Numbered from the stretch's first letter, positions 1 to 57,505 are shown. The stretch: DNA of 57,505 nucleotides from Bacteroidales bacterium (GCA_004557315.1 SFEH01000006.1:1-57505), one strand, 5' to 3'. Notes: generated from the sequence alone by a model not told the origin. Made by a program: numbers and translations.

Positions 1-2
1 AG

Positions 3-941
3 TATAGCAGATGCTACTTTTTCAACGAATATGTGAGTGGTGCTGTTGCCAATGGGCTTGAATCGGATTGGGATGCCTTGCAGGAAAAAGTATTGCCTGA
101 ACTGACAAACGCACCGAAAGACTATAACAAGCTGCTGGTTGACGAGTGCTGTTTCTTGTGGGGAGTTATTCTCATTGCGAAAGCTACGGTGGGGAATCCT
201 GAGAAAAGGAGCTTATTGACGGTTGCGTTGAGAAACCAATGGGATATTTTCCAAGACCTATATTCTATATTGACAGGATTGATAATCAAGAAATATGTCA
301 GCTATACGGCTGTTATTGCTCCTTACGCTGCCTTGCGAAAAGATTATGCTCATCTGATGGTCAGCATGCTCAGTCATAAGAAAGACATCGCTAAGGGCAT
401 GCCGATTGATAAAAGGAACAAATTTTTCAGCAAGCGCAAAGAGGTGGAAGCAGCAAGTACATCAATCGAGCAGAGGCACGATCTTGATGAGTTGGTACAG
501 ATTGTGTTTCCTGAGGTATCGTGGGGATATTTTGACCATCCTACCGAGCGTCTGACTATGGCAGAAACCTTGAACAAGATGAAGCAACAAGATATGCTGC
601 TGAAAGAAAAGGATGAGCAGATAAATCATTGGCGAGGAATGGCAGAAGATCTCACTGTTACTCTCAATGAAATGAAACAAAGTTACCGCGAGAATGCTCT
701 GACCGTGGAGGAAATATCCAAGCTCATTCTCAGCTTTGACGTAGGAACAGATCTAATGGTGTACCATTTGTTTGATGACGAGCTGGAGGATAGCGATGCT
801 TGGCAAAAAGGCAGAATACCCTTGCTGAAAAGCATTAAGCAGAAAAAGGAGGAGCAAAAGAAACTTGTCGCTGGCAATACAACGATCAATGTTGGTGCTG
901 GCGGCATCAATGTACAACAAGCAAATAACGTAGGCAAATGA
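3..941 (+). CDS. hypothetical protein, 5' end cut by window edge
   Basis: The frame is open from nt 3, with no stop upstream of the GTG at 33. It has a coiled-coil-like middle (MKQQDMLLKEKDEQINHW). The stop TGA at 939-941 overlaps the next ATG (ATGA). No family recognised. Confidence 0.6.
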   Translation, partial: YSRCYFFNEYVSGAVANGLESDWDALQEKVLPELTNAPKDYNKLLVDECCFLWGVILIAKATVGNPEKRSLLTVALRNQWDIFQDLYSILTGLIIKKYVSYTAVIAPYAALRKDYAHLMVSMLSHKKDIAKGMPIDKRNKFFSKRKEVEAASTSIEQRHDLDELVQIVFPEVSWGYFDHPTERLTMAETLNKMKQQDMLLKEKDEQINHWRGMAEDLTVTLNEMKQSYRENALTVEEISKLILSFDVGTDLMVYHLFDDELEDSDAWQKGRIPLLKSIKQKKEEQKKLVAGNTTINVGAGGINVQQANNVGK

Positions 942-1600
942 AAGAAGACGATAAAACACAATTCCCCAATGTCACTCACTACACGAAGGTTGACGTTCAG
1001 CCAGGTGGCATTAACATTCAGCATGTAGAGCACCTGCATCAGGCAGACATCCTCAAAGCTCTCGGCATTGAACTTGAGATAAAAAAGGATGGAAAGACGA
1101 TGGAAATCAGCAAGACAGATGAAAAGAAAGATGCAGCCGAATGCAGTGCGCCAAATGACGTAGAAATTGAGGACGAGATTCCTACTTCGGTCAGTGAAGT
1201 ATTCCTCCAACCGGCTGTAATAAAGAAATATGTGAGTGCGATGATAGAGAATTACTATGGTGGCAAACCTCTGTCGTTGGCACTTATATACTGTGTCCTG
1301 AAGGACTATTCGTTGTTGAGATGCGTAGGGGATTACCAAAATTTTGTGAAAGCACTTATCGATTGGGGGATGCTTGCCCCCTTGTCTGACAAGCAACTCA
1401 AGACTCTTGCCGATGGTGTGAGTGCCTATATGCGAGACCGAAATGACCACGGCAAAATTCGCCCAGGATTATCGGCAGATTTCCGCAAATGGGAAGATAC
1501 AGAAAAGAAACAACAATGTGAAGCAATAGCAACGGTGTTTGGCAAGGAGGATGATTATTTTAATCCAGCTGGCACTATACATTATAAATACCATAGGTAA
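938..1600 (+). CDS. hypothetical protein (220 aa)
   Basis: It has a 4-nt ATGA overlap with the upstream gene and is followed by a clean intrinsic terminator. It shares GGINxQ and IKKYVS motifs with the upstream protein. No family recognised. Confidence 0.6.
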   Translation: MKEDDKTQFPNVTHYTKVDVQPGGINIQHVEHLHQADILKALGIELEIKKDGKTMEISKTDEKKDAAECSAPNDVEIEDEIPTSVSEVFLQPAVIKKYVSAMIENYYGGKPLSLALIYCVLKDYSLLRCVGDYQNFVKALIDWGMLAPLSDKQLKTLADGVSAYMRDRNDHGKIRPGLSADFRKWEDTEKKQQCEAIATVFGKEDDYFNPAGTIHYKYHR

Positions 1601-1628
1601 CCGCCTGTAGGTTCAAAAGATTTTTGTG

Positions 1629-1666
1629 AGTCACTATTACATTTCGGTGTAGTAGTGACTTTTTTG
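1629..1666 (+). terminator. intrinsic terminator
   Basis: A 13-bp stem pairs AGTCACTATTACA (1629-1641) with TGTAGTAGTGACT (1648-1660), with one G.U pair. A T6 run follows. Confidence 0.7.
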
Positions 1667-1805
1667 TGTTTGTTTCTCACGTCTCTCTCGCGTGAGACGC
1701 AGGTTGTTCTCTCGCTTTCTCTCGCTCGCTCTCATTTTCTCTTAAAACACTGATAAACAGAATATAAACCAAAGGAAATATGATTGAATATCGGATAAAA
1801 TGCTC

Positions 1806-1813
1806 TATCTTTG
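1806..1813 (+). promoter_or_regulatory. Bacteroidetes -7 promoter box TATCTTTG (TAnnTTTG)
   Basis: It is an exact TAnnTTTG match, followed by GCAG as at other boxes in this window. It lies 293 nt upstream of the 2106 ATG, and the leader contains the 1870-2045 repeat element. Confidence 0.45.
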
Positions 1814-1869
1814 CAGCGTTGAAGGACAAAACATACGGCGAATGCTCAGGTTGTTTTTCCTTTACACAC

Positions 1870-2045
1870 TGACTGATGGTGTTAAGGTGTTAAGATGTGA
1901 AGATGTGAAGATGTGAAGATGTGAAGATGTGAAGATGTTCATTGACGCTACATAAGACTCTGCACAAGACTAACACTACTGAAGACCTTGAACACCTTAA
2001 CACCTTAACAAGCGAAGCGCCTTAACACCTTAACACCTTCAGTCA
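1870..2045. repeat. inverted-repeat element: 25-bp stem enclosing (ATGTGAAG)x5, a 63-bp core and GCGAAGC
   Basis: 1870-1894 (TGACTGATGGTGTTAAGGTGTTAAG) matches the reverse complement of 2021-2045 at 24 of 25 positions. The interior holds 5 tandem ATGTGAAG units (1895-1934), the core at 1933-1995, CCTTAACA repeats and AGCGAAGCGC (2011-2020). Confidence 0.9.
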
Positions 2046-2105
2046 TTATGGTCAATAGTCATTAGTCATTAAGAAAAATTATTAACATTAAAATTAAAAA
2101 AGAAG

Positions 2106-2378
2106 ATGACAAGAATTTTGAAAGTGGTGCAGCAGGGCGAGGCTTTCGCTGTACAGAGCCAGAAGGCTGAGGGTGGACAGACGATGAAGTGCAACATCGT
2201 GCTGCAGGAGTTGGGCGGCAAGTATGGCGACCAGTATGTGGCGACAATGCTTGGGAATGATGCTATGAGCCGATTCTATGGCGGCGATTTGGTGGCAGTG
2301 GCTCTCCGCTTCTCGGCTCGCGAGTACAACGGAGCAATGTATCAGGATATTTTGGTGACTGAGATCAAGAAGGTGTGA
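2106..2378 (+). CDS. DUF3127-like small OB-fold protein
   Basis: It is 90 aa. The C-terminal pattern FSAREYNGAMYQDILVTEI resembles the DUF3127 signature (..EYNGRWYN.I.AW.I) as I remember it. Confidence 0.6.
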   Translation: MTRILKVVQQGEAFAVQSQKAEGGQTMKCNIVLQELGGKYGDQYVATMLGNDAMSRFYGGDLVAVALRFSAREYNGAMYQDILVTEIKKV

Positions 2379-2479
2379 ACATCTTGAACATCACATAAAC
2401 TGAGTTGAGGCACGAGGAGGATATTCCATGGTAAAGCGCGCAGGAATCTGAATGTTTCTTCTCGAAAATCAACAAAGTT

Positions 2480-2890
2480 ATGAAGAATCGAATTTTTACA
2501 AACAGAACTCGAGTTTTCTCCGACTCGGTAAAGATGGAGACAGAGACAATGTTTTATGAGGATGGCATCATCAAGACCTATCCTTTGGCTTACGAGTTGG
2601 GACAGCAGATCACTGCCAACGGCTCGACGGTGACGATGAAGGCGAAGGTGACGGTGGATTCCGACGGCAATACCAGCGTGATGCCTTACAGACGTGACAG
2701 CGGACAACGCTACCGCCACCTCTTCAAGACTCGCCACGGCGAGGTGAAGGAGACCAACGAGGACGTGATAGTGAAGTTCCAGTTCAGCAAGTCGCAAGGC
2801 AGATGGAAGATCTGTGATGACCTGGAGACAGAGACCGATGACATTCTTTCTTTTCTTGAAACAACTAACGACATCAGAAAATGGCAGTAA
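2480..2890 (+). CDS. hypothetical protein (136 aa; the start could instead be the ATG at 2534)
   Basis: The ORF is in the same orientation as its neighbours and its stop overlaps the primase ATG by 10 nt. No family recognised. Confidence 0.5.
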   Translation: MKNRIFTNRTRVFSDSVKMETETMFYEDGIIKTYPLAYELGQQITANGSTVTMKAKVTVDSDGNTSVMPYRRDSGQRYRHLFKTRHGEVKETNEDVIVKFQFSKSQGRWKICDDLETETDDILSFLETTNDIRKWQ

Positions 2891-5247
2891 ACGTGATTTT
2901 GTATGACGCTAAGCGTCGGAAGATTGCAAGAGCGGTGACATCGCGCGAGGAGTATATCTCCTTGCGTGACTCTGCCCAGAACCGCTCGGCTGAGAAGAAG
3001 AAGATGGTGCAGATGAACTATTGCCTCGTATCGCCTTCGGGCGACAAGGGCGACTTCCCTCTGCGCGGTGCTTCGACGGTGGGCAACTCGGTGGGCATGG
3101 ACATCGACCTTACTGCCGATGTGGCAGAGAAGGAGAAGCAGACACAGGAGATCGGCAACCTCATCTTGTCGAAGCGCGACGAACTTGGCTTGCTCCTGCT
3201 CGAACGCAGTGCGACCAAGGGCTACCATATCGCCTTCCGCCGCCATGCAGGGATGAGCAACGAGGAGAACCTGCGTTGGGCAAGCGATCTGCTGGGCGTG
3301 GAGTTTGACAAGGGCGCAAAGGACTCGACGCGCGTATTCTTCACTCCTCCTTCTGACAAGCTGCTCTTCCTCGACGATGAGATCTTCGACCGAAGCGTGG
3401 TGGAAGACGGCAATGCAGAAGTGGTCGTTGAGACAAAAGACACTACTGAATCGTCAAAAAACACTGCTGAAAGTAAAAATAACACTGACATGTCAGCGTT
3501 TTCATCGGAGGAAAAGAACTACTTGGGCATTCCGTATGGCGAGATCATCGGCAAATACTGGGAGATGTTCTATGGCGGTGCAGAGCCAGTGAAGTCGAAT
3601 CGCGACACATTGACCTACGAGCTTGCCAACGTGCTGAAGCACATCTGCGGCTACGACCGTGGCTTGCTGGCAGAGGTGATTCCTTGCTACGACGGCTTCC
3701 CAGAGGCAGAGAAGATGAAATGTATCGACTCGGCACTGAGCGGCAAGCGCACGCAGATGCCGCGACGGCTGCGCGACGTGTTGGCTGCATTGCGTGCTCA
3801 GGCAATCAATGGCAACGGTGGCATTGACAAGCTCGGAATCGTGGAGGCACTCGACGAAGCGATGGGGCAAGACGAACTGTTCCACTACAACCAGATACCA
3901 GAGGACGTGATGACACAGGGCTTGAAGGAGTCGATCGACGCGGCTGGCCACACGCTGGTGATGCCTGCCATCACCGCCATCTGCCCTGCCATCGGCGCAA
4001 GGGCAACAGGCGTGAAGCTCGACGTGCACGGCAAGGCCAATACGCTGAATCTGATTGCCTACATATCGGGCGACTTTGCTTCGGGCAAGGGACAGATTGA
4101 TGACATCGTGAAGGCATGGATGAGCGAAGACATCGCATTGGCAGAGATGTACAACCAGCAATGGGCGGAATATGCCGAACAGAAGAAGCAGTGCAAGAAC
4201 AAGAAGGAGCAGCCAGTGGAGCCGAAGTTCCCGAAGGTGTGGCTGACACTCAACAACACCACTGCCAACCTTGCCGAGGAACTGTCGAACATGAACGGCA
4301 AGCACGCCTTTTCGTTCACTCCCGAAGCCGACGTAGTGAGCCTGAAATGGAAGACCTCGGTGAGCGACTTCTCGACGATGATTCGCCAGAGCTACGACGG
4401 CTCGTCGTATGACCGTGAGGCACGCAGCGTGGAGGCGGTGAACGTGCATATTCCGCGACTGCTGTGGAACGTGGTGATGTGCGGCACGCCCGATGCCCTC
4501 TATCGCGTGGTGAACAACTACACCGATGGCTTCCAGAGCCGCATTGCCTTGGCTCGCACGCCCGACAATACCTTTGCTCGCCTCGATGACAACCCTGCCC
4601 ATCTCACCGACCTCCAGAAAGAGCGCATCGAGCAGGTGAGCCACCTTCTGCCATTGCTCAACGGCACGATCGTATTGCCAAAGCTTGAGGCGCGAGGCAG
4701 GGCTTGGCTCGAAGAGGTGCGACTGGTGACGATGAAGGACGATGACCGCGTGATGGCTCGCCAGAGATTCCGCATCTGCGTGACGGCTCAGCGCATGACG
4801 TGCTGCCTGATGCTCGCGAGTGTTTGCGCCTCGCTGATCGGGCAATATGGCGCGAAGAGTGCAGAAATGCGACTGAAGAGCGACCCGACTCTGTGGCAGA
4901 AGATGATCGAGCAGATGCAGACGCAGAGCTACATGGATATGTTTGGCATCATCGCCGATTCGCTGCTCGACAATGCCATGTATTTCTTCCGCGACCGCAT
5001 CGAGAGTGCTTTCAATGCGAGGACGTATGCTGGCGGTCAGGCATTGGGCAACATGCGTGTGCGCAAGGGCAAGAACGACACTATCTTCGAACGTCTGCCA
5101 GAGGTGTTTGGCTTTGCCGAGGCTTTGGCTCAGAGCGTGAAGGTGAAGAGCAACGGTGTGACGCAGAATGCCGTACAGCAGATGCTGAAGAACTGGATGA
5201 AGCAAGGGCTGATCGTGGCGACAGAAGGAGGATACAGGAAAGCTTAA
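2881..5247 (+). CDS. primase-helicase-like replication protein (VirE-N/BT4734-like N-terminal domain + DUF3987-like region)
   Basis: It is 788 aa. The N-terminus (SATKGYHIAFRR...TRVFFTPP) looks like the BT4734/VirE-N primase-like domain. The central part (GDFASGKGQ...NNTTANLAEEL...AFSFTPEAD) looks like DUF3987. Recognition is by eye only. Confidence 0.6.
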   Translation: MAVNVILYDAKRRKIARAVTSREEYISLRDSAQNRSAEKKKMVQMNYCLVSPSGDKGDFPLRGASTVGNSVGMDIDLTADVAEKEKQTQEIGNLILSKRDELGLLLLERSATKGYHIAFRRHAGMSNEENLRWASDLLGVEFDKGAKDSTRVFFTPPSDKLLFLDDEIFDRSVVEDGNAEVVVETKDTTESSKNTAESKNNTDMSAFSSEEKNYLGIPYGEIIGKYWEMFYGGAEPVKSNRDTLTYELANVLKHICGYDRGLLAEVIPCYDGFPEAEKMKCIDSALSGKRTQMPRRLRDVLAALRAQAINGNGGIDKLGIVEALDEAMGQDELFHYNQIPEDVMTQGLKESIDAAGHTLVMPAITAICPAIGARATGVKLDVHGKANTLNLIAYISGDFASGKGQIDDIVKAWMSEDIALAEMYNQQWAEYAEQKKQCKNKKEQPVEPKFPKVWLTLNNTTANLAEELSNMNGKHAFSFTPEADVVSLKWKTSVSDFSTMIRQSYDGSSYDREARSVEAVNVHIPRLLWNVVMCGTPDALYRVVNNYTDGFQSRIALARTPDNTFARLDDNPAHLTDLQKERIEQVSHLLPLLNGTIVLPKLEARGRAWLEEVRLVTMKDDDRVMARQRFRICVTAQRMTCCLMLASVCASLIGQYGAKSAEMRLKSDPTLWQKMIEQMQTQSYMDMFGIIADSLLDNAMYFFRDRIESAFNARTYAGGQALGNMRVRKGKNDTIFERLPEVFGFAEALAQSVKVKSNGVTQNAVQQMLKNWMKQGLIVATEGGYRKA

Positions 5248-5415
5248 TAGGGTTATGAGGTTATGAGGTTTTGAGGTTATGAGGTTATGAGGTTATGAGG
5301 TTATGAGGTTATGAGGTTTTGAGGTTATGAGGTTATGAGGTAGCTTCGCGCCGACGATGAACCTAAAAACCTCAAAACCATAAAACCTAAAAACCTCAAA
5401 ACCATAAAACTAAAA
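5248..5415. repeat. bipartite octamer-repeat element (GGTTATGA array / GCTTCGCGC centre / ACCTNAAA array)
   Basis: 5251-5340 holds 11 tandem octamers (9 GGTTATGA and 2 GGTTTTGA) with no C. The centre is TAGCTTCGCGCCGACGATGA (5341-5360). 5361-5410 is (ACCTAAAAACCTCAAAACCATAAA)x2 with no G. Confidence 0.9.
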
Positions 5416-5420
5416 AAATT

Positions 5421-5837
5421 ATGAAAATCTATCTATATCGAAAAAGAATAAAGGGTGAGAGCACCGATGGGGTGCTGATTGACCAACGCGGCAACCGCAT
5501 CTGCGACACTGCCGAAAACACGCTGACGATGCTACCTGAGGGGAAATATCGTCTGGAACTGAAGAAATACAAGAAGGGCAACTATCGAGCTGCCTTCGCT
5601 ACGCCAATCGATGCAAATGGCGAGAAGCAGCAAGGGTGGCGCGGCTCGGGATTCATCATCCACGGCAACGGAGTGTATGGGCGAGGACTTGGCAGCAACA
5701 TCATCGTGGGCGACTATCTTGTGCCAGGCGTGGTGACCCACAGTGCGAAACACTTCACCCGACTGATAAAACGCCTCGAAAAGGCAGAGAAGCGCAAGAC
5801 AGAAGTGGAAATAGATGTGAAGGTGTTAAGGTGTTAA
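5421..5837 (+). CDS. DUF5675-like protein
   Basis: It is 138 aa. The pattern TDGVLID..G..ICDT.E......P.G.Y ... FIIHGNG ... IIVG ... G.V.S...F..L matches my memory of DUF5675. Its stop TAA (5835-5837) lies inside a GTGTTAAG repeat unit. Confidence 0.6.
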   Translation: MKIYLYRKRIKGESTDGVLIDQRGNRICDTAENTLTMLPEGKYRLELKKYKKGNYRAAFATPIDANGEKQQGWRGSGFIIHGNGVYGRGLGSNIIVGDYLVPGVVTHSAKHFTRLIKRLEKAEKRKTEVEIDVKVLRC

Positions 5838-6045
5838 GATGTTCATTGACGCTACATAAGACTCTGCACAAGACTAACACTACTGAAGACCTTGAACACC
5901 TAGATGTGAAGATGTTAAGGTGTTAAGGTGTGAAGGTGTTCATTGACGCTACATAAGACTCTGCACAAGACTAACACTACTGAAGACCTTGAACACCTTA
6001 ACAAGCGAAGCGCCTTAACACCTTAACACCTTAACACCTTAACGC
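5815..6045. repeat. tandem duplication of the 63-bp core element with GTGTTAAG/CTTAACAC arms
   Basis: Cores at 5838-5900 and 5935-5997 are near-identical to 1933-1995. GT-only octamers lie at 5815-5838 and 5901-5938. AGCGAAGCGC is at 6003-6012. (CCTTAACA)x4 at 6012-6043 is perfectly complementary to both 5820-5838 and 5914-5930. Confidence 0.9.
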
Positions 6046-6108
6046 CTCCGTTTGCCGACAAAATGGGAGGATTGGCTGAAAAAATTTGCATCGTATTGGG
6101 CAAAAGCA

Positions 6109-6116
6109 TATCTTTG
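6109..6116 (+). promoter_or_regulatory. orphan TAnnTTTG box (TATCTTTG)
   Basis: It has the same TATCTTTGCAG sequence as the 1806 promoter. No convincing ORF lies downstream before the convergent LRR gene. Confidence 0.3.
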
Positions 6117-6378
6117 CAGAAAACTGAGATATGAAACTGACATTTTCGCAGAAAGAAAACCTTGTAATAGCTGTTGCCTGGCTACTCGTATATGCCTCTA
6201 CTCCATTGTATATGTAATATGGGCTATTGGCAGTCAGGCAACGTTCATGTGGCACGAGGTGTTTTGTAATACAAGTTGTTCTTTTTTGCGACATACGCAA
6301 GAAATCCTAAGCTTTGTTGCAAATTTATCACACCACGATTAACTTCCGAAACTTAAAACAATATTAATAATCAGCCAA

Positions 6379-8946
6379 TCATCTGATTATCTTCTTTGTC
6401 TTGCCATCATTCATTCTCAAGATCTGTAAACCATCGCGGACACTGCGCTGAGCGGCACCATCGAGTGTGTAGATACGGTCGATGGCAGAGTTGTCGATGC
6501 GATCTATGACAGACTCGATGTCGGTGACAGAAAACTCGACGATGTTCTTGAACTGACCCCAATATGGGTCGCCTTGATAGAGACCTTTTGTGCCTGTAGG
6601 CACGTAGAGAGTGGCGGTGTCGTAGAGGGCTTCTTCGAAGTGATCACCAGAAGTAGGAGTCACCACATTCTCAGAGCGGAGATAGATGGACTTGATGGAT
6701 TCACAAAAACGGAAAGCGCCTTCTCCCCAATTCTCTACTCCACTGCCGATAACCACGGTTTCGAGCATTTCACTAAAAGCACAAACCAATTGTTTCAGGG
6801 TCTTTACCCCATCTGGGATGACGAAAGATGTTGTTTGAAGGCATGATGCAGAAGCACCCCTCAGGGTTGTCACCGACTCAGGAATCTGGTAGTTGTCATG
6901 AATGCACGGCATAAGCACAAGCTCGGTCATATCCTTGGTCAAGAGCATTCCGTTGGACATAGCAAAGTTGGCATTGCCTTCGCCAAGGGTTATCTCCTTC
7001 AGGTTTTCGGCAAAGACCATGAAAGACTCACCAATCGACTTTACGCTAGAAGGGATATGGATCGACGATACGCTGATGCAACCCAATCCCATTACTCCAA
7101 TGCTTTCAAGACCTTCGGGAAGAGTCAGTGAAGTCACAGCAGCTGAGCCATTAAGAGCTGCATCATCGATCGTCTTGACTGTGGCAGGAAGCTTCAGGTC
7201 AATGCTTTTATTCCAGTCGGTTGCGCCCAACAGATAGAGGAAGCGCGTCTTGTCGGCCGATAGGAGCATATTGCCTTCCATGACGAAGTGCTTGTTGCCT
7301 TCTTCAATCTTCATTTCTTCAAGGTCGTAGTTGAGTGTGAATGCGGAAGGTTCGATTTCCTCGACCGAAGCTGGGATGGTGATTGACTTGAGTCCCCACA
7401 CAGAGCTTAATCCACGATAGTTGATTTTCTTCAGCGTCGAAGGCAATGTGATACTGTCGATTTTTCTCATAGTGAAACAGCATTCACCAAGCTCGGTCAC
7501 AGGATAGGTGACCCCATCGACAGTGATTTCCTCAGGGACGACAATGGAGCCCGAATAAGGGTCGCATAGGTTTGTGGATCCATTCTCGCCCATGTAGCTA
7601 TCAGTCACTACTGTGGCTGTCATTTCCTGCTTATTGAGATCATAAGCCAATCCATCGACCACCACCGATGCAGCACTTGCCTCGCCTGAATATGTGTCGA
7701 TACCAGCCAAAGAGTACTCCCTGATGTTGGTAAACACGTCCCAGCCCTTGGTTGCGGCGTATTTCTGACTTGACCCCTCAGGGACAAAAAGCGTAGGGAT
7801 GGAATCTTGACCGATTACAAACATGTCACCCTCAGACAGCTCCACGGGCTCAGGGTTGCGCGAGAATACCGACTTCAGAACCGGGTTGCCAGTGATGGAA
7901 GGAAAACCAATCTCTTTCACGCTACTGCCGATGACAAGAGTCTTGAGCTTTTCGTTATTGCGTATGGCATAGCGCTTCAAATACTCAACCGTATTTGGAA
8001 TGGTGAGAGAGCGCATGTTTGTTTGGTTGATTGCATTAGAATCGATAGTCTTGACGGTTTTTGGGATGCTCAACGAAGTGTGACCGACCGTCACCTTGAT
8101 GAGATTGGAGATGTCCTTGTCATACAACACACCATCGACAACAGTATAATAAGGATTCGCTTCATTGACGGTTATCTCGTTGAGATTGCGCGTATCTGCC
8201 AAACAGCTTTCGCCTATACTTCTCACAGTAGAAGGGAAGGCAATGGATGAGATGCCTGTGGCAGCGAATGCATATTGTCCAATCGTCTCAAGTCCCTCAG
8301 GCAAAGCTATTGACTTCACGGACTCATCATTACTCAAGGCAAAGTGATCAATTGACTTGATTGTAGAAGGGAGAATTATATCGAGCGGATTTTGATTGTC
8401 GTATGCATCTATGAGGCAGAGCAGTCGTGTCTTGCTTGCCGACATCAGCATATTCTGCTCGCAGCAGAAATGCGTATTGCCCTCTTCGACAACGATAGTT
8501 TTCAGGTTGAAGAGAAACGTGAAGCTTGCCTGACCGATTTCTTCTACAGAAGCGGGAATGGTCAACGTGGAGAGTCCTATCAACATCGAAAAGGCTTGAT
8601 CACAGATTTTCTTCAACGTTGATGGCATTGTGATGCTGGTTATCTCGCGCATGTAAAAAGCGGCACTGCTTATCTCAGTCACTGTGTATTGGGTATCATC
8701 GACAGTGATCGACGAAGGAATGACGATTTCGCCCGAATAAAAGTCACATAGCTGCTGTGTTTTGCCTGCCTCATCGGTGTAAAACTCGTGTATGACAGCG
8801 GCGGTCTTGTTCACCTTGTCAAGATTGTAGGCGATGCCGTTAACGGCGACTCGATTTGCCGCTGTTCCAGATGTCTGGGCTTTTGCCCAACTGCATGAAA
8901 TCAGCATTGAGAAGAACAATGCAAGAAAAGGAGTAAAGTGTTTCAT
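6379..8946 (-). CDS. BspA-type leucine-rich-repeat surface protein with T9SS C-terminal sorting domain
   Basis: It is 855 aa with a signal peptide (MKHFTPFLALFFSMLISCSWAKAQ). It has many ~23-aa LRR units (IPSSV..IG..AF..C..L..I). A ~400-aa module is internally duplicated. The C-terminus IYTLDGAAQRSVRDGLQILRMNDGKTKKIIR is T9SS CTD-like. Confidence 0.8.
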   Translation of the reverse strand: MKHFTPFLALFFSMLISCSWAKAQTSGTAANRVAVNGIAYNLDKVNKTAAVIHEFYTDEAGKTQQLCDFYSGEIVIPSSITVDDTQYTVTEISSAAFYMREITSITMPSTLKKICDQAFSMLIGLSTLTIPASVEEIGQASFTFLFNLKTIVVEEGNTHFCCEQNMLMSASKTRLLCLIDAYDNQNPLDIILPSTIKSIDHFALSNDESVKSIALPEGLETIGQYAFAATGISSIAFPSTVRSIGESCLADTRNLNEITVNEANPYYTVVDGVLYDKDISNLIKVTVGHTSLSIPKTVKTIDSNAINQTNMRSLTIPNTVEYLKRYAIRNNEKLKTLVIGSSVKEIGFPSITGNPVLKSVFSRNPEPVELSEGDMFVIGQDSIPTLFVPEGSSQKYAATKGWDVFTNIREYSLAGIDTYSGEASAASVVVDGLAYDLNKQEMTATVVTDSYMGENGSTNLCDPYSGSIVVPEEITVDGVTYPVTELGECCFTMRKIDSITLPSTLKKINYRGLSSVWGLKSITIPASVEEIEPSAFTLNYDLEEMKIEEGNKHFVMEGNMLLSADKTRFLYLLGATDWNKSIDLKLPATVKTIDDAALNGSAAVTSLTLPEGLESIGVMGLGCISVSSIHIPSSVKSIGESFMVFAENLKEITLGEGNANFAMSNGMLLTKDMTELVLMPCIHDNYQIPESVTTLRGASASCLQTTSFVIPDGVKTLKQLVCAFSEMLETVVIGSGVENWGEGAFRFCESIKSIYLRSENVVTPTSGDHFEEALYDTATLYVPTGTKGLYQGDPYWGQFKNIVEFSVTDIESVIDRIDNSAIDRIYTLDGAAQRSVRDGLQILRMNDGKTKKIIR

Positions 8947-9031
8947 AAAAAAAAATGTTTAGTAATTGATTCTAGGCGCACCCAAAGTCTGCAATATAGA
9001 AGTGACTTTAGAGTGCGCTCACTAAAGATGG

Positions 9032-10153
9032 TCAAATTATTTTCGAGGAATAGTAACTCTTCGGGCTCATCTCCTTGACTTTCGAGAAATAGCGGTTGAA
9101 AGATGAGAGGGAGTTGAAGCCACTCATTTCTGCCACCACTGTCATAGGCTTACGACCATTGACAGGCATTGCATCGATGATGCGGCAAGCCTCGGCGATG
9201 CGATAGGTGTTGATATAGTCATAGAAGGTGGTTTTCAATGTGTTGTTGAAATACTCCGACAGATAGGTCTTGTTGGTGCCGATTGCCTGAGCCACATCGC
9301 CTAGCGAGACGAGAGGATTGAGATAGACCTTGTTTTCCTCCATAATCTGCTGCAGACGCTCGGCAATCAAGGTGTCTCGTTCTGAAATTGATTGTTTAAT
9401 GGTTTGTGTTTCTTCAATAATTGCTTCATTCTCTTCATTGGCATTGCTCTCATGAGGCTTTTCTGCCTCTTCAGGCCTGAACATTCGGATGAGTCTGTGT
9501 CGGCGTGCAAATAGGAAGAGGAAAGTCCAGAAGATAATGGAGAAGAGATTGAACATTGACTCGCTCAGCCATGTCGTCTCATCGAATGCAAAAGCATAGA
9601 AAAACAGGGCAGAAAAATACACAAAACACGAAACGACAACCCAATTCACGTCGATACGGTGGCTGTAGGAGTAGTTGTCGGTGATATACTTATGATGTTT
9701 GGCGGCAAATATCAGCACATACACTAATGTGATAATCGAAAGAATGAAGTCAAAAGCGAGAGCTGCAAGGACAACTTCTTCAATAGGATAGAGAACAAAC
9801 GCCAGGACAAACAGCAACTGTAAGACCAATAGTCTAATAAAGCGCTTTTTGGTAATAGACATTGGGTGTACGGCCTCAAAGAAAAATGAGCATATCAGTG
9901 GGATGAGCAGCAAGTCCACGATCCTAGCCACGTCGTTTAGAAACATTGAGTACTTCCACTCAGAGAAGAGAAAGACTGCATCTTTTATATGACCAAAGGT
10001 CAGGAATGCTGTGGCATAGAACAGGAGCTGCATCATCCTGCTGCGTCGTTTGTAGCTATAGAGCCTGACACTCCAGAACACAAAGAAGAGCGTGACAGCA
10101 CCTCTCATGTAATGCGCGAATGCCTCGATTGTCAATAACGAATATTCTTCCAT
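9032..10153 (-). CDS. membrane-anchored AraC-family transcriptional regulator
   Basis: The N-terminal ~220 aa are polytopic and hydrophobic. The C-terminal part is an AraC HTH (LSEYFNNTLKTTFYDYINTYRIAEACRII...FNSLSSFNRYFSKVKEMSP). Confidence 0.8.
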   Translation of the reverse strand: MEEYSLLTIEAFAHYMRGAVTLFFVFWSVRLYSYKRRSRMMQLLFYATAFLTFGHIKDAVFLFSEWKYSMFLNDVARIVDLLLIPLICSFFFEAVHPMSITKKRFIRLLVLQLLFVLAFVLYPIEEVVLAALAFDFILSIITLVYVLIFAAKHHKYITDNYSYSHRIDVNWVVVSCFVYFSALFFYAFAFDETTWLSESMFNLFSIIFWTFLFLFARRHRLIRMFRPEEAEKPHESNANEENEAIIEETQTIKQSISERDTLIAERLQQIMEENKVYLNPLVSLGDVAQAIGTNKTYLSEYFNNTLKTTFYDYINTYRIAEACRIIDAMPVNGRKPMTVVAEMSGFNSLSSFNRYFSKVKEMSPKSYYSSKII

Positions 10154-10176
10154 TACCTTTTCTTAATTAGTTTATG

Positions 10177-10184
10177 CAAAAATA
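10177..10184 (-). promoter_or_regulatory. TAnnTTTG box (TATTTTTG on minus strand) for the AraC gene
   Basis: The plus-strand sequence CAAAAATA lies 24 nt upstream of the ATG at 10153. Confidence 0.45.
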
Positions 10185-10572
10185 AACATATTTTTTAACT
10201 TTATCATTTTGCAGAACGTGTAATTTGAGCAAAATGAGCAAAAATTGAACGATTGAGCAGTTTTTGATTTGTTGACACAAAATAAAGAGGTCAAAACTGG
10301 TATTATTTGTATTTTTGTTGTTTAATTATACGCTCTATTGCAATCTATGCATAACAAGATGAGTGTAATGCAGAATGTGCAATAGGGCTTGGATGCTGGG
10401 CAAAACAGACTTGTAAGATCTGATATTCGGAAGCAGCCTCTTTTTTTTCTGAAAAAAACTGCAGTATATTTGAAAGGACAGACTTTTCTTGGACTTTTAA
10501 GAAAGTACAGACTTTTCTTGAAATTTTGAGAAAAGCTGGCAGTGCCTTCAATTATTATGAGGCAGTGCGTTT

Positions 10573-11544
10573 TCAATCCATCGGAAAAGTCACTCCCCAC
10601 TCCTTTCGGAGCTGATCCATCTGTCGCATCACGCTGAGGGTTTCGGCATGCGGCATGAGTGGCGATTCCATCAAACCAGCAGCAAGACAACGCTCGCATT
10701 CGAAGACTTCGTATTCGTAGCCATTGATCATTTCGGCAGGCTTCTCATAGGTCGCTATCTTGCAATTGTCTTGATAGACTTCAATAAGTTCGGGGCAATT
10801 GATATTGTCAATGCGGATGTAACCCTTAGTGCCGCTGATGATGCCTTGGCGGTCGTTTTGGCACAATGCTCCTGCCTGGAGGTTCGCCATCTTACCATCG
10901 CGATAAGACAGTGAGATGCATTCGTGGAGGTCAACGCCTGTGTCGCTCAAATGTACATTCGAGACGGTGCGCAGCACGTCATTACCAAAGTACATACGGG
11001 CAAAATTGAGCGCATAGACACCGAGATCGAGCAAGGCTCCGCCACAGAGTTCTGGACGGATGATGCGCTCCTTATGTTCGATGCTATAGCAGAGTGTGGC
11101 TGTGAGAACACGAGGCTCGCCTATGACTCCGCTTTCCATCACTTCCTTTATCTTATGCGACATTGGCATATAGCGCGTCCATATCGCTTCGGTCACGAAC
11201 ACTCCACTTTCTTTGGCAAGAGCCAGAAGCTGCTCTGCCTCGCGTGCATTGGCAGTGAACGCTTTCTCTACAAGACAAGGCTTGCCGTGGGAGATGGCAA
11301 GTCGGGCGTGAGCGAAGTGGTGAGAATGGGGAGTCGCAACATAGACGAGATCGACGGCAGGGTCGCTAACAAGCTCCTCGTATGAGCCATAGGCCTTGGC
11401 TATGCCATTTTCTTTTGCAAAAGCCACTGCCTTGTCGAGCGAACGCGATGCCACTGCATAACACTCACAGCCCTGCGGCTTGGATGCCAGGGCATAAGCC
11501 ATTTTGCGGGCAATGCCGCCCGCTCCGATAATTCCTAAACGCAT
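10573..11544 (-). CDS. Gfo/Idh/MocA-family NAD(P)-dependent oxidoreductase
   Basis: It has an N-terminal Rossmann motif (MRLGIIGAGGIARKMA). Its length (323 aa) and EKAF motif (LVEKAF) are typical of the family. Confidence 0.85.
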   Translation of the reverse strand: MRLGIIGAGGIARKMAYALASKPQGCECYAVASRSLDKAVAFAKENGIAKAYGSYEELVSDPAVDLVYVATPHSHHFAHARLAISHGKPCLVEKAFTANAREAEQLLALAKESGVFVTEAIWTRYMPMSHKIKEVMESGVIGEPRVLTATLCYSIEHKERIIRPELCGGALLDLGVYALNFARMYFGNDVLRTVSNVHLSDTGVDLHECISLSYRDGKMANLQAGALCQNDRQGIISGTKGYIRIDNINCPELIEVYQDNCKIATYEKPAEMINGYEYEVFECERCLAAGLMESPLMPHAETLSVMRQMDQLRKEWGVTFPMD

Positions 11545-11656
11545 AAGTCTTTTCTTTTTTGGGGCAAAGATAAGGATTTATTTTTGATTTTGGCTTCTTT
11601 GAGAAGGGGAAAAGGAGGCAATGAGGGTGATTTTGAAGGGAGAAAGGGCAGAAACT

Positions 11657-11729
11657 CAAAAAAAGTGAAGAGAAAAGACCACGAAGGGCAATAACTCATC
11701 AAGGGAGGGGTTATGCGAATCGTGGTCTT
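11657..11729 (-). terminator. terminator-like hairpin downstream of the TolC-like gene
   Basis: A perfect 10-bp stem pairs AAGACCACGA (11675-11684) with TCGTGGTCTT (11720-11729). On the minus strand a T7 run follows about 12 nt later (plus-strand A-run near 11657-11665). Confidence 0.4.
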
Positions 11730-11806
11730 GGTATAGATCAAAAAAGTAACAAGGCTGAAAGAAGCAAAGCTGACAGAAAGGCTAAAGAAGCGAAGCTGAC
11801 TGCAGG

Positions 11807-13129
11807 TCAGAAATCCTGGCCGTTGTAGAACTCAAGGATCTTGACGCGTATGAGGTATTCGTACTTTGACTGAACCTCATCGTGGAGAGCCTTCTCGAGT
11901 TTGGTGCGGGCTTGCTGGAGGTCGTAGGAAGTGCTGCGACCGGCACCGAAACGCTCTGCTTCGTAGCGATATGCGATGGAAGTGGATTCGGCGGCTTTCT
12001 TGGCTGACGCGTAGTTGTCGCGAGCCTTGGCTGCATTCCAATATGCCTGCTGGATCTCCTTGCCGAGGGTTTGGCGAGCCTCTTCGAGCGCCCAGTTGTA
12101 GCTCTGGACACTGAGACGCGCCTGGCGCACACTATTGCGCGAAGAGAAGCGGTTGAAGATAGGGATGCTGAGCGAAACACCTACATACTCACTGCCATTG
12201 TCCTTAAGCTGTTTGCCGAACGACTTGTTGTAGTCGGAGTCGTAGAGATGGTAGTAGCTGTTGCTGTAGGAAGCAGTGAGCGAAAGCGAAGGCATCATAT
12301 AGCTGCGAGCCACCTTTTCGGAGTAACGGCTCTGTTCGAGGTTATATTTGGCAGCCATGATGGCAGGATGAGTCTCTACGGCATAGGCGAAGACTGTCTC
12401 GGGCAGAGGCATATCGCCAAGCATGGACGTAGTGTCGAGTTCGATGACCGAGAACTTATCGGCATCGCAATCGAGGTTGAGCGCCTGAATGAGGTCGAGA
12501 CGCGCAATCATCTCATTGCCCTCGGCTTCAGTGAGCGAATGTTCGGACATTGCAACCTGAGCGCGGGCATTAGCCACCTCCGACTCTGGCTGGCGACCAG
12601 TTTCGAACAAAGCCTCGGCCTTGGCAAGAGCATCACGATCGAGGGCGAGCTGCTGACGCTGGATCTGGGTCAGACCCCTATAATATAGGGCATTGAGATA
12701 ATAGCTTGCCACTGTGACAGTGATGTCTCGCTTTGCCTTTTCAAGATTCTCGGTAGCAGCCTTGAGCGAATAACGGTCGGCCTTAATCTGGTTGGAGATA
12801 CGGAAACCTGTGAAGACAGGTACCTGAGCTCCAATATTGAACGACGAGCTGGTTGAGGTCTGATCGACTGTCGAACCATCACGTCCAGTGCTTCGTCCGA
12901 AACCGAAACTCTGACCCAAAGAGGCGCTTACCGAAGGTAGGCGGCTAAAGCGAGAAGTCTCAAGGGCAATCTCAGCATTCTGTTCCTGGAGTTTTCGCTG
13001 TTCGATGCCGATGTTATGGTCGATGGCATACTGCACGCAATCGTGGAGCGACATTGTCTGCTGTGCATGAGCCGAAGAAAGGCCGATGAGGCATAATGTC
13101 AGAATATGGAAAAGCTTTTTCATAATCAT
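11807..13129 (-). CDS. TolC-family outer-membrane efflux protein
   Basis: It is 440 aa with a signal peptide and the two-repeat OEP architecture. It is the last gene of the ABC/HlyD efflux operon. Confidence 0.85.
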   Translation of the reverse strand: MIMKKLFHILTLCLIGLSSAHAQQTMSLHDCVQYAIDHNIGIEQRKLQEQNAEIALETSRFSRLPSVSASLGQSFGFGRSTGRDGSTVDQTSTSSSFNIGAQVPVFTGFRISNQIKADRYSLKAATENLEKAKRDITVTVASYYLNALYYRGLTQIQRQQLALDRDALAKAEALFETGRQPESEVANARAQVAMSEHSLTEAEGNEMIARLDLIQALNLDCDADKFSVIELDTTSMLGDMPLPETVFAYAVETHPAIMAAKYNLEQSRYSEKVARSYMMPSLSLTASYSNSYYHLYDSDYNKSFGKQLKDNGSEYVGVSLSIPIFNRFSSRNSVRQARLSVQSYNWALEEARQTLGKEIQQAYWNAAKARDNYASAKKAAESTSIAYRYEAERFGAGRSTSYDLQQARTKLEKALHDEVQSKYEYLIRVKILEFYNGQDF

Positions 13130-13365
13130 TTAATTTCTGCATCCCAGAAATGCCTTATCTCTCTATACAAGAACTTTTTGACAAAAGATTCATAAAGCAT
13201 CAAGGCTCTACTGGGGTGCAATAACTATAATATTCTTTGCGCATCCAAGAAAGTCCCTTACAGGAATTTGACAGATTAATCTTACTTTCAAAAAAAGACT
13301 TTCTGGCAAAGCAACAAATATATAAAAGTACTTTTGATGATGCGCTATCTATTTTTAATTAATTC

Positions 13366-14472
13366 TCACTCGGCCTTTTCGTTACCTCTCAGTTTCATAT
13401 CCTCAGTGACACCCTCGAGCACCTGGATATAGATACCATCGCTCATACCCACCTTGACAGGGATGCGTTCGAAAGACTGTGGAACGGCTGTCTCGTCGGA
13501 AGTGAGCTTATAGACGAAGGTGGAATCGTTGGAGAACTCGATGGCTGTTTCTTCGACAGAGAGCACATCAGAGACACGGTCGAGCACAATCTCAGCATTG
13601 GCACTATAGCCAGCTCGCACCACGATGCTGTCGGGGATATTGGTGGCTGCAGCCTTGATTTCGAAGAGGACGGCACCATTGTTCTCGATGCCCTTTGGCG
13701 ACACATATTCGAGCACAGCTGGAAGCTTGACACCCTGGATAGCTCCGATGGTGAGGGTGATGTCCATGCCGCTGTTGAGACGACCCACCTCTGTCTCATC
13801 GACCTTTCCACGGAAGATGATGTCGCTCATATCTGCAACAGTGGCGATGGTCGTACCGTCGCTATAGTTACTGGCATTGACCACAGTCGTACCCTTCTTG
13901 ACAGGGATATCGAGTATTCGGCCATTGACCGTACTTGTAACGATGGTAGTATTGATTTTGCCCGAACGCTTGCTGATACCGCTGGTGACGATGTCGAGAG
14001 CATCCTGAGCCGACTGTGCCGACTCGCGAGCCTTTTCGAGAGTGTTCTTTGCTTTCTCATACTCCTCCTTGGCAATCACTCCCTTATTGAAGAGCACTTC
14101 AGTGCGAGCAAACTCCTTTTCGGTTTCCTCAAGAGTGAGCTGAGAAGTGCGCACATTGCTCTGAGCATTGCTGAGCTGAGCCATATCAGGTATGACCTGG
14201 ATCTTTGCGATAGGGTCGCCAGTATAGACGAAATCGCCTGGTTCGCGATAGAGTTCGGTCACGATACCCTGGATCTGAGGCTTGAGGTTAACCTCATCGC
14301 GAGGCTCGACCTTACCATTGGCAATAGTCTTCTTCTCGAGGGTTCGGACAGCAGGAGTGAGACAGTCATAGACCTTCTCGACTGGTTGCGACTGCTTCCA
14401 GAGGAAATAGAAAGTGTAAAGAACCAATACGGCAACCAATGCCCATGCAACTCGCTTAATAATCTTTTTCAT
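13366..14472 (-). CDS. efflux periplasmic adaptor (HlyD/MFP family)
   Basis: It is 368 aa with an N-terminal TM anchor, a coiled-coil hairpin region and beta-barrel motifs. It sits between the FtsX permeases and TolC. Confidence 0.85.
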   Translation of the reverse strand: MKKIIKRVAWALVAVLVLYTFYFLWKQSQPVEKVYDCLTPAVRTLEKKTIANGKVEPRDEVNLKPQIQGIVTELYREPGDFVYTGDPIAKIQVIPDMAQLSNAQSNVRTSQLTLEETEKEFARTEVLFNKGVIAKEEYEKAKNTLEKARESAQSAQDALDIVTSGISKRSGKINTTIVTSTVNGRILDIPVKKGTTVVNASNYSDGTTIATVADMSDIIFRGKVDETEVGRLNSGMDITLTIGAIQGVKLPAVLEYVSPKGIENNGAVLFEIKAAATNIPDSIVVRAGYSANAEIVLDRVSDVLSVEETAIEFSNDSTFVYKLTSDETAVPQSFERIPVKVGMSDGIYIQVLEGVTEDMKLRGNEKAE

Positions 14473-14522
14473 AAGTCGTTATGTTGTTTTGTGGCAATGC
14501 CACGATGTTTTTTTATTCTGTT

Positions 14523-15794
14523 TTATTCATCTCTCAAAGCATCGATTGCCTTGATTTTCATTGCTCTGTTGGCTGGCATCCATCCAGCGACAAGTCCGCC
14601 TATGATGAGGATGATGAGAGCCACCACTGCTACGGTAAACGGAATCTGCGGATTGTCGAAGCCCTGGAACTCGGTGCCACTGCCATTTTCAATGGTCGAA
14701 GAGCCCTTGGTGACGATGCTTATGGCTTGTAAGATCCAGACACCAAGCGTGAGACCCGCAATGCCTGCAGTCACCGTGATAACGATGCTCTCGGACATTA
14801 TCTGGGTGAGGATGGTGCGAGGTGTAGCACCGATAGCTCGTCGAATGCCTATCTCCTGCGTGCGCTCCTTGACCGTCACAAGCATGATGTTCGAAACGCC
14901 GATCAAGCCAGCTAAGAGCGTTCCTGCACCGATGATCCAGATGAGGATGTAGATGCCGAGGAAGAGAAGGTCGAACATCTCGATGATCTCGGCAAGGTTG
15001 AAGCATTGGATAGCCATGGTGTCGTCGGGATGAGCATAGTGGATTTCCTTGACGACTCGGAGAATCTTGTCCTCCCACTCCTGAGCAGGGGCATCATCCT
15101 TGAGCGTTACGATCAGTGCGTGGATCATATCACCTTGTCCGTAGGTGTTCTGACCCGTTGTGAGCGGGATATGGATCGACTCATTGACCCCAGCTCCGAG
15201 GTTAATCATACCCGAACTTTCTCGCACAACACCTACAATAGTATAATACAGCTCGCCTGCCTTTATGAGCTTGCCACAAGGGTCGCCACCGCGCTTGAAG
15301 AGCGAGCGATAGACCTGATAACCAATGACACAGACCTTACGCTGCTCACGCACATCCATCTCGTTGAGGTATCGGCCGAAGAGCTGCTTCTGGGGGATAC
15401 ACTGGAAATAGCCCTTGTGAGTGCCCACAACCGAGAAATCCTCTGAAGCATCTTCATAAGCACAACGGAAACTGCCAAAGTTGTTGAGCGGCACGATGCG
15501 CTCAGTGATATTGCTGAAACGGCTCTGCAGGATGTCGATGTCTCGGTTTTCCAGCATGATGCTTCGTCCCTTGGAATAGCCCTTGTAAGCCATCGAGGTG
15601 GTTCCTCCGAAGAAGAAGACACTGTTGGCAGGGATGGATTTGAGGGCAGCGACGATACCATTGTTGAAGCCGAAGCCCATACCGACGAGGATCACGAGCA
15701 TGAGCATGCCCCAGAAGATACCGAAGGCCGTCATGATTGATCGCCATTTACTGCGTCGGATTGTCTGATATATTTCTGACCAAAGTTCTCTCAT
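14523..15794 (-). CDS. ABC transporter permease, MacB/FtsX type
   Basis: It is 423 aa with a MacB-like periplasmic domain between TM1 and TM2. The FtsX C-terminus is RTQEIGIRRAIGATPRTIL...PANRAMKIKAIDALRDE. Confidence 0.9.
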   Translation of the reverse strand: MRELWSEIYQTIRRSKWRSIMTAFGIFWGMLMLVILVGMGFGFNNGIVAALKSIPANSVFFFGGTTSMAYKGYSKGRSIMLENRDIDILQSRFSNITERIVPLNNFGSFRCAYEDASEDFSVVGTHKGYFQCIPQKQLFGRYLNEMDVREQRKVCVIGYQVYRSLFKRGGDPCGKLIKAGELYYTIVGVVRESSGMINLGAGVNESIHIPLTTGQNTYGQGDMIHALIVTLKDDAPAQEWEDKILRVVKEIHYAHPDDTMAIQCFNLAEIIEMFDLLFLGIYILIWIIGAGTLLAGLIGVSNIMLVTVKERTQEIGIRRAIGATPRTILTQIMSESIVITVTAGIAGLTLGVWILQAISIVTKGSSTIENGSGTEFQGFDNPQIPFTVAVVALIILIIGGLVAGWMPANRAMKIKAIDALRDE

Positions 15795-16968
15795 AATGCT
15801 GCAAGTGCTTCTACAGGTTTAATACTAACGGCTCGCTTGGCAGGGATGTAACCGGCAATGAGGCCTGCGATGATCATAGTGATATTGGCAGCAATGACCA
15901 CGCTGAGATCGACCTGCGGATCGGCAAAGACCTGTTCCGCCTGCGGGTACCAAAGAGCATCGTGATTCCGATCGATTCAAAAAGCACGAGCGAAAGGATC
16001 GACCGTGGAGTGGCACCTATTGCCTTACGGATGCCGAACTCACGAGTTCGTTCGCGCACGGTGATGAGCATGATGTTCGAAACACCCACGATACCTGCGA
16101 TGAGCGAAGCAATGCCAATGAGCCAGATGAACGACTCAAGGGCGCGTGTCACAGTCACATTTTGCAAATAGTTGGCATAGGAGTTGTTGACCCACACGGC
16201 ATTTCGGTCGTTTTTTGCGAACATACGGTAGTCAGCAAGCGTCTCGACGATACGCTCGTCGAATGCCTCATTCTCCTTGACTGTCTGCAGCTGATTGGTT
16301 AGCAAGGTAATGTTGCGATACAAACCCTCGGGGTTATAGATCATGTTGACCGTGGTGATAGGCGCATAGAGCGGATAACTTGCGCCCTGAGTGGCATTCT
16401 TGATCACTCCGACAATCTGGAATGGAATCTCTCCTACATTCACCATCTCCCCTATGAAACCATCGTCACGATGGAAGAGGTCCTTGGCTGTCTTCTGGTC
16501 GATGAGCACAACCTTGCGTGCCTCGCGCATGTCCAATTCGTTGAGCTGACGGCCCTCGATGAGCTTGGCATTCATTGCCGTCAGGAAGTCGGTGCGCTGA
16601 CCGGTGAGCGAAGTACTCATGCTGAACTCGCCATGCGACACCAGAGCGCCCACGCTTACCGAAGGAATAGCGTCGATAATCTCGGCATTGAACTCAGCCA
16701 TCAGAATCTGGCGGTCGTTTTCGTTCATCTTGACCTGTCGATACTGAGGCAAACCTCCATAAGGAAGAGTCGTCCAGCCAGGAGTGACGCGAATCCTGTT
16801 GACCGAATCCGAGGCAAAGTTCTTCTGCATTGCGTTGAACAAGCCGTCGCCCGCACTTAGCAAGACTATCAGCAGGAAGATGCCCCAGGCGATCGAGAAG
16901 CCGGTAAGCGCAATCCTCAGTTTATTTCGAGACATCGACTCGTATATCTCGGTCAATAAGTCCATCAT
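15791..16968 (-). pseudogene. ABC transporter permease, MacB/FtsX type, with an apparent -1 nt frameshift near 15950
   Basis: The reading frame from the 16968/16965 ATG ends in junk (..ITMLFGTRRRNRSL*, stop at 15874). The conserved C-terminus (YPQAEQVFADPQVDLSVVIAANITMIIAGLIAGYIPAKRAVSIKPVEALAAL*) continues in another frame to 15791. There its TGA overlaps the next gene's ATG (ATGA). Confidence 0.75.
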
Positions 16969-17608
16969 GAATGTGAATCCTTCTATCTGTTTGGTTTGCA
17001 ATATCCTGTTCGTGAGTCACGATCACTACAGTCATGTTCTGTTCACGGTTGACGCGACGGAGAATATCCATCACCTCCTGAGTGGTCTTGGAGTCGAGCG
17101 CACCCGTCGGCTCGTCGGCAAGGATGATTTTTGGCTGAGCGATGAGCGCACGTGCAATGGCCACTCGCTGCTTCTGTCCGCCCGACATCTCGTTAGGGAA
17201 ATGGTCGGCCCATTCGCGCAATCCCATGAGATCGAGATATTCGAGAGCCATGGCTTCGCGCTTGCGTCGTGACACACCTTTATAATACAGAGGCAGAGCC
17301 ACATTCTCCATAGCCGTCTTGAAGCCGATGAGATTGAAACTCTGGAAGACAAAACCAATGAGCTCATTGCGGAGCTTGGCCGCACGAGTCTCACTCAAGT
17401 TCTTGATGTGTGTTCCAGCCAGGTAATAGTCACCCTCGTCATAGTTGTCGAGAATGCCGATAATGTTCAAGAGGGTTGACTTACCCGAACCAGAGGCACC
17501 CATGATACTTACCAGCTCGCCATTCTCGATGTGCAGGTCAACGCCCTTGAGCACATGCAGAGGAGTTGCCGACTGGTAAGTCTTATGGATTCCTGTCAAT
17601 TTAATCAT
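16922..17608 (-). CDS. ABC transporter ATP-binding protein (MacB/LolD-like)
   Basis: It has Walker A GASGSGKST, signature MSGGQKQRVAIARAL and Walker B ILADEPTGALD. Confidence 0.95.
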   Translation of the reverse strand: MIKLTGIHKTYQSATPLHVLKGVDLHIENGELVSIMGASGSGKSTLLNIIGILDNYDEGDYYLAGTHIKNLSETRAAKLRNELIGFVFQSFNLIGFKTAMENVALPLYYKGVSRRKREAMALEYLDLMGLREWADHFPNEMSGGQKQRVAIARALIAQPKIILADEPTGALDSKTTQEVMDILRRVNREQNMTVVIVTHEQDIANQTDRRIHIHDGLIDRDIRVDVSK

Positions 17609-17622
17609 TTTTCCCTATTTAT

Positions 17623-17946
17623 TTAATCAATTGTAACTGCTGTTCCTGTTGCCGACACCATGATCATCGACTCTCCTATTGTCTCGTAGTCGATGTCGAT
17701 GCCGACCACAGCATTGGCTCCCATGCGAGCTGCACGATCCTCCAATTCCTTCAGAGCATTGGCGCGTCCTTCGATCAATACGGATTCGTAGCTGCCCGAT
17801 CGTCCGCCCACTACATCGCGAATCGAAGCCAAGAGGTCGCGCACGATGTTTGTTCCGAAAATAACTTCTCCATTCACGATTCCCTTATATGAGAGGATCT
17901 TGTGCCCCTCGATTGTTGGGGTTGTTGTAAGTAACATATATTCCAA
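17623..17946 (-). CDS. YbjQ-family (UPF0145) protein
   Basis: It is 107 aa. [13 protein letters not shown]...[13 protein letters not shown] is the typical YbjQ pattern. It lies 14 nt upstream of the ABC ATPase gene. Confidence 0.85.
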
Positions 17947-17980
17947 ATTATTAAGTTGTTAATCAATTCTTTCAGTTTGC

Positions 17981-18113
17981 AGTTTAGGCTTATGGATTCT
18001 TGGCTTTAGCATCAATTTCCTTAATCCAAACATCTTGCTATCACCTATATATTTGTCCTATTCCTGCATTCATCATCAACAAGCCTCGATCCATAAACCC
18101 TAAACCTTAAACC
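17981..18113. repeat. imperfect inverted repeat with GGTTTA/GGCTTATGG-type arms
   Basis: The left arm AGTTTAGGCTTATGGATTCTTGGCTTT (17981-18007) is compared with the reverse complement of the right arm AAGCCTCGATCCATAAACCCTAAACCTTAAACC (18081-18112). The loop is ~73 nt. It lies between the GntR operon and the ybjQ operon. Confidence 0.7.
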
Positions 18114-18141
18114 TTTGTTTGCCTATTAGACGCAACGACTT

Positions 18142-18507
18142 TCAGTTTTGTTGCATCAATAGTGATAATTTTTCTGAAATTTTTTCAGTTGTGATTCCAA
18201 GGAGCTTCATTTCGCGTGCGATAAGCGGCAGTTGCTCCTCATAGAAACGCTTTGAACGCATCTCCTGAATCTTGTCGATAGCGCCATCGGCGAGGAAATT
18301 GCCCTTACCTCTCTGGCTGTAGATGATCTCGCCTTGCAGCAGTCGTTCGATGGCACGCTGCACGGTGTTAGGGTTGACCTGCATCTGCATCGCCAGTTCG
18401 CGCACCGAAGGAATCTGTTCATCGGTCTTGACCTCTCCTCGCAATACTCGGTCGCAGATTACATCGACAATCTGCATGAATATCGGTTGATTATTCTGAA
18501 ATTCCAT
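18142..18507 (-). CDS. GntR-family (YtrA-like) transcriptional regulator
   Basis: It has a winged HTH (IPSVRELAMQMQVNPNTVQRAIERL) and is 122 aa from MEFQNNQP. The longer ORF-track start at 18606 reads through a repeat arm and is rejected. Confidence 0.85.
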   Translation of the reverse strand: MEFQNNQPIFMQIVDVICDRVLRGEVKTDEQIPSVRELAMQMQVNPNTVQRAIERLLQGEIIYSQRGKGNFLADGAIDKIQEMRSKRFYEEQLPLIAREMKLLGITTEKISEKLSLLMQQN

Positions 18508-18554
18508 TGTTATCTGTTTTATGTTTGTAAAAATCCTATTCCAAATCATCTTTA

Positions 18555-18642
18555 TTTTAGGTTTTAAGGTTTTATGGTTTTGAGGTTTTCTGTCAGCGCG
18601 AAGCACCTTATAACCTCATAACCTTATAACCTTACAACCTTA
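18555..18642. repeat. bipartite octamer-repeat element (same family as 5248-5415, opposite plus-strand orientation)
   Basis: 18555-18589 is TTTTAGGTTTTAAGGTTTTATGGTTTTGAGGTTTT (no C). The centre is CTGTCAGCGCGAAGCA. 18606-18642 is CCTTATAACCTCATAACCTTATAACCTTACAACCTTA (no G). Confidence 0.9.
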
Positions 18643-19581
18643 TTTCGCCTGCTTGCGGCAGATCTGTCGGTAGAAGAGATAAGCCAAGCCTATCAGGATC
18701 AACGGAGTGGCGTAGCAGACATATGTCATGACGTTCAACACAGTTATCACATTGCCCATAATGAGGTTGTTCAATTCTTCCTGCGACACATTGCCTGCCA
18801 TTTGACTGATTTCTGTTCCGAACACCACTATCGAACAGATTATCATCGTGATAGCGAAGACCACTGACACTGCGAAATAAATAGCTATGGTCTTGAGCTG
18901 TCCGTTGGTACGGAAGAGCATATTGACGCACATATAGGCAAAGAGCTCGCAGAGGGTGATGACTGGAGTGAACCTCATAAGGGTGCTGACGGTCGTGAAG
19001 AACAGCGTAAACAATTCAGGAGCAAGCTGCTCATTTGCAGCAACTTCCTGCATCTGATACATTGTCGATTCCCAATTTACGCCGTTCATTACTACCGAGA
19101 ATTCATCGAGATTCTTGGCAGGGAAGAGAATCAGGAACGGATCGGTGAGCCAGTCAAGTGCAGGAAACATGTACCAGCATGTGAGCATCGTCAATGAGTG
19201 GCAGATGAGATAGATTACGAAGACTGCAGCTGCTCCAAGTGCGTATTCGGCAAGCATCACTACATACTTCTCGGCCGAAGTGCCTGGGATTGAGAGGTAG
19301 TTGGTAGCACTGCGAGGGTTGGTGAACTTCTGATGAAGAAGTGTCGTAACCACAAAGACCATCGCGAGCTGAGCATAATTGAAGAACGAGCCGATGAACT
19401 TCGACATGATGACCGGAGTTTCAGGTTCGAGGCTCTCGATATGGAAGATGTTCTTCGATAAGAAGAAAAGCAGCACACAGCAGACATAGATAATGGCTAT
19501 GAGCGCCATTGTCAACGAGAACTTGTTCTTGTTGATTGCCCAGTCGTATCTGATCAGCGAAAGTATTCTATTACTATTCAT
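18640..19581 (-). CDS. polytopic membrane protein, probable permease partner of the adjacent ABC ATPase
   Basis: It is 313 aa with multiple hydrophobic helices. It sits between the ABC ATPase and a YtrA-like GntR gene. No family recognised. Confidence 0.65.
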   Translation of the reverse strand: MNSNRILSLIRYDWAINKNKFSLTMALIAIIYVCCVLLFFLSKNIFHIESLEPETPVIMSKFIGSFFNYAQLAMVFVVTTLLHQKFTNPRSATNYLSIPGTSAEKYVVMLAEYALGAAAVFVIYLICHSLTMLTCWYMFPALDWLTDPFLILFPAKNLDEFSVVMNGVNWESTMYQMQEVAANEQLAPELFTLFFTTVSTLMRFTPVITLCELFAYMCVNMLFRTNGQLKTIAIYFAVSVVFAITMIICSIVVFGTEISQMAGNVSQEELNNLIMGNVITVLNVMTYVCYATPLILIGLAYLFYRQICRKQAK

Positions 19582-19590
19582 ATTGTTTTC

Positions 19591-19688
19591 TTTTTTAGGT
19601 TTTGAGGTTTTATGGTTTTGAGGTTTTGAGGTATTCTGGCAGCGCGAAGCTCCTTATAACCTTATAACCTCACAACCTAATAACCTCA
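19591..19688. repeat. bipartite octamer-repeat element (third family member)
   Basis: 19591-19633 is TTTTTTAGGTTTTGAGGTTTTATGGTTTTGAGGTTTTGAGGTA (no C). The centre is TTCTGGCAGCGCGAAGCT. 19652-19688 is CCTTATAACCTTATAACCTCACAACCTAATAACCTCA (no G). Confidence 0.9.
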
Positions 19689-19690
19689 TT

Positions 19691-20512
19691 TTATCCAAAT
19701 ATCTTCTTAAACGCGTCGGGGCGCTTGACCACTGCACTGAAAAGCAGCTTGATGTCAACCGGCATCTCTTCGCCAGTCTTGTTGACCATCACGCTCCAAG
19801 CGCCTCTGAGATTCTGTTCGCTATAAAGCACCTCATCACCCTCCTCGGCAACTCCGAAACAGAGCTTCTGCCCGATTTCCTGAAGCGATGCGCTGAGCAG
19901 CACGCCATCGTTCTCAAGTATCACCACATAGTCGATAAGACCTTCGAGATCGTCCACCTGATGAGTTGAGATGAGCACTGTTGAATTGTCGCTGATCGAA
20001 CTTGCCACGATGCGGCGGAAGCTTGATTTCGAAGGGATATCCATTCCGTTGGTTGGTTCATCCATAAACAAATATGGAGTGTTGCAAGCCAACGACAGCG
20101 AGATGAGCGCCTTCTTCTGCTGTCCGAGCGACATCAGAGTGATCTTCTTGTCGGTCGGAACCTCAAACTCCTTGAGAGCATTCTCGAGCAGATCGTAGTC
20201 GAATGTCGGATATAGCGGTGCTGTGACATCGGCAAGCTGCTTGATGGTGACGTCGAACAATACCTCGTTCTCCGGCACCAAGCGGATCTGCTGCTGCATC
20301 TCTGCCTTGCGTTCGCGTGGGTCATAGCCTCCCACCTTGTATTCTCCTTCGCCAAGCAATGCTCCAGTCAGAATCTTGAGCAATGTCGATTTTCCTACTC
20401 CATTCTTTCCAAGCAAACCATAGATATGCCCCTCTGGCAATTGGAGGGAGATCTTCTTCAGAACCGGCTGATATGTAGTGTAGCCATAGTTCAAGTCATT
20501 TGTCTGTATCAT
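19691..20512 (-). CDS. ABC transporter ATP-binding protein
   Basis: It has Walker A GKNGVGKSTLLK, signature MSLGQQKKALISLSL and Walker B LFMDEPTNGMD. Confidence 0.9.
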   Translation of the reverse strand: MIQTNDLNYGYTTYQPVLKKISLQLPEGHIYGLLGKNGVGKSTLLKILTGALLGEGEYKVGGYDPRERKAEMQQQIRLVPENEVLFDVTIKQLADVTAPLYPTFDYDLLENALKEFEVPTDKKITLMSLGQQKKALISLSLACNTPYLFMDEPTNGMDIPSKSSFRRIVASSISDNSTVLISTHQVDDLEGLIDYVVILENDGVLLSASLQEIGQKLCFGVAEEGDEVLYSEQNLRGAWSVMVNKTGEEMPVDIKLLFSAVVKRPDAFKKIFG

Positions 20513-20598
20513 CGTTCTATTATTAAATAAGTAATCTTTCTATGTTGTTATGTGCTTACCAACTTATTTAATTAGTGTGTTAGTTGATTAGTACACTG

Positions 20599-20606
20599 CA
20601 AAGGTA
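20599..20606 (-). promoter_or_regulatory. TAnnTTTG box (TACCTTTG on minus strand) for the ABC/GntR operon
   Basis: The plus-strand sequence CAAAGGTA lies 87 nt upstream of the ATG at 20512. An imperfect palindrome lies immediately downstream (20574-20597). Confidence 0.35.
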
Positions 20607-20651
20607 GAGCATTATCTCTATTCATTGCAAGAAAATATATATAAATCGCAC

Positions 20652-20687
20652 AAAAAAAAGAAAACCGCCCTAAAAAAGAGCGGTTTT
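20652..20687 (-). terminator. intrinsic terminator of the GH51 gene
   Basis: The stem pairs AAAACCGC (20661-20668) with GCGGTTTT (20680-20687). On the minus strand it is followed by a T8 run (plus-strand A-run 20652-20659). Confidence 0.7.
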
Positions 20688-20706
20688 GACAATTATAGAT
20701 TACAAA

Positions 20707-23244
20707 TTATTTTCTATCCACCAACAAAACACCCGCAGAATATGGCTCAACGTCAAGGATATATGCATTATCAGAAGCTTCGACACTCTTATGCATAAGA
20801 GCAATGGCATCTTTATTGTCCATCGTGTTGCCAATCATCAGATCGCCTGGAGCGAAATATTCATATTGGCCAATCTTTGCATCTTTCCACCCTCCAGCAA
20901 TCGTCAAACGGTATGGCTTGTCGGTAGGATTGACCACCTTAACTATCACACTCTTTCCGTTTTCCGACATAGTTGTGACCACGCTCAGCTCTCCTGTATC
21001 GCCCTCATTATCGAGCAGATAAGGGGAAAAATGGTCGTACCAAAGATCCGTCACCTGATAATTAGGGGCGGCATATACATCCTTATAGTCGAAATTGATG
21101 AATGCGTTATTCCAATCGGGCGCATCTGTGCGTCGAATAAACAGAGCCGCAGCTCCCATTGCCACAATCTCACGTTGTTCGCACTCGTTGAGGAATCCAC
21201 CAGCGAAAAGACCTGTGCGCCAATCCTGGCTATTGAGGTTCCACTCCGAGATGAAGAGCTTGATGTTCGGATTTGGGCTTTCGGCAATCTTCTTTGCATA
21301 GCGGTCATACATCTCTCCTAAGCGTTTTGGACCTGACGCATAGCCATTTGGTTGTTCATAGTGATGAAGGCTGAGATAGTCGAAGCAATGGCCCGATCGT
21401 TCGATGAAATCCATGTCTTCCTGAAAACCACCACACGCAATAATCTTGATTGTCGGGTCGATCTTGCGCATCTCCTCCGAGTAACGTCTCACACATTTCT
21501 CATATCGCTCGATGCCCATCTCCCACATCTCATTGTCAATTTCCCAATATTTGACGTTGTAAGGCTCTGGATGACCGTTGGCTGCACGCTTTGCACCCCA
21601 CTCATCGGTAGCCGGAGCATTGCAATAGCGCAACCAGTTGAGAGCATTTTGAAGGATAGTGTCAAACTCCGACTCCGGACGTTCGAATGCCACGCTGACG
21701 ACAATGACTGGTTCGGTATTTATCTCTCGACAGAAACGGATAAACTCGTCGGTACCAAAGCAGTTTTGATCATAATCCATCCACATCCAATGATCCCAGC
21801 GTTGGCGTTTCTCCTGCGGGCCAATACCCCATCGCCAATCGTATTGAGCCACATATCCGCCTCCTGGCCATCGCAGGCAGGTTGGCTGTAGCTTCTTCAC
21901 CATTGAGAAGATGTCAGGACGGAAGCCTCCGAGAGCCAAACCCGAAGCTGTGGTCATGCTTACCTCATCGACCTGCAAAGTGCCGTCCTCAACGCAGATT
22001 GCAAAGTCGGCATCACCTGAATAGCTGTTGGTCGAAAGTTCGAACTCATATTTTTTCCAGTCGTTTCCCGGTACGCCCAATGTCTCTTTTGCCACGACTG
22101 TTTGTCCATGCTTCAAAGCCACCGAGAGTTTGGCGCCACCCTTGGCGTGAATATACCCGATGTATTTCTCGCCTGGCACGATACGAGCCACAGGTCCCTG
22201 ACAGATGCCAGCCAAGCCATTGGCCGAAATCTTTTGCGAATATTTCATATTGACAGCATCGCCCTTGACAAGTTCATAAGTGCCATTGCCGAAACTCTCC
22301 CACTGAGGTGCCACTGCTGGAATCTTCACGTCTTCGGGGCGGCCTTCAAACAACACTTTCTTTCCATCGGCCGACATCACTTTTATATTTTTATATGTCG
22401 CTTCTGTATAGTTGACCCATAGCCAAATGTCGTTCTTTCCTGCCTTATCGAGATTGTTGGCCTTCAACACTTGTTTGCCGTCCCAATAGACCTTGGCAAC
22501 GGTTCCTCTACAGGAGATTCGCAGTTTATGCCAATCTTGATTCTCGTTGATCTGCTGCTCGTTGGCATATTTCTTGATTATCGGCTCAAAGACTTTCATC
22601 ATACGGGTTCTGCCCCCGAAGATTGGCACTTCCTTCTCTTTCTGAAGGGCAATCGAGAAACTCGGTTCGCTCTCCTGCTTCTGCATCGCCTCACGAGCCT
22701 TTGCCATTGCTTCGTTATTGCGCATCTCTTCGGTTTGTGCAACCGACAACTGACGCACCTCATAATAAGGATTGTGAATGCGCAAGAAATACGGCTCACC
22801 ATTCATCCTATCCTTGAACTCAAAACGGATGTCCATCAGACCTCCACTCCAAGCACGGCGAGCCAGACGATACGAACGCCAGTTGACATCCATCGTTATG
22901 TCATAATCATCACTATCGACTGTGGTAATCTTCAACGGCTGTTCATAGCGAGTAGGCGAATGAAGCACCTCATCGTCATCGACAAACCAGCCATCAAAAT
23001 ATCCATCACGAGGAGGAATACCTGGATGATGCTCAGGTTCGAATGATCGCTCAAAAATCAGTTCCTGCCACACGCCATTGTTGGCAGAGAAATAGATATG
23101 TTCGAACAACTGCCCATAAAGCATCGGATCCACAAAGCCACTTGGCTTGGACGTGTCAATAGAAATGGACTTATTGACCTGAGCATTAGCATTGACCGAA
23201 AGCAGCATTAAGGCTGCCGTAGAAAACAAAAGAGATTGTCGCAT
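20707..23244 (-). CDS. GH51-like alpha-L-arabinofuranosidase with N-terminal accessory/CBM-like region
   Basis: It is 845 aa with a signal peptide. The clan GH-A acid/base motif is YWEIDNEMW and the nucleophile motif is LFISEWN, spaced as in GH51. The C-terminus is a beta-sandwich. Confidence 0.75.
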   Translation of the reverse strand: MRQSLLFSTAALMLLSVNANAQVNKSISIDTSKPSGFVDPMLYGQLFEHIYFSANNGVWQELIFERSFEPEHHPGIPPRDGYFDGWFVDDDEVLHSPTRYEQPLKITTVDSDDYDITMDVNWRSYRLARRAWSGGLMDIRFEFKDRMNGEPYFLRIHNPYYEVRQLSVAQTEEMRNNEAMAKAREAMQKQESEPSFSIALQKEKEVPIFGGRTRMMKVFEPIIKKYANEQQINENQDWHKLRISCRGTVAKVYWDGKQVLKANNLDKAGKNDIWLWVNYTEATYKNIKVMSADGKKVLFEGRPEDVKIPAVAPQWESFGNGTYELVKGDAVNMKYSQKISANGLAGICQGPVARIVPGEKYIGYIHAKGGAKLSVALKHGQTVVAKETLGVPGNDWKKYEFELSTNSYSGDADFAICVEDGTLQVDEVSMTTASGLALGGFRPDIFSMVKKLQPTCLRWPGGGYVAQYDWRWGIGPQEKRQRWDHWMWMDYDQNCFGTDEFIRFCREINTEPVIVVSVAFERPESEFDTILQNALNWLRYCNAPATDEWGAKRAANGHPEPYNVKYWEIDNEMWEMGIERYEKCVRRYSEEMRKIDPTIKIIACGGFQEDMDFIERSGHCFDYLSLHHYEQPNGYASGPKRLGEMYDRYAKKIAESPNPNIKLFISEWNLNSQDWRTGLFAGGFLNECEQREIVAMGAAALFIRRTDAPDWNNAFINFDYKDVYAAPNYQVTDLWYDHFSPYLLDNEGDTGELSVVTTMSENGKSVIVKVVNPTDKPYRLTIAGGWKDAKIGQYEYFAPGDLMIGNTMDNKDAIALMHKSVEASDNAYILDVEPYSAGVLLVDRK

Positions 23245-23283
23245 ATTTCCAAGATATCAATAATAAATAACGGTAATGTGGAG

Positions 23284-23291
23284 CAAATATA
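23284..23291 (-). promoter_or_regulatory. TAnnTTTG box (TATATTTG on minus strand) for the GH51 gene
   Basis: The plus-strand sequence CAAATATA lies 40 nt upstream of the ATG at 23244. Confidence 0.45.
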
Positions 23292-23388
23292 GCAATAATA
23301 TATTAATTATTTGCTTTTTCTTTCAAAAAAGATTACATTTATAGGCTTTTTCACTTATAATTGCCCAAAAAACATCTTTTGCTGACAG

Positions 23389-23577
23389 TCAGTTCTTTGC
23401 TGGTATGTTGTATTGGAGAGCCACGAGGGACGTGCTGGCTATCTGTGCTGCGAAGTTGTCAGACTGGCATTTGCTAAGCCCAAGCAGTCCCTTACTCTCC
23501 TTGAAGATAACCTTCTGGGGCAAGCGTCTGGAGTAGATTTTATATGCTTCAAAGAATCCCAAGTCAAGTATAAGAAA
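23389..23577 (-). pseudogene. C-terminal remnant of an IS4-like DDE transposase
   Basis: The minus-strand frame between stops reads FLILDLGFFEAYKIYSRRLPQKVIFKESKGLLGLSKCQSDNFAAQIASTSLVALQYNIPAKN*. This fits the IS4 Y-x2-R-x3-E-x6-K block with the E replaced by K. It is only 62 codons with no start. Confidence 0.45.
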
Positions 23578-23742
23578 CTAAACGACAAAACGCAACATTG
23601 CTGTTGATGAAAAAAAATATTTCGTCATTTTTAAAACAATACACATCAAACCATTAATGTAGCAGCAAATGCTTCTACTTGTTTTTTGACGCTTGACGTC
23701 TTAATGGCAGGGACAGCAGAATAAGTATCATCCTCCACTCTG

Positions 23743-23895
23743 CCTTCGCTCATCCTACGAGATGACATCGGAGATTGTCCACCGATTGTCCATCGATTGT
23801 CCATCGATTGTCCATCGTTTCGATGGAGAACTAATGGAGAATTGATGTATAAATAATGGGGAAAATATGTAAATAATTCGAAGGATGAGCGAAGG
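23743..23895. repeat. long imperfect palindrome centred at ~23819 with 11-bp tandem repeats
   Basis: A perfect 14-bp outer stem pairs CCTTCGCTCATCCT (23743-23756) with AGGATGAGCGAAGG (23882-23895). The inner part has four tandem GATTGTCCA(T/C)C units (23773-23816) facing GATGGAGAACT and AATGGAGAATT (23822-23843). Confidence 0.85.
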
Positions 23896-24035
23896 ATGTA
23901 CGGAAGAAGGACTGAAGAAGGATGGAAGAAGAATGGAAAATGGCAGAAAGGGTGCAGAGGAATCGTAAAATACGAAATAATAAGATTAGGATCGTGATTT
24001 TTTTATAAAAAAGCTTGAAACATCGTTTTTTTGTT

Positions 24036-24043
24036 TATATTTG
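24036..24043 (+). promoter_or_regulatory. TAnnTTTG box (TATATTTG)
   Basis: It lies 28 nt upstream of the GNAT ATG at 24071. Confidence 0.5.
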
Positions 24044-24070
24044 CACCATAAAAAACAGAGAACATCGGAT

Positions 24071-24526
24071 ATGAAGTGGACAATCAAACAGGGAACAGAG
24101 ACTGACATTCAGGACATTGCACAGTTTCAGGTGGATATGGCAGCAGAATCGGAAGGAACGGTTCTGGATCTTGCCACAGTGGTCAAGGGCGTGACGCTCG
24201 CAGTAGCTGACGAAGCGAAAGGACGTTATGTACTTGCAGTGGCTGAGGATGGAAAGGTGGCTGGCAGCCTTATGCTCACACGCGAATGGAGCGACTGGCA
24301 CGCTGAGTGGTACTGGTGGATCCAGAGCGTGTATGTGCGACCGGAATACCGCCGACAAGGAGCTTACAGGGCAATGTACCAATACGTCCGCGAGCTCGCC
24401 AAGCAAAACGACATAGCCTGCCTCCGACTCTATGTGGATCGCGAGAATGAACGTGCACAGAAGACCTATCAGGCGCAAGGCATGCACGAAAGCCACTATC
24501 TGCTCTACGAAGAAGAATTTGTATGA
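24071..24526 (+). CDS. GNAT-family N-acetyltransferase
   Basis: It is 151 aa from MKWTIKQG. The acetyl-CoA motif is VRPEYRRQGAYRAMY. The stop overlaps the next ATG (ATGA at 24523). Confidence 0.85.
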   Translation: MKWTIKQGTETDIQDIAQFQVDMAAESEGTVLDLATVVKGVTLAVADEAKGRYVLAVAEDGKVAGSLMLTREWSDWHAEWYWWIQSVYVRPEYRRQGAYRAMYQYVRELAKQNDIACLRLYVDRENERAQKTYQAQGMHESHYLLYEEEFV

Positions 24527-26343
24527 AACATATACTGCGAAACATCCCTTTGACAGTAGGGTTGCTGCTGATGGCGGCAATCTTCCTGTTCTTCTTTCTT
24601 TGCTATCCCTATCACCTGCATTACTACGAGCAGATGCAGATGTTCCAGTTCTCACAGGACTATTTCCTTGAGACAATCTCTCTGCCAGGAGGCTTTGCCG
24701 ACTATTTTGGGCGATTCGTCACTCAGTTTTTCCACATCTCATGGGCAGGAGCGCTCATCATGACTCTGCTGTTTGGAGGCGTTTATGCTTCGGGGTGGAA
24801 AGCCATCGGACTGAAATGCGAAGGCAATGTGAGGCTTCTGGGCGCTATACTATTGCTGCTGCCTATGCGTTTCCTTTGGGTCAATGCCTGCGACGAGAAT
24901 GCCATGCCTGCACTATATGTGGCTCTGATCCTGTCGTTGCTGGCGACTTGGGGTTTGCGCGGGGCCGGCTCTCACCCACTGCGACACGTACTCACTCTCT
25001 TGCTCTATCCGCTGCTTTACTGGGTGGCAGGACCCTTGGCGATGCTATTCTCGCTGCTTATGGCTGCCCATGACGCACGTCGGGAGAATGGGGTTGGCCG
25101 CATCGTCTATCCTGTGGCTTGGCTGCTGCTCGCGGTCTTCACTCCTGCCATCGCTCATCATTGGGTCAACTGGCCATTGGAGAATCTGTTCTTGGGCTTG
25201 CATTATTTCCGCTTCACATACATCCAGTTGCCATACATCTGGGAGGCAGTGGCTAGCATTCTGCTTATCGACATAATATTCAACTACTTAAAGAACAGAA
25301 AGTCGATGATCGACGACCTTAATCCTTGGGTTGTCTCGGGCAGCATGATGGCATTGATGGTGGTGCTCTGCTGGTTTGGCATAAAGAAAGCCTATCGTCC
25401 GAACAATGAGGTTGCGATGAAATATGACGCAATGGTGCTGGAAGAGCGATGGGACGACATACTGGATGAAGCAAAGATGCGCACGCCAAAGCATCCTGCC
25501 TGCCTGCAATGCATCAATCTCGCCATGGCAATGACAGGACAAATGGGCGACTTGCTGTTCCGCTGCCCACAGCCAGGGACAGACGCCTTGCTGCCACAGT
25601 TCACCATCAACTTCTCACGACCGCTCACAGCCGGACAGATCTACTTCAATTTAGGATGGACCAATACGGCACAGCGCTTTATCTTCGAGGCACAAGAGTC
25701 GATTCCTGACTATCAGAAAAGCGCACGATGCTATAAGCTCCTTGCACAGACACATATCATCAGGGGCGATAAGGCCTTGGCACGCAAATATCTGAAGAAG
25801 CTGCAAAAGACACTCTTCTACGACGATTGGGCGGATGAGCAGATGGCTCTCCTCGCCGATCCTGACCCAAAGACTTTGGCTCACCATCCGCTTTACGGGC
25901 CAATGATGAGGGGCGAGGTGCGCGATGACTATTTCTTCAGCCCCGACATGCTCAACATGCTCGGCAACTACTGTACCACCACTCCTCACAATCGCGTTGC
26001 CACACAATATCTTTTAGCTTTGGCACTCGTGCAACGCAAACTTGAGACTTTCGTCAGCTGCTACAACCTCAGCCAATATCTCGAAGCCGAAAAGCGCGTT
26101 CCCCTCTATTTCCAGCAGGCATTGGCCCTCGACTGGCTGCTGAAGCACAACTCGCTCGATGGCTTACCATACACGATAGATCAGAGAATCGAGGAAGGGC
26201 TAACGCAGTTCATGGCCGACCGCAAGGCGCAACTCCCAGACGCTACGATGCAGAAGAAATACATCTTCACCTACTGGTATCATCACTTCTCGGGCGAAGA
26301 AGAGAAAGTTCCAGAGGAGGCAATCAGCGGTGCCGGACGTTAA
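24523..26343 (+). CDS. polytopic membrane protein with C-terminal helical-repeat domain (DUF6057-like by recollection)
   Basis: It is 606 aa. The N-terminal half has ~9-10 TM helices and the C-terminal half is soluble, alpha-helical and TPR-like (ARKYLKKLQKTLFY). The family assignment is unverified. Confidence 0.6.
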   Translation: MKHILRNIPLTVGLLLMAAIFLFFFLCYPYHLHYYEQMQMFQFSQDYFLETISLPGGFADYFGRFVTQFFHISWAGALIMTLLFGGVYASGWKAIGLKCEGNVRLLGAILLLLPMRFLWVNACDENAMPALYVALILSLLATWGLRGAGSHPLRHVLTLLLYPLLYWVAGPLAMLFSLLMAAHDARRENGVGRIVYPVAWLLLAVFTPAIAHHWVNWPLENLFLGLHYFRFTYIQLPYIWEAVASILLIDIIFNYLKNRKSMIDDLNPWVVSGSMMALMVVLCWFGIKKAYRPNNEVAMKYDAMVLEERWDDILDEAKMRTPKHPACLQCINLAMAMTGQMGDLLFRCPQPGTDALLPQFTINFSRPLTAGQIYFNLGWTNTAQRFIFEAQESIPDYQKSARCYKLLAQTHIIRGDKALARKYLKKLQKTLFYDDWADEQMALLADPDPKTLAHHPLYGPMMRGEVRDDYFFSPDMLNMLGNYCTTTPHNRVATQYLLALALVQRKLETFVSCYNLSQYLEAEKRVPLYFQQALALDWLLKHNSLDGLPYTIDQRIEEGLTQFMADRKAQLPDATMQKKYIFTYWYHHFSGEEEKVPEEAISGAGR

Positions 26344-26386
26344 GTCAAAATAATATCAGCAACATTGACAAATAACGATTTTTGAT

Positions 26387-27868
26387 ATGAGACACCATAT
26401 ACATACTATATATATTGCGGCCGTTGCATTGTTTTCAGCTTGCGGAATGCAGAAGGTCACCGATGCAGAGATGGTCTATAGCAAGCCCGAAATCTATCCT
26501 GACTATGTCGGCGTGACAATACCAGCCAATATTGCTCCGCTCAATTTCACGATGCAGAATGACAGCGCACTGATGGTCGATGCCGTGTTTACAGGCACAA
26601 AAGGCGGTGAATTGCACGCACAGGGAGAGGCATCTACATCGATCGACCCCGACAAGTGGCAAGCTCTGCTGAAGCAGAATGTGGGCGGGAGTCTGTTCGT
26701 GCAGGTCAGTGCCAGATTTGCTGACGGATGGCGTACCTACACTCCTTTCGGCATTGACATCAGCACCGACAGCATTGACTATGGCATCACTTACCGACTC
26801 ATAGAGCCTGGTTATGAGGCATATACAAAGATGGGCATCTATGAGACCTGTCTGCAGGACAGCCGTGAGAGGGCAATCATTGAGAACACTCAAGTGAGGG
26901 GCTGTGTCAACTGCCACAGCTTCAATCAGGGCAATACGAGCTTCATGTCGCTGCATGTGAGAGGCGACCATGGTGCCACACTCATCCAGCTTCCAGGTCA
27001 TGAGCTCACGGCATTCGACACAAAGACCCCAGAGACTTTGGCAAGCTGCGTCTATCCTTACTGGCATCCATCAGGCAGGTTCATTGCCTATAGCACCAAC
27101 AACACTCGCCAGGGATTCCATGCAGGAGGAAAAAAGATCATCGAAGTGCTGGATCTTGCCAGCGACATGCAGGTCTATGACATCGAGCGCAACGTGCTGA
27201 TTGTACCTGAAGTACTGAAAGGCGACTCGGCTTACGAGACCTTCCCTTCCTTCTCACCCGATGGCAAATGGCTCTATTACTGTGTAGCACATCCGAAGGA
27301 ATACCCTTCGCAGGTCAAGGAGATGTACTACAATCTGTGCCGCATTGCCTTCGACGAAGCGACAGGCACATTCGGACAGAAGATTGACACATTGGTCAAC
27401 GCCGAGGCAATGAACAAGAGCGTTGCCTACCCTCGACCATCATACGACGGCCAATATCTCTGCTATTCGCTTGCCGACTACGGCTATTTCCACATCTGGC
27501 ATCAGGAGTCGGAGCTTTATCTACTTGATTTACCGACAGGAGAGAGCCTTCCAATGACATTAGCGAACAGCCAGGATGCCGAAAGCGTTCATTCTTGGAG
27601 CACCAATAGCCGATGGATAGTGTTTGCCTCACGTCGCGATGACGGGCAGTTCACGCGCCCTTACTTCTGCCATGTCTCGGCAGATGGAGAGGTGGCAAAG
27701 GCGTTCATGCTTCCACAGGAAAGCCCGAAGACATTCTATGACAACAGGTTCATGTCGTACAATATTCCAGAGTTCGTGACTTCGCCAGTTCAGATTGACG
27801 GCAAGAAAGCCGAGGAGCTGTTGCTCAAATCTGAACGCAAACCGATGCGGGCAAGACTGACAAAATGA
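26387..27868 (+). CDS. lipoprotein with a single CXXCH motif and TolB/PD40-like beta-propeller repeats
   Basis: The lipobox is ALFSAC. CVNCH lies in RGCVNCHSF. PD40-like repeats include FSPDGKWLYY and WSTNSRWIVFASRRDDG. Confidence 0.65.
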   Translation: MRHHIHTIYIAAVALFSACGMQKVTDAEMVYSKPEIYPDYVGVTIPANIAPLNFTMQNDSALMVDAVFTGTKGGELHAQGEASTSIDPDKWQALLKQNVGGSLFVQVSARFADGWRTYTPFGIDISTDSIDYGITYRLIEPGYEAYTKMGIYETCLQDSRERAIIENTQVRGCVNCHSFNQGNTSFMSLHVRGDHGATLIQLPGHELTAFDTKTPETLASCVYPYWHPSGRFIAYSTNNTRQGFHAGGKKIIEVLDLASDMQVYDIERNVLIVPEVLKGDSAYETFPSFSPDGKWLYYCVAHPKEYPSQVKEMYYNLCRIAFDEATGTFGQKIDTLVNAEAMNKSVAYPRPSYDGQYLCYSLADYGYFHIWHQESELYLLDLPTGESLPMTLANSQDAESVHSWSTNSRWIVFASRRDDGQFTRPYFCHVSADGEVAKAFMLPQESPKTFYDNRFMSYNIPEFVTSPVQIDGKKAEELLLKSERKPMRARLTK

Positions 27869-27972
27869 TAAAGATATTGTATTTGTATAGTATATTATTG
27901 CAATAATAGGAAAAAAGAGCAAAAAAAATAGCATTTTTAGCAAAAAAAATATCAAGATTAGAAAAGAATTTA

Positions 27973-27980
27973 TAAATTTG
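27973..27980 (+). promoter_or_regulatory. TAnnTTTG box (TAAATTTG) upstream of the PUL
   Basis: It lies 94 nt upstream of the ATG at 28074 in an AT-rich gap. Confidence 0.4.
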
Positions 27981-28073
27981 CGCTCGATTAACAGTGTCAA
28001 AGCACTTATCAATTGAAAATTCAAAAAAGGTACATATATAAACATCATTTATCAACATTAACAAACTAATCTT

Positions 28074-29648
28074 ATGAAATTATCCAAAACCCTTCTGATG
28101 ATGGGGCTCTTTACTGCCGCATCTTGCAGTTTCTGGGCATGTGATGACGACGATGATTGGGGTAAGGTCGATGGCGCAGCGCCAGTGGTTAACCTTACAA
28201 CCGAGCATGTCAAGTCGGCTGTCGGCCGAACCTTCGCTATCACCGGAAACATCGAAGACAATGATGGCATTTCTACAATCAAGCTTTATTGTCCAGACCT
28301 TTACCTGAACAAGACCATTGACATCATTGACATCTATGATGAGCCAAAGAAGTCTTATTCATTGAACTACTCTTTCCCTATCTCAAAAGAAGAGAAAGGC
28401 GACAATTTCCAGCTTACAGTTACTGTAACTGACATCTGCGGTCAGGAAGTGAGCAAGACAGTTCTCCTGACAATGGACGGCGACTTTGAGCTCCCTTCAT
28501 TCACCTCTGCTCCAAGCGAAGAGGTAACAATCATCATGAAGTCGCGCACTTCTTACAACCTCAACATCACCGTTTCTGACGATCAGGGGCTCGACTACAT
28601 CACTGTCCAGATTCCTGGACACGAGGATCTGGGAGAGACGAAGACTATCCAGTGCAATGGTGGCAAGAAATTCGAATACAGCGAGAAGATACTCTTCCCA
28701 AATGTCGAGACAAGCTATCAGCTTCTCCTTAGCGTAGTAGATAAGGAAGGCAAGAAGACAGAGAAGAAGAGCAACATCGTCATCTCAAGCAAGGTGCCTG
28801 ACTATCCGAACCTCTGGCTTGCCGACGTAGCTACTTCAGCAGAGCTCAATGCCGACATCTTTGGCGTTCCTGAGTATGTTGGTCACGCTTACGATGCCGA
28901 CGGCAATCCAATCCCATTCACCTACGAGGCTCGCTACTACAACCAGAAGGCTGGCACAAAGGTTAAGTTCCTCGGCCAGAAGAACGACTTCAGCCCTGTA
29001 TGCTATGGCGTTGACGCAGCAGATACCAACCTCCTCAGCGATGACGAAGAGACAATGAAGGACATTGTCCTCAACGAGGCAGGTGTTTACTACAAGCTCA
29101 CATTCAACATCAAGAACTACGAGCTCCAGACAGAGACTTACCCTGTTTCTGAGGCTATTGCTGCATTCCGCACCGACCTTTACGGTCAGGATGCCTTCGA
29201 CGTTTGGGGCGATGGCGGCTCATGGCTTTATAAGTTCACACTCGGTTACCTCAGCGGAGGACCAGCCGACGTTATCAGTTTCGCACAGGATTCCAACAAC
29301 CCTAACCTCTTCTATCTTGAGGAGCCTCTGACATTCGATGCTGAGAACAATACAAGACACGACAGCGACAAGGACATCTACACAACCAACTTCATGATTC
29401 ACAACTTCCATCCTGGAGGCTGGTGGGATGTTGTCTGCTACAAGCCAAGCAAGAACGACGATCCTGAGTTCTGGCCTTGGTGGGGTAACAACTCACAGCT
29501 TACTACCGACGGATGGCATGAGTGGCCAGGCTACAGTGGCACTCCAAACGACTGGTGTAAGGTTCCTCTCGCACCAAGCCAGTTCGGTGACTATAAGCTT
29601 ATCTTCGATGCTCACCTCGAGCGCGCTAAGCTTGTTCCTGTTAAGTAA
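28074..29648 (+). CDS. PUL-associated surface lipoprotein (SusE/F-like candidate glycan-binding protein)
   Basis: It is 524 aa. The lipobox is TAASC and an acidic linker (DDDDDW) follows. Repeated Ig-like beta modules are present. It lies 24 nt upstream of susC. No family recognised. Confidence 0.6.
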   Translation: MKLSKTLLMMGLFTAASCSFWACDDDDDWGKVDGAAPVVNLTTEHVKSAVGRTFAITGNIEDNDGISTIKLYCPDLYLNKTIDIIDIYDEPKKSYSLNYSFPISKEEKGDNFQLTVTVTDICGQEVSKTVLLTMDGDFELPSFTSAPSEEVTIIMKSRTSYNLNITVSDDQGLDYITVQIPGHEDLGETKTIQCNGGKKFEYSEKILFPNVETSYQLLLSVVDKEGKKTEKKSNIVISSKVPDYPNLWLADVATSAELNADIFGVPEYVGHAYDADGNPIPFTYEARYYNQKAGTKVKFLGQKNDFSPVCYGVDAADTNLLSDDEETMKDIVLNEAGVYYKLTFNIKNYELQTETYPVSEAIAAFRTDLYGQDAFDVWGDGGSWLYKFTLGYLSGGPADVISFAQDSNNPNLFYLEEPLTFDAENNTRHDSDKDIYTTNFMIHNFHPGGWWDVVCYKPSKNDDPEFWPWWGNNSQLTTDGWHEWPGYSGTPNDWCKVPLAPSQFGDYKLIFDAHLERAKLVPVK

Positions 29649-29671
29649 ACCATCAAACAGAAAACACAGTT

Positions 29672-32600
29672 ATGAAAAAATATTTGTTAATGCTCTGTCT
29701 GGCACTCATCAGCGTAGTGGCTTACGGACAGAGAACTGTTACCGGTACGGTCGTTGACAACTTCGACGAGCCAGTGACAGGTTGTAATGTAGTGGTAAAG
29801 GGTACTACTCGCGGTGTCACTACCGACATCGACGGCAACTACTCTATCAGCGTTTCGCCTAACGAAGTGCTTGTATTCTCATTCATCGGCTATACTTCTC
29901 AGGAGCATACCGTAGGAAACAAGGCAACTATCAACGTGCGTCTTGAAGAAGACAACCAGATGCTCGACGACGTCGTAGTCGTAGGTTACGGTGTAGTAAA
30001 GAAGTCTGACCTTACATCTTCAATCTCTACCATCAAGGGTTCGGAGATCGTTAAGAGCGTGACAGGCAATGCAATGAACGCCCTTCAGGGTAAGGTCAAT
30101 GGTGTGCAGGTTGCTTCGGCTGGTTCGCCTGGTGCTGCTCCAAAGATCCTCGTTCGTGGTGTCACTACCGTCAATGGTTCTGACCCTCTCTACGTTGTCG
30201 ATGGTATGCCAATCTCGGGCAACATCAACTTCCTCAACAACAACGATATCGAGTCGATGGAAGTGCTCAAGGATGCTTCGGCTGCCGCTATCTACGGTAC
30301 TCGTGGTTCGAATGGTGTCATCCTGATCACTACCAAGAAGGGTAAGGCAGGTACAGCCAAGTTCAACTTCTCTGCTTCTGTAGGTCTCCAGACAATCGAG
30401 GATCCAAAGATGGCAAATGCTGAAGAGTATGAGAAGGTCTATAAGGCTCGCTACACCAACGATGGACGTGAGTCAGGATTCGTGTCAAGCACACACGACA
30501 CTGACTGGTGGAATGAGGTTGTCAACAAGACTGCCCTCGTACACAACTACCAGCTCTCGGCCAACGGAGGCAATGACAAGTTCCTCTACAACATCTCTGG
30601 TGGCTACTTCCGTCAGGAGTCACAGTATGACTATGGCTATTATGACAAGATCAATATCCGCATCAACACCGAATACACATTCAACAAGTATGTGAAGATG
30701 GGTCTTGACATTGCTCCAAAGCTTGAGTCTTGGGACAATACTCCTAACCAGATGAGCGGTGCAATGAGCATGGATCCTACGACTCCAGTCTTCAAGGACA
30801 AGGAGCTCTGGGGCGACAACATGTACAGCAACTATGAGCGTTCACACAACAACGAGTGCTGGAACCCAGTGGCTGCTGTGGCTCGTGCCAACGACCACGC
30901 TCGCAACTATGGTGTGATTGTCAATCCTTATCTCCAAATCCAGCCTATCAAGCAGTTGACTCTCCGCACTCAGTTCAGTGCCAATGCACGTTTTGAGCGC
31001 AGCGACTCATTTACGCCTCAATACACTATCGACTCTGCTCACGAGTTCAACGAGTTCTCGGACGTGAGCCGCACAATGAACGAGTGGTTCGACTACAACT
31101 GGACCAACACAGCTACCTACATCGACACATTTGCCGATGTTCACAACGTGACTCTCATGGCAGGTTTCACAATGGAGCGCTACTCAAACTTCTGGGTTAA
31201 CGGCTATCGTGAGAACACTCCTAACGACTCTAAGCCTCTCCAGCAGGTAAGTGCAGGTCAGCAGAACCAGCAGTCAAGCGGTAACACATCTTACAACTCG
31301 CTCGTTTCATGGCTCGGTCGTTTGATGTACAACTACGACAACCGCTACTATCTCACAGCTACAATCCGTACCGATGGTTCAAGCCGCTTCCCTGATGGCT
31401 CAAAGTATGCTACCTTCCCTTCTGCATCTGCAGCTTGGAACTTCAGCCGCGAGGCATTCATCAAGGACCACATCGACTGGCTCGACAATGGTAAGCTCCG
31501 TTTCGGTTGGGGTCGCGTGGGTAACCAGCAGATCTCAAACAGCGCTACTATGACGCTCATGGGTGCTGCTGACTATGTATTGAATGGCGACCGCGTGCTC
31601 GGTACAACAGTTTCGAGCGTAGGTAACACTTCGCTCAAGTGGGAGACTGTAGAAGACTTCAACATCGGACTTGACCTCTCGTTCCTCAACAGCCGACTCG
31701 ACGTTACAGCCGACATCTTCAAGAAGACCTCACACGACATGCTCTATGAGCGCGATAACCTCCTCGTATTGGGTTATCCATCATGGAACTCACGCATCTG
31801 GATGAACATCGGTTCAATGGAGGCTAAGGGTTGGGAATTTTCGGCTAACTGGCACGATGCCGTTGGCGACTTCACATATAGCGCAGGTGTCAACCTCTCA
31901 AGCGTTGCCAACAAGGCCAAGAAGTTCGCAGGCGATGGCGGTTATGTCTATACTGGTTCAAACCTCGGTGTTGACGGATCAATCATCCGCAACGAGGAAG
32001 GCGCACGCATCTCTCGCTTTTACGGCTATCAGACCGACGGTATCTTCCAGAACTGGGAAGAAGTTTATGCCCACACCGACGAGTTCGGTAACCGCATCCA
32101 GCCTTCTGCTCAGCCTGGTGACATCCGTTTCGTCGATCGCAACAAGGATGGCAAGCTCAATGAGGATGACCGCACATACATAGGTGACCCATATCCAGCA
32201 TTGATGATGGGTATCAACCTCTCACTCGGCTGGAAGAACTGGGATCTTGCCATGAACCTCTACGGCACATTCGGCAACGACATCTTCAACCTCAACAAGC
32301 AGCGTTACAGCGGTCTTGGCGGACAGAACGTCTTTGCAGGCAGCTACGACAAGGCATGGAACGGTGAGGGCTCAACCAACGAGATTCCACGTCTCTCAGT
32401 GAGCGACACTAACCTCAACTACCAGCGCGTCAGCGACTTCTTCGTAGAAGATGGCTCATACATGCGTTGCAAGAACCTCCAGATTGGCTACACATTGCCA
32501 AAGCAGGGATTCTTCAAGGATCACAACCTCCGTGTCTATCTCTCTGCACAGAACCTCTTCACTATCACCAACTACAGTGGTATGGACCCAGAGCGTCCTG

Positions 32601-32692
32601 CATACGACGGTAGCGTAATCGAAACCGGCATCGACCGCACAGCTTACCCTTCACCTCGTACCTTCCTCTTCGGTCTTGACTTCAACTTCTAA
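29672..32692 (+). CDS. susC: SusC/RagA-family TonB-dependent outer-membrane transporter
   Basis: It is 1006 aa. The N-terminal carboxypeptidase-regulatory-like domain reads TVTGTVVD...DIDGNYSI. A plug and a 22-strand barrel follow, ending in the C-terminal F. Confidence 0.95.
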   Translation: MKKYLLMLCLALISVVAYGQRTVTGTVVDNFDEPVTGCNVVVKGTTRGVTTDIDGNYSISVSPNEVLVFSFIGYTSQEHTVGNKATINVRLEEDNQMLDDVVVVGYGVVKKSDLTSSISTIKGSEIVKSVTGNAMNALQGKVNGVQVASAGSPGAAPKILVRGVTTVNGSDPLYVVDGMPISGNINFLNNNDIESMEVLKDASAAAIYGTRGSNGVILITTKKGKAGTAKFNFSASVGLQTIEDPKMANAEEYEKVYKARYTNDGRESGFVSSTHDTDWWNEVVNKTALVHNYQLSANGGNDKFLYNISGGYFRQESQYDYGYYDKINIRINTEYTFNKYVKMGLDIAPKLESWDNTPNQMSGAMSMDPTTPVFKDKELWGDNMYSNYERSHNNECWNPVAAVARANDHARNYGVIVNPYLQIQPIKQLTLRTQFSANARFERSDSFTPQYTIDSAHEFNEFSDVSRTMNEWFDYNWTNTATYIDTFADVHNVTLMAGFTMERYSNFWVNGYRENTPNDSKPLQQVSAGQQNQQSSGNTSYNSLVSWLGRLMYNYDNRYYLTATIRTDGSSRFPDGSKYATFPSASAAWNFSREAFIKDHIDWLDNGKLRFGWGRVGNQQISNSATMTLMGAADYVLNGDRVLGTTVSSVGNTSLKWETVEDFNIGLDLSFLNSRLDVTADIFKKTSHDMLYERDNLLVLGYPSWNSRIWMNIGSMEAKGWEFSANWHDAVGDFTYSAGVNLSSVANKAKKFAGDGGYVYTGSNLGVDGSIIRNEEGARISRFYGYQTDGIFQNWEEVYAHTDEFGNRIQPSAQPGDIRFVDRNKDGKLNEDDRTYIGDPYPALMMGINLSLGWKNWDLAMNLYGTFGNDIFNLNKQRYSGLGGQNVFAGSYDKAWNGEGSTNEIPRLSVSDTNLNYQRVSDFFVEDGSYMRCKNLQIGYTLPKQGFFKDHNLRVYLSAQNLFTITNYSGMDPERPAYDGSVIETGIDRTAYPSPRTFLFGLDFNF

Positions 32693-32709
32693 GCATCATC
32701 TTGTATAAT

Positions 32710-34359
32710 ATGAAAAAGACAATATTATATCTCGCGTCCCTCTTTGCCGTTGCAGGTGGTACCATTGCATGCGATGACTTCCTCAACGAGCCAGTGAACG
32801 GACAGCAGTCGCTCGACTCATACTTCGTAACCGAGGACGAGGCTGCATCTTATCTTAACGGCTGTTACAACGCCCTCACATTCTATGGCTGGTGGCAGGT
32901 TCAGAACTTCTGGATCATGACCGACATGTGCTCAGACGATATGTGGATGGGTAATCTTGCTCAGAGTCAAAGCGATTACATCTCTTTGGCTCACTATCAG
33001 GGTGTCGGTCAGAGCAACGGCCCTCTCAACAACTACTGGATGCACCGCTATAAGGGCATTCTCTCTTGCAACGTAGCTATCAACCGCATCCCTAATGCAC
33101 ATTTCCAGGATCAGTCAAAGCAGCAGCGTTTCATCGGTGAGGCAAAGTTCCTCCGTGCATACTACTATTTTGAACTCGTCAAGAACTTTGGTGGCGTGCC
33201 TATCGTCGATGACTTCAAGATGCCAGACGAAGTAGCAGGCATCGAACGTGCTTCGGCAGAAGAAGTGTGGGCTCTCGTCGAGAAGGACTTCAAGGAGGCT
33301 GCAGAGGTGCTCCCTGTATCTTACAGCTCTGAGGTGGGTCGCGCTACCAAGTATGCGGCTCTCTCATTCCTTGGCAAGGCTCTCGTTTACCAGGGCAAGT
33401 GGGAAGAGGCTGCAAAGGTGCTCAATGAGGTAATCAACTCTGGCACATACGCATTGATGGAAGACTTCGGTGATGTATGGAGCGTTGACACTAATAATAA
33501 TAAGGAGTCAATCTTCGAGATGCAGACCAAGTTCGACGAGACTTATGCTCTCGGCAATGCGCTCTCTGTGGTCAGCGCCAACCGTACTGAGGTCAACGAC
33601 GGCTGGGCTTGGGGTCTGCCTACAAGCGACCTTGAGAAGGCATTCATCGATGAAGGCGACTACGAGCGTCTGAAGTGGACCATCATCAAGAATGGCGCTA
33701 CTGAGATTGCTGGTGAGCCAGACTTCGATGAGCTCGTTGCCAAGCAGTATGAGGCACAGAGCTCTCAGCACAAGGACATGGTCGAGGGAACTTACTACAT
33801 TTCTCCTGACGTTCACAAGTCTGCCCGTGTCAGCCGCAAGCTCTATATCCCATTCAAGAAGCGTCCAAGCAAGTGGAGCCAGGACTTCATTCCTCTCAAC
33901 ATCCGTCTGCTCCGCTATGCCGATGTCCTCCTTCTCGCTGCTGAGGCAGAAGCAGAACTTGGCAAGAGCGCAGAGGCTTGCAACCACCTCAACCAGGTGC
34001 GCGAGCGCGTTCACCGCGAAGCTGTCAACCTTTCTGGCAACATGCTGAAGCAGGCAATCCGCACAGAGCGTCGTCTTGAGCTGGCTCTTGAGTACAACCG
34101 CCTCTACGACATCCGTCGTTGGGAGAGTCTTGAGCATCCAGGCCATAAGGTAATTGCCGACATTCTCGGTCCTTCAGGTTCATTTGTAGTTCGCAACACT
34201 AACCCTGCAACTGCCGATCCTTACGAGTATGCAGCAACCAAGGAGCCAAGCGACAAGGGCAAGGGCTTTGACGAATCACGTGACCTTGTGTTCCCTATTC
34301 CTCTATACGAGATCGAGCACTCTAACGGCACTATCGTCCAGAATCCAGGGTGGAACTAA
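32710..34359 (+). CDS. susD: SusD/RagB-family glycan-binding lipoprotein
   Basis: The lipobox is GGTIAC. It has the SusD-like TPR scaffold (FLRAYYYFELVKNFGGVP). It lies immediately downstream of susC. Confidence 0.95.
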   Translation: MKKTILYLASLFAVAGGTIACDDFLNEPVNGQQSLDSYFVTEDEAASYLNGCYNALTFYGWWQVQNFWIMTDMCSDDMWMGNLAQSQSDYISLAHYQGVGQSNGPLNNYWMHRYKGILSCNVAINRIPNAHFQDQSKQQRFIGEAKFLRAYYYFELVKNFGGVPIVDDFKMPDEVAGIERASAEEVWALVEKDFKEAAEVLPVSYSSEVGRATKYAALSFLGKALVYQGKWEEAAKVLNEVINSGTYALMEDFGDVWSVDTNNNKESIFEMQTKFDETYALGNALSVVSANRTEVNDGWAWGLPTSDLEKAFIDEGDYERLKWTIIKNGATEIAGEPDFDELVAKQYEAQSSQHKDMVEGTYYISPDVHKSARVSRKLYIPFKKRPSKWSQDFIPLNIRLLRYADVLLLAAEAEAELGKSAEACNHLNQVRERVHREAVNLSGNMLKQAIRTERRLELALEYNRLYDIRRWESLEHPGHKVIADILGPSGSFVVRNTNPATADPYEYAATKEPSDKGKGFDESRDLVFPIPLYEIEHSNGTIVQNPGWN

Positions 34360-34374
34360 TCTGATGACATAATA

Positions 34375-34412
34375 ATGAGCCAGAAGGAGGATTATCTTTC
34401 TGGCTCATTTGC
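34375..34412 (+). terminator. hairpin terminator after susD
   Basis: An 11-bp perfect stem pairs ATGAGCCAGAA (34375-34385) with TTCTGGCTCAT (34398-34408). A weak T tract follows. Confidence 0.5.
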
Positions 34413-34451
34413 TTAATCTATCTCCTATCTTCTTTTTTTCAATCAAATACG

Positions 34452-36563
34452 ATGAAACAATTCTATCTTCTTGTATGCTCGTTGACAATGCTTTTGCTTT
34501 GCGCCTGTTCAGATGGTGGCAGCAACGACCTTGGCAATGAGAAGGATCTGATTACAGTGAGCCCTACATCGGTGAACATCGACAAGGACGGCGGAACCTT
34601 CGCTCTTACGGTCAAGGCAACACGCGTGCCAAGTGTAAGCAGTTCGGCAACATGGATCACCCTCGAAAGCCGAGCTTCGAACGACAACAGCTACACTCTG
34701 ACCATGAAGGCAGAAGCCAATACCGAAACCGTAGATCGCGAAGCCACGCTCACCATCTCATGCGGAGAGGCTAATCAGAAGGTTCTGGTCACTCAGTCAG
34801 CAAAGGATATCCTGACGGTCGAGCCAACCAAGGTCAGCATCGACGATCAGGAACAGACATTCAGACTGAAAGTCGTGACCAATGGACAGCCTCAAGTTAA
34901 GATCGATGGCGGATGGATCCAGCAGACTCAGGCGTCAGATGCCGAAACCCGCAACTTCCATGTCAATGCCAATCTCTCTGCTTCACGTACTGGCACCATC
35001 ACCTTCACACTTGGCAACCTTTCGGCAAAGGTTACTGTCGAGCAGGCACAGGCAGTGCTTGGAGGCACTGTCGATGCTTCGGTTCGCTATCAGACCATCG
35101 ATGGCTTCGCGGCTTCCGATTGCTGGTCAACTGCCGTGATAGGCCGTCATTGGCTCAACAGCCGCGATGGCATTGCTCAGCTCCTCTTCTCGAAAGAGAT
35201 GAAAGATGGCCAGCCTCTTGGCATCGGACTCTCAATGTGGCGCACCAACCTTGGCGCAGGAAGCTGGGAGCAGGGCCTCGACAGCAATATCGGTGTTGAG
35301 AACGGTCAGGACGGCTACAACTATTATCGCAGGGCAGAGAGCTACCTCAACGATGACCTGACCTACGACTGGAGCCGCTGCCAGGGACAGAGATTCTTCC
35401 TCGACAAGGCAAAGGAATATGGTATTGAGAACATCGTGCTTTTCTCTAATTCTCCAAATGTACAGTTCACTCGCAATGGCAAGGCATACAGCGACAATGG
35501 ACACAAGGCTAACCTGAAGGCCGACTGCTATGATGACTTTGCTCAATATATGGCACGTGTGGCTGCACAATACCGCAACTGGGGCTATCCTGTCAATTAT
35601 ATCTCGCCTGTGAATGAGCCACAATACGACTGGGCAGGACATGACCAGGAAGGCTGCGGCTGGATAAACAGCGAGGTGGCAAAGCTTACCCGCGAACTTG
35701 ACTCCGCTCTCGATGCAGAGGGATTGGCAGATGTGAAGATTGTGCTGGCAGAAGCAGCTTCTTGGAACGAAGCGTTCAAGGTAAATGGCAATGCTGAATA
35801 CAGCGACTGCATCAATAACTTCTTCAGTCCTTCGCACGACAACTATGTCGGCAACCTGACACACGTTGCTCCAATCTTTGGCGGACACAGCTACTGGACC
35901 GATGGCACATGGAACGGAATGCGCGATGTGCGTGCACAGGTGGCAGAGAGCGCCAAGAGCCACAACATCTCGCTCTGGCAGACAGAATGGAGCATGCTTG
36001 GCGATGGCTACAGCGAGTTCCCTGGCTATGAGAACAGCACAGAGATGGACATTGCTCTTGTGATGGACAAGGTGATCCACAACGACCTCACTGTCGGACA
36101 GATGACATCGTGGAGCTTCTGGACATCAATGGATGTATCACGCTGGGGTCAGCTCAACCGTTTCATGCTCATTGACTTCACCCCTGCCAGCGGAACTTAC
36201 AGCATTCATCTCGAAGACGAAGGCTCGTACAAGGCAGATGCCAACCTTTGGGTATTGGGCAATTACAGCCGTTTCATCCGTCCTGGCTATAAGCGTGTCG
36301 ATTTCAATGTTCCTGCCGAAAGCCGAACCTTCTTCGGTTCTGCCTATATCTCGCCAGAACAGGATCGACTTGTCGTAGTGGTCAGCAATCTGTCTGATTC
36401 GGTTGTCAAGTGCCGTCTGTCTCTCAAAGACCTTCAGCCAAAAGCCGTAACTTCCTACACTACTACATTGAAGAAACATCTGCAACCACAGCAGCTTACG
36501 CCTTCGGTCAACGAATACGAACTCGATGCTTTGAGCGTCACAACTCTTGTTTTTGAGTTATAA
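34452..36563 (+). CDS. GH30-family glycoside hydrolase with N-terminal BACON-like domains
   Basis: The lipobox is LLLCAC and two BACON-like modules follow. QTIDGFAASDCW matches the GH30 N-terminal motif. ISPVNEPQ and WQTEWS are candidate acid/base and nucleophile motifs. A C-terminal beta-sandwich is present. Confidence 0.7.
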   Translation: MKQFYLLVCSLTMLLLCACSDGGSNDLGNEKDLITVSPTSVNIDKDGGTFALTVKATRVPSVSSSATWITLESRASNDNSYTLTMKAEANTETVDREATLTISCGEANQKVLVTQSAKDILTVEPTKVSIDDQEQTFRLKVVTNGQPQVKIDGGWIQQTQASDAETRNFHVNANLSASRTGTITFTLGNLSAKVTVEQAQAVLGGTVDASVRYQTIDGFAASDCWSTAVIGRHWLNSRDGIAQLLFSKEMKDGQPLGIGLSMWRTNLGAGSWEQGLDSNIGVENGQDGYNYYRRAESYLNDDLTYDWSRCQGQRFFLDKAKEYGIENIVLFSNSPNVQFTRNGKAYSDNGHKANLKADCYDDFAQYMARVAAQYRNWGYPVNYISPVNEPQYDWAGHDQEGCGWINSEVAKLTRELDSALDAEGLADVKIVLAEAASWNEAFKVNGNAEYSDCINNFFSPSHDNYVGNLTHVAPIFGGHSYWTDGTWNGMRDVRAQVAESAKSHNISLWQTEWSMLGDGYSEFPGYENSTEMDIALVMDKVIHNDLTVGQMTSWSFWTSMDVSRWGQLNRFMLIDFTPASGTYSIHLEDEGSYKADANLWVLGNYSRFIRPGYKRVDFNVPAESRTFFGSAYISPEQDRLVVVVSNLSDSVVKCRLSLKDLQPKAVTSYTTTLKKHLQPQQLTPSVNEYELDALSVTTLVFEL

Positions 36564-36572
36564 TAATGTCAA

Positions 36573-36625
36573 GGAAAAGCAAATGAGAGTGTTTTTTCGT
36601 CTTTCATTTGCTTTTCCCATTTATT
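36573..36625 (+). terminator. hairpin terminator after the GH30 gene
   Basis: A 14-bp perfect stem pairs GGAAAAGCAAATGA (36573-36586) with TCATTTGCTTTTCC (36604-36617). A T-rich tail follows. Confidence 0.5.
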
Positions 36626-36694
36626 TTGACTAACTTTGCCAACACTATCAAACAAGAACAGACATACTAATCAAGAATCAACCAAACAAACAAA

Positions 36695-38656
36695 ATGAAA
36701 CATCTTATTTTAACGACCTTACTGACAGCATGTTTGCTTCCTTCTGCTGCACAAAAGAAGCAGAAAGCAGTGGCTGAAGAGCCGAAAGACCCGAACGAAA
36801 TGGTGGCTTATCTCTTCACATATTTCAACAGCAACAGCCCCGAAGACGAGCAGATATGCTATGCAATCTCCGATGATGGCTACAACTACACTCCACTTAA
36901 CCATGGCGAACCCGTTATTTCTTCCGACACCATTGCCCTGACTCAATGCGTGCGCGACCCTCATATCCTCAGAGGTGAAGACGGCAAGACTTTCTATATG
37001 GTGGTGACCGACATGAAGTCGAACCTTGGCTGGGCTTCCAACCGAGGCATCGTGCTCCTGAAGTCAACCGACCTCATCAACTGGCAGCACAGCACCGTCA
37101 ACTTCCCGACCAAATACACCAAGGCGTGGAAGGACGTGACTCGCGTGTGGGCTCCTGAAACCATCTACGACCATCAGGCAGGCAAATACATGGTGTTCTA
37201 TTCGCTGCTGAAGCGCGATGGCGGATTCGACAAGATCTATTACCAGTATGCCAACGACGACTTCACCGACCTTGAAGGAGAACCTAAGTGGCTATTTGAC
37301 TCGGGCAATGCCACTATCGATGGCGACATCGTCTATAATGAGGCCGACAAGCTCTATCATCTGTTCTACAAGACCGAAGCCGGACGCGGCATCTTCCAGG
37401 CAACAGCCAAGAACCTCACCGACAAGTGGCAGATGCTTCCTGAACACGTCGATCAGACCAATCGCCCTGTGGAAGGCGTAGGCGTGTGCAAGGCAATTGA
37501 CGGACAGTCGTGGATCATCATGTACGACTGCTATAGCGATGGCCATTACCAGTTCTGCAAGTCAACCGACCTCAAGACTTTCGAGTTCGTGCAGAACACT
37601 GAGACAAAGGGCAAGTTCACTCCTCGTCATGGCACCATCATCCCTATCACTCGCGCTGAAAAAGAGCGACTTCTCAAGGAATATGGCAACCACAAGCAGC
37701 CGATTCTCCCAGGATTCCATGCCGACCCTGAAGTGATGTATTCGCACCTCACAAAGAAATACTATATCTACAGCACCACCGATGGCACACCTGGCTGGGG
37801 CGGACATGACTTCAGTGTTTTCTCGAGCGACAACCTCATCGACTGGACCGACGAAGGCAAGATGCTTGATGTCAAGAGCGATCAGGTGAAATGGGCAACT
37901 GGCAATGCCTGGGCTCCTGCCATCGAGGAAGTAAAACAGAAAGATGGCTCATACAAGTATTATTTCTACTTCTCTGCCCACAACCCTGTGAGCAACAGCA
38001 AGGAAATCAGTGTGGCTGTAGCCGACCATCCTGTAGGTCCGTTCACTGCTCTCGACCAGCCTATCATCTCGATGAAGGATGCTCCTGAAGGCGTGCGTAG
38101 CGGTCAAGCCATCGACGTTGATGTATTCACCGATCCTAAATCTGGCAAACATTATATCTATTGGGGCAATGGCTTCATGGCAGGTGCAGAACTCAACGAC
38201 GACATGGTGTCGCTGAAGAAGGAGACGATAGTCAATCTCACTCCTCAAGGCGGAACACTCGAGACTTGGAATTTCCGCGAGGCTCCATACGTCTTCTACC
38301 GCAAGGGTCAGTATTATTTCCTCTGGTCGGTCGATGACACGGGTTCGCCTAACTACCATGTATGCTATGCTACTTCTAAGTCACCTCTCGGTCCGCTCAA
38401 TCTCGACGAGTCGAACTATATGGTGATCCGTCAGCGTCCTGAAGACAAGATCTATGGCACTGCCCACAACTCTGTACTCCAGATTCCTGGCAAGGATGAG
38501 TGGTATATTGTCTATCACCGCATCAACAAGAACTACATTGATCCTCACTTCGCTCCTGGCATCCACCGCGAGGTTTGCATCGACCGATTGACATTCGACA
38601 AGAAAGGCAAGATTGTAGAAGTCACCCCTACCCTCAATGGTCCTTTCTGCAAATAA
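36695..38656 (+). CDS. tandem GH43-family glycoside hydrolase (two five-bladed propeller modules)
   Basis: It is 653 aa. Module 1 contains VRDPHILRGEDGKTFYMVVTD. Module 2 contains ILPGFHADPEV...WAPAIEE...YYFYFSA, typical of GH43. Confidence 0.8.
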   Translation: MKHLILTTLLTACLLPSAAQKKQKAVAEEPKDPNEMVAYLFTYFNSNSPEDEQICYAISDDGYNYTPLNHGEPVISSDTIALTQCVRDPHILRGEDGKTFYMVVTDMKSNLGWASNRGIVLLKSTDLINWQHSTVNFPTKYTKAWKDVTRVWAPETIYDHQAGKYMVFYSLLKRDGGFDKIYYQYANDDFTDLEGEPKWLFDSGNATIDGDIVYNEADKLYHLFYKTEAGRGIFQATAKNLTDKWQMLPEHVDQTNRPVEGVGVCKAIDGQSWIIMYDCYSDGHYQFCKSTDLKTFEFVQNTETKGKFTPRHGTIIPITRAEKERLLKEYGNHKQPILPGFHADPEVMYSHLTKKYYIYSTTDGTPGWGGHDFSVFSSDNLIDWTDEGKMLDVKSDQVKWATGNAWAPAIEEVKQKDGSYKYYFYFSAHNPVSNSKEISVAVADHPVGPFTALDQPIISMKDAPEGVRSGQAIDVDVFTDPKSGKHYIYWGNGFMAGAELNDDMVSLKKETIVNLTPQGGTLETWNFREAPYVFYRKGQYYFLWSVDDTGSPNYHVCYATSKSPLGPLNLDESNYMVIRQRPEDKIYGTAHNSVLQIPGKDEWYIVYHRINKNYIDPHFAPGIHREVCIDRLTFDKKGKIVEVTPTLNGPFCK

Positions 38657-40380
38657 TGATGAAACAGACTAAACATATATTTCTAAAACTGATAGCGCTG
38701 TGCTCGGTGCTATCAGTCGCTTTTTCGGCAAAAGCCGATTCGGACAATGATGTCGTTCCACCGCTCGACTTCGACCTTTGTCTGGCAGGCAACTACGGAG
38801 AACTGCGTCCTAACCACTTCCATGCAGGGCTCGACTTCAAGACCCAGCAGTCGATTGGCCATCCTGTCCATGCATTTGCTGATGGTTACGTTGAGCGCGT
38901 GGGAGTCAATGCCTACGGATATGGGCTTGTGCTCTATGTAACACATCCTCATCTTGAGCGCATGACTGTCTATGCCCATCTCGACACCTTCAACGACGAG
39001 ATATGGAAGAAGGTGCGCCAGCGACAGGTGGCAGAAGAACTCAACAACCCTGACCTGACTTTCTCGCCCGATGAACTGCCAGTCAAGAAAGGCGACATCA
39101 TAGCAATGAGCGGAAATACAGGCAGTTCGGGCGGTCCTCACGTTCATTTCGAGGTCAGAGGACTGATGAGCGCACCTGGAGCCGACGACGAGGAATGGTA
39201 TGACCCGATGGCTTATTTCATCGACAAGATCAAGGACACTACGGCACCAAAAATCTCCAATCTCTATATCTATCATGAGCCGAACACGGCTTTCACCCGT
39301 CATGCTCAAGTCCTCAACCGCAAGGCAAATGCCTGGGGCAAGGTGGGCTTTGGCATCAAGGCCTACGACTACATGGACGGACAGGCAAATAAGTTTGGTG
39401 TGAAGAAGGTGAAACTCTACTGCGATGACAAGCTGATCTACGACTGGAATCAGGACTATTTTCAATATCACGAACAGAGATTCACCAACAGTGTCATAGA
39501 CTATCGAGAGTTTTCGACCTTGCGCTCGACCATTATGAAGACCTTCACCGAGCCATGCAACAAGCTCAGAATGATTGCCAATGAGCCAGGCGACGGCATA
39601 GTAGAGATTGACGAAGAGCGACCTTATCATTTCCGCTACGAGCTGGAAGATGCCCACGGCAACAGCTCGACACTCAACTTCGTGGTCAATGGTGTAAGAC
39701 GAGAGCCTATTGTCCATAAGCTCAAAGGACGCTTGGCAAAGGCTGGTGAAGTGTTCAGAATCGACACTCTCGGGGTTCATTTCCATAGTCCTGCGGGCAA
39801 CCTCTACACCGATGCCGACATCGCCTTTGATGTAACAGGACAATCGGCTGACGAGCCTGGACATACGTCACGATTTATCTCGCCTATATATCGCATAGGT
39901 TCGCGCGACATACCGCTGCACAGCTTCTGTGACCTTGAAATCAGCCTTCCCGACAGCATCACTTCTGGGTCTCAGCTATATATTGCCAACCTCGACGGAG
40001 GCGTATATCGAGGCAATTTCACACCCAAGCAGGCGATACCATTCTCGAAAAGGACACTGCCAGCAACCCTCACCACTAAAGTGCGCGACTTTGGAAGGTT
40101 TACGGTGAGACGCGACACCGAGAAGCCGACAGCCACCATTGTCGGACGCCCTACAATAGGCAGAATCAGCCTGAGGCTGAGCGACATTGGCAGTGGCGTG
40201 GCATCGTGGAAAGTGCGCATCGACGGACAGTTTGTGCCGTTCGACCGCAACAACCGAGGTGTGGCTATTGGGCATCCCAATCTCTTCGGCATAAAGCCGG
40301 GCATCAATCATAAGATTGAAATTCAGGTCACCGACCTTGCAGGCAACGAGACAATAATGAATATCGAAAAGCGGTTTTAA
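38656..40380 (+). CDS. M23-family metallopeptidase
   Basis: The start MMKQTKHIF overlaps the GH43 stop (TAATG). It has a signal peptide. The motifs are HFHAGLDF and GNTGSSGGPHVHFEV. Confidence 0.9.
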   Translation: MMKQTKHIFLKLIALCSVLSVAFSAKADSDNDVVPPLDFDLCLAGNYGELRPNHFHAGLDFKTQQSIGHPVHAFADGYVERVGVNAYGYGLVLYVTHPHLERMTVYAHLDTFNDEIWKKVRQRQVAEELNNPDLTFSPDELPVKKGDIIAMSGNTGSSGGPHVHFEVRGLMSAPGADDEEWYDPMAYFIDKIKDTTAPKISNLYIYHEPNTAFTRHAQVLNRKANAWGKVGFGIKAYDYMDGQANKFGVKKVKLYCDDKLIYDWNQDYFQYHEQRFTNSVIDYREFSTLRSTIMKTFTEPCNKLRMIANEPGDGIVEIDEERPYHFRYELEDAHGNSSTLNFVVNGVRREPIVHKLKGRLAKAGEVFRIDTLGVHFHSPAGNLYTDADIAFDVTGQSADEPGHTSRFISPIYRIGSRDIPLHSFCDLEISLPDSITSGSQLYIANLDGGVYRGNFTPKQAIPFSKRTLPATLTTKVRDFGRFTVRRDTEKPTATIVGRPTIGRISLRLSDIGSGVASWKVRIDGQFVPFDRNNRGVAIGHPNLFGIKPGINHKIEIQVTDLAGNETIMNIEKRF

Positions 40381-40397
40381 CTCCGAATTATTTGGTC

Positions 40398-40439
40398 ATA
40401 TCGTGCAAAAAGTCTATCTTTGCACGATATTTTATTTTT
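40398..40439 (+). terminator. intrinsic terminator after the M23 gene
   Basis: A 12-bp perfect stem pairs ATATCGTGCAAA (40398-40409) with TTTGCACGATAT (40419-40430). TTTATTTTT follows. Confidence 0.65.
40415..40422 (+). promoter_or_regulatory. TAnnTTTG box (TATCTTTG) embedded in the terminator hairpin
   Basis: It lies 25 nt upstream of the C69 ATG at 40447. Confidence 0.4.
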
Positions 40440-40446
40440 ACATGAT

Positions 40447-42126
40447 ATGAAGGAACTTCTCTCGGCTGCTTTAGCAGCAACTCTCATCAGCTTCAGTTCT
40501 GCCGATGCTTTAGCTTGCACCAACATGCTCGTGGGCAAGAAAGCTTCGGTCAATGGCTCAACGATGATCAGCTACAATGCCGACAGTCACACACTGTATG
40601 GCGAGTTATATTACACTCCTGCTGCCGACCATGCACCAGGCGCAATGCGCAAGGTGATTGAGTGGGACACCAACAAGCCACTTGGCGAAATTCCACAGCC
40701 TGCCCATACCTACCGCGTGGTGGGCAATGTCAACGAGTGGCAGGTCACTATTGCCGAATCGACATGGGGAGGCCGTCATCGCCTTTCAGACAAGAATGGT
40801 ATCATCGACTATGGTTCGCTCATCTATATCGCCCTCGAACGAAGCAAGACTGCGCGTGAGGCAATCGACGTGATGACAAGCCTAGTCAGCGAATATGGCT
40901 ACTACAGCAGTGGTGAGACTTTCTCTATCGGTGACCCTAACGAAATATGGGTTATGGATCTTGTGGGCAAGGGAACAGGCAACACTGGAGCCGTGTGGGT
41001 GGCACAGCGCATACCTGACGATTGCATCAGCGCACACGCCAACCAGGCTCGCATCCACAAGTTTCCACAGGCAAAGAAGAAGCTCAACAAGAAGATGAAC
41101 CGCTATGAGGTGGGCGACTCGTGCATGTTCAGTGCCGACCTCATCCCATTCGGACGTACTCTCGGCTATGAGGGTTCGGACGCTGACTTCGACTTTGCTG
41201 CCACTTTCGGCGATCTCGACTACAGTGCTTTCCGTGGCTGCGACGGACGTGTGTGGGCATTCTTCAACCGCTATGCAAGCGGCATGGAGCGTTATTTCGA
41301 CTTTGTTGATATGGTCGAAGGCGCAGAGGTGCTTCCTCTCTATGTCAAGCCTGACCGCCTGCTCTCACACCGCGACATTCAGGACGCTTTGGGCGACCAC
41401 TTCGAGGGCACACCTTGGGATATGACCAAAGACGTGGGCGGTGGTCCTTTCCACTCTCCTTACCGCTGGCGTCCTATGCACTTCGAGGTCGATGGCGTGA
41501 CATATACCCACGAACGTGCCATCGGCACACAGCAGACAGGCTTCTCGTTTGTAGCTGAAATGCGCGGCTGGCTGCCTCGCGAGGTTGGAGCCAAGACTTG
41601 GTTTGCTGCCGATGATGCTGCTACTGCCATCTTCATGCCTATATACAACAACATCCTTGAGGCTCCGCTCTGCCTCCGCGTCGGCAATGGTGACATGCTC
41701 ACCTTCTCATGGACAAGCGCTTTCTGGATGACCAACTGGGTGGCTAACCAATGCTATTCACGATATGAAGACATGAAGGTCGATGTGGATCGCGTTCGCA
41801 ACAAGATCATGGATCGCTGGGATGCCGAGACAGACAGTATCGATGCTCAGGCAGTAGCTTTGCTCAAGAACTCGACAAGCGACGTGACAGCCTTCCTCAA
41901 CGAATATACTGCACGCGAATCGAACGGTGCTACCGAGGCTTACAAGGACCTCGGCATCTATCTCCTCGTCAAATATCTTGACGGTAATATCAAGCAGGAG
42001 AAGGATGGCGAGTTTGCACGCACTCCTTATGGCATGGCTGATCGTCCTCAGCAACCTAAATACAGCGAGGAGTTCTATCGTGCTATCGTAAATCAGATTG
42101 GCGACAAGATTAAGGTTAAGAAATAA
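40447..42126 (+). CDS. C69-family dipeptidase
   Basis: The signal peptide ends ..ADALA followed by CTNMLVGKKAS, an N-terminal nucleophile Cys. The size is typical of the family. Confidence 0.85.
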   Translation: MKELLSAALAATLISFSSADALACTNMLVGKKASVNGSTMISYNADSHTLYGELYYTPAADHAPGAMRKVIEWDTNKPLGEIPQPAHTYRVVGNVNEWQVTIAESTWGGRHRLSDKNGIIDYGSLIYIALERSKTAREAIDVMTSLVSEYGYYSSGETFSIGDPNEIWVMDLVGKGTGNTGAVWVAQRIPDDCISAHANQARIHKFPQAKKKLNKKMNRYEVGDSCMFSADLIPFGRTLGYEGSDADFDFAATFGDLDYSAFRGCDGRVWAFFNRYASGMERYFDFVDMVEGAEVLPLYVKPDRLLSHRDIQDALGDHFEGTPWDMTKDVGGGPFHSPYRWRPMHFEVDGVTYTHERAIGTQQTGFSFVAEMRGWLPREVGAKTWFAADDAATAIFMPIYNNILEAPLCLRVGNGDMLTFSWTSAFWMTNWVANQCYSRYEDMKVDVDRVRNKIMDRWDAETDSIDAQAVALLKNSTSDVTAFLNEYTARESNGATEAYKDLGIYLLVKYLDGNIKQEKDGEFARTPYGMADRPQQPKYSEEFYRAIVNQIGDKIKVKK

Positions 42127-43587
42127 ATGGGAAGAAAGAAAGACAAGAATAAGGTTATCGCTAACCTCACTATCGAGAAATATGCGGCTGAGGGCAAGTG
42201 CGTGACGCATTTCGACTCGCTCGGACCAAACAACACAGTAACCAAGAAGGTGCTGTTCGTGCCGTTTGCGGCTGTGGGCGACGTTGCCGACATCAAGATA
42301 CTGCGTTCGCGTACATCGTTTGCCGAGGGAACCATTGAGCGACTCATTACTCCTTCGCCAGTGCGCGTTAGTCCGAAGTGCGAGCAGTTTGGCGTGTGCG
42401 GAGGCTGCAAGTGGCAGCACATCCCCTACGAGGAGCAGCTCAAGTTCAAGCAGCAGCAGGTGATGGATGCTCTGACTCGCATAGGTAAGGTCGAACTGCC
42501 AGAGTGCACTCCTATCGACGGTTCGCGCAATATCTGGAACTACCGCAACAAGCTCGAGTTCACCTTCTCCAACAAGCGCTGGCTCACCTTCGACGAAGTG
42601 AAGTCGGGTGTGGAATATGAGGACATGAATGCACTTGGCTTCCACATACCTAACTGCTTTGACAAAGTGCTCGACATACGCAAGTGCTGGCTGCAGGACG
42701 AGATTTCCAACCGCCTGCGTCTCGATATCCGTCAGTTTGCCATCGACACTGGCGTGTCGTTCTACGACCTCCGCAATCAGGTAGGCGTGCTCCGCAATAT
42801 GGTGGTCCGCACAGCTTCGACTGGCGAACTGATGCTCATCGTCATCTTTGGCGAAGACAATGCCGAGCAGATTGCTCTCGTCATGAATCACATGCGCGAA
42901 GCTTTCCCCGAAATCACTTCGCTCATGTATGTGATTAACACCAAGTGCAATGACGCTTGGGGCGACCTTGAGGCGAAGTGCTGGAGCGGAAAGGATCATA
43001 TCATCGAGGAGATGGAGGGACTGAAGTTCAAGGTTGGACCAAAGTCATTCTATCAGACCAACTCACAGCAAGCCTACGAGCTATATAAGCACACACGCGC
43101 TTTTGCAGGGCTCGCTCCTGATGGGGCTTCGACCGACGAGAAGCCGCTTGTATATGACCTCTACACAGGCACAGGCACCATTGCCAATTTTGTGTCACGT
43201 CAGGCTCGGAAGGTTGTGGGCATCGAATATGTGCCAGAGGCTATTGAGGATGCAAAGGTCAATTCGGCAATCAACGGCATCGACAACACGCTCTTCTATG
43301 CCGGTGATATGAAGGACATCCTCACCATCGACTTCATCAACGAGCATGGCCGTCCTGATGTCATCATCACCGACCCTCCTCGTGCTGGTATGCACGAAGA
43401 CGTGATCAACGCCATCCTGTTTGCCGAACCAAAGGTCATTGTCTATGTGAGCTGCAACCCTGCAACCCAGGCTCGTGACCTTCAGTTGCTCGACGCTAAA
43501 TATCGTGTCACCAACATCCAGCCTGTCGATATGTTCCCTCATACCCAACACGTTGAGAATGTGGTGAGACTGGAAATTAGGAAATAA
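42127..43587 (+). CDS. rlmD: 23S rRNA (uracil-5-)-methyltransferase RlmD/RumA family
   Basis: It has a TRAM domain, an Fe-S Cys cluster (CEQFGVCGGCKWQH) and a SAM methyltransferase fold (DLYTGTGTI...DPPRAG). The ATG directly abuts the C69 stop. Confidence 0.9.
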   Translation: MGRKKDKNKVIANLTIEKYAAEGKCVTHFDSLGPNNTVTKKVLFVPFAAVGDVADIKILRSRTSFAEGTIERLITPSPVRVSPKCEQFGVCGGCKWQHIPYEEQLKFKQQQVMDALTRIGKVELPECTPIDGSRNIWNYRNKLEFTFSNKRWLTFDEVKSGVEYEDMNALGFHIPNCFDKVLDIRKCWLQDEISNRLRLDIRQFAIDTGVSFYDLRNQVGVLRNMVVRTASTGELMLIVIFGEDNAEQIALVMNHMREAFPEITSLMYVINTKCNDAWGDLEAKCWSGKDHIIEEMEGLKFKVGPKSFYQTNSQQAYELYKHTRAFAGLAPDGASTDEKPLVYDLYTGTGTIANFVSRQARKVVGIEYVPEAIEDAKVNSAINGIDNTLFYAGDMKDILTIDFINEHGRPDVIITDPPRAGMHEDVINAILFAEPKVIVYVSCNPATQARDLQLLDAKYRVTNIQPVDMFPHTQHVENVVRLEIRK

Positions 43588-43601
43588 TTGTCTTTTTTAG
43601 A

Positions 43602-43736
43602 GGAAGATAAAGGAGATAAAGAAGTTAAAGAAGATAAAGACAAATGTGTTAGTCTATAGCATCATTATCTTTAGCTTCAGTAATAGAACAAACAATGCAA
43701 CTATTGTCTTTATCTTCTTTATCTCCATTATCTTCC
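43602..43736. repeat. inverted repeat with purine-rich ~9-nt periodic arms
   Basis: Arm 1 is GGAAGATAAAGGAGATAAAGAAGTTAAAGAAGATAAAGACA (43602-43642). The reverse complement of arm 2 (43705-43736) is GGAAGATAATGGAGATAAAGAAGATAAAGACA. The two match apart from one 9-nt unit and one mismatch. Confidence 0.9.
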
Positions 43737-43748
43737 CAACATCAAATC

Positions 43749-46589
43749 ATGCAGAAACGAATGCCAGAAGCTCCTGATTCGGGCAATATCATTGTCAAGG
43801 GAGCGAGGGTCAACAACCTCAAGAACATTGACATAGAAATACCGCGAGGCAAGCTCGTGGTAGTAACCGGATTGTCGGGCTCAGGCAAGAGCTCGTTGGC
43901 TTTCGACACTCTGTATGCCGAAGGTCAGCGTCGTTATGTCGAGTCGCTGTCGAGCTACGCGCGTCAGTTCCTCGGACGAATGGGTAAGCCAGAGTGCGAC
44001 TATATCCTCGGCATTCCTCCTGCTGTGGCAATCCAGCAGAAAGTCATCGTGCGCAACCCTCGCAGTACCGTTGGCACACAGACAGAGATCTATGACTATC
44101 TGCGTCTGCTCTTTGCCCGCATCGGCAAGACCTATTCGCCTGTGAGTGGCACATTGGTCAAGAAACACACGGTCAACGATGTTGTGGAACGTGCACAGTC
44201 ATTGCCCGATGGCACAAAACTGGCGCTCTTGGTCAAGGTCGATGTTCCTGAAGGACGCGACCTTGCCTATCATCTTGAAGTGCTCAAGAAGTCAGGGTTT
44301 TCAAGGGCCGAGTCAAACGGCAAGTTCATCCGCATCGAGGAAGTTGCTGCTGCTCCGTTTAACCTGGTCATCGACCGTATGATGGTTCCATTCGCTGATC
44401 AGGCAGCACTTTCGCGTTTTGCCGATTCAACCGAGACGGCATTCTTCGAAGGTAATAACGAACTTCTCCTCAAAGCGTGGCTACCGAATGGCAGCATCGA
44501 GGAGATACTGTTCTCAAAACGCTTTGAGGCTGATGGCATGACGTTCGACGAGCCTTCGGACATGATGTTCAACTTCAACTCGCCTGCCGGTGCTTGTCCT
44601 GAATGTGAAGGCTTCGGCAAGGTGATGGGCATCGACGAAGACTTGGTCATTCCAAACAAGTCGCTCTCAATAATGGAAGATGCCGTGATGTGCTGGCGTG
44701 GCGATAAGATGTCGGAATGGAAGAATGAATTCGTCGCACGGTGCCATGAGGTGCCATTGAGCAATGGCGAGCCTTTCCCTGTCCATCGCCCATATTATCA
44801 GCTCACACAGGAGCAGAAAGACCTGCTGTGGCATGGTTATCCTCCTATCCTTTACGGCATTGACGACTTCTTCAAGATGGTGTCCGACAACCTCTACAAG
44901 ATTCAGTATCGCGTGATGCAGGCTCGCTATCGTGGCAAGACTACTTGTCCGAAATGTCATGGCAGCCGTTTGAGGAAAGAGGCGGATTATGTCAAGGTGG
45001 GCGGCAAGTCGATAACGGAGCTGGTGCGCATGGCGGTCAAGGATCTCATTCCTTTCTTTAACGGCCTTGAACTCAACGAACACGATGCTGCCATTGCACA
45101 ACGCCTGCTCACAGAGATTCGCAGCCGACTGGAGTTCCTCGACGAAGTAGGACTCAATTACCTTACGCTCGATCGATTAAGCAATAGCCTGTCGGGTGGC
45201 GAGAGTCAGCGCATCAACCTTGCCACGCAGTTAGGCAGTGCGCTGGTCGGTTCAATGTACATTCTCGATGAGCCTTCCATCGGCCTTCATTCGCGCGACA
45301 CCAATCAGCTTATTGCGGTGCTCCGCAAGCTCCGCGACATGGGCAATACGGTCATCGTGGTCGAACACGACGAAGAGATCATCCATGCTGCCGACTACCT
45401 CATCGACATTGGCCCTGAAGCCGGACGCTATGGCGGAGAGATTGTATATCAAGGGCCTATCGTCGATATGCACCAGCAGAAACGCGAAGTTATCGACCGA
45501 AGCTATACTGCCAAATTCATTCTCGGCGAAGAAAAGATCGAGGCACCAGTCTGCCCTCGTCCTTGGAAAAAATATATTGAGGTGAAGGGTGCGGTACACA
45601 ACAATCTCAAGAACATCAACGTGCGCTTCCCGCTCGGAGTCATGACTGTCGTAACAGGCGTGTCGGGCTCTGGCAAATCGACTCTCGTGCGCGACATTCT
45701 CTATCGCAGTCTCATGCGCCATATGGGTGAAACAGCCGATGCGCCTGGTGCGTTCGCTGGTCTTGCGGGCGACATGACCGAGATTCAGAAAATCGAATTC
45801 ATCGATCAGAACCCTATCGGCAAGTCATCGCGCAGCAATGCTGCCACCTACATGAAGGCTTACGACGAGATACGCCGTGTCTTTGCCGAACAGCAGATGT
45901 CACGCCAGCTTGGCTTCACGCCTGCTACCTTCTCGTTCAATGTCGAGGGTGGGCGCTGTGAGGAGTGTAAGGGTGAAGGCACGATAACGGTCGAGATGCA
46001 GTTCATGTCGGACATCACCATGGAATGTGAGTCATGCCACGGCAAACGCTTCAACAGCGACGTGCTCGAAGTGCTTTACAATGGCAAGAACATTGCTGAC
46101 GTGCTCGAAATGAGTGTCGATGAAGCCATCGAGTTCTTTGCCAATGAGCCTCGCATCATCGAACGCCTCATGCCTCTTCATAAGGTCGGCTTGGGATACA
46201 TCAAGCTCGGACAGTCGTCGGCTACGCTTTCAGGTGGTGAGAACCAGCGCGTCAAACTCGCCTATTACCTTTCAGACATCGTAGCTCCAGCTTCAAGCCG
46301 CAGCAAGAACAACTGCCACACGCTGTTTATCTTCGATGAGCCGACCACGGGTCTGCACCTCCATGATGTGCGCATATTGCTTGAGTCGCTCAACCTGCTC
46401 GTCGAGCGAGGCAACACCCTCATCATCATCGAACATAACCTTGAGGTGATCAAGTGTGCCGACCATATCATCGACCTCGGTCCAGAGGGAGGAGAAAAAG
46501 GCGGCAACCTTGTCTTCCAAGGCACGCCAAAGGACTTGCTCTCCTGCTCTGACTCCTATACAGCCAAAGCTCTTAAAGCCATCCTATGA
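43749..46589 (+). CDS. uvrA: excinuclease ABC subunit A
   Basis: GLSGSGKSSLAFDTLYAEGQRRYVESLSSYARQFL is present, with two ABC modules and zinc-finger Cys pairs. The start is set at MQKRMPEA, because the ORF-track start at 43695 translates the repeat arm. Confidence 0.95.
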   Translation: MQKRMPEAPDSGNIIVKGARVNNLKNIDIEIPRGKLVVVTGLSGSGKSSLAFDTLYAEGQRRYVESLSSYARQFLGRMGKPECDYILGIPPAVAIQQKVIVRNPRSTVGTQTEIYDYLRLLFARIGKTYSPVSGTLVKKHTVNDVVERAQSLPDGTKLALLVKVDVPEGRDLAYHLEVLKKSGFSRAESNGKFIRIEEVAAAPFNLVIDRMMVPFADQAALSRFADSTETAFFEGNNELLLKAWLPNGSIEEILFSKRFEADGMTFDEPSDMMFNFNSPAGACPECEGFGKVMGIDEDLVIPNKSLSIMEDAVMCWRGDKMSEWKNEFVARCHEVPLSNGEPFPVHRPYYQLTQEQKDLLWHGYPPILYGIDDFFKMVSDNLYKIQYRVMQARYRGKTTCPKCHGSRLRKEADYVKVGGKSITELVRMAVKDLIPFFNGLELNEHDAAIAQRLLTEIRSRLEFLDEVGLNYLTLDRLSNSLSGGESQRINLATQLGSALVGSMYILDEPSIGLHSRDTNQLIAVLRKLRDMGNTVIVVEHDEEIIHAADYLIDIGPEAGRYGGEIVYQGPIVDMHQQKREVIDRSYTAKFILGEEKIEAPVCPRPWKKYIEVKGAVHNNLKNINVRFPLGVMTVVTGVSGSGKSTLVRDILYRSLMRHMGETADAPGAFAGLAGDMTEIQKIEFIDQNPIGKSSRSNAATYMKAYDEIRRVFAEQQMSRQLGFTPATFSFNVEGGRCEECKGEGTITVEMQFMSDITMECESCHGKRFNSDVLEVLYNGKNIADVLEMSVDEAIEFFANEPRIIERLMPLHKVGLGYIKLGQSSATLSGGENQRVKLAYYLSDIVAPASSRSKNNCHTLFIFDEPTTGLHLHDVRILLESLNLLVERGNTLIIIEHNLEVIKCADHIIDLGPEGGEKGGNLVFQGTPKDLLSCSDSYTAKALKAIL

Positions 46590-46635
46590 CCGCCTTTCAT
46601 CGAGAAAAGCCCCTCACCGTTCTTCTGACTTCCGG

Positions 46636-48012
46636 TCAGAAGAAAAGCAAGGTGATGCCATAAGCAACCACCGTCGAAACACCCACGCTCACCAGGCCTG
46701 GCATCATGAACGAGTGGTTGAGCAGGTATTTGCCAATTACTGTCGTACCCGAACGGTCGAAATTAACCGTGGCAATATCAGACGGATAGTTTGGAATGAA
46801 GAAATAGCCATAGACGCTTGGGAAAACACCGAGGAGCACTGGACCAGGGATGCCAAGCGAATAAGCCAAAGGAAGCATCGAGACAACAACCGCTCCCTGC
46901 GAATTGATAAGCACCGATACTGCAAAGAAAGCGAGCGAGATAGCCCAAGGATATGTCGCAACAATATCGCCCAAGCCTGCCTTCATCTCGTCCATATAGT
47001 TGCTGAAATAAGTGTCGGCAAGCCACGCAATGCCATAGATTGCCACTACAGCCACCATTCCCGACTGCCACACAGCACCACTGACGGCTTTCTTTGGCTG
47101 TGCCTTGGCAAGAATGACCATGAAGGCAGCTGCTGCTATCATCACAATCTGGATAATGATGTTCATCGCCAATGGCTTGACCACAGGATTGCCGTTGGCA
47201 TCGACACTGCCCGTAGCAAACAACGGACGGATGTCGCAGCCTGCTATCTGGCAGACAGAGAAAAGCACGATGACTCCTAATGCAGCAAGGAAGATATAGA
47301 CGGAAAGACGCGCCTCTTTCGACACTTCGCGGTCGAGCAGCGTTGCTGTGTTGCCATACATATATTTATAAGTCTCAGGATCGGCACAACGAGCCTGGAA
47401 CTTCGGATCCTTGTCGAGGTCAAGTCCGCGCTTGTAGCTAAAAGCCGATGCGCAGATGAGTCCGATGATGCTGGCAGGGATGGTGACTGCCACAACCTGG
47501 AGATTGGTCACCTCAAAGCCATTGGCAGACGAGATGACGACAAACGAGGCTACGGCGGCAGCAATCGGCGAACAGGTAATACCCAGCTGAGATGCTATGC
47601 TTGCCACACCACAAGGACGTTCAGGACGTATGCCTTTCTTGAGTGCAATATCGCAGATGATTGGCATCAGCGTATATACCACATGGCCAGTGCCCACCAT
47701 GACAGTGAGAAAGAAGGTGCAGAGCGGGGCAAGGAAAGTGATTGAGCCTGGATTTCGGCGCAACAGCCGTTCAGCAAGCTGTATCATCCAATCCATACCA
47801 CCCGATGCCTGAAGCATTCCAGCACATGTCACAGCTGCAATGATAATGTAGATGACATCGGTCGGTGGAGTGCCAGGTTTCATCTGAAAACCGAACACAA
47901 GAATAGCAAGGCCAATGCCCGAAATTGCTCCTAAAGCAAGACTGCCATAGCGCGAACCCATATAGAGCGCAAGTAGGATGACGAAGAGTTCGACAATCAT
48001 TATTACATCCAT
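46636..48012 (-). CDS. anaerobic C4-dicarboxylate transporter (DcuA/DcuB family)
   Basis: It is 458 aa and polytopic. The N-terminus VELFVILLALYMGSRYGSLALGAISGIGLAILVF resembles Dcu-family N-termini. Confidence 0.85.
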   Translation of the reverse strand: MDVIMIVELFVILLALYMGSRYGSLALGAISGIGLAILVFGFQMKPGTPPTDVIYIIIAAVTCAGMLQASGGMDWMIQLAERLLRRNPGSITFLAPLCTFFLTVMVGTGHVVYTLMPIICDIALKKGIRPERPCGVASIASQLGITCSPIAAAVASFVVISSANGFEVTNLQVVAVTIPASIIGLICASAFSYKRGLDLDKDPKFQARCADPETYKYMYGNTATLLDREVSKEARLSVYIFLAALGVIVLFSVCQIAGCDIRPLFATGSVDANGNPVVKPLAMNIIIQIVMIAAAAFMVILAKAQPKKAVSGAVWQSGMVAVVAIYGIAWLADTYFSNYMDEMKAGLGDIVATYPWAISLAFFAVSVLINSQGAVVVSMLPLAYSLGIPGPVLLGVFPSVYGYFFIPNYPSDIATVNFDRSGTTVIGKYLLNHSFMMPGLVSVGVSTVVAYGITLLFF

Positions 48013-48089
48013 GGTCGTTTATTTTTCTAACAAGTTTTATTATCCTGATTTTGATGGTTAATTTATGCTTTTAATATATTAATAATGTG

Positions 48090-48097
48090 CAAAGATA
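48090..48097 (-). promoter_or_regulatory. TAnnTTTG box (TATCTTTG on minus strand) for the Dcu gene
   Basis: The plus-strand sequence CAAAGATA lies 78 nt upstream of the ATG at 48012. It is divergent from the box at 48141. Confidence 0.35.
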
Positions 48098-48140
48098 ATG
48101 TTTTTCTCTTAAATTGTTTGCCTTTACGATAATATATTGC

Positions 48141-48148
48141 TATCTTTG
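48141..48148 (+). promoter_or_regulatory. TAnnTTTG box (TATCTTTG)
   Basis: It lies 35 nt upstream of the ATG at 48183. Confidence 0.5.
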
Positions 48149-48182
48149 TGCGAAAAATCAACAAATAATCAAACAAAAAAAA

Positions 48183-49211
48183 ATGAAAATGACATTATTA
48201 TCTTGTGCAACTATCGCAATGCTGACTGCTTGCACTTCTGCCCCTAAGACCGAGTATGTGATCAATGGTTCTGCCGAAGGTTTCGAAGATGGTACAACCG
48301 TCATACTGTTCGATCCAGCCAACCGTGACACAATGGCTACTGCCCAGCTCACTAATGGCACATTCTCATTCAATGGTCAGGCTGATTCGGTCAAGGCTGT
48401 CTATGCAATGATCGACCGCCGCCATGCTGCACAGGTCTTCATCGAACCTGGCACCATCGCAGCGGACCTCAACGAAGGAAAAGTCACAGGCACTCCTCTC
48501 AACGACGAACAGGCTGCTTTTGGCGAGAAAGCCAGCGCAATCTTCGCTGATGACAATGCTTCTGAGGCTGAGTATGTGGCCCTTCTCAAGGAGTACTACG
48601 AGCGCAACAAGGACAATGCTCTTGGAGCTAACATCTGGAACGACCTTGCTTACGAGCTTTCATATGACGAGATGTCGGCAATGCTCGAAACTGCACAGCA
48701 GGCCATTAAGGACAATCCTCGCAATGCCAAACTGCTCAAGGCCAAGCAAGCAGAGAAGAACACAGCTGCCGGACAGAAATTCGTTGATTTCGCAGCCAAG
48801 ACTGTAGATATCAAGAATGCCAAGAAAGATGGACTCGACACTACTCTCGGTGCAATCGTAGCACAGGGCAAGCCTGTCGTAGTGGATTTCTGGGCTTCAT
48901 GGTGCGGTCCTTGCCGCAATGAGATCAAGGAGTTCCTCTCTGTCTATGGTCCTGAATACAAAGGCAAGGTGAATTTCGTGGGTGTGGCTGTATGGGAAAA
49001 CAGCGTTGAGGACACAAAGAAGGCAATGGCAGAGCTCCCAATCTCTTGGCCTATCATCTTCGCCGGTGGCCGTGGGGAGGGTCCTACAGAAGAATATGGC
49101 ATAATGGGCATCCCTCACATCATGCTTATCGGTGCTGATGGCGTAATCAAGGCTCGTGGCATCCGTGGTCCAAAGATCAAGGAGGCAATCGAAGCAGAAC
49201 TGGCAAAATAA
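48183..49211 (+). CDS. TlpA-like thiol:disulfide oxidoreductase lipoprotein (thioredoxin fold)
   Basis: The lipobox is LTAC. The active site WASWCGPC is in the C-terminal thioredoxin domain. The start is set at MKMTLLSC. Confidence 0.85.
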   Translation: MKMTLLSCATIAMLTACTSAPKTEYVINGSAEGFEDGTTVILFDPANRDTMATAQLTNGTFSFNGQADSVKAVYAMIDRRHAAQVFIEPGTIAADLNEGKVTGTPLNDEQAAFGEKASAIFADDNASEAEYVALLKEYYERNKDNALGANIWNDLAYELSYDEMSAMLETAQQAIKDNPRNAKLLKAKQAEKNTAAGQKFVDFAAKTVDIKNAKKDGLDTTLGAIVAQGKPVVVDFWASWCGPCRNEIKEFLSVYGPEYKGKVNFVGVAVWENSVEDTKKAMAELPISWPIIFAGGRGEGPTEEYGIMGIPHIMLIGADGVIKARGIRGPKIKEAIEAELAK

Positions 49212-49217
49212 GCGGGT

Positions 49218-49622
49218 ATGCAGATTGAAGCGGAAGAACTGGCGGAACACGGCATACGTCCGACCTCTGTGAGGATTCTTGTGATGCGTGCCATCATGCA
49301 GCGCAAAGGCGCATTCTGCCTTTATGACATCGAAGCTGATGTCCCAACCCTCGACCGTTCGAGCATCTTCCGTGCCCTTCGCCTCTTCACTCAACATCAC
49401 CTGCTCCACGAGATCGACGATGGCTCTGGCTTCTGCAAATATTGCCTATGCCAATGCGAAGACCATGATCATCACCTCAACCACGTGCATTTCACATGCA
49501 TCAAGTGCGGAAAGACTTTCTGCATTGAAGACCAGAAGATTCCAGTCGTCGCTCTCCCTGAAGGTTTCGTGCAGGAAGAAGCAGAATATGTCATCAAGGG
49601 CATCTGTCCCGACTGCAAGTGA
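49218..49622 (+). CDS. Fur-family metalloregulator (Fur/Zur/PerR not distinguished)
   Basis: It is 134 aa with a winged HTH (RPTSVRILVM...SIFRALRLF), an HHLxH motif and CxxC...CxxC (CIKCG...CPDC). It lies 6 nt after the TlpA-like gene. Confidence 0.85.
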   Translation: MQIEAEELAEHGIRPTSVRILVMRAIMQRKGAFCLYDIEADVPTLDRSSIFRALRLFTQHHLLHEIDDGSGFCKYCLCQCEDHDHHLNHVHFTCIKCGKTFCIEDQKIPVVALPEGFVQEEAEYVIKGICPDCK

Positions 49623-49723
49623 TAAGAAAATATTATGATTGCAAGTGCGCTATTTTGCTCTTGGAGTATAAGGCTGAAACAACCTCCATACTTAGCACTT
49701 GTAAACATAGTGTTTAAAGACAA

Positions 49724-49766
49724 TAAACACCATACTTACGGTTGCTAAGTATGGTGTTTATTTTTT
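49724..49766. terminator. bidirectional intrinsic terminator between the convergent fur-family gene and trxB
   Basis: A 15-bp perfect stem pairs TAAACACCATACTTA (49724-49738) with TAAGTATGGTGTTTA (49746-49760). T6 follows on the plus strand and an A-rich flank lies on the other side. Confidence 0.8.
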
Positions 49767-49770
49767 GTTA

Positions 49771-50712
49771 TCAAAGTGTCTGTAGATAACGCTCTGCATC
49801 CATGGCTGCATGACATCCAGAACCAGCGGCAGAGATAGCTTGACGATAGAGTGGATCGGCTACATCGCCAGCAGCAAAGACACCTGGAATATTGGTGGCT
49901 GTGGTCGGATGCTTGACCTTGATATATCCTGCCTCATCACATTCTACGGCATGACGGAATACCTCTGTGTTTGGATGATGTCCGATGGCAAGGAAGAAAC
50001 CGTCGATATCGATGTCGAAACGCTCTTCATGATCAGTGCCCTTGCCTCGCACGAGATGTGCTCCTTCAAGTCCGTCTTCACCAAACAAGCCTTCGGTCTG
50101 GCACTCCCAGAGAATCTCGATGTTTGGAGTATCCTTGACACGCTGGGCACTCTTCTCACTTGCACGGAGAACATTGCGGCGCACAATCAGATAAACCTTG
50201 CGGGCAAGACCTGCGAGATAGGTTGCCTCTTCACAGGCTGTATCGCCACCACCTACTACAGCAACAACACGCTTGCGATAGAAGAAACCATCGCATGTGG
50301 CACAAGCAGAAACACCCATACCTGCATATTTCTTCTCGTCGTCAAGTCCAAGATACTTGGCAGAAGCACCAGTAGCAATGATGATGGTCTGTGCCTCGAT
50401 CACTGTGCCATCGTCAACATAGGCACGATGTGGCTTACCTGCATCTTCAGCGAAATCGACCTTAGTGATAAAACCGCTGCGAATATCAGCACCCAGCTTC
50501 AGGGCGTGATTGCGAATATTGTCCATGAGTTCAGGACCAGTAATGCCTTCTGGATACCCAGGGAAATTCTCAATCTCGGTGGTTTGCGTAAGCTGACCTC
50601 CCGAGAGCAAGCCCTCATAAACAACAGGTGCGAGACCGCTGCGGCAAGCATATATTGCGGCAGTATAACCAGCAGGGCCACTGCCAATAATCAAAACTTT
50701 TACCATAGACAA
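49771..50712 (-). CDS. trxB: thioredoxin-disulfide reductase
   Basis: It has GSGPAGYTAA (FAD), the redox-active CATCDG and GGGDTACEEA (NADPH). Confidence 0.95.
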   Translation of the reverse strand: MSMVKVLIIGSGPAGYTAAIYACRSGLAPVVYEGLLSGGQLTQTTEIENFPGYPEGITGPELMDNIRNHALKLGADIRSGFITKVDFAEDAGKPHRAYVDDGTVIEAQTIIIATGASAKYLGLDDEKKYAGMGVSACATCDGFFYRKRVVAVVGGGDTACEEATYLAGLARKVYLIVRRNVLRASEKSAQRVKDTPNIEILWECQTEGLFGEDGLEGAHLVRGKGTDHEERFDIDIDGFFLAIGHHPNTEVFRHAVECDEAGYIKVKHPTTATNIPGVFAAGDVADPLYRQAISAAGSGCHAAMDAERYLQTL

Positions 50713-50751
50713 TGTTATTTAGCAATAAGATATTTTGTTTGTTTATAGTTG

Positions 50752-53304
50752 TCAACGATTTTTCAGATCGGCGATGATGTTCTGCAACTCGCTTTCTGAA
50801 TCGATAAGGACAGCGCGGGCTTTTGAACCTGTATAAGGGCCAACAATGCCTGCTGCCTCAAGCTGGTCCATGATGCGTCCTGCACGGTTGTAGCCAATCG
50901 AGAACTTACGCTGTATCATCGACGTACTGCCCTGGCCAGTTGCTACAACAAGTTCAGCTGCCTCATCAAACATCGGGTCAAGCTGTCGCAGATCAACACC
51001 TCCACCCTGTCCGCCATCATCGGCAGCACCTTCTCCAAGCGGAGGATCAGGCAAGATGAAGGCAGTAGGATAAGCCTGCTGCTGAGCAATGAAGCGGTTG
51101 ATGGCATCGACCTCTGGAGTATCGACAAAAGCACATTGAACTCGCACAGGAGCATTGCCCGTAGAGAAGAGAAGGTCGCCTCGACCGATAAGGTTCTGAG
51201 CTCCACTCTGATCAAGAATAATGCCTGAATCGACAGCCGAAGCCACGCGGAAAGCGATGCGGGCTGGGAAGTTGGCCTTGATGGTACCAGTGACAATCTT
51301 GGTCGATGGTCGCTGTGTGGCAATGATCATGTGAATACCCACGGCACGTGCCTTCTGAGCAATACGTGCGATAGGGAGCTCAATTTCCTTGCCAGCTGTC
51401 ATGATGAGATCACCATACTCGTCAATCACTACCACAATGTAAGGAAGATAGTGATGATGCACACCTTCGCGGCTACCCATAGCCGCCTTGATCACCTTGG
51501 TAGGATTCAACTCACGGTTGATGAACTTCGCATTATATTCCTTGATATTGCGCAACTCAGCATCCTTAACTAATGCATAGCGGTCTTCCATCTCTACACA
51601 GAGACTCTGGAGAGTGGCAACGACTCGCGACACGTCGGTAATGATTGGCTCTGGCTCATCGCCCAGCTTTGCCAGGTAATGCTTCTCGATACGGCTATAG
51701 ATTGAGAACTCTACCTGTTTAGGATCGACCAGTACAATCTTGAGCTGCGATGGATGCTTCTTATATAATAATGAAGTGAGTATGGCATTCAAGCCGACCG
51801 ACTTACCCTGACCAGTAGAACCTGCAACGAGAAGATGCGGCATCTTGGCAAGGTCGAAAGTGAAGACCTCGTTGGTAATGGTCTTGCCAAGTGCTACTGG
51901 CAGTTCCATCTTCGACTCCTGGAACACCTTGCTCGTTATGCACGAATGCATCGACACTGTCTGTGGATCGCGGTTTGGCACCTCGATACCGATGGCAGCC
52001 TTACCTGGTATTGGTGCGATGATGCGCACACCCGAAGTTGCAGCAATGCACATGGCAATCTCATCTTGCAGGTTACGCACCCTGCTGATCTTTGTTCCCG
52101 TCTCAAGCACTATCTCAAAGAGAGTGATGGTAGGACCAACCATGGCTGTGATACTCTGTATCTCGATTCCATAGTCGCTGAGAGTCTGACGGATCTTCTC
52201 TTTATTGGCATTCTGCTCCTCCATGTCGATTGGTACGGTCTGAGCATATTGCTTGAGCAGATCGAAGGTCGGGAACTTATAATACTCGAGATCCTTGGTC
52301 GGATCGTAAGGCACAAACTGCTTGTCAGATGTTTCTGTTTCTGGAGCAGCCACTATTACATCTTCGTCATGGACTGGCAGTTCTTGCGGCTCTTCTGGTT
52401 CTGCAACAGGCTCAATAGGTGTCTGAACCTCAAGTTCAGGCTCTGGGTCGGATGCCCAATCGTCGGCAGAAGAGAAAATCTCCCCAGTTTCGACATCGAC
52501 AGTCTCCGTATCGTTCAGAGCAGCCTGTGCTTCCTCTTCTTTTCTCAAGCGTTCAGCTTCTGCTTCCTCTGCTGCCTTCTTTGCTGCGGCCTTTTCTGCT
52601 TCAGCAGCAGCCTTTGCCTCGCGCTTTGCCTTTCGCTCAAGAGCCTTGCGGCGCAAGGTGGCAAAAGGAACCTTGAACCATCCTCCAAACAGCGAACGGG
52701 TGCTGTCGATGGTTGTGCGGTTGTAAGAAGAGAGACACAGAAGGATGAACAGCACAGCAAGAACAAGAACAGTGCCCGTCCAGCCTACATTAGCATGAAG
52801 AAGCTGAGAAAGGTCATAGCCATGATGACCGCCAAGATAGATGAACGAAGAGTCTAAGCTGAAAATATTTGACACTACACCAAGTGTTGCCGAGAGCCAG
52901 ATACTCCAGGCCGAATAGCGCAGGAAAATCCATCCAAGCGAACGGAGAGAAAGATCCTTTATCAGTCTATAGCCGATGCGGAACATCAGGATGACAAAGA
53001 GGAAAGCCGCAACTCCTATCCACTGATTGATACAGTATTCGGCTGCGAATGCGCCAAATGAGCCTGTCCAGTTGCTGATGCCATTGCCCTGACGGAGAAT
53101 CTCTCCAGCCGAGAGGTTCTCTATGATTGCCTGATCGCTCTTTCCTGTGAAGAAAAACGACAGGAACGCCATCATAAGGATAGCTGCGACAAGTAGAAGT
53201 AGCAGACCGAAAACGAAGCGTGTCACCTCACTGCGATAAAACGTCAAGATGCGTGACGGCTTCTTCGGTGCCTTGTTTTTTGATGTAGTTTTTTCTTTTG
53301 CCAT
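50752..53304 (-). CDS. ftsK: DNA translocase FtsK
   Basis: It has N-terminal TM helices, an acidic/Ala-rich linker, the motor Walker A GSTGQGKSV and the gamma domain STSMIQRKFSIGYNRAGRIMDQLE. Confidence 0.95.
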   Translation of the reverse strand: MAKEKTTSKNKAPKKPSRILTFYRSEVTRFVFGLLLLLVAAILMMAFLSFFFTGKSDQAIIENLSAGEILRQGNGISNWTGSFGAFAAEYCINQWIGVAAFLFVILMFRIGYRLIKDLSLRSLGWIFLRYSAWSIWLSATLGVVSNIFSLDSSFIYLGGHHGYDLSQLLHANVGWTGTVLVLAVLFILLCLSSYNRTTIDSTRSLFGGWFKVPFATLRRKALERKAKREAKAAAEAEKAAAKKAAEEAEAERLRKEEEAQAALNDTETVDVETGEIFSSADDWASDPEPELEVQTPIEPVAEPEEPQELPVHDEDVIVAAPETETSDKQFVPYDPTKDLEYYKFPTFDLLKQYAQTVPIDMEEQNANKEKIRQTLSDYGIEIQSITAMVGPTITLFEIVLETGTKISRVRNLQDEIAMCIAATSGVRIIAPIPGKAAIGIEVPNRDPQTVSMHSCITSKVFQESKMELPVALGKTITNEVFTFDLAKMPHLLVAGSTGQGKSVGLNAILTSLLYKKHPSQLKIVLVDPKQVEFSIYSRIEKHYLAKLGDEPEPIITDVSRVVATLQSLCVEMEDRYALVKDAELRNIKEYNAKFINRELNPTKVIKAAMGSREGVHHHYLPYIVVVIDEYGDLIMTAGKEIELPIARIAQKARAVGIHMIIATQRPSTKIVTGTIKANFPARIAFRVASAVDSGIILDQSGAQNLIGRGDLLFSTGNAPVRVQCAFVDTPEVDAINRFIAQQQAYPTAFILPDPPLGEGAADDGGQGGGVDLRQLDPMFDEAAELVVATGQGSTSMIQRKFSIGYNRAGRIMDQLEAAGIVGPYTGSKARAVLIDSESELQNIIADLKNR

Positions 53305-53327
53305 ATAAAAGAGAAATATATGTTTGA

Positions 53328-54665
53328 TCAGGAGAAGAGCTTTTCTATCTGACTGATGTTTTCGTTCTGATACACCACGACGACCTGATCGCCTGGCTGG
53401 ATTACGGTCTGACCAGTGATTGTCATACCTTCTCCGTTGCGCACCAAGCCTCCCAGTGTGATGTTTCTGCTCAAACCAAGTTCAATGACCGGTTTCTGCG
53501 TTATCTTCGAACCAGGCTGCGCAACGATGTCTGCAACTGCGGCATCGTAGATGCTGAACGTCTTGGCATTAGTCTTATCGCTCTTGAGCAACAGACGATA
53601 AATGACCGATGCTGTGAGCTGTTTCTTGTTGATTACTGAACCTATGTTGAGCTTGTCGGCAATAGCTATATATTCGACATCCTCAACCTCAACCACAGTC
53701 TTTCCTACATGGAGCTGCTTTGCCATAAGGCATGCGAGGACATTGCTGCCAGAGTTTTCACCAAGCGCTACCAAGGCATCCTCTTCTCCAATGCCCAGTT
53801 CCATCAGAGTGTCGAGATCTGAAGATTTGCCATTGATGACACTTGCTTTGGGCACCTGCTCCATAAGATGTTCCGCATCTTTCTGATCATCATCGACAAA
53901 GACTACCGACATGCTCTTTGGTAGAAAATGTGTTGACTGGATACCGAGGCGCGAACCGCCAAGGATGACTACTCGGTTGATATGAGTTTCGCGCTTGTTG
54001 CATGCCAAGCGCACATAATTGGCATTGGCAGGAGCCACTATAAAATAGATGAGATCGCCAGCCTTGATGACGTCAGTTCCCTTTGGGATGATGGTTTCTT
54101 CGCCTCGTTGGATAGCTGCAATGTGAAACTGACCGTATTTCTTGCCGATTTCAATCAGCGACAGGCCAAGGATTGGAGTTCCCTTGTCTTCATATACCTT
54201 CACGCAGAGAAGGAGTAGATGACCGTTGCACATCTCGTGAGAAATACGAGCCCATGGACGCATCACTGCCGAAGCGACAGCCTGACCGCCCAACAGTTCA
54301 GGATAGACCAGTCGATTGATGCCAATCTTCTTATAGAACTCACAGTTGGCTTCACTCATTGTCTCATAGTTATCGACACGAGCAACAGTCTTTCGAGCTC
54401 CGAGATTGGCTGCAAGGATACAGGCATGGATATTGATACTCTCAACAGGCGTCACTGCGACAAATAGGTCGGCATTGGGCACACCCGCCTCCTTAAGATC
54501 ACTGATCGATGTAGGTGAACCGATCAGAGTCATGATATTATAAAATGTGAGCTGACCCACCTTCTCTGCGTCGGAATCGATCAGAGTAACATCCATGTTT
54601 TCTCGTGCAAGAAGCTTTGCCAGATGCGTTCCAACTTCAGCTGCACCAACAATCACGACTTTCAT
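53328..54665 (-). CDS. trkA: Trk potassium-uptake system NAD-binding subunit TrkA
   Basis: It has two RCK-N/RCK-C repeats. The motifs are VVIVGAAEVGTHLA and VVILGGSRLG. Confidence 0.9.
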   Translation of the reverse strand: MKVVIVGAAEVGTHLAKLLARENMDVTLIDSDAEKVGQLTFYNIMTLIGSPTSISDLKEAGVPNADLFVAVTPVESINIHACILAANLGARKTVARVDNYETMSEANCEFYKKIGINRLVYPELLGGQAVASAVMRPWARISHEMCNGHLLLLCVKVYEDKGTPILGLSLIEIGKKYGQFHIAAIQRGEETIIPKGTDVIKAGDLIYFIVAPANANYVRLACNKRETHINRVVILGGSRLGIQSTHFLPKSMSVVFVDDDQKDAEHLMEQVPKASVINGKSSDLDTLMELGIGEEDALVALGENSGSNVLACLMAKQLHVGKTVVEVEDVEYIAIADKLNIGSVINKKQLTASVIYRLLLKSDKTNAKTFSIYDAAVADIVAQPGSKITQKPVIELGLSRNITLGGLVRNGEGMTITGQTVIQPGDQVVVVYQNENISQIEKLFS

Positions 54666-54678
54666 AATATGCTTATTA

Positions 54679-56559
54679 TTATATCAACTTCTGAGCAATG
54701 CTCTCTGCATCAATGCCACAGAGTCCATAAAGCTGTGACACCGTTCCGTGAGTGACAAAACTGTCTGGCATGCCAAGGCAGTCGATCTTGCCCTTATAGC
54801 ACTGGCTGTTAGCTTCCTCAAGGATTGCACTTCCGAATCCTCCCTTTACAGTGCCATCTTCGACAGTCACGATGTGGCTGAACTTGGCAAACACCTCCTT
54901 GAGCAACTCGACATCGAGAGGCTTGCAGAACACCATATCGTAATGGGCAATACTCCTGCCTTTCTGCTGGGCTATCGCAATAGCTTTGGTTACCTCTGTG
55001 CCGATTGGACCAAGACTGAGGACTGCCACATCCGAACCTTGTTTGAGACATCGTCCCTTGCCAATCTCAATTTCTTCGAGAGGACATTGCCAATCAACCT
55101 CCGAACCCCGACCTCGAGGGTATCGGATTACCATAGGGCCATTGACCTTTGTAGCGGTGAACATCAAACGACGAAGCCAATGCTCGTTGAGTGGAGAGGC
55201 AACGATCATGTTCGGAATGGCGCGGAAGAATACCAAGTCAAAAGCTCCATGATGTGTAGGGCCATCAGCTCCCACTATACCTGCTCTATCGAGGCAGAAG
55301 ACCACATGGAGATTGAGCAATGCTACATCGTGAATCACCTCGTCGATAGCTCTCTGCATGAACGAACTGTAAATGTTGCAGAATGGCAGGCAGCCCTCCT
55401 TGGCGAGTCCGCCAGAGAAAGTGACCGCATGTTCCTCTGCTATACCGACATCGAAGGTCCGGTCGGGGAAACGCTCCATCATGAAATTCATCGAACAGCC
55501 TGTAGGCATGGCAGGTGTGATGCCGACGATTCGCTTATCTGCCTCAGCAAGTTCTACAAGCGTCTTGCCAAAGACATCCTGAAAACGCGGTGGCATTCCT
55601 TCCGAGTTCTCCTTGATGATCTCTCCTGTCTCTGGATTGAACTTTCCAGGGGCATGCCAGATCGTTGCCTCCTTTTCGGCTGGTTCATAACCCTTGCCCT
55701 TGACTGTGCAAATATGCAACATCTTCGGGCCTTTCAGGTCTTTGATCTTGCGCAGGAAATGAACAAGACTCACAACATCATGACCATCTATTGGTCCGAA
55801 ATATCGGATATCAAGTCCCTCGAAGATATTCTGACGGCGGGAGAACAAAGACTTGAGCGAGTTGTTGAACCTAATCACAGCACGGCGCATGCTGTCTTTC
55901 ATCAGATTATAGCGCCTCAGCGTCGTATAGGCTTTGTATCTTAGCTGATTGTATCGCTGAGAAGTGGTGATTTTGATCAGATAATTATAGAGAGCGCCAA
56001 CATTCTTATCAATTGCCATCTTGTTGTCGTTGAGCACAATCAACAAGTCGTTAGGATGAGACGACGCATTGTTGAGACCCTCAAAGGCAAGACCTCCTGA
56101 TATTGATGCATCTCCTATGACAGCCACTACTTTTCTGTCTTCCCCTTCAAGCTTGCTTGCTACTGCCATGCCGAGTGCCGCAGATATGGAATTGCTGGCA
56201 TGACCAGCTGCAAACGTGTCATATTCACTCTCAGTGGGTGTCGGAAATCCACACAAGCCTCCCATCTGTCTAAGTGTGCTGAATTTATCTTTGCGACCAG
56301 TGAGAATCTTATGAGGATAGGCCTGATGACCAACATCCCACACGATACGGTCGTATGGTGTGTTATAGACATAATGCAAGGCCACGGTCAGTTCGATTAC
56401 GCCAAGGCTTGACGCAAAGTGTCCGGGATGAGCCGAAACCTCGTTGATAATGAACTTTCTCAGAGCTGCGCAGACGTCTTCGAGCTGGCTCTCTGGCAAG
56501 GCTCGTAAATCAGATGGATAACCGATCTTGGTCAAAATGTCACTAATATTTTCCTGCAT
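54679..56559 (-). CDS. dxs: 1-deoxy-D-xylulose-5-phosphate synthase
   Basis: [13 protein letters not shown] and the TPP motif [16 protein letters not shown] are present, with transketolase-like domains. Confidence 0.95.
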
Positions 56560-56580
56560 GATTTTGGCAATTGAGAATCA

Positions 56581-57216
56581 TTATTTTGCTGTTTTGATGC
56601 TGTCGCGGAGTACAAGTATCGATTCTGGTCCCATATTGAAGAGCAAGTCAAGAATACTGAGATTTGGCATAAACGGATGCTTCAATCCGACTACCTGATA
56701 ATAAGGCTTTGCCATAAACTCGGGAACCGCCATCGACACGTCTTTCTTCGGATGAAGAGTGTTTCGCAAATCTCTGATACCTTCTGTTTCGGGCGAGACA
56801 TATTCGGTGGTGTATCGCACATTGGGCTCAAATCCAATCAGACGACATATATGTTGCCTCAAGTTTTCGTTCATCTCAAACAATGTCTCTTCTGAGTTCA
56901 GTATCTTCAGGATGTCATCGATGTAATAATCGTAGAAAGGCGTGCTGCCATAATTGCTCATAAAAGCAATCTCGTGCTGATGTAGCCAATCTCCATGTCC
57001 ACTGAGTCTGACCTCTCTGATTGGGCACTTGATGGCATAGCCCTTCTCGACATTGACCGAAAGTGCCAGCGGCCCCTGATCCGTGCCAATGAACATTCTG
57101 TTGCGGTATGACTGCTTGTTGTAATTCTCATTTGCCTCAATCATGATTTCCGGCTCATGGAAAAGCAGTGCGTAATAGGCAACTGGGGCAAAATATGCTG
57201 TTGACAGAAGTACCAT
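56581..57216 (-). CDS. WbqC-family protein
   Basis: It is 211 aa. The N-terminus STAYFAPVAYYALL and the overall pattern match my memory of WbqC-like proteins. Confidence 0.65.
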   Translation of the reverse strand: MVLLSTAYFAPVAYYALLFHEPEIMIEANENYNKQSYRNRMFIGTDQGPLALSVNVEKGYAIKCPIREVRLSGHGDWLHQHEIAFMSNYGSTPFYDYYIDDILKILNSEETLFEMNENLRQHICRLIGFEPNVRYTTEYVSPETEGIRDLRNTLHPKKDVSMAVPEFMAKPYYQVVGLKHPFMPNLSILDLLFNMGPESILVLRDSIKTAK

Positions 57217-57505
57217 TATTCGTTATCTATTGTACTTACTCGCTTGAAGAATCTGTCTTTACGCCATTCGCCTGTCTCCTGATCAATCGACATCCAGATG
57301 AAAAGAGGAGTGCCGACGATGTGATCTTCAGGAACAAAGCCCCAGTAACGACTGTCGGCAGAGTTATCTCGGTTATCGCCCATCATCCAGTAATAGTCCA
57401 TCTTGAACGTATATTCAGCAACAGGCTTTCCGTCTATGTAGCATTGACCATCGGTCACCTTGAAGTCATTGCCCTCATACACCTTGATGCAACGCTCATA
57501 TAAAG
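57216..57505 (-). CDS. lepB: signal peptidase I, C-terminal part (5' end beyond window)
   Basis: GDNRDNSADSRYWGFVPEDHIVG is the S26 box E region. The frame is open to the window edge. The stop TAA overlaps the wbqC ATG (TAATG). Confidence 0.85.
   Translation of the reverse strand, partial: LYERCIKVYEGNDFKVTDGQCYIDGKPVAEYTFKMDYYWMMGDNRDNSADSRYWGFVPEDHIVGTPLFIWMSIDQETGEWRKDRFFKRVSTIDNE

Follow-up and report, generated by a model that had tools for sequence, protein, structure and literature searches.

A bipartite octamer-array element with a conserved core between same-strand genes of an uncultured gut Bacteroidales bacterium

In Xanthomonas and Nostoc, heptamer repeats of the GGGNATC type lie preferentially between aligned ORFs, with sense-strand arrays at most 50 bp after a stop codon and antisense arrays at most 50 bp upstream of an ORF (Rehm et al. 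2015, PMC4692102). These arrays favour four units, a preference linked to G-quadruplex formation in Xanthomonas; 70–75 convergent pairs per genome are able to form stem-loops, the number of units varies among close relatives, and no function was found (PMC4692102). The TAACTGA heptamer repeats of Beggiatoaceae, cyanobacteria and five Bacteroidetes are oriented, provide a stop in every reading frame and can extend over the stop codon of the gene upstream (MacGregor 2015, PMC4679880); long simple sequence repeats are treated in Mrazek 2007, as cited in the same paper (PMC4679880). REPs are summarised in one account as GTAG- or CGTC-tagged palindromes of 20–40 bp that number in the hundreds and are associated with RAYT transposases (PMC3733652).

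Here, we describe an octamer form of this known, functionally unexplained kind of 6–9-nt intergenic array, one that possesses a conserved core, in a 57,505-nucleotide stretch of Bacteroidales DNA (hereafter, the window). The host is an uncultured member of the Bacteroidales from the pig gut; for the window UvrA and for TrpE from a further locus of the family (L149), the closest named relatives are uncultured Bacteroidales MAGs at 72–79% identity, including a Candidatus Cryptobacteroides sp., with Coprobacter and Barnesiella at 65% identity in the same comparison. An assignment to Prevotella, a genus that the first-pass annotation of the window had mentioned among related genomes, is not supported by this comparison and was rejected.

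Structure and setting of the first copy

The first copy (5251–5416) occupies the intergenic gap between a DUF3987 gene and a DUF5675-like gene, and consists of a C-free array, a GC-rich core and a G-free array. The upstream ORF (2881–5247) encodes a 788-residue protein with a Pfam DUF3987 domain and ends in TAA at 5245–5247, which is followed by TAG; the element begins 3 nt past this stop codon. The copy can be summarized as GGTTATGA x11.4, the core GCTTCGCGC, and then ACCTNAAA x7, divided as follows.

Copy 1, 5′ arm: 5251–5341, plus strand; C-free octamers, GGTTATGA x9 and GGTTTTGA x2, plus GGT
Copy 1, GC-rich centre: 5342–5359, plus strand; AGCTTCGCGCCGACGATG
Copy 1, 3′ arm: 5360–5416, plus strand; G-free and A-rich, (ACCTAAAA-ACCTCAAA-ACCATAAA)x2.4

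The first-pass annotation had described eleven C-free octamers after a primase stop, with variants at units 3 and 9, followed by a GC-rich centre and a G-free second array, and this description was reproduced apart from one distance, corrected below. Eleven octamers span 5251–5338, with GGT continuing to 5341; C is absent throughout, and the variant GGTTTTGA recurs as units 3 and 9 at a spacing of 48 bp. For this arm, Tandem Repeats Finder gives a period of 8 with 11.4 copies, 95% matches and a score of 168. Each unit contains TGA, so that stop codons are present in all three frames. In copy 1 alone, the units also create a chain of overlapping ATGAGGTTATGA mini-ORFs (ATG-AGG-TTA-TGA); ATG is missing from most units of the other copies described below, which have no such chain.

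The centre reads AGCTTCGCGCCGACGATGA, with the core GCTTCGCGC at 5343–5351 and GCGAAGC within the reverse complement of the core. The 3′ arm has zero G and a period of 24 repeated 2.4 times (period 8, 7.2 times). Its last ACC unit ends ~18 nt before the ATG of the DUF5675-like gene at 5421, and the A-run that follows the arm (5412–5418) ends 2 nt before this ATG, not 10 nt as first annotated. The arms are inverted, and the arm pairings listed are 76–82% complementary.

The DUF3987 gene belongs to a putative island, and the element had been thought to be shared between a mobile element and a chromosomal operon. No relatives of the island were found in plasmids or in viral contigs and phages gave one weak match, the PHROG search gave no match, no integrase was found for the island, and no transposase-type Pfam match was present among the window ORFs scanned or near any copy. 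The island could plausibly be mobile.

Five homologous copies and their place among known repeats

Copies 2 and 3 (18555–18643 and 19592–19688) flank the middle gene of a minus-strand ABC-ATPase/membrane-protein/GntR operon, comprising genes for an ABC ATPase (19691–20512), a 313-aa protein (18640–19581) and a GntR regulator (18142–18507). Both had been located by the first-pass annotation and were recovered at the coordinates it gave, with GCGCGAAGC on the plus strand at 18596–18604 (copy 2) and 19642–19650 (copy 3).

Copy 2, 5′ arm: 18605–18643, minus strand; GGTTGTAA GGTTATAA GGTTATGA GGTTATAA GG
Copy 2, centre: 18590–18604, minus strand; sense strand GCTTCGCGCTGACAG
Copy 2, 3′ arm: 18555–18589, minus strand; AAAACCTC AAAACCAT AAAACCTT AAAACCTA
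Copy 3, 5′ arm: 19652–19688, minus strand; GGTTATTA GGTTGTGA GGTTATAA GGTTATAA GG
Copy 3, centre: 19633–19651, minus strand; sense strand A GCTTCGCGC TGCCAGAAT
Copy 3, 3′ arm: 19592–19632, minus strand; ACCTCAAA ACCTCAAA ACCATAAA ACCTCAAA ACCTAAAA

The 5′ arm of copy 2 begins immediately after the TAA stop of the 313-aa gene (18640–18642), and that of copy 3 begins 5 nt past the ABC-ATPase stop codon (19691–19693). The 3′ arm of copy 3 stops ~15 nt short of the 313-aa gene's ATG, and copy 2 lies ~60 nt from the likely GntR start codon. Tandem Repeats Finder assigns 4.4–5.1 period-8 copies to the arms of both. The centre of copy 2 includes a 10-mer, TCGCGCTGAC, that is common to array modules of related Bacteroidales.

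Occurrences of the motif GGTTNTNAGGTT number 25 in the window as against 0.04 expected, and 24 of the 25 fall within the three copies. A stricter scan of metagenome contigs returned four loci: the copy 2 locus of another strain, one chance match and two new members, both from pig-gut samples. One of these (L149) separates trpB from trpE and supplies the trpB stop codon, as the TAA of its first octamer; the other (L151) separates an ACT-domain gene from the gene that follows it. A scan of a genome collection with GGTTNTNAGGN{0,4}GCTTCGCGC, a pattern that proved too loose, gave 119 rows, all of them chance matches in GC-rich coding DNA. Scans of viral contigs for the core plus an arm and for the right-arm signature gave zero matches, and a looser viral-contig scan for GGTTNTNAGG x3 turned up arrays that are similar in general type, none of them a family member. 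A literature search on the octamer strings found no paper. With three copies known in 57.5 kb and two in metagenome loci, the number and orientation statistics are lower bounds.

The first-pass annotation had grouped the window copies as one family of identical polarity; both claims now extend to five loci. The five independent copies align with 80% mean column identity, an invariant core GCTTCGCGC (5/5 copies), invariant AGGTT and AACCT cores within the 8-nt units and a common unit order, ACCTCAAA-ACCATAAA. The shared core and unit order establish the homology of the copies, as opposed to separate growth at each site; growth of the arrays by slippage alone is ruled out on the same grounds. 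In the direction of transcription, the layout is a stop codon, a C-free GGTTRTRA array, GCTTCGCGC+YRNC, a G-free ACCTNAAA array and an A-rich tail. In the chromosomal copies, four in number, the left arm comprises four full units and a terminal GG, and the whole element measures ~95–105 bp; copy 1, at ~170 bp, is expanded relative to these. A covariance model derived from all five copies scored them at 103–114 bits in sense and 48–64 bits in antisense; run against the window, it found no further copy.

Each of the five loci has genes of one strand on its two sides: DUF3987/DUF5675, ABC ATPase/313-aa gene, 313-aa gene/GntR, trpB/trpE and ACT-domain gene/next gene. At each, the left arm begins 0–5 nt past the stop codon or, at L149, has the stop inside its first unit, and in four of the five no more than ~20 nt separate the end of the right arm from the next ATG. 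The left flanks close with TAA, TAG, TGA or TTA, and TAAA(G) stands at four of the five right ends. Because same-strand genes border ~80% of all gaps in the window, placement of all five copies in such gaps is not significant. All five loci have one and the same polarity with respect to their neighbouring genes; the chance that the other four would match the orientation of the first is 1/16, which is marginal and no more than suggestive.

The copies are also present in independent metagenome assemblies that differ in unit order or number: copy 1 in L144 and L145, copy 2 in L142, L143 and L148, and copy 3 in L146 and L147. The element is thus real, and an assembly artefact was rejected. Several contigs break inside the arrays, with L144–L147 ending there.

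The first-pass annotation had not recognized the element as any named repeat. No Rfam, CRISPR or attC-type match was found; the implication that it lacks precedent did not hold, as its placement and four-unit habit match the GGGNATC repeats (PMC4692102). Tandem units of 8 nt in non-coding DNA are seen in all copies, within the 6–9-nt range of the known kind, and at all five loci a G array follows or overlaps the stop codon and its complement precedes the next ORF, between aligned ORFs. Convergent pairing, variable unit number and housekeeping neighbour genes are likewise common to both (PMC4692102), and the chromosomal copies show the four-unit preference without G-quadruplex capacity. The Bacteroidales element differs in its 8-nt unit with GG tracts only and no G-quadruplex predicted, in the conserved GC-rich core between its arms, in its host phylum, Bacteroidota, and in its gain and loss among strains. 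The Xanthomonas loci are, in contrast, reported to be unusually stable, and the Bacteroidales copy number looks low beside the ~180 arrays of a Xanthomonas genome (PMC4692102).

With the TAACTGA repeats, known in a few Bacteroidetes, the element shares an intergenic and oriented placement, three-frame stops, overlap of the upstream stop codon and unit-step indels among strains (PMC4679880), and an ortholog of the operon locus (L153) carries TAATTGA arrays that are one base from TAACTGA. The TAACTGA sets are single direct arrays beside start codons that are not predicted to fold (PMC4679880), whereas the Bacteroidales element is bipartite, inverted, cored and anchored at the stop codon. Like REP/BIME mosaics, which are co-transcribed and able to stabilise upstream mRNA, it is an intergenic, hairpin-forming, often intra-operon mosaic, and the modular build is seen in a relative (L158); unlike them, its arms are tandem octamer arrays of 35–90 nt. 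No conserved GTAG or CGTC was found in the aligned copies, CGTC being present on the opposite strand of copy 1 only.

MIRU elements, reportedly described by Supply and co-workers in 1997, are said to be intra-operon intercistronic repeats in one orientation with strain copy-number polymorphism. MIRU units are 40–100 bp, lack inverted arms and contain small ORFs that run into the stop and start codons on either side; here the units are 8 nt, and the likeness, an overlapping mini-ORF chain, is confined to copy 1. Correia/NEMIS elements are co-transcribed inverted-repeat elements of ~100–150 bp that form RNA hairpins and are present or absent among strains; they possess terminal inverted repeats, a TA target duplication, hundreds of copies and RNase III processing. 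In the Bacteroidales element, no clear target duplication is visible and the copy number looks low. Its 8-nt units are contiguous and have no spacers, unlike CRISPR arrays, in which direct repeats of about 24–48 nt alternate with unique spacers of similar length, and the first-pass view that the element is of neither CRISPR nor attC type was borne out. Searches against Rfam gave no match at gathering thresholds; in E-value mode, only eukaryotic miRNA-precursor models were returned, at 20–34 bits as against thresholds of 53–200 bits. Taken together, an 8-nt unit, the lack of G-quadruplex potential, a GC-rich core and gain and loss among strains set the element apart within the known kind.

Turnover at operon junctions

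Comparison of orthologous loci with and without the element, a step already envisaged in the first-pass annotation, revealed polymorphic presence, even where the flanking protein is unchanged. Contigs L142 and L143 possess copy 2 and code for an identical 313-aa protein; copy 3 is absent, and a 65-nt plain spacer stands in its place. Both copies are absent from L152, which encodes a 79%-identical ortholog, and both junctions are empty in L155 (61% identical). The same plain spacer is present at site 3 in L152, so the empty state is ancestral. At the trpB–trpE junction, the gap in relatives is 18 nt (91% TrpE identity) or 25 nt (84%). Relative to the empty allele, the filled allele at site 3 has ~39 nt replaced and 16 nt lost, which is not a clean insertion, and no clear target-site duplication is visible between filled and empty alleles. 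The arrays themselves also vary: the 3′ arm of copy 2 has four or five units by strain, the extra unit being present in L142, L143 and L148, and the unit order of copy 1 differs among assemblies. Comparison of these alleles indicates that the element is dispensable and was recently gained or lost.

The same junctions are occupied by other arrays in related lineages. L154 bears 150-nt inverted arrays, one purine-rich and one pyrimidine-rich, at both the copy 2 and copy 3 sites; in L153, TAATTGA heptamers and, after them, a GC-containing centre occupy both junctions; and L156 has TGAAACC heptamers at one of them. Different array flavours at the same two junctions in three lineages could mean that such an element is needed there, a reading that would favour function. 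In a common relative (L158–161), a bipartite element of 168–190 nt with strain length polymorphism lies between trpD and trpC; this locus has many other heptamer arrays, some in modules that share the 10-mer TCGCGCTGAC with the family core, and in L158 the arrays are combined with a GC-rich palindromic module. Other array flavours are present in the window at 1865–2050, 5813–6047, 23773–23938 and 43602–43736.

Folding, arm order and candidate roles

Each copy is predicted to fold into a long RNA hairpin with a purine–purine mismatch approximately every eight bases. Minimum free energies range from -26 to -61 kcal/mol, with shuffle z-scores of -5.2 to -6.75 for the three window copies; the periodically mismatched hairpin proposed in the first-pass annotation is thus supported thermodynamically by the computed folds. 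On the sense strand, the hairpin gives way to an A-tract, with no U-tract behind the stem, and a terminator scan found no terminator-like site at any copy; an intrinsic terminator was rejected. There is no sign of selection on pairing. RNAalifold detected no covariation across the five copies, in which both variable pair columns pair in three of the five (term +1.48); permutation of the unit order did not consistently weaken the fold, making this test inconsistent; and the fold energies of sense and antisense did not differ, as RNA or as DNA. The arrays of L153 and the site-2 array of L156 are not significantly structured, with z-scores near 0 or positive.

The order of the arms is consistent. 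In all 13 inverted array pairs in the surveyed sequences, the G-containing arm comes first; when the pairs are grouped into families, the ratio is about 7 to 1. The sole opposite order belongs to a weakly complementary 11-mer locus in a divergent gap, present in the window and in its L152 ortholog. The G-first order is also implied by the convergent pairs of Xanthomonas.

The explanation that we tentatively prefer, with confidence just short of even, is a tolerated, dispensable structured spacer between cistrons, retained only at sites and in the orientation where its transcript does no harm, and at most modulating mRNA stability or downstream translation; we do not think that it is a dedicated regulator. 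Copies would arise by copy-and-paste or recombination of an existing element, as opposed to growth in place, a step to which the shared core and unit order point; the spread presumably took such a route, although the filled and empty alleles give no clean insertion. The arms then gain and lose units by slippage, as shown by the strain polymorphism in unit number and order. Positioned between same-strand genes, at or over the upstream stop codon, the element would be co-transcribed with its neighbours. In the transcript, the first arm supplies three-frame stops and the second arm a G-free, A-rich leader before the next start; these are features of the sequence that may or may not affect expression. 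Pairing of the arms as a mismatched hairpin may bring the upstream stop near the downstream start, a consequence that is drawn from computed folds and would require the same folding in vivo. With no U-tail on the hairpin, transcription should not terminate there. As the element is dispensable, any effect would be modulatory.

Selection of the hairpin as an RNA element that couples or gates translation, and/or acts as an exonuclease barrier or Rho-loading block, is a possibility that we regard as somewhat unlikely. By this account, a terminating ribosome at the base of the stem would open the A-rich pad for a Shine-Dalgarno-independent start. An element that begins at the stop codon and approaches the next start, uniform polarity at all five loci, stable hairpins that are not terminators and a G-free, A-rich second arm are all as this reading would have them, as is the occupancy of the same two junctions by unrelated bipartite arrays in L154 and by arrays in L153 and L156. 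The 13 G-first pairs also fit, in that the C-rich arm would never emerge unpaired from the polymerase. Yet the element is absent where the flanking proteins are identical and from close orthologs with short plain spacers, compensatory changes are lacking, with the variable pair positions pairing in three of the five copies, unit-order permutation is inconsistent and sense and antisense are equally stable. The L153 arrays and the site-2 array of L156 at the reused junctions are not significantly structured, and copy 2 lies ~60 nt from the likely GntR start codon.

Tolerance as a spacer also has to be weighed against a MITE- or REP-like mobile origin, in which the arrayed arms would be transposase-binding terminal repeats, TAA or other A+T-rich sequences the targets, and polarity a product of the insertion mechanism. 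We consider this unlikely. Homologous copies of defined length, with four left units in the chromosomal copies, presence/absence polymorphism, inverted arms with the complementarity listed for copy 1 and the location of one copy on a putative island are consistent with it. The boundaries read TAA, TAG, TGA or TTA on the left, then GGTT ... AACC and TAAA, with TAAA(G) at four of the five right ends. The right-hand TAAA is indistinguishable from the last array unit, which may be why no clean target duplication is seen. Against this reading stand the lack of a clean duplication, filled and empty alleles that differ by replacement plus deletion, and the lack of a window transposase near any copy; the REP tag is absent except for CGTC on the opposite strand of copy 1. 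The copy number also looks low, with four metagenome loci, one of them a chance match, and zero matches in the viral-contig scans for the core plus an arm and the right-arm signature.

A broader proposal, which we find decidedly doubtful, holds the elements to be portable intra-operon cassettes in a bacterium that does not use Shine-Dalgarno initiation, supplying all-frame stops, a stem that brings stop and start together and a G-free, A-rich ribosome pad, with a G-first rule across phyla that averts Rho polarity. If true, a C-rich arm resembling a Rho-loading site would never emerge unpaired, and operons would be spared Rho-dependent polarity.

Alternatively, the arms may be two separate single-strand platforms for S1, Csp, a CsrA-like protein or the 3′ tail of 16S rRNA, the hairpin being incidental; this we judge very unlikely. 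The first arm, with GAGGU/AAGGU, resembles a Shine-Dalgarno sequence and the second, with ACCUC/ACCUU, an anti-Shine-Dalgarno sequence, when set against what we take to be the Bacteroidetes 16S tail; this resemblance extends over 4–5 nt only. The 8-nt periodicity and the invariance of AGGTT and AACCT within the units are in keeping with binding sites, and related fillers in phage contigs, L153 and L156 are one-sided, without a complementary partner. The same idea has been put forward for the TAACTGA repeats (PMC4679880). However, all 13 pairs are complementary and G-first, an order for which independent platforms have no need, and no candidate binding protein is at hand. Finally, arms that form G-quadruplexes or i-motifs, as proposed for the GGGNATC repeats, would explain the four-unit preference, the four full units plus GG of the chromosomal copies providing five GG tracts, but this reading is highly improbable and was rejected by the ViennaRNA energy model, as GG tracts only with 6-nt loops are modelled at ~+15 kcal/mol, none is predicted in either arm or in the whole element, and the hairpin that would compete with it has an energy of -26 to -60 kcal/mol.

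Short-period arrays anchored at stop and start codons are now known from Xanthomonas, cyanobacteria, Beggiatoaceae and gut Bacteroidales, with function shown in none. In practical terms, such arrays break short-read metagenome assemblies and can alter gene calls at ORF ends. The Bacteroidales family contributes natural strains with and without the element beside an identical flanking gene, the repeated occupancy of the same two operon junctions by unrelated units in related lineages, and a consistent arm order with the G-arm first. Natural alleles, junction reuse and arm order together make the function of this kind of repeat testable.

A second octamer flavour around the DUF3987 island

The window holds a second bipartite octamer flavour in two copies, with a 10-mer array upstream of the first:

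1707-1742: 10-mer array, (TTCTCTCGCT)x3.6
1865-2050: second-flavour element
5813-6047: second-flavour element

The second-flavour layout progresses from GGTGTTAA/GATGTGAA arrays through a 60-nt spacer to ACACCTTA arrays broken by AAGCGAAGCGCC. The two copies are mutually direct repeats that bracket the DUF3127/DUF3987/DUF5675 cluster, and could mark the ends of this island. The copy at 5813-6047 carries an internal 97-bp duplication, and the stop codon of the DUF5675 gene is contained in a GGTGTTAA unit. The 10-mer array lies within the 879-bp gap that follows ORF 938-1600.

Side features of the GntR operon

Two shorter features accompany the GntR gene, one of which recurs in a metagenome contig of the same locus (L142) and in relatives whose 313-aa orthologs are 79% (L152) and 61% (L155) identical:

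18094-18115, minus strand: heptamer array (AAGGTTT)x3
18520-18545, minus strand: motif GATGATTTGGAA(A)TAGGA
L142 1405-1430; L152 9945-9970 and 10965-10990; L155 1183-1205: the same motif

The heptamer array lies ~25 nt past the GntR stop codon and differs in unit number in a second metagenome contig of the locus, L143. Upstream of the GntR gene, the GATGATTTGGAA(A)TAGGA motif is kept across relatives. Alleles that lack the octamer element carry it ahead of the 313-aa gene as well, and at one junction copy 3 has taken its place. The motif may serve the GntR-regulated operon as an operator or a leader signal.

Other arrays and inverted repeats in the window

Three further intergenic gaps house repeats of other unit lengths or inverted repeats:

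23773-23938: three adjoining 11-mer arrays, GATTGTCCATC x4, ATGGAGAAnTA x4 and GGAAGAAGGAT x3
43602-43736: inverted pair of 9-mer arrays, (GAAGATAAA)x4 and (TCTTTATCT)x3
49677-49773: two overlapping inverted repeats, 28-40 nt

The 11-mer arrays, also seen at the end of metagenome contig L148, reside in an 826-bp divergent gap between an ASD1-domain gene and the next operon. Among the loci surveyed, only this one places the C-containing arm first. An 11-mer array pair likewise occupies a divergent gap in the 79%-identical relative (L152 5688-5852), which, judged from gene order, looks like the same locus. The 9-mer arms, 65 nt apart and 89% complementary, are flanked by uvrA and by the gene for a TrmA-like methyltransferase; as an RNA hairpin, the pair scored -48.5 kcal/mol (z -6.1). 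ORFs 49218-49622 and 49810-50748 are separated by 187 nt, and this gap holds the overlapping inverted repeats (78-82% complementary, 7-nt loops).

Arrays in a related species, assemblies and phages

In loci of about 21 kb each from a related Bacteroidales species (L158-L161), where the operon lacks trpF, we observed abundant heptamer arrays: TTCACTC, CATTCTT, AACCAAC x9.7, and a TAATTCA array (x10-16) polymorphic between strains. An AAAAGTG/TTTTCAC inverted pair sits between convergent genes, the module (AGTGAAR)n-AAA-TCGCGCTGAC recurs, and a GC-rich palindromic module, TCGGGCGCATTACCGCCCGA, which resembles REP elements, is repeated within the spacers.

Four short-read metagenome contigs (L144, L145, L146 and L147) end or start inside octamer arrays. 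Assemblies are thus fragmented by the elements, whose number will be underestimated when assembled data are scanned by pattern.

Array fillers were also found in IMG/VR viral contigs:

L003 4846-4998: stop-to-start-codon array filler
L018 8848-8957: stop-to-start-codon array filler

In these fillers, GGTTATAA/GAGGTTAT arrays give way to ACCTCATC/ACCTCAAA or AAATTC arrays and, unlike in the octamer family, there is no GC core; the L003 filler scored 54 bits against the family covariance model. The same construction principle is thus present in phages.
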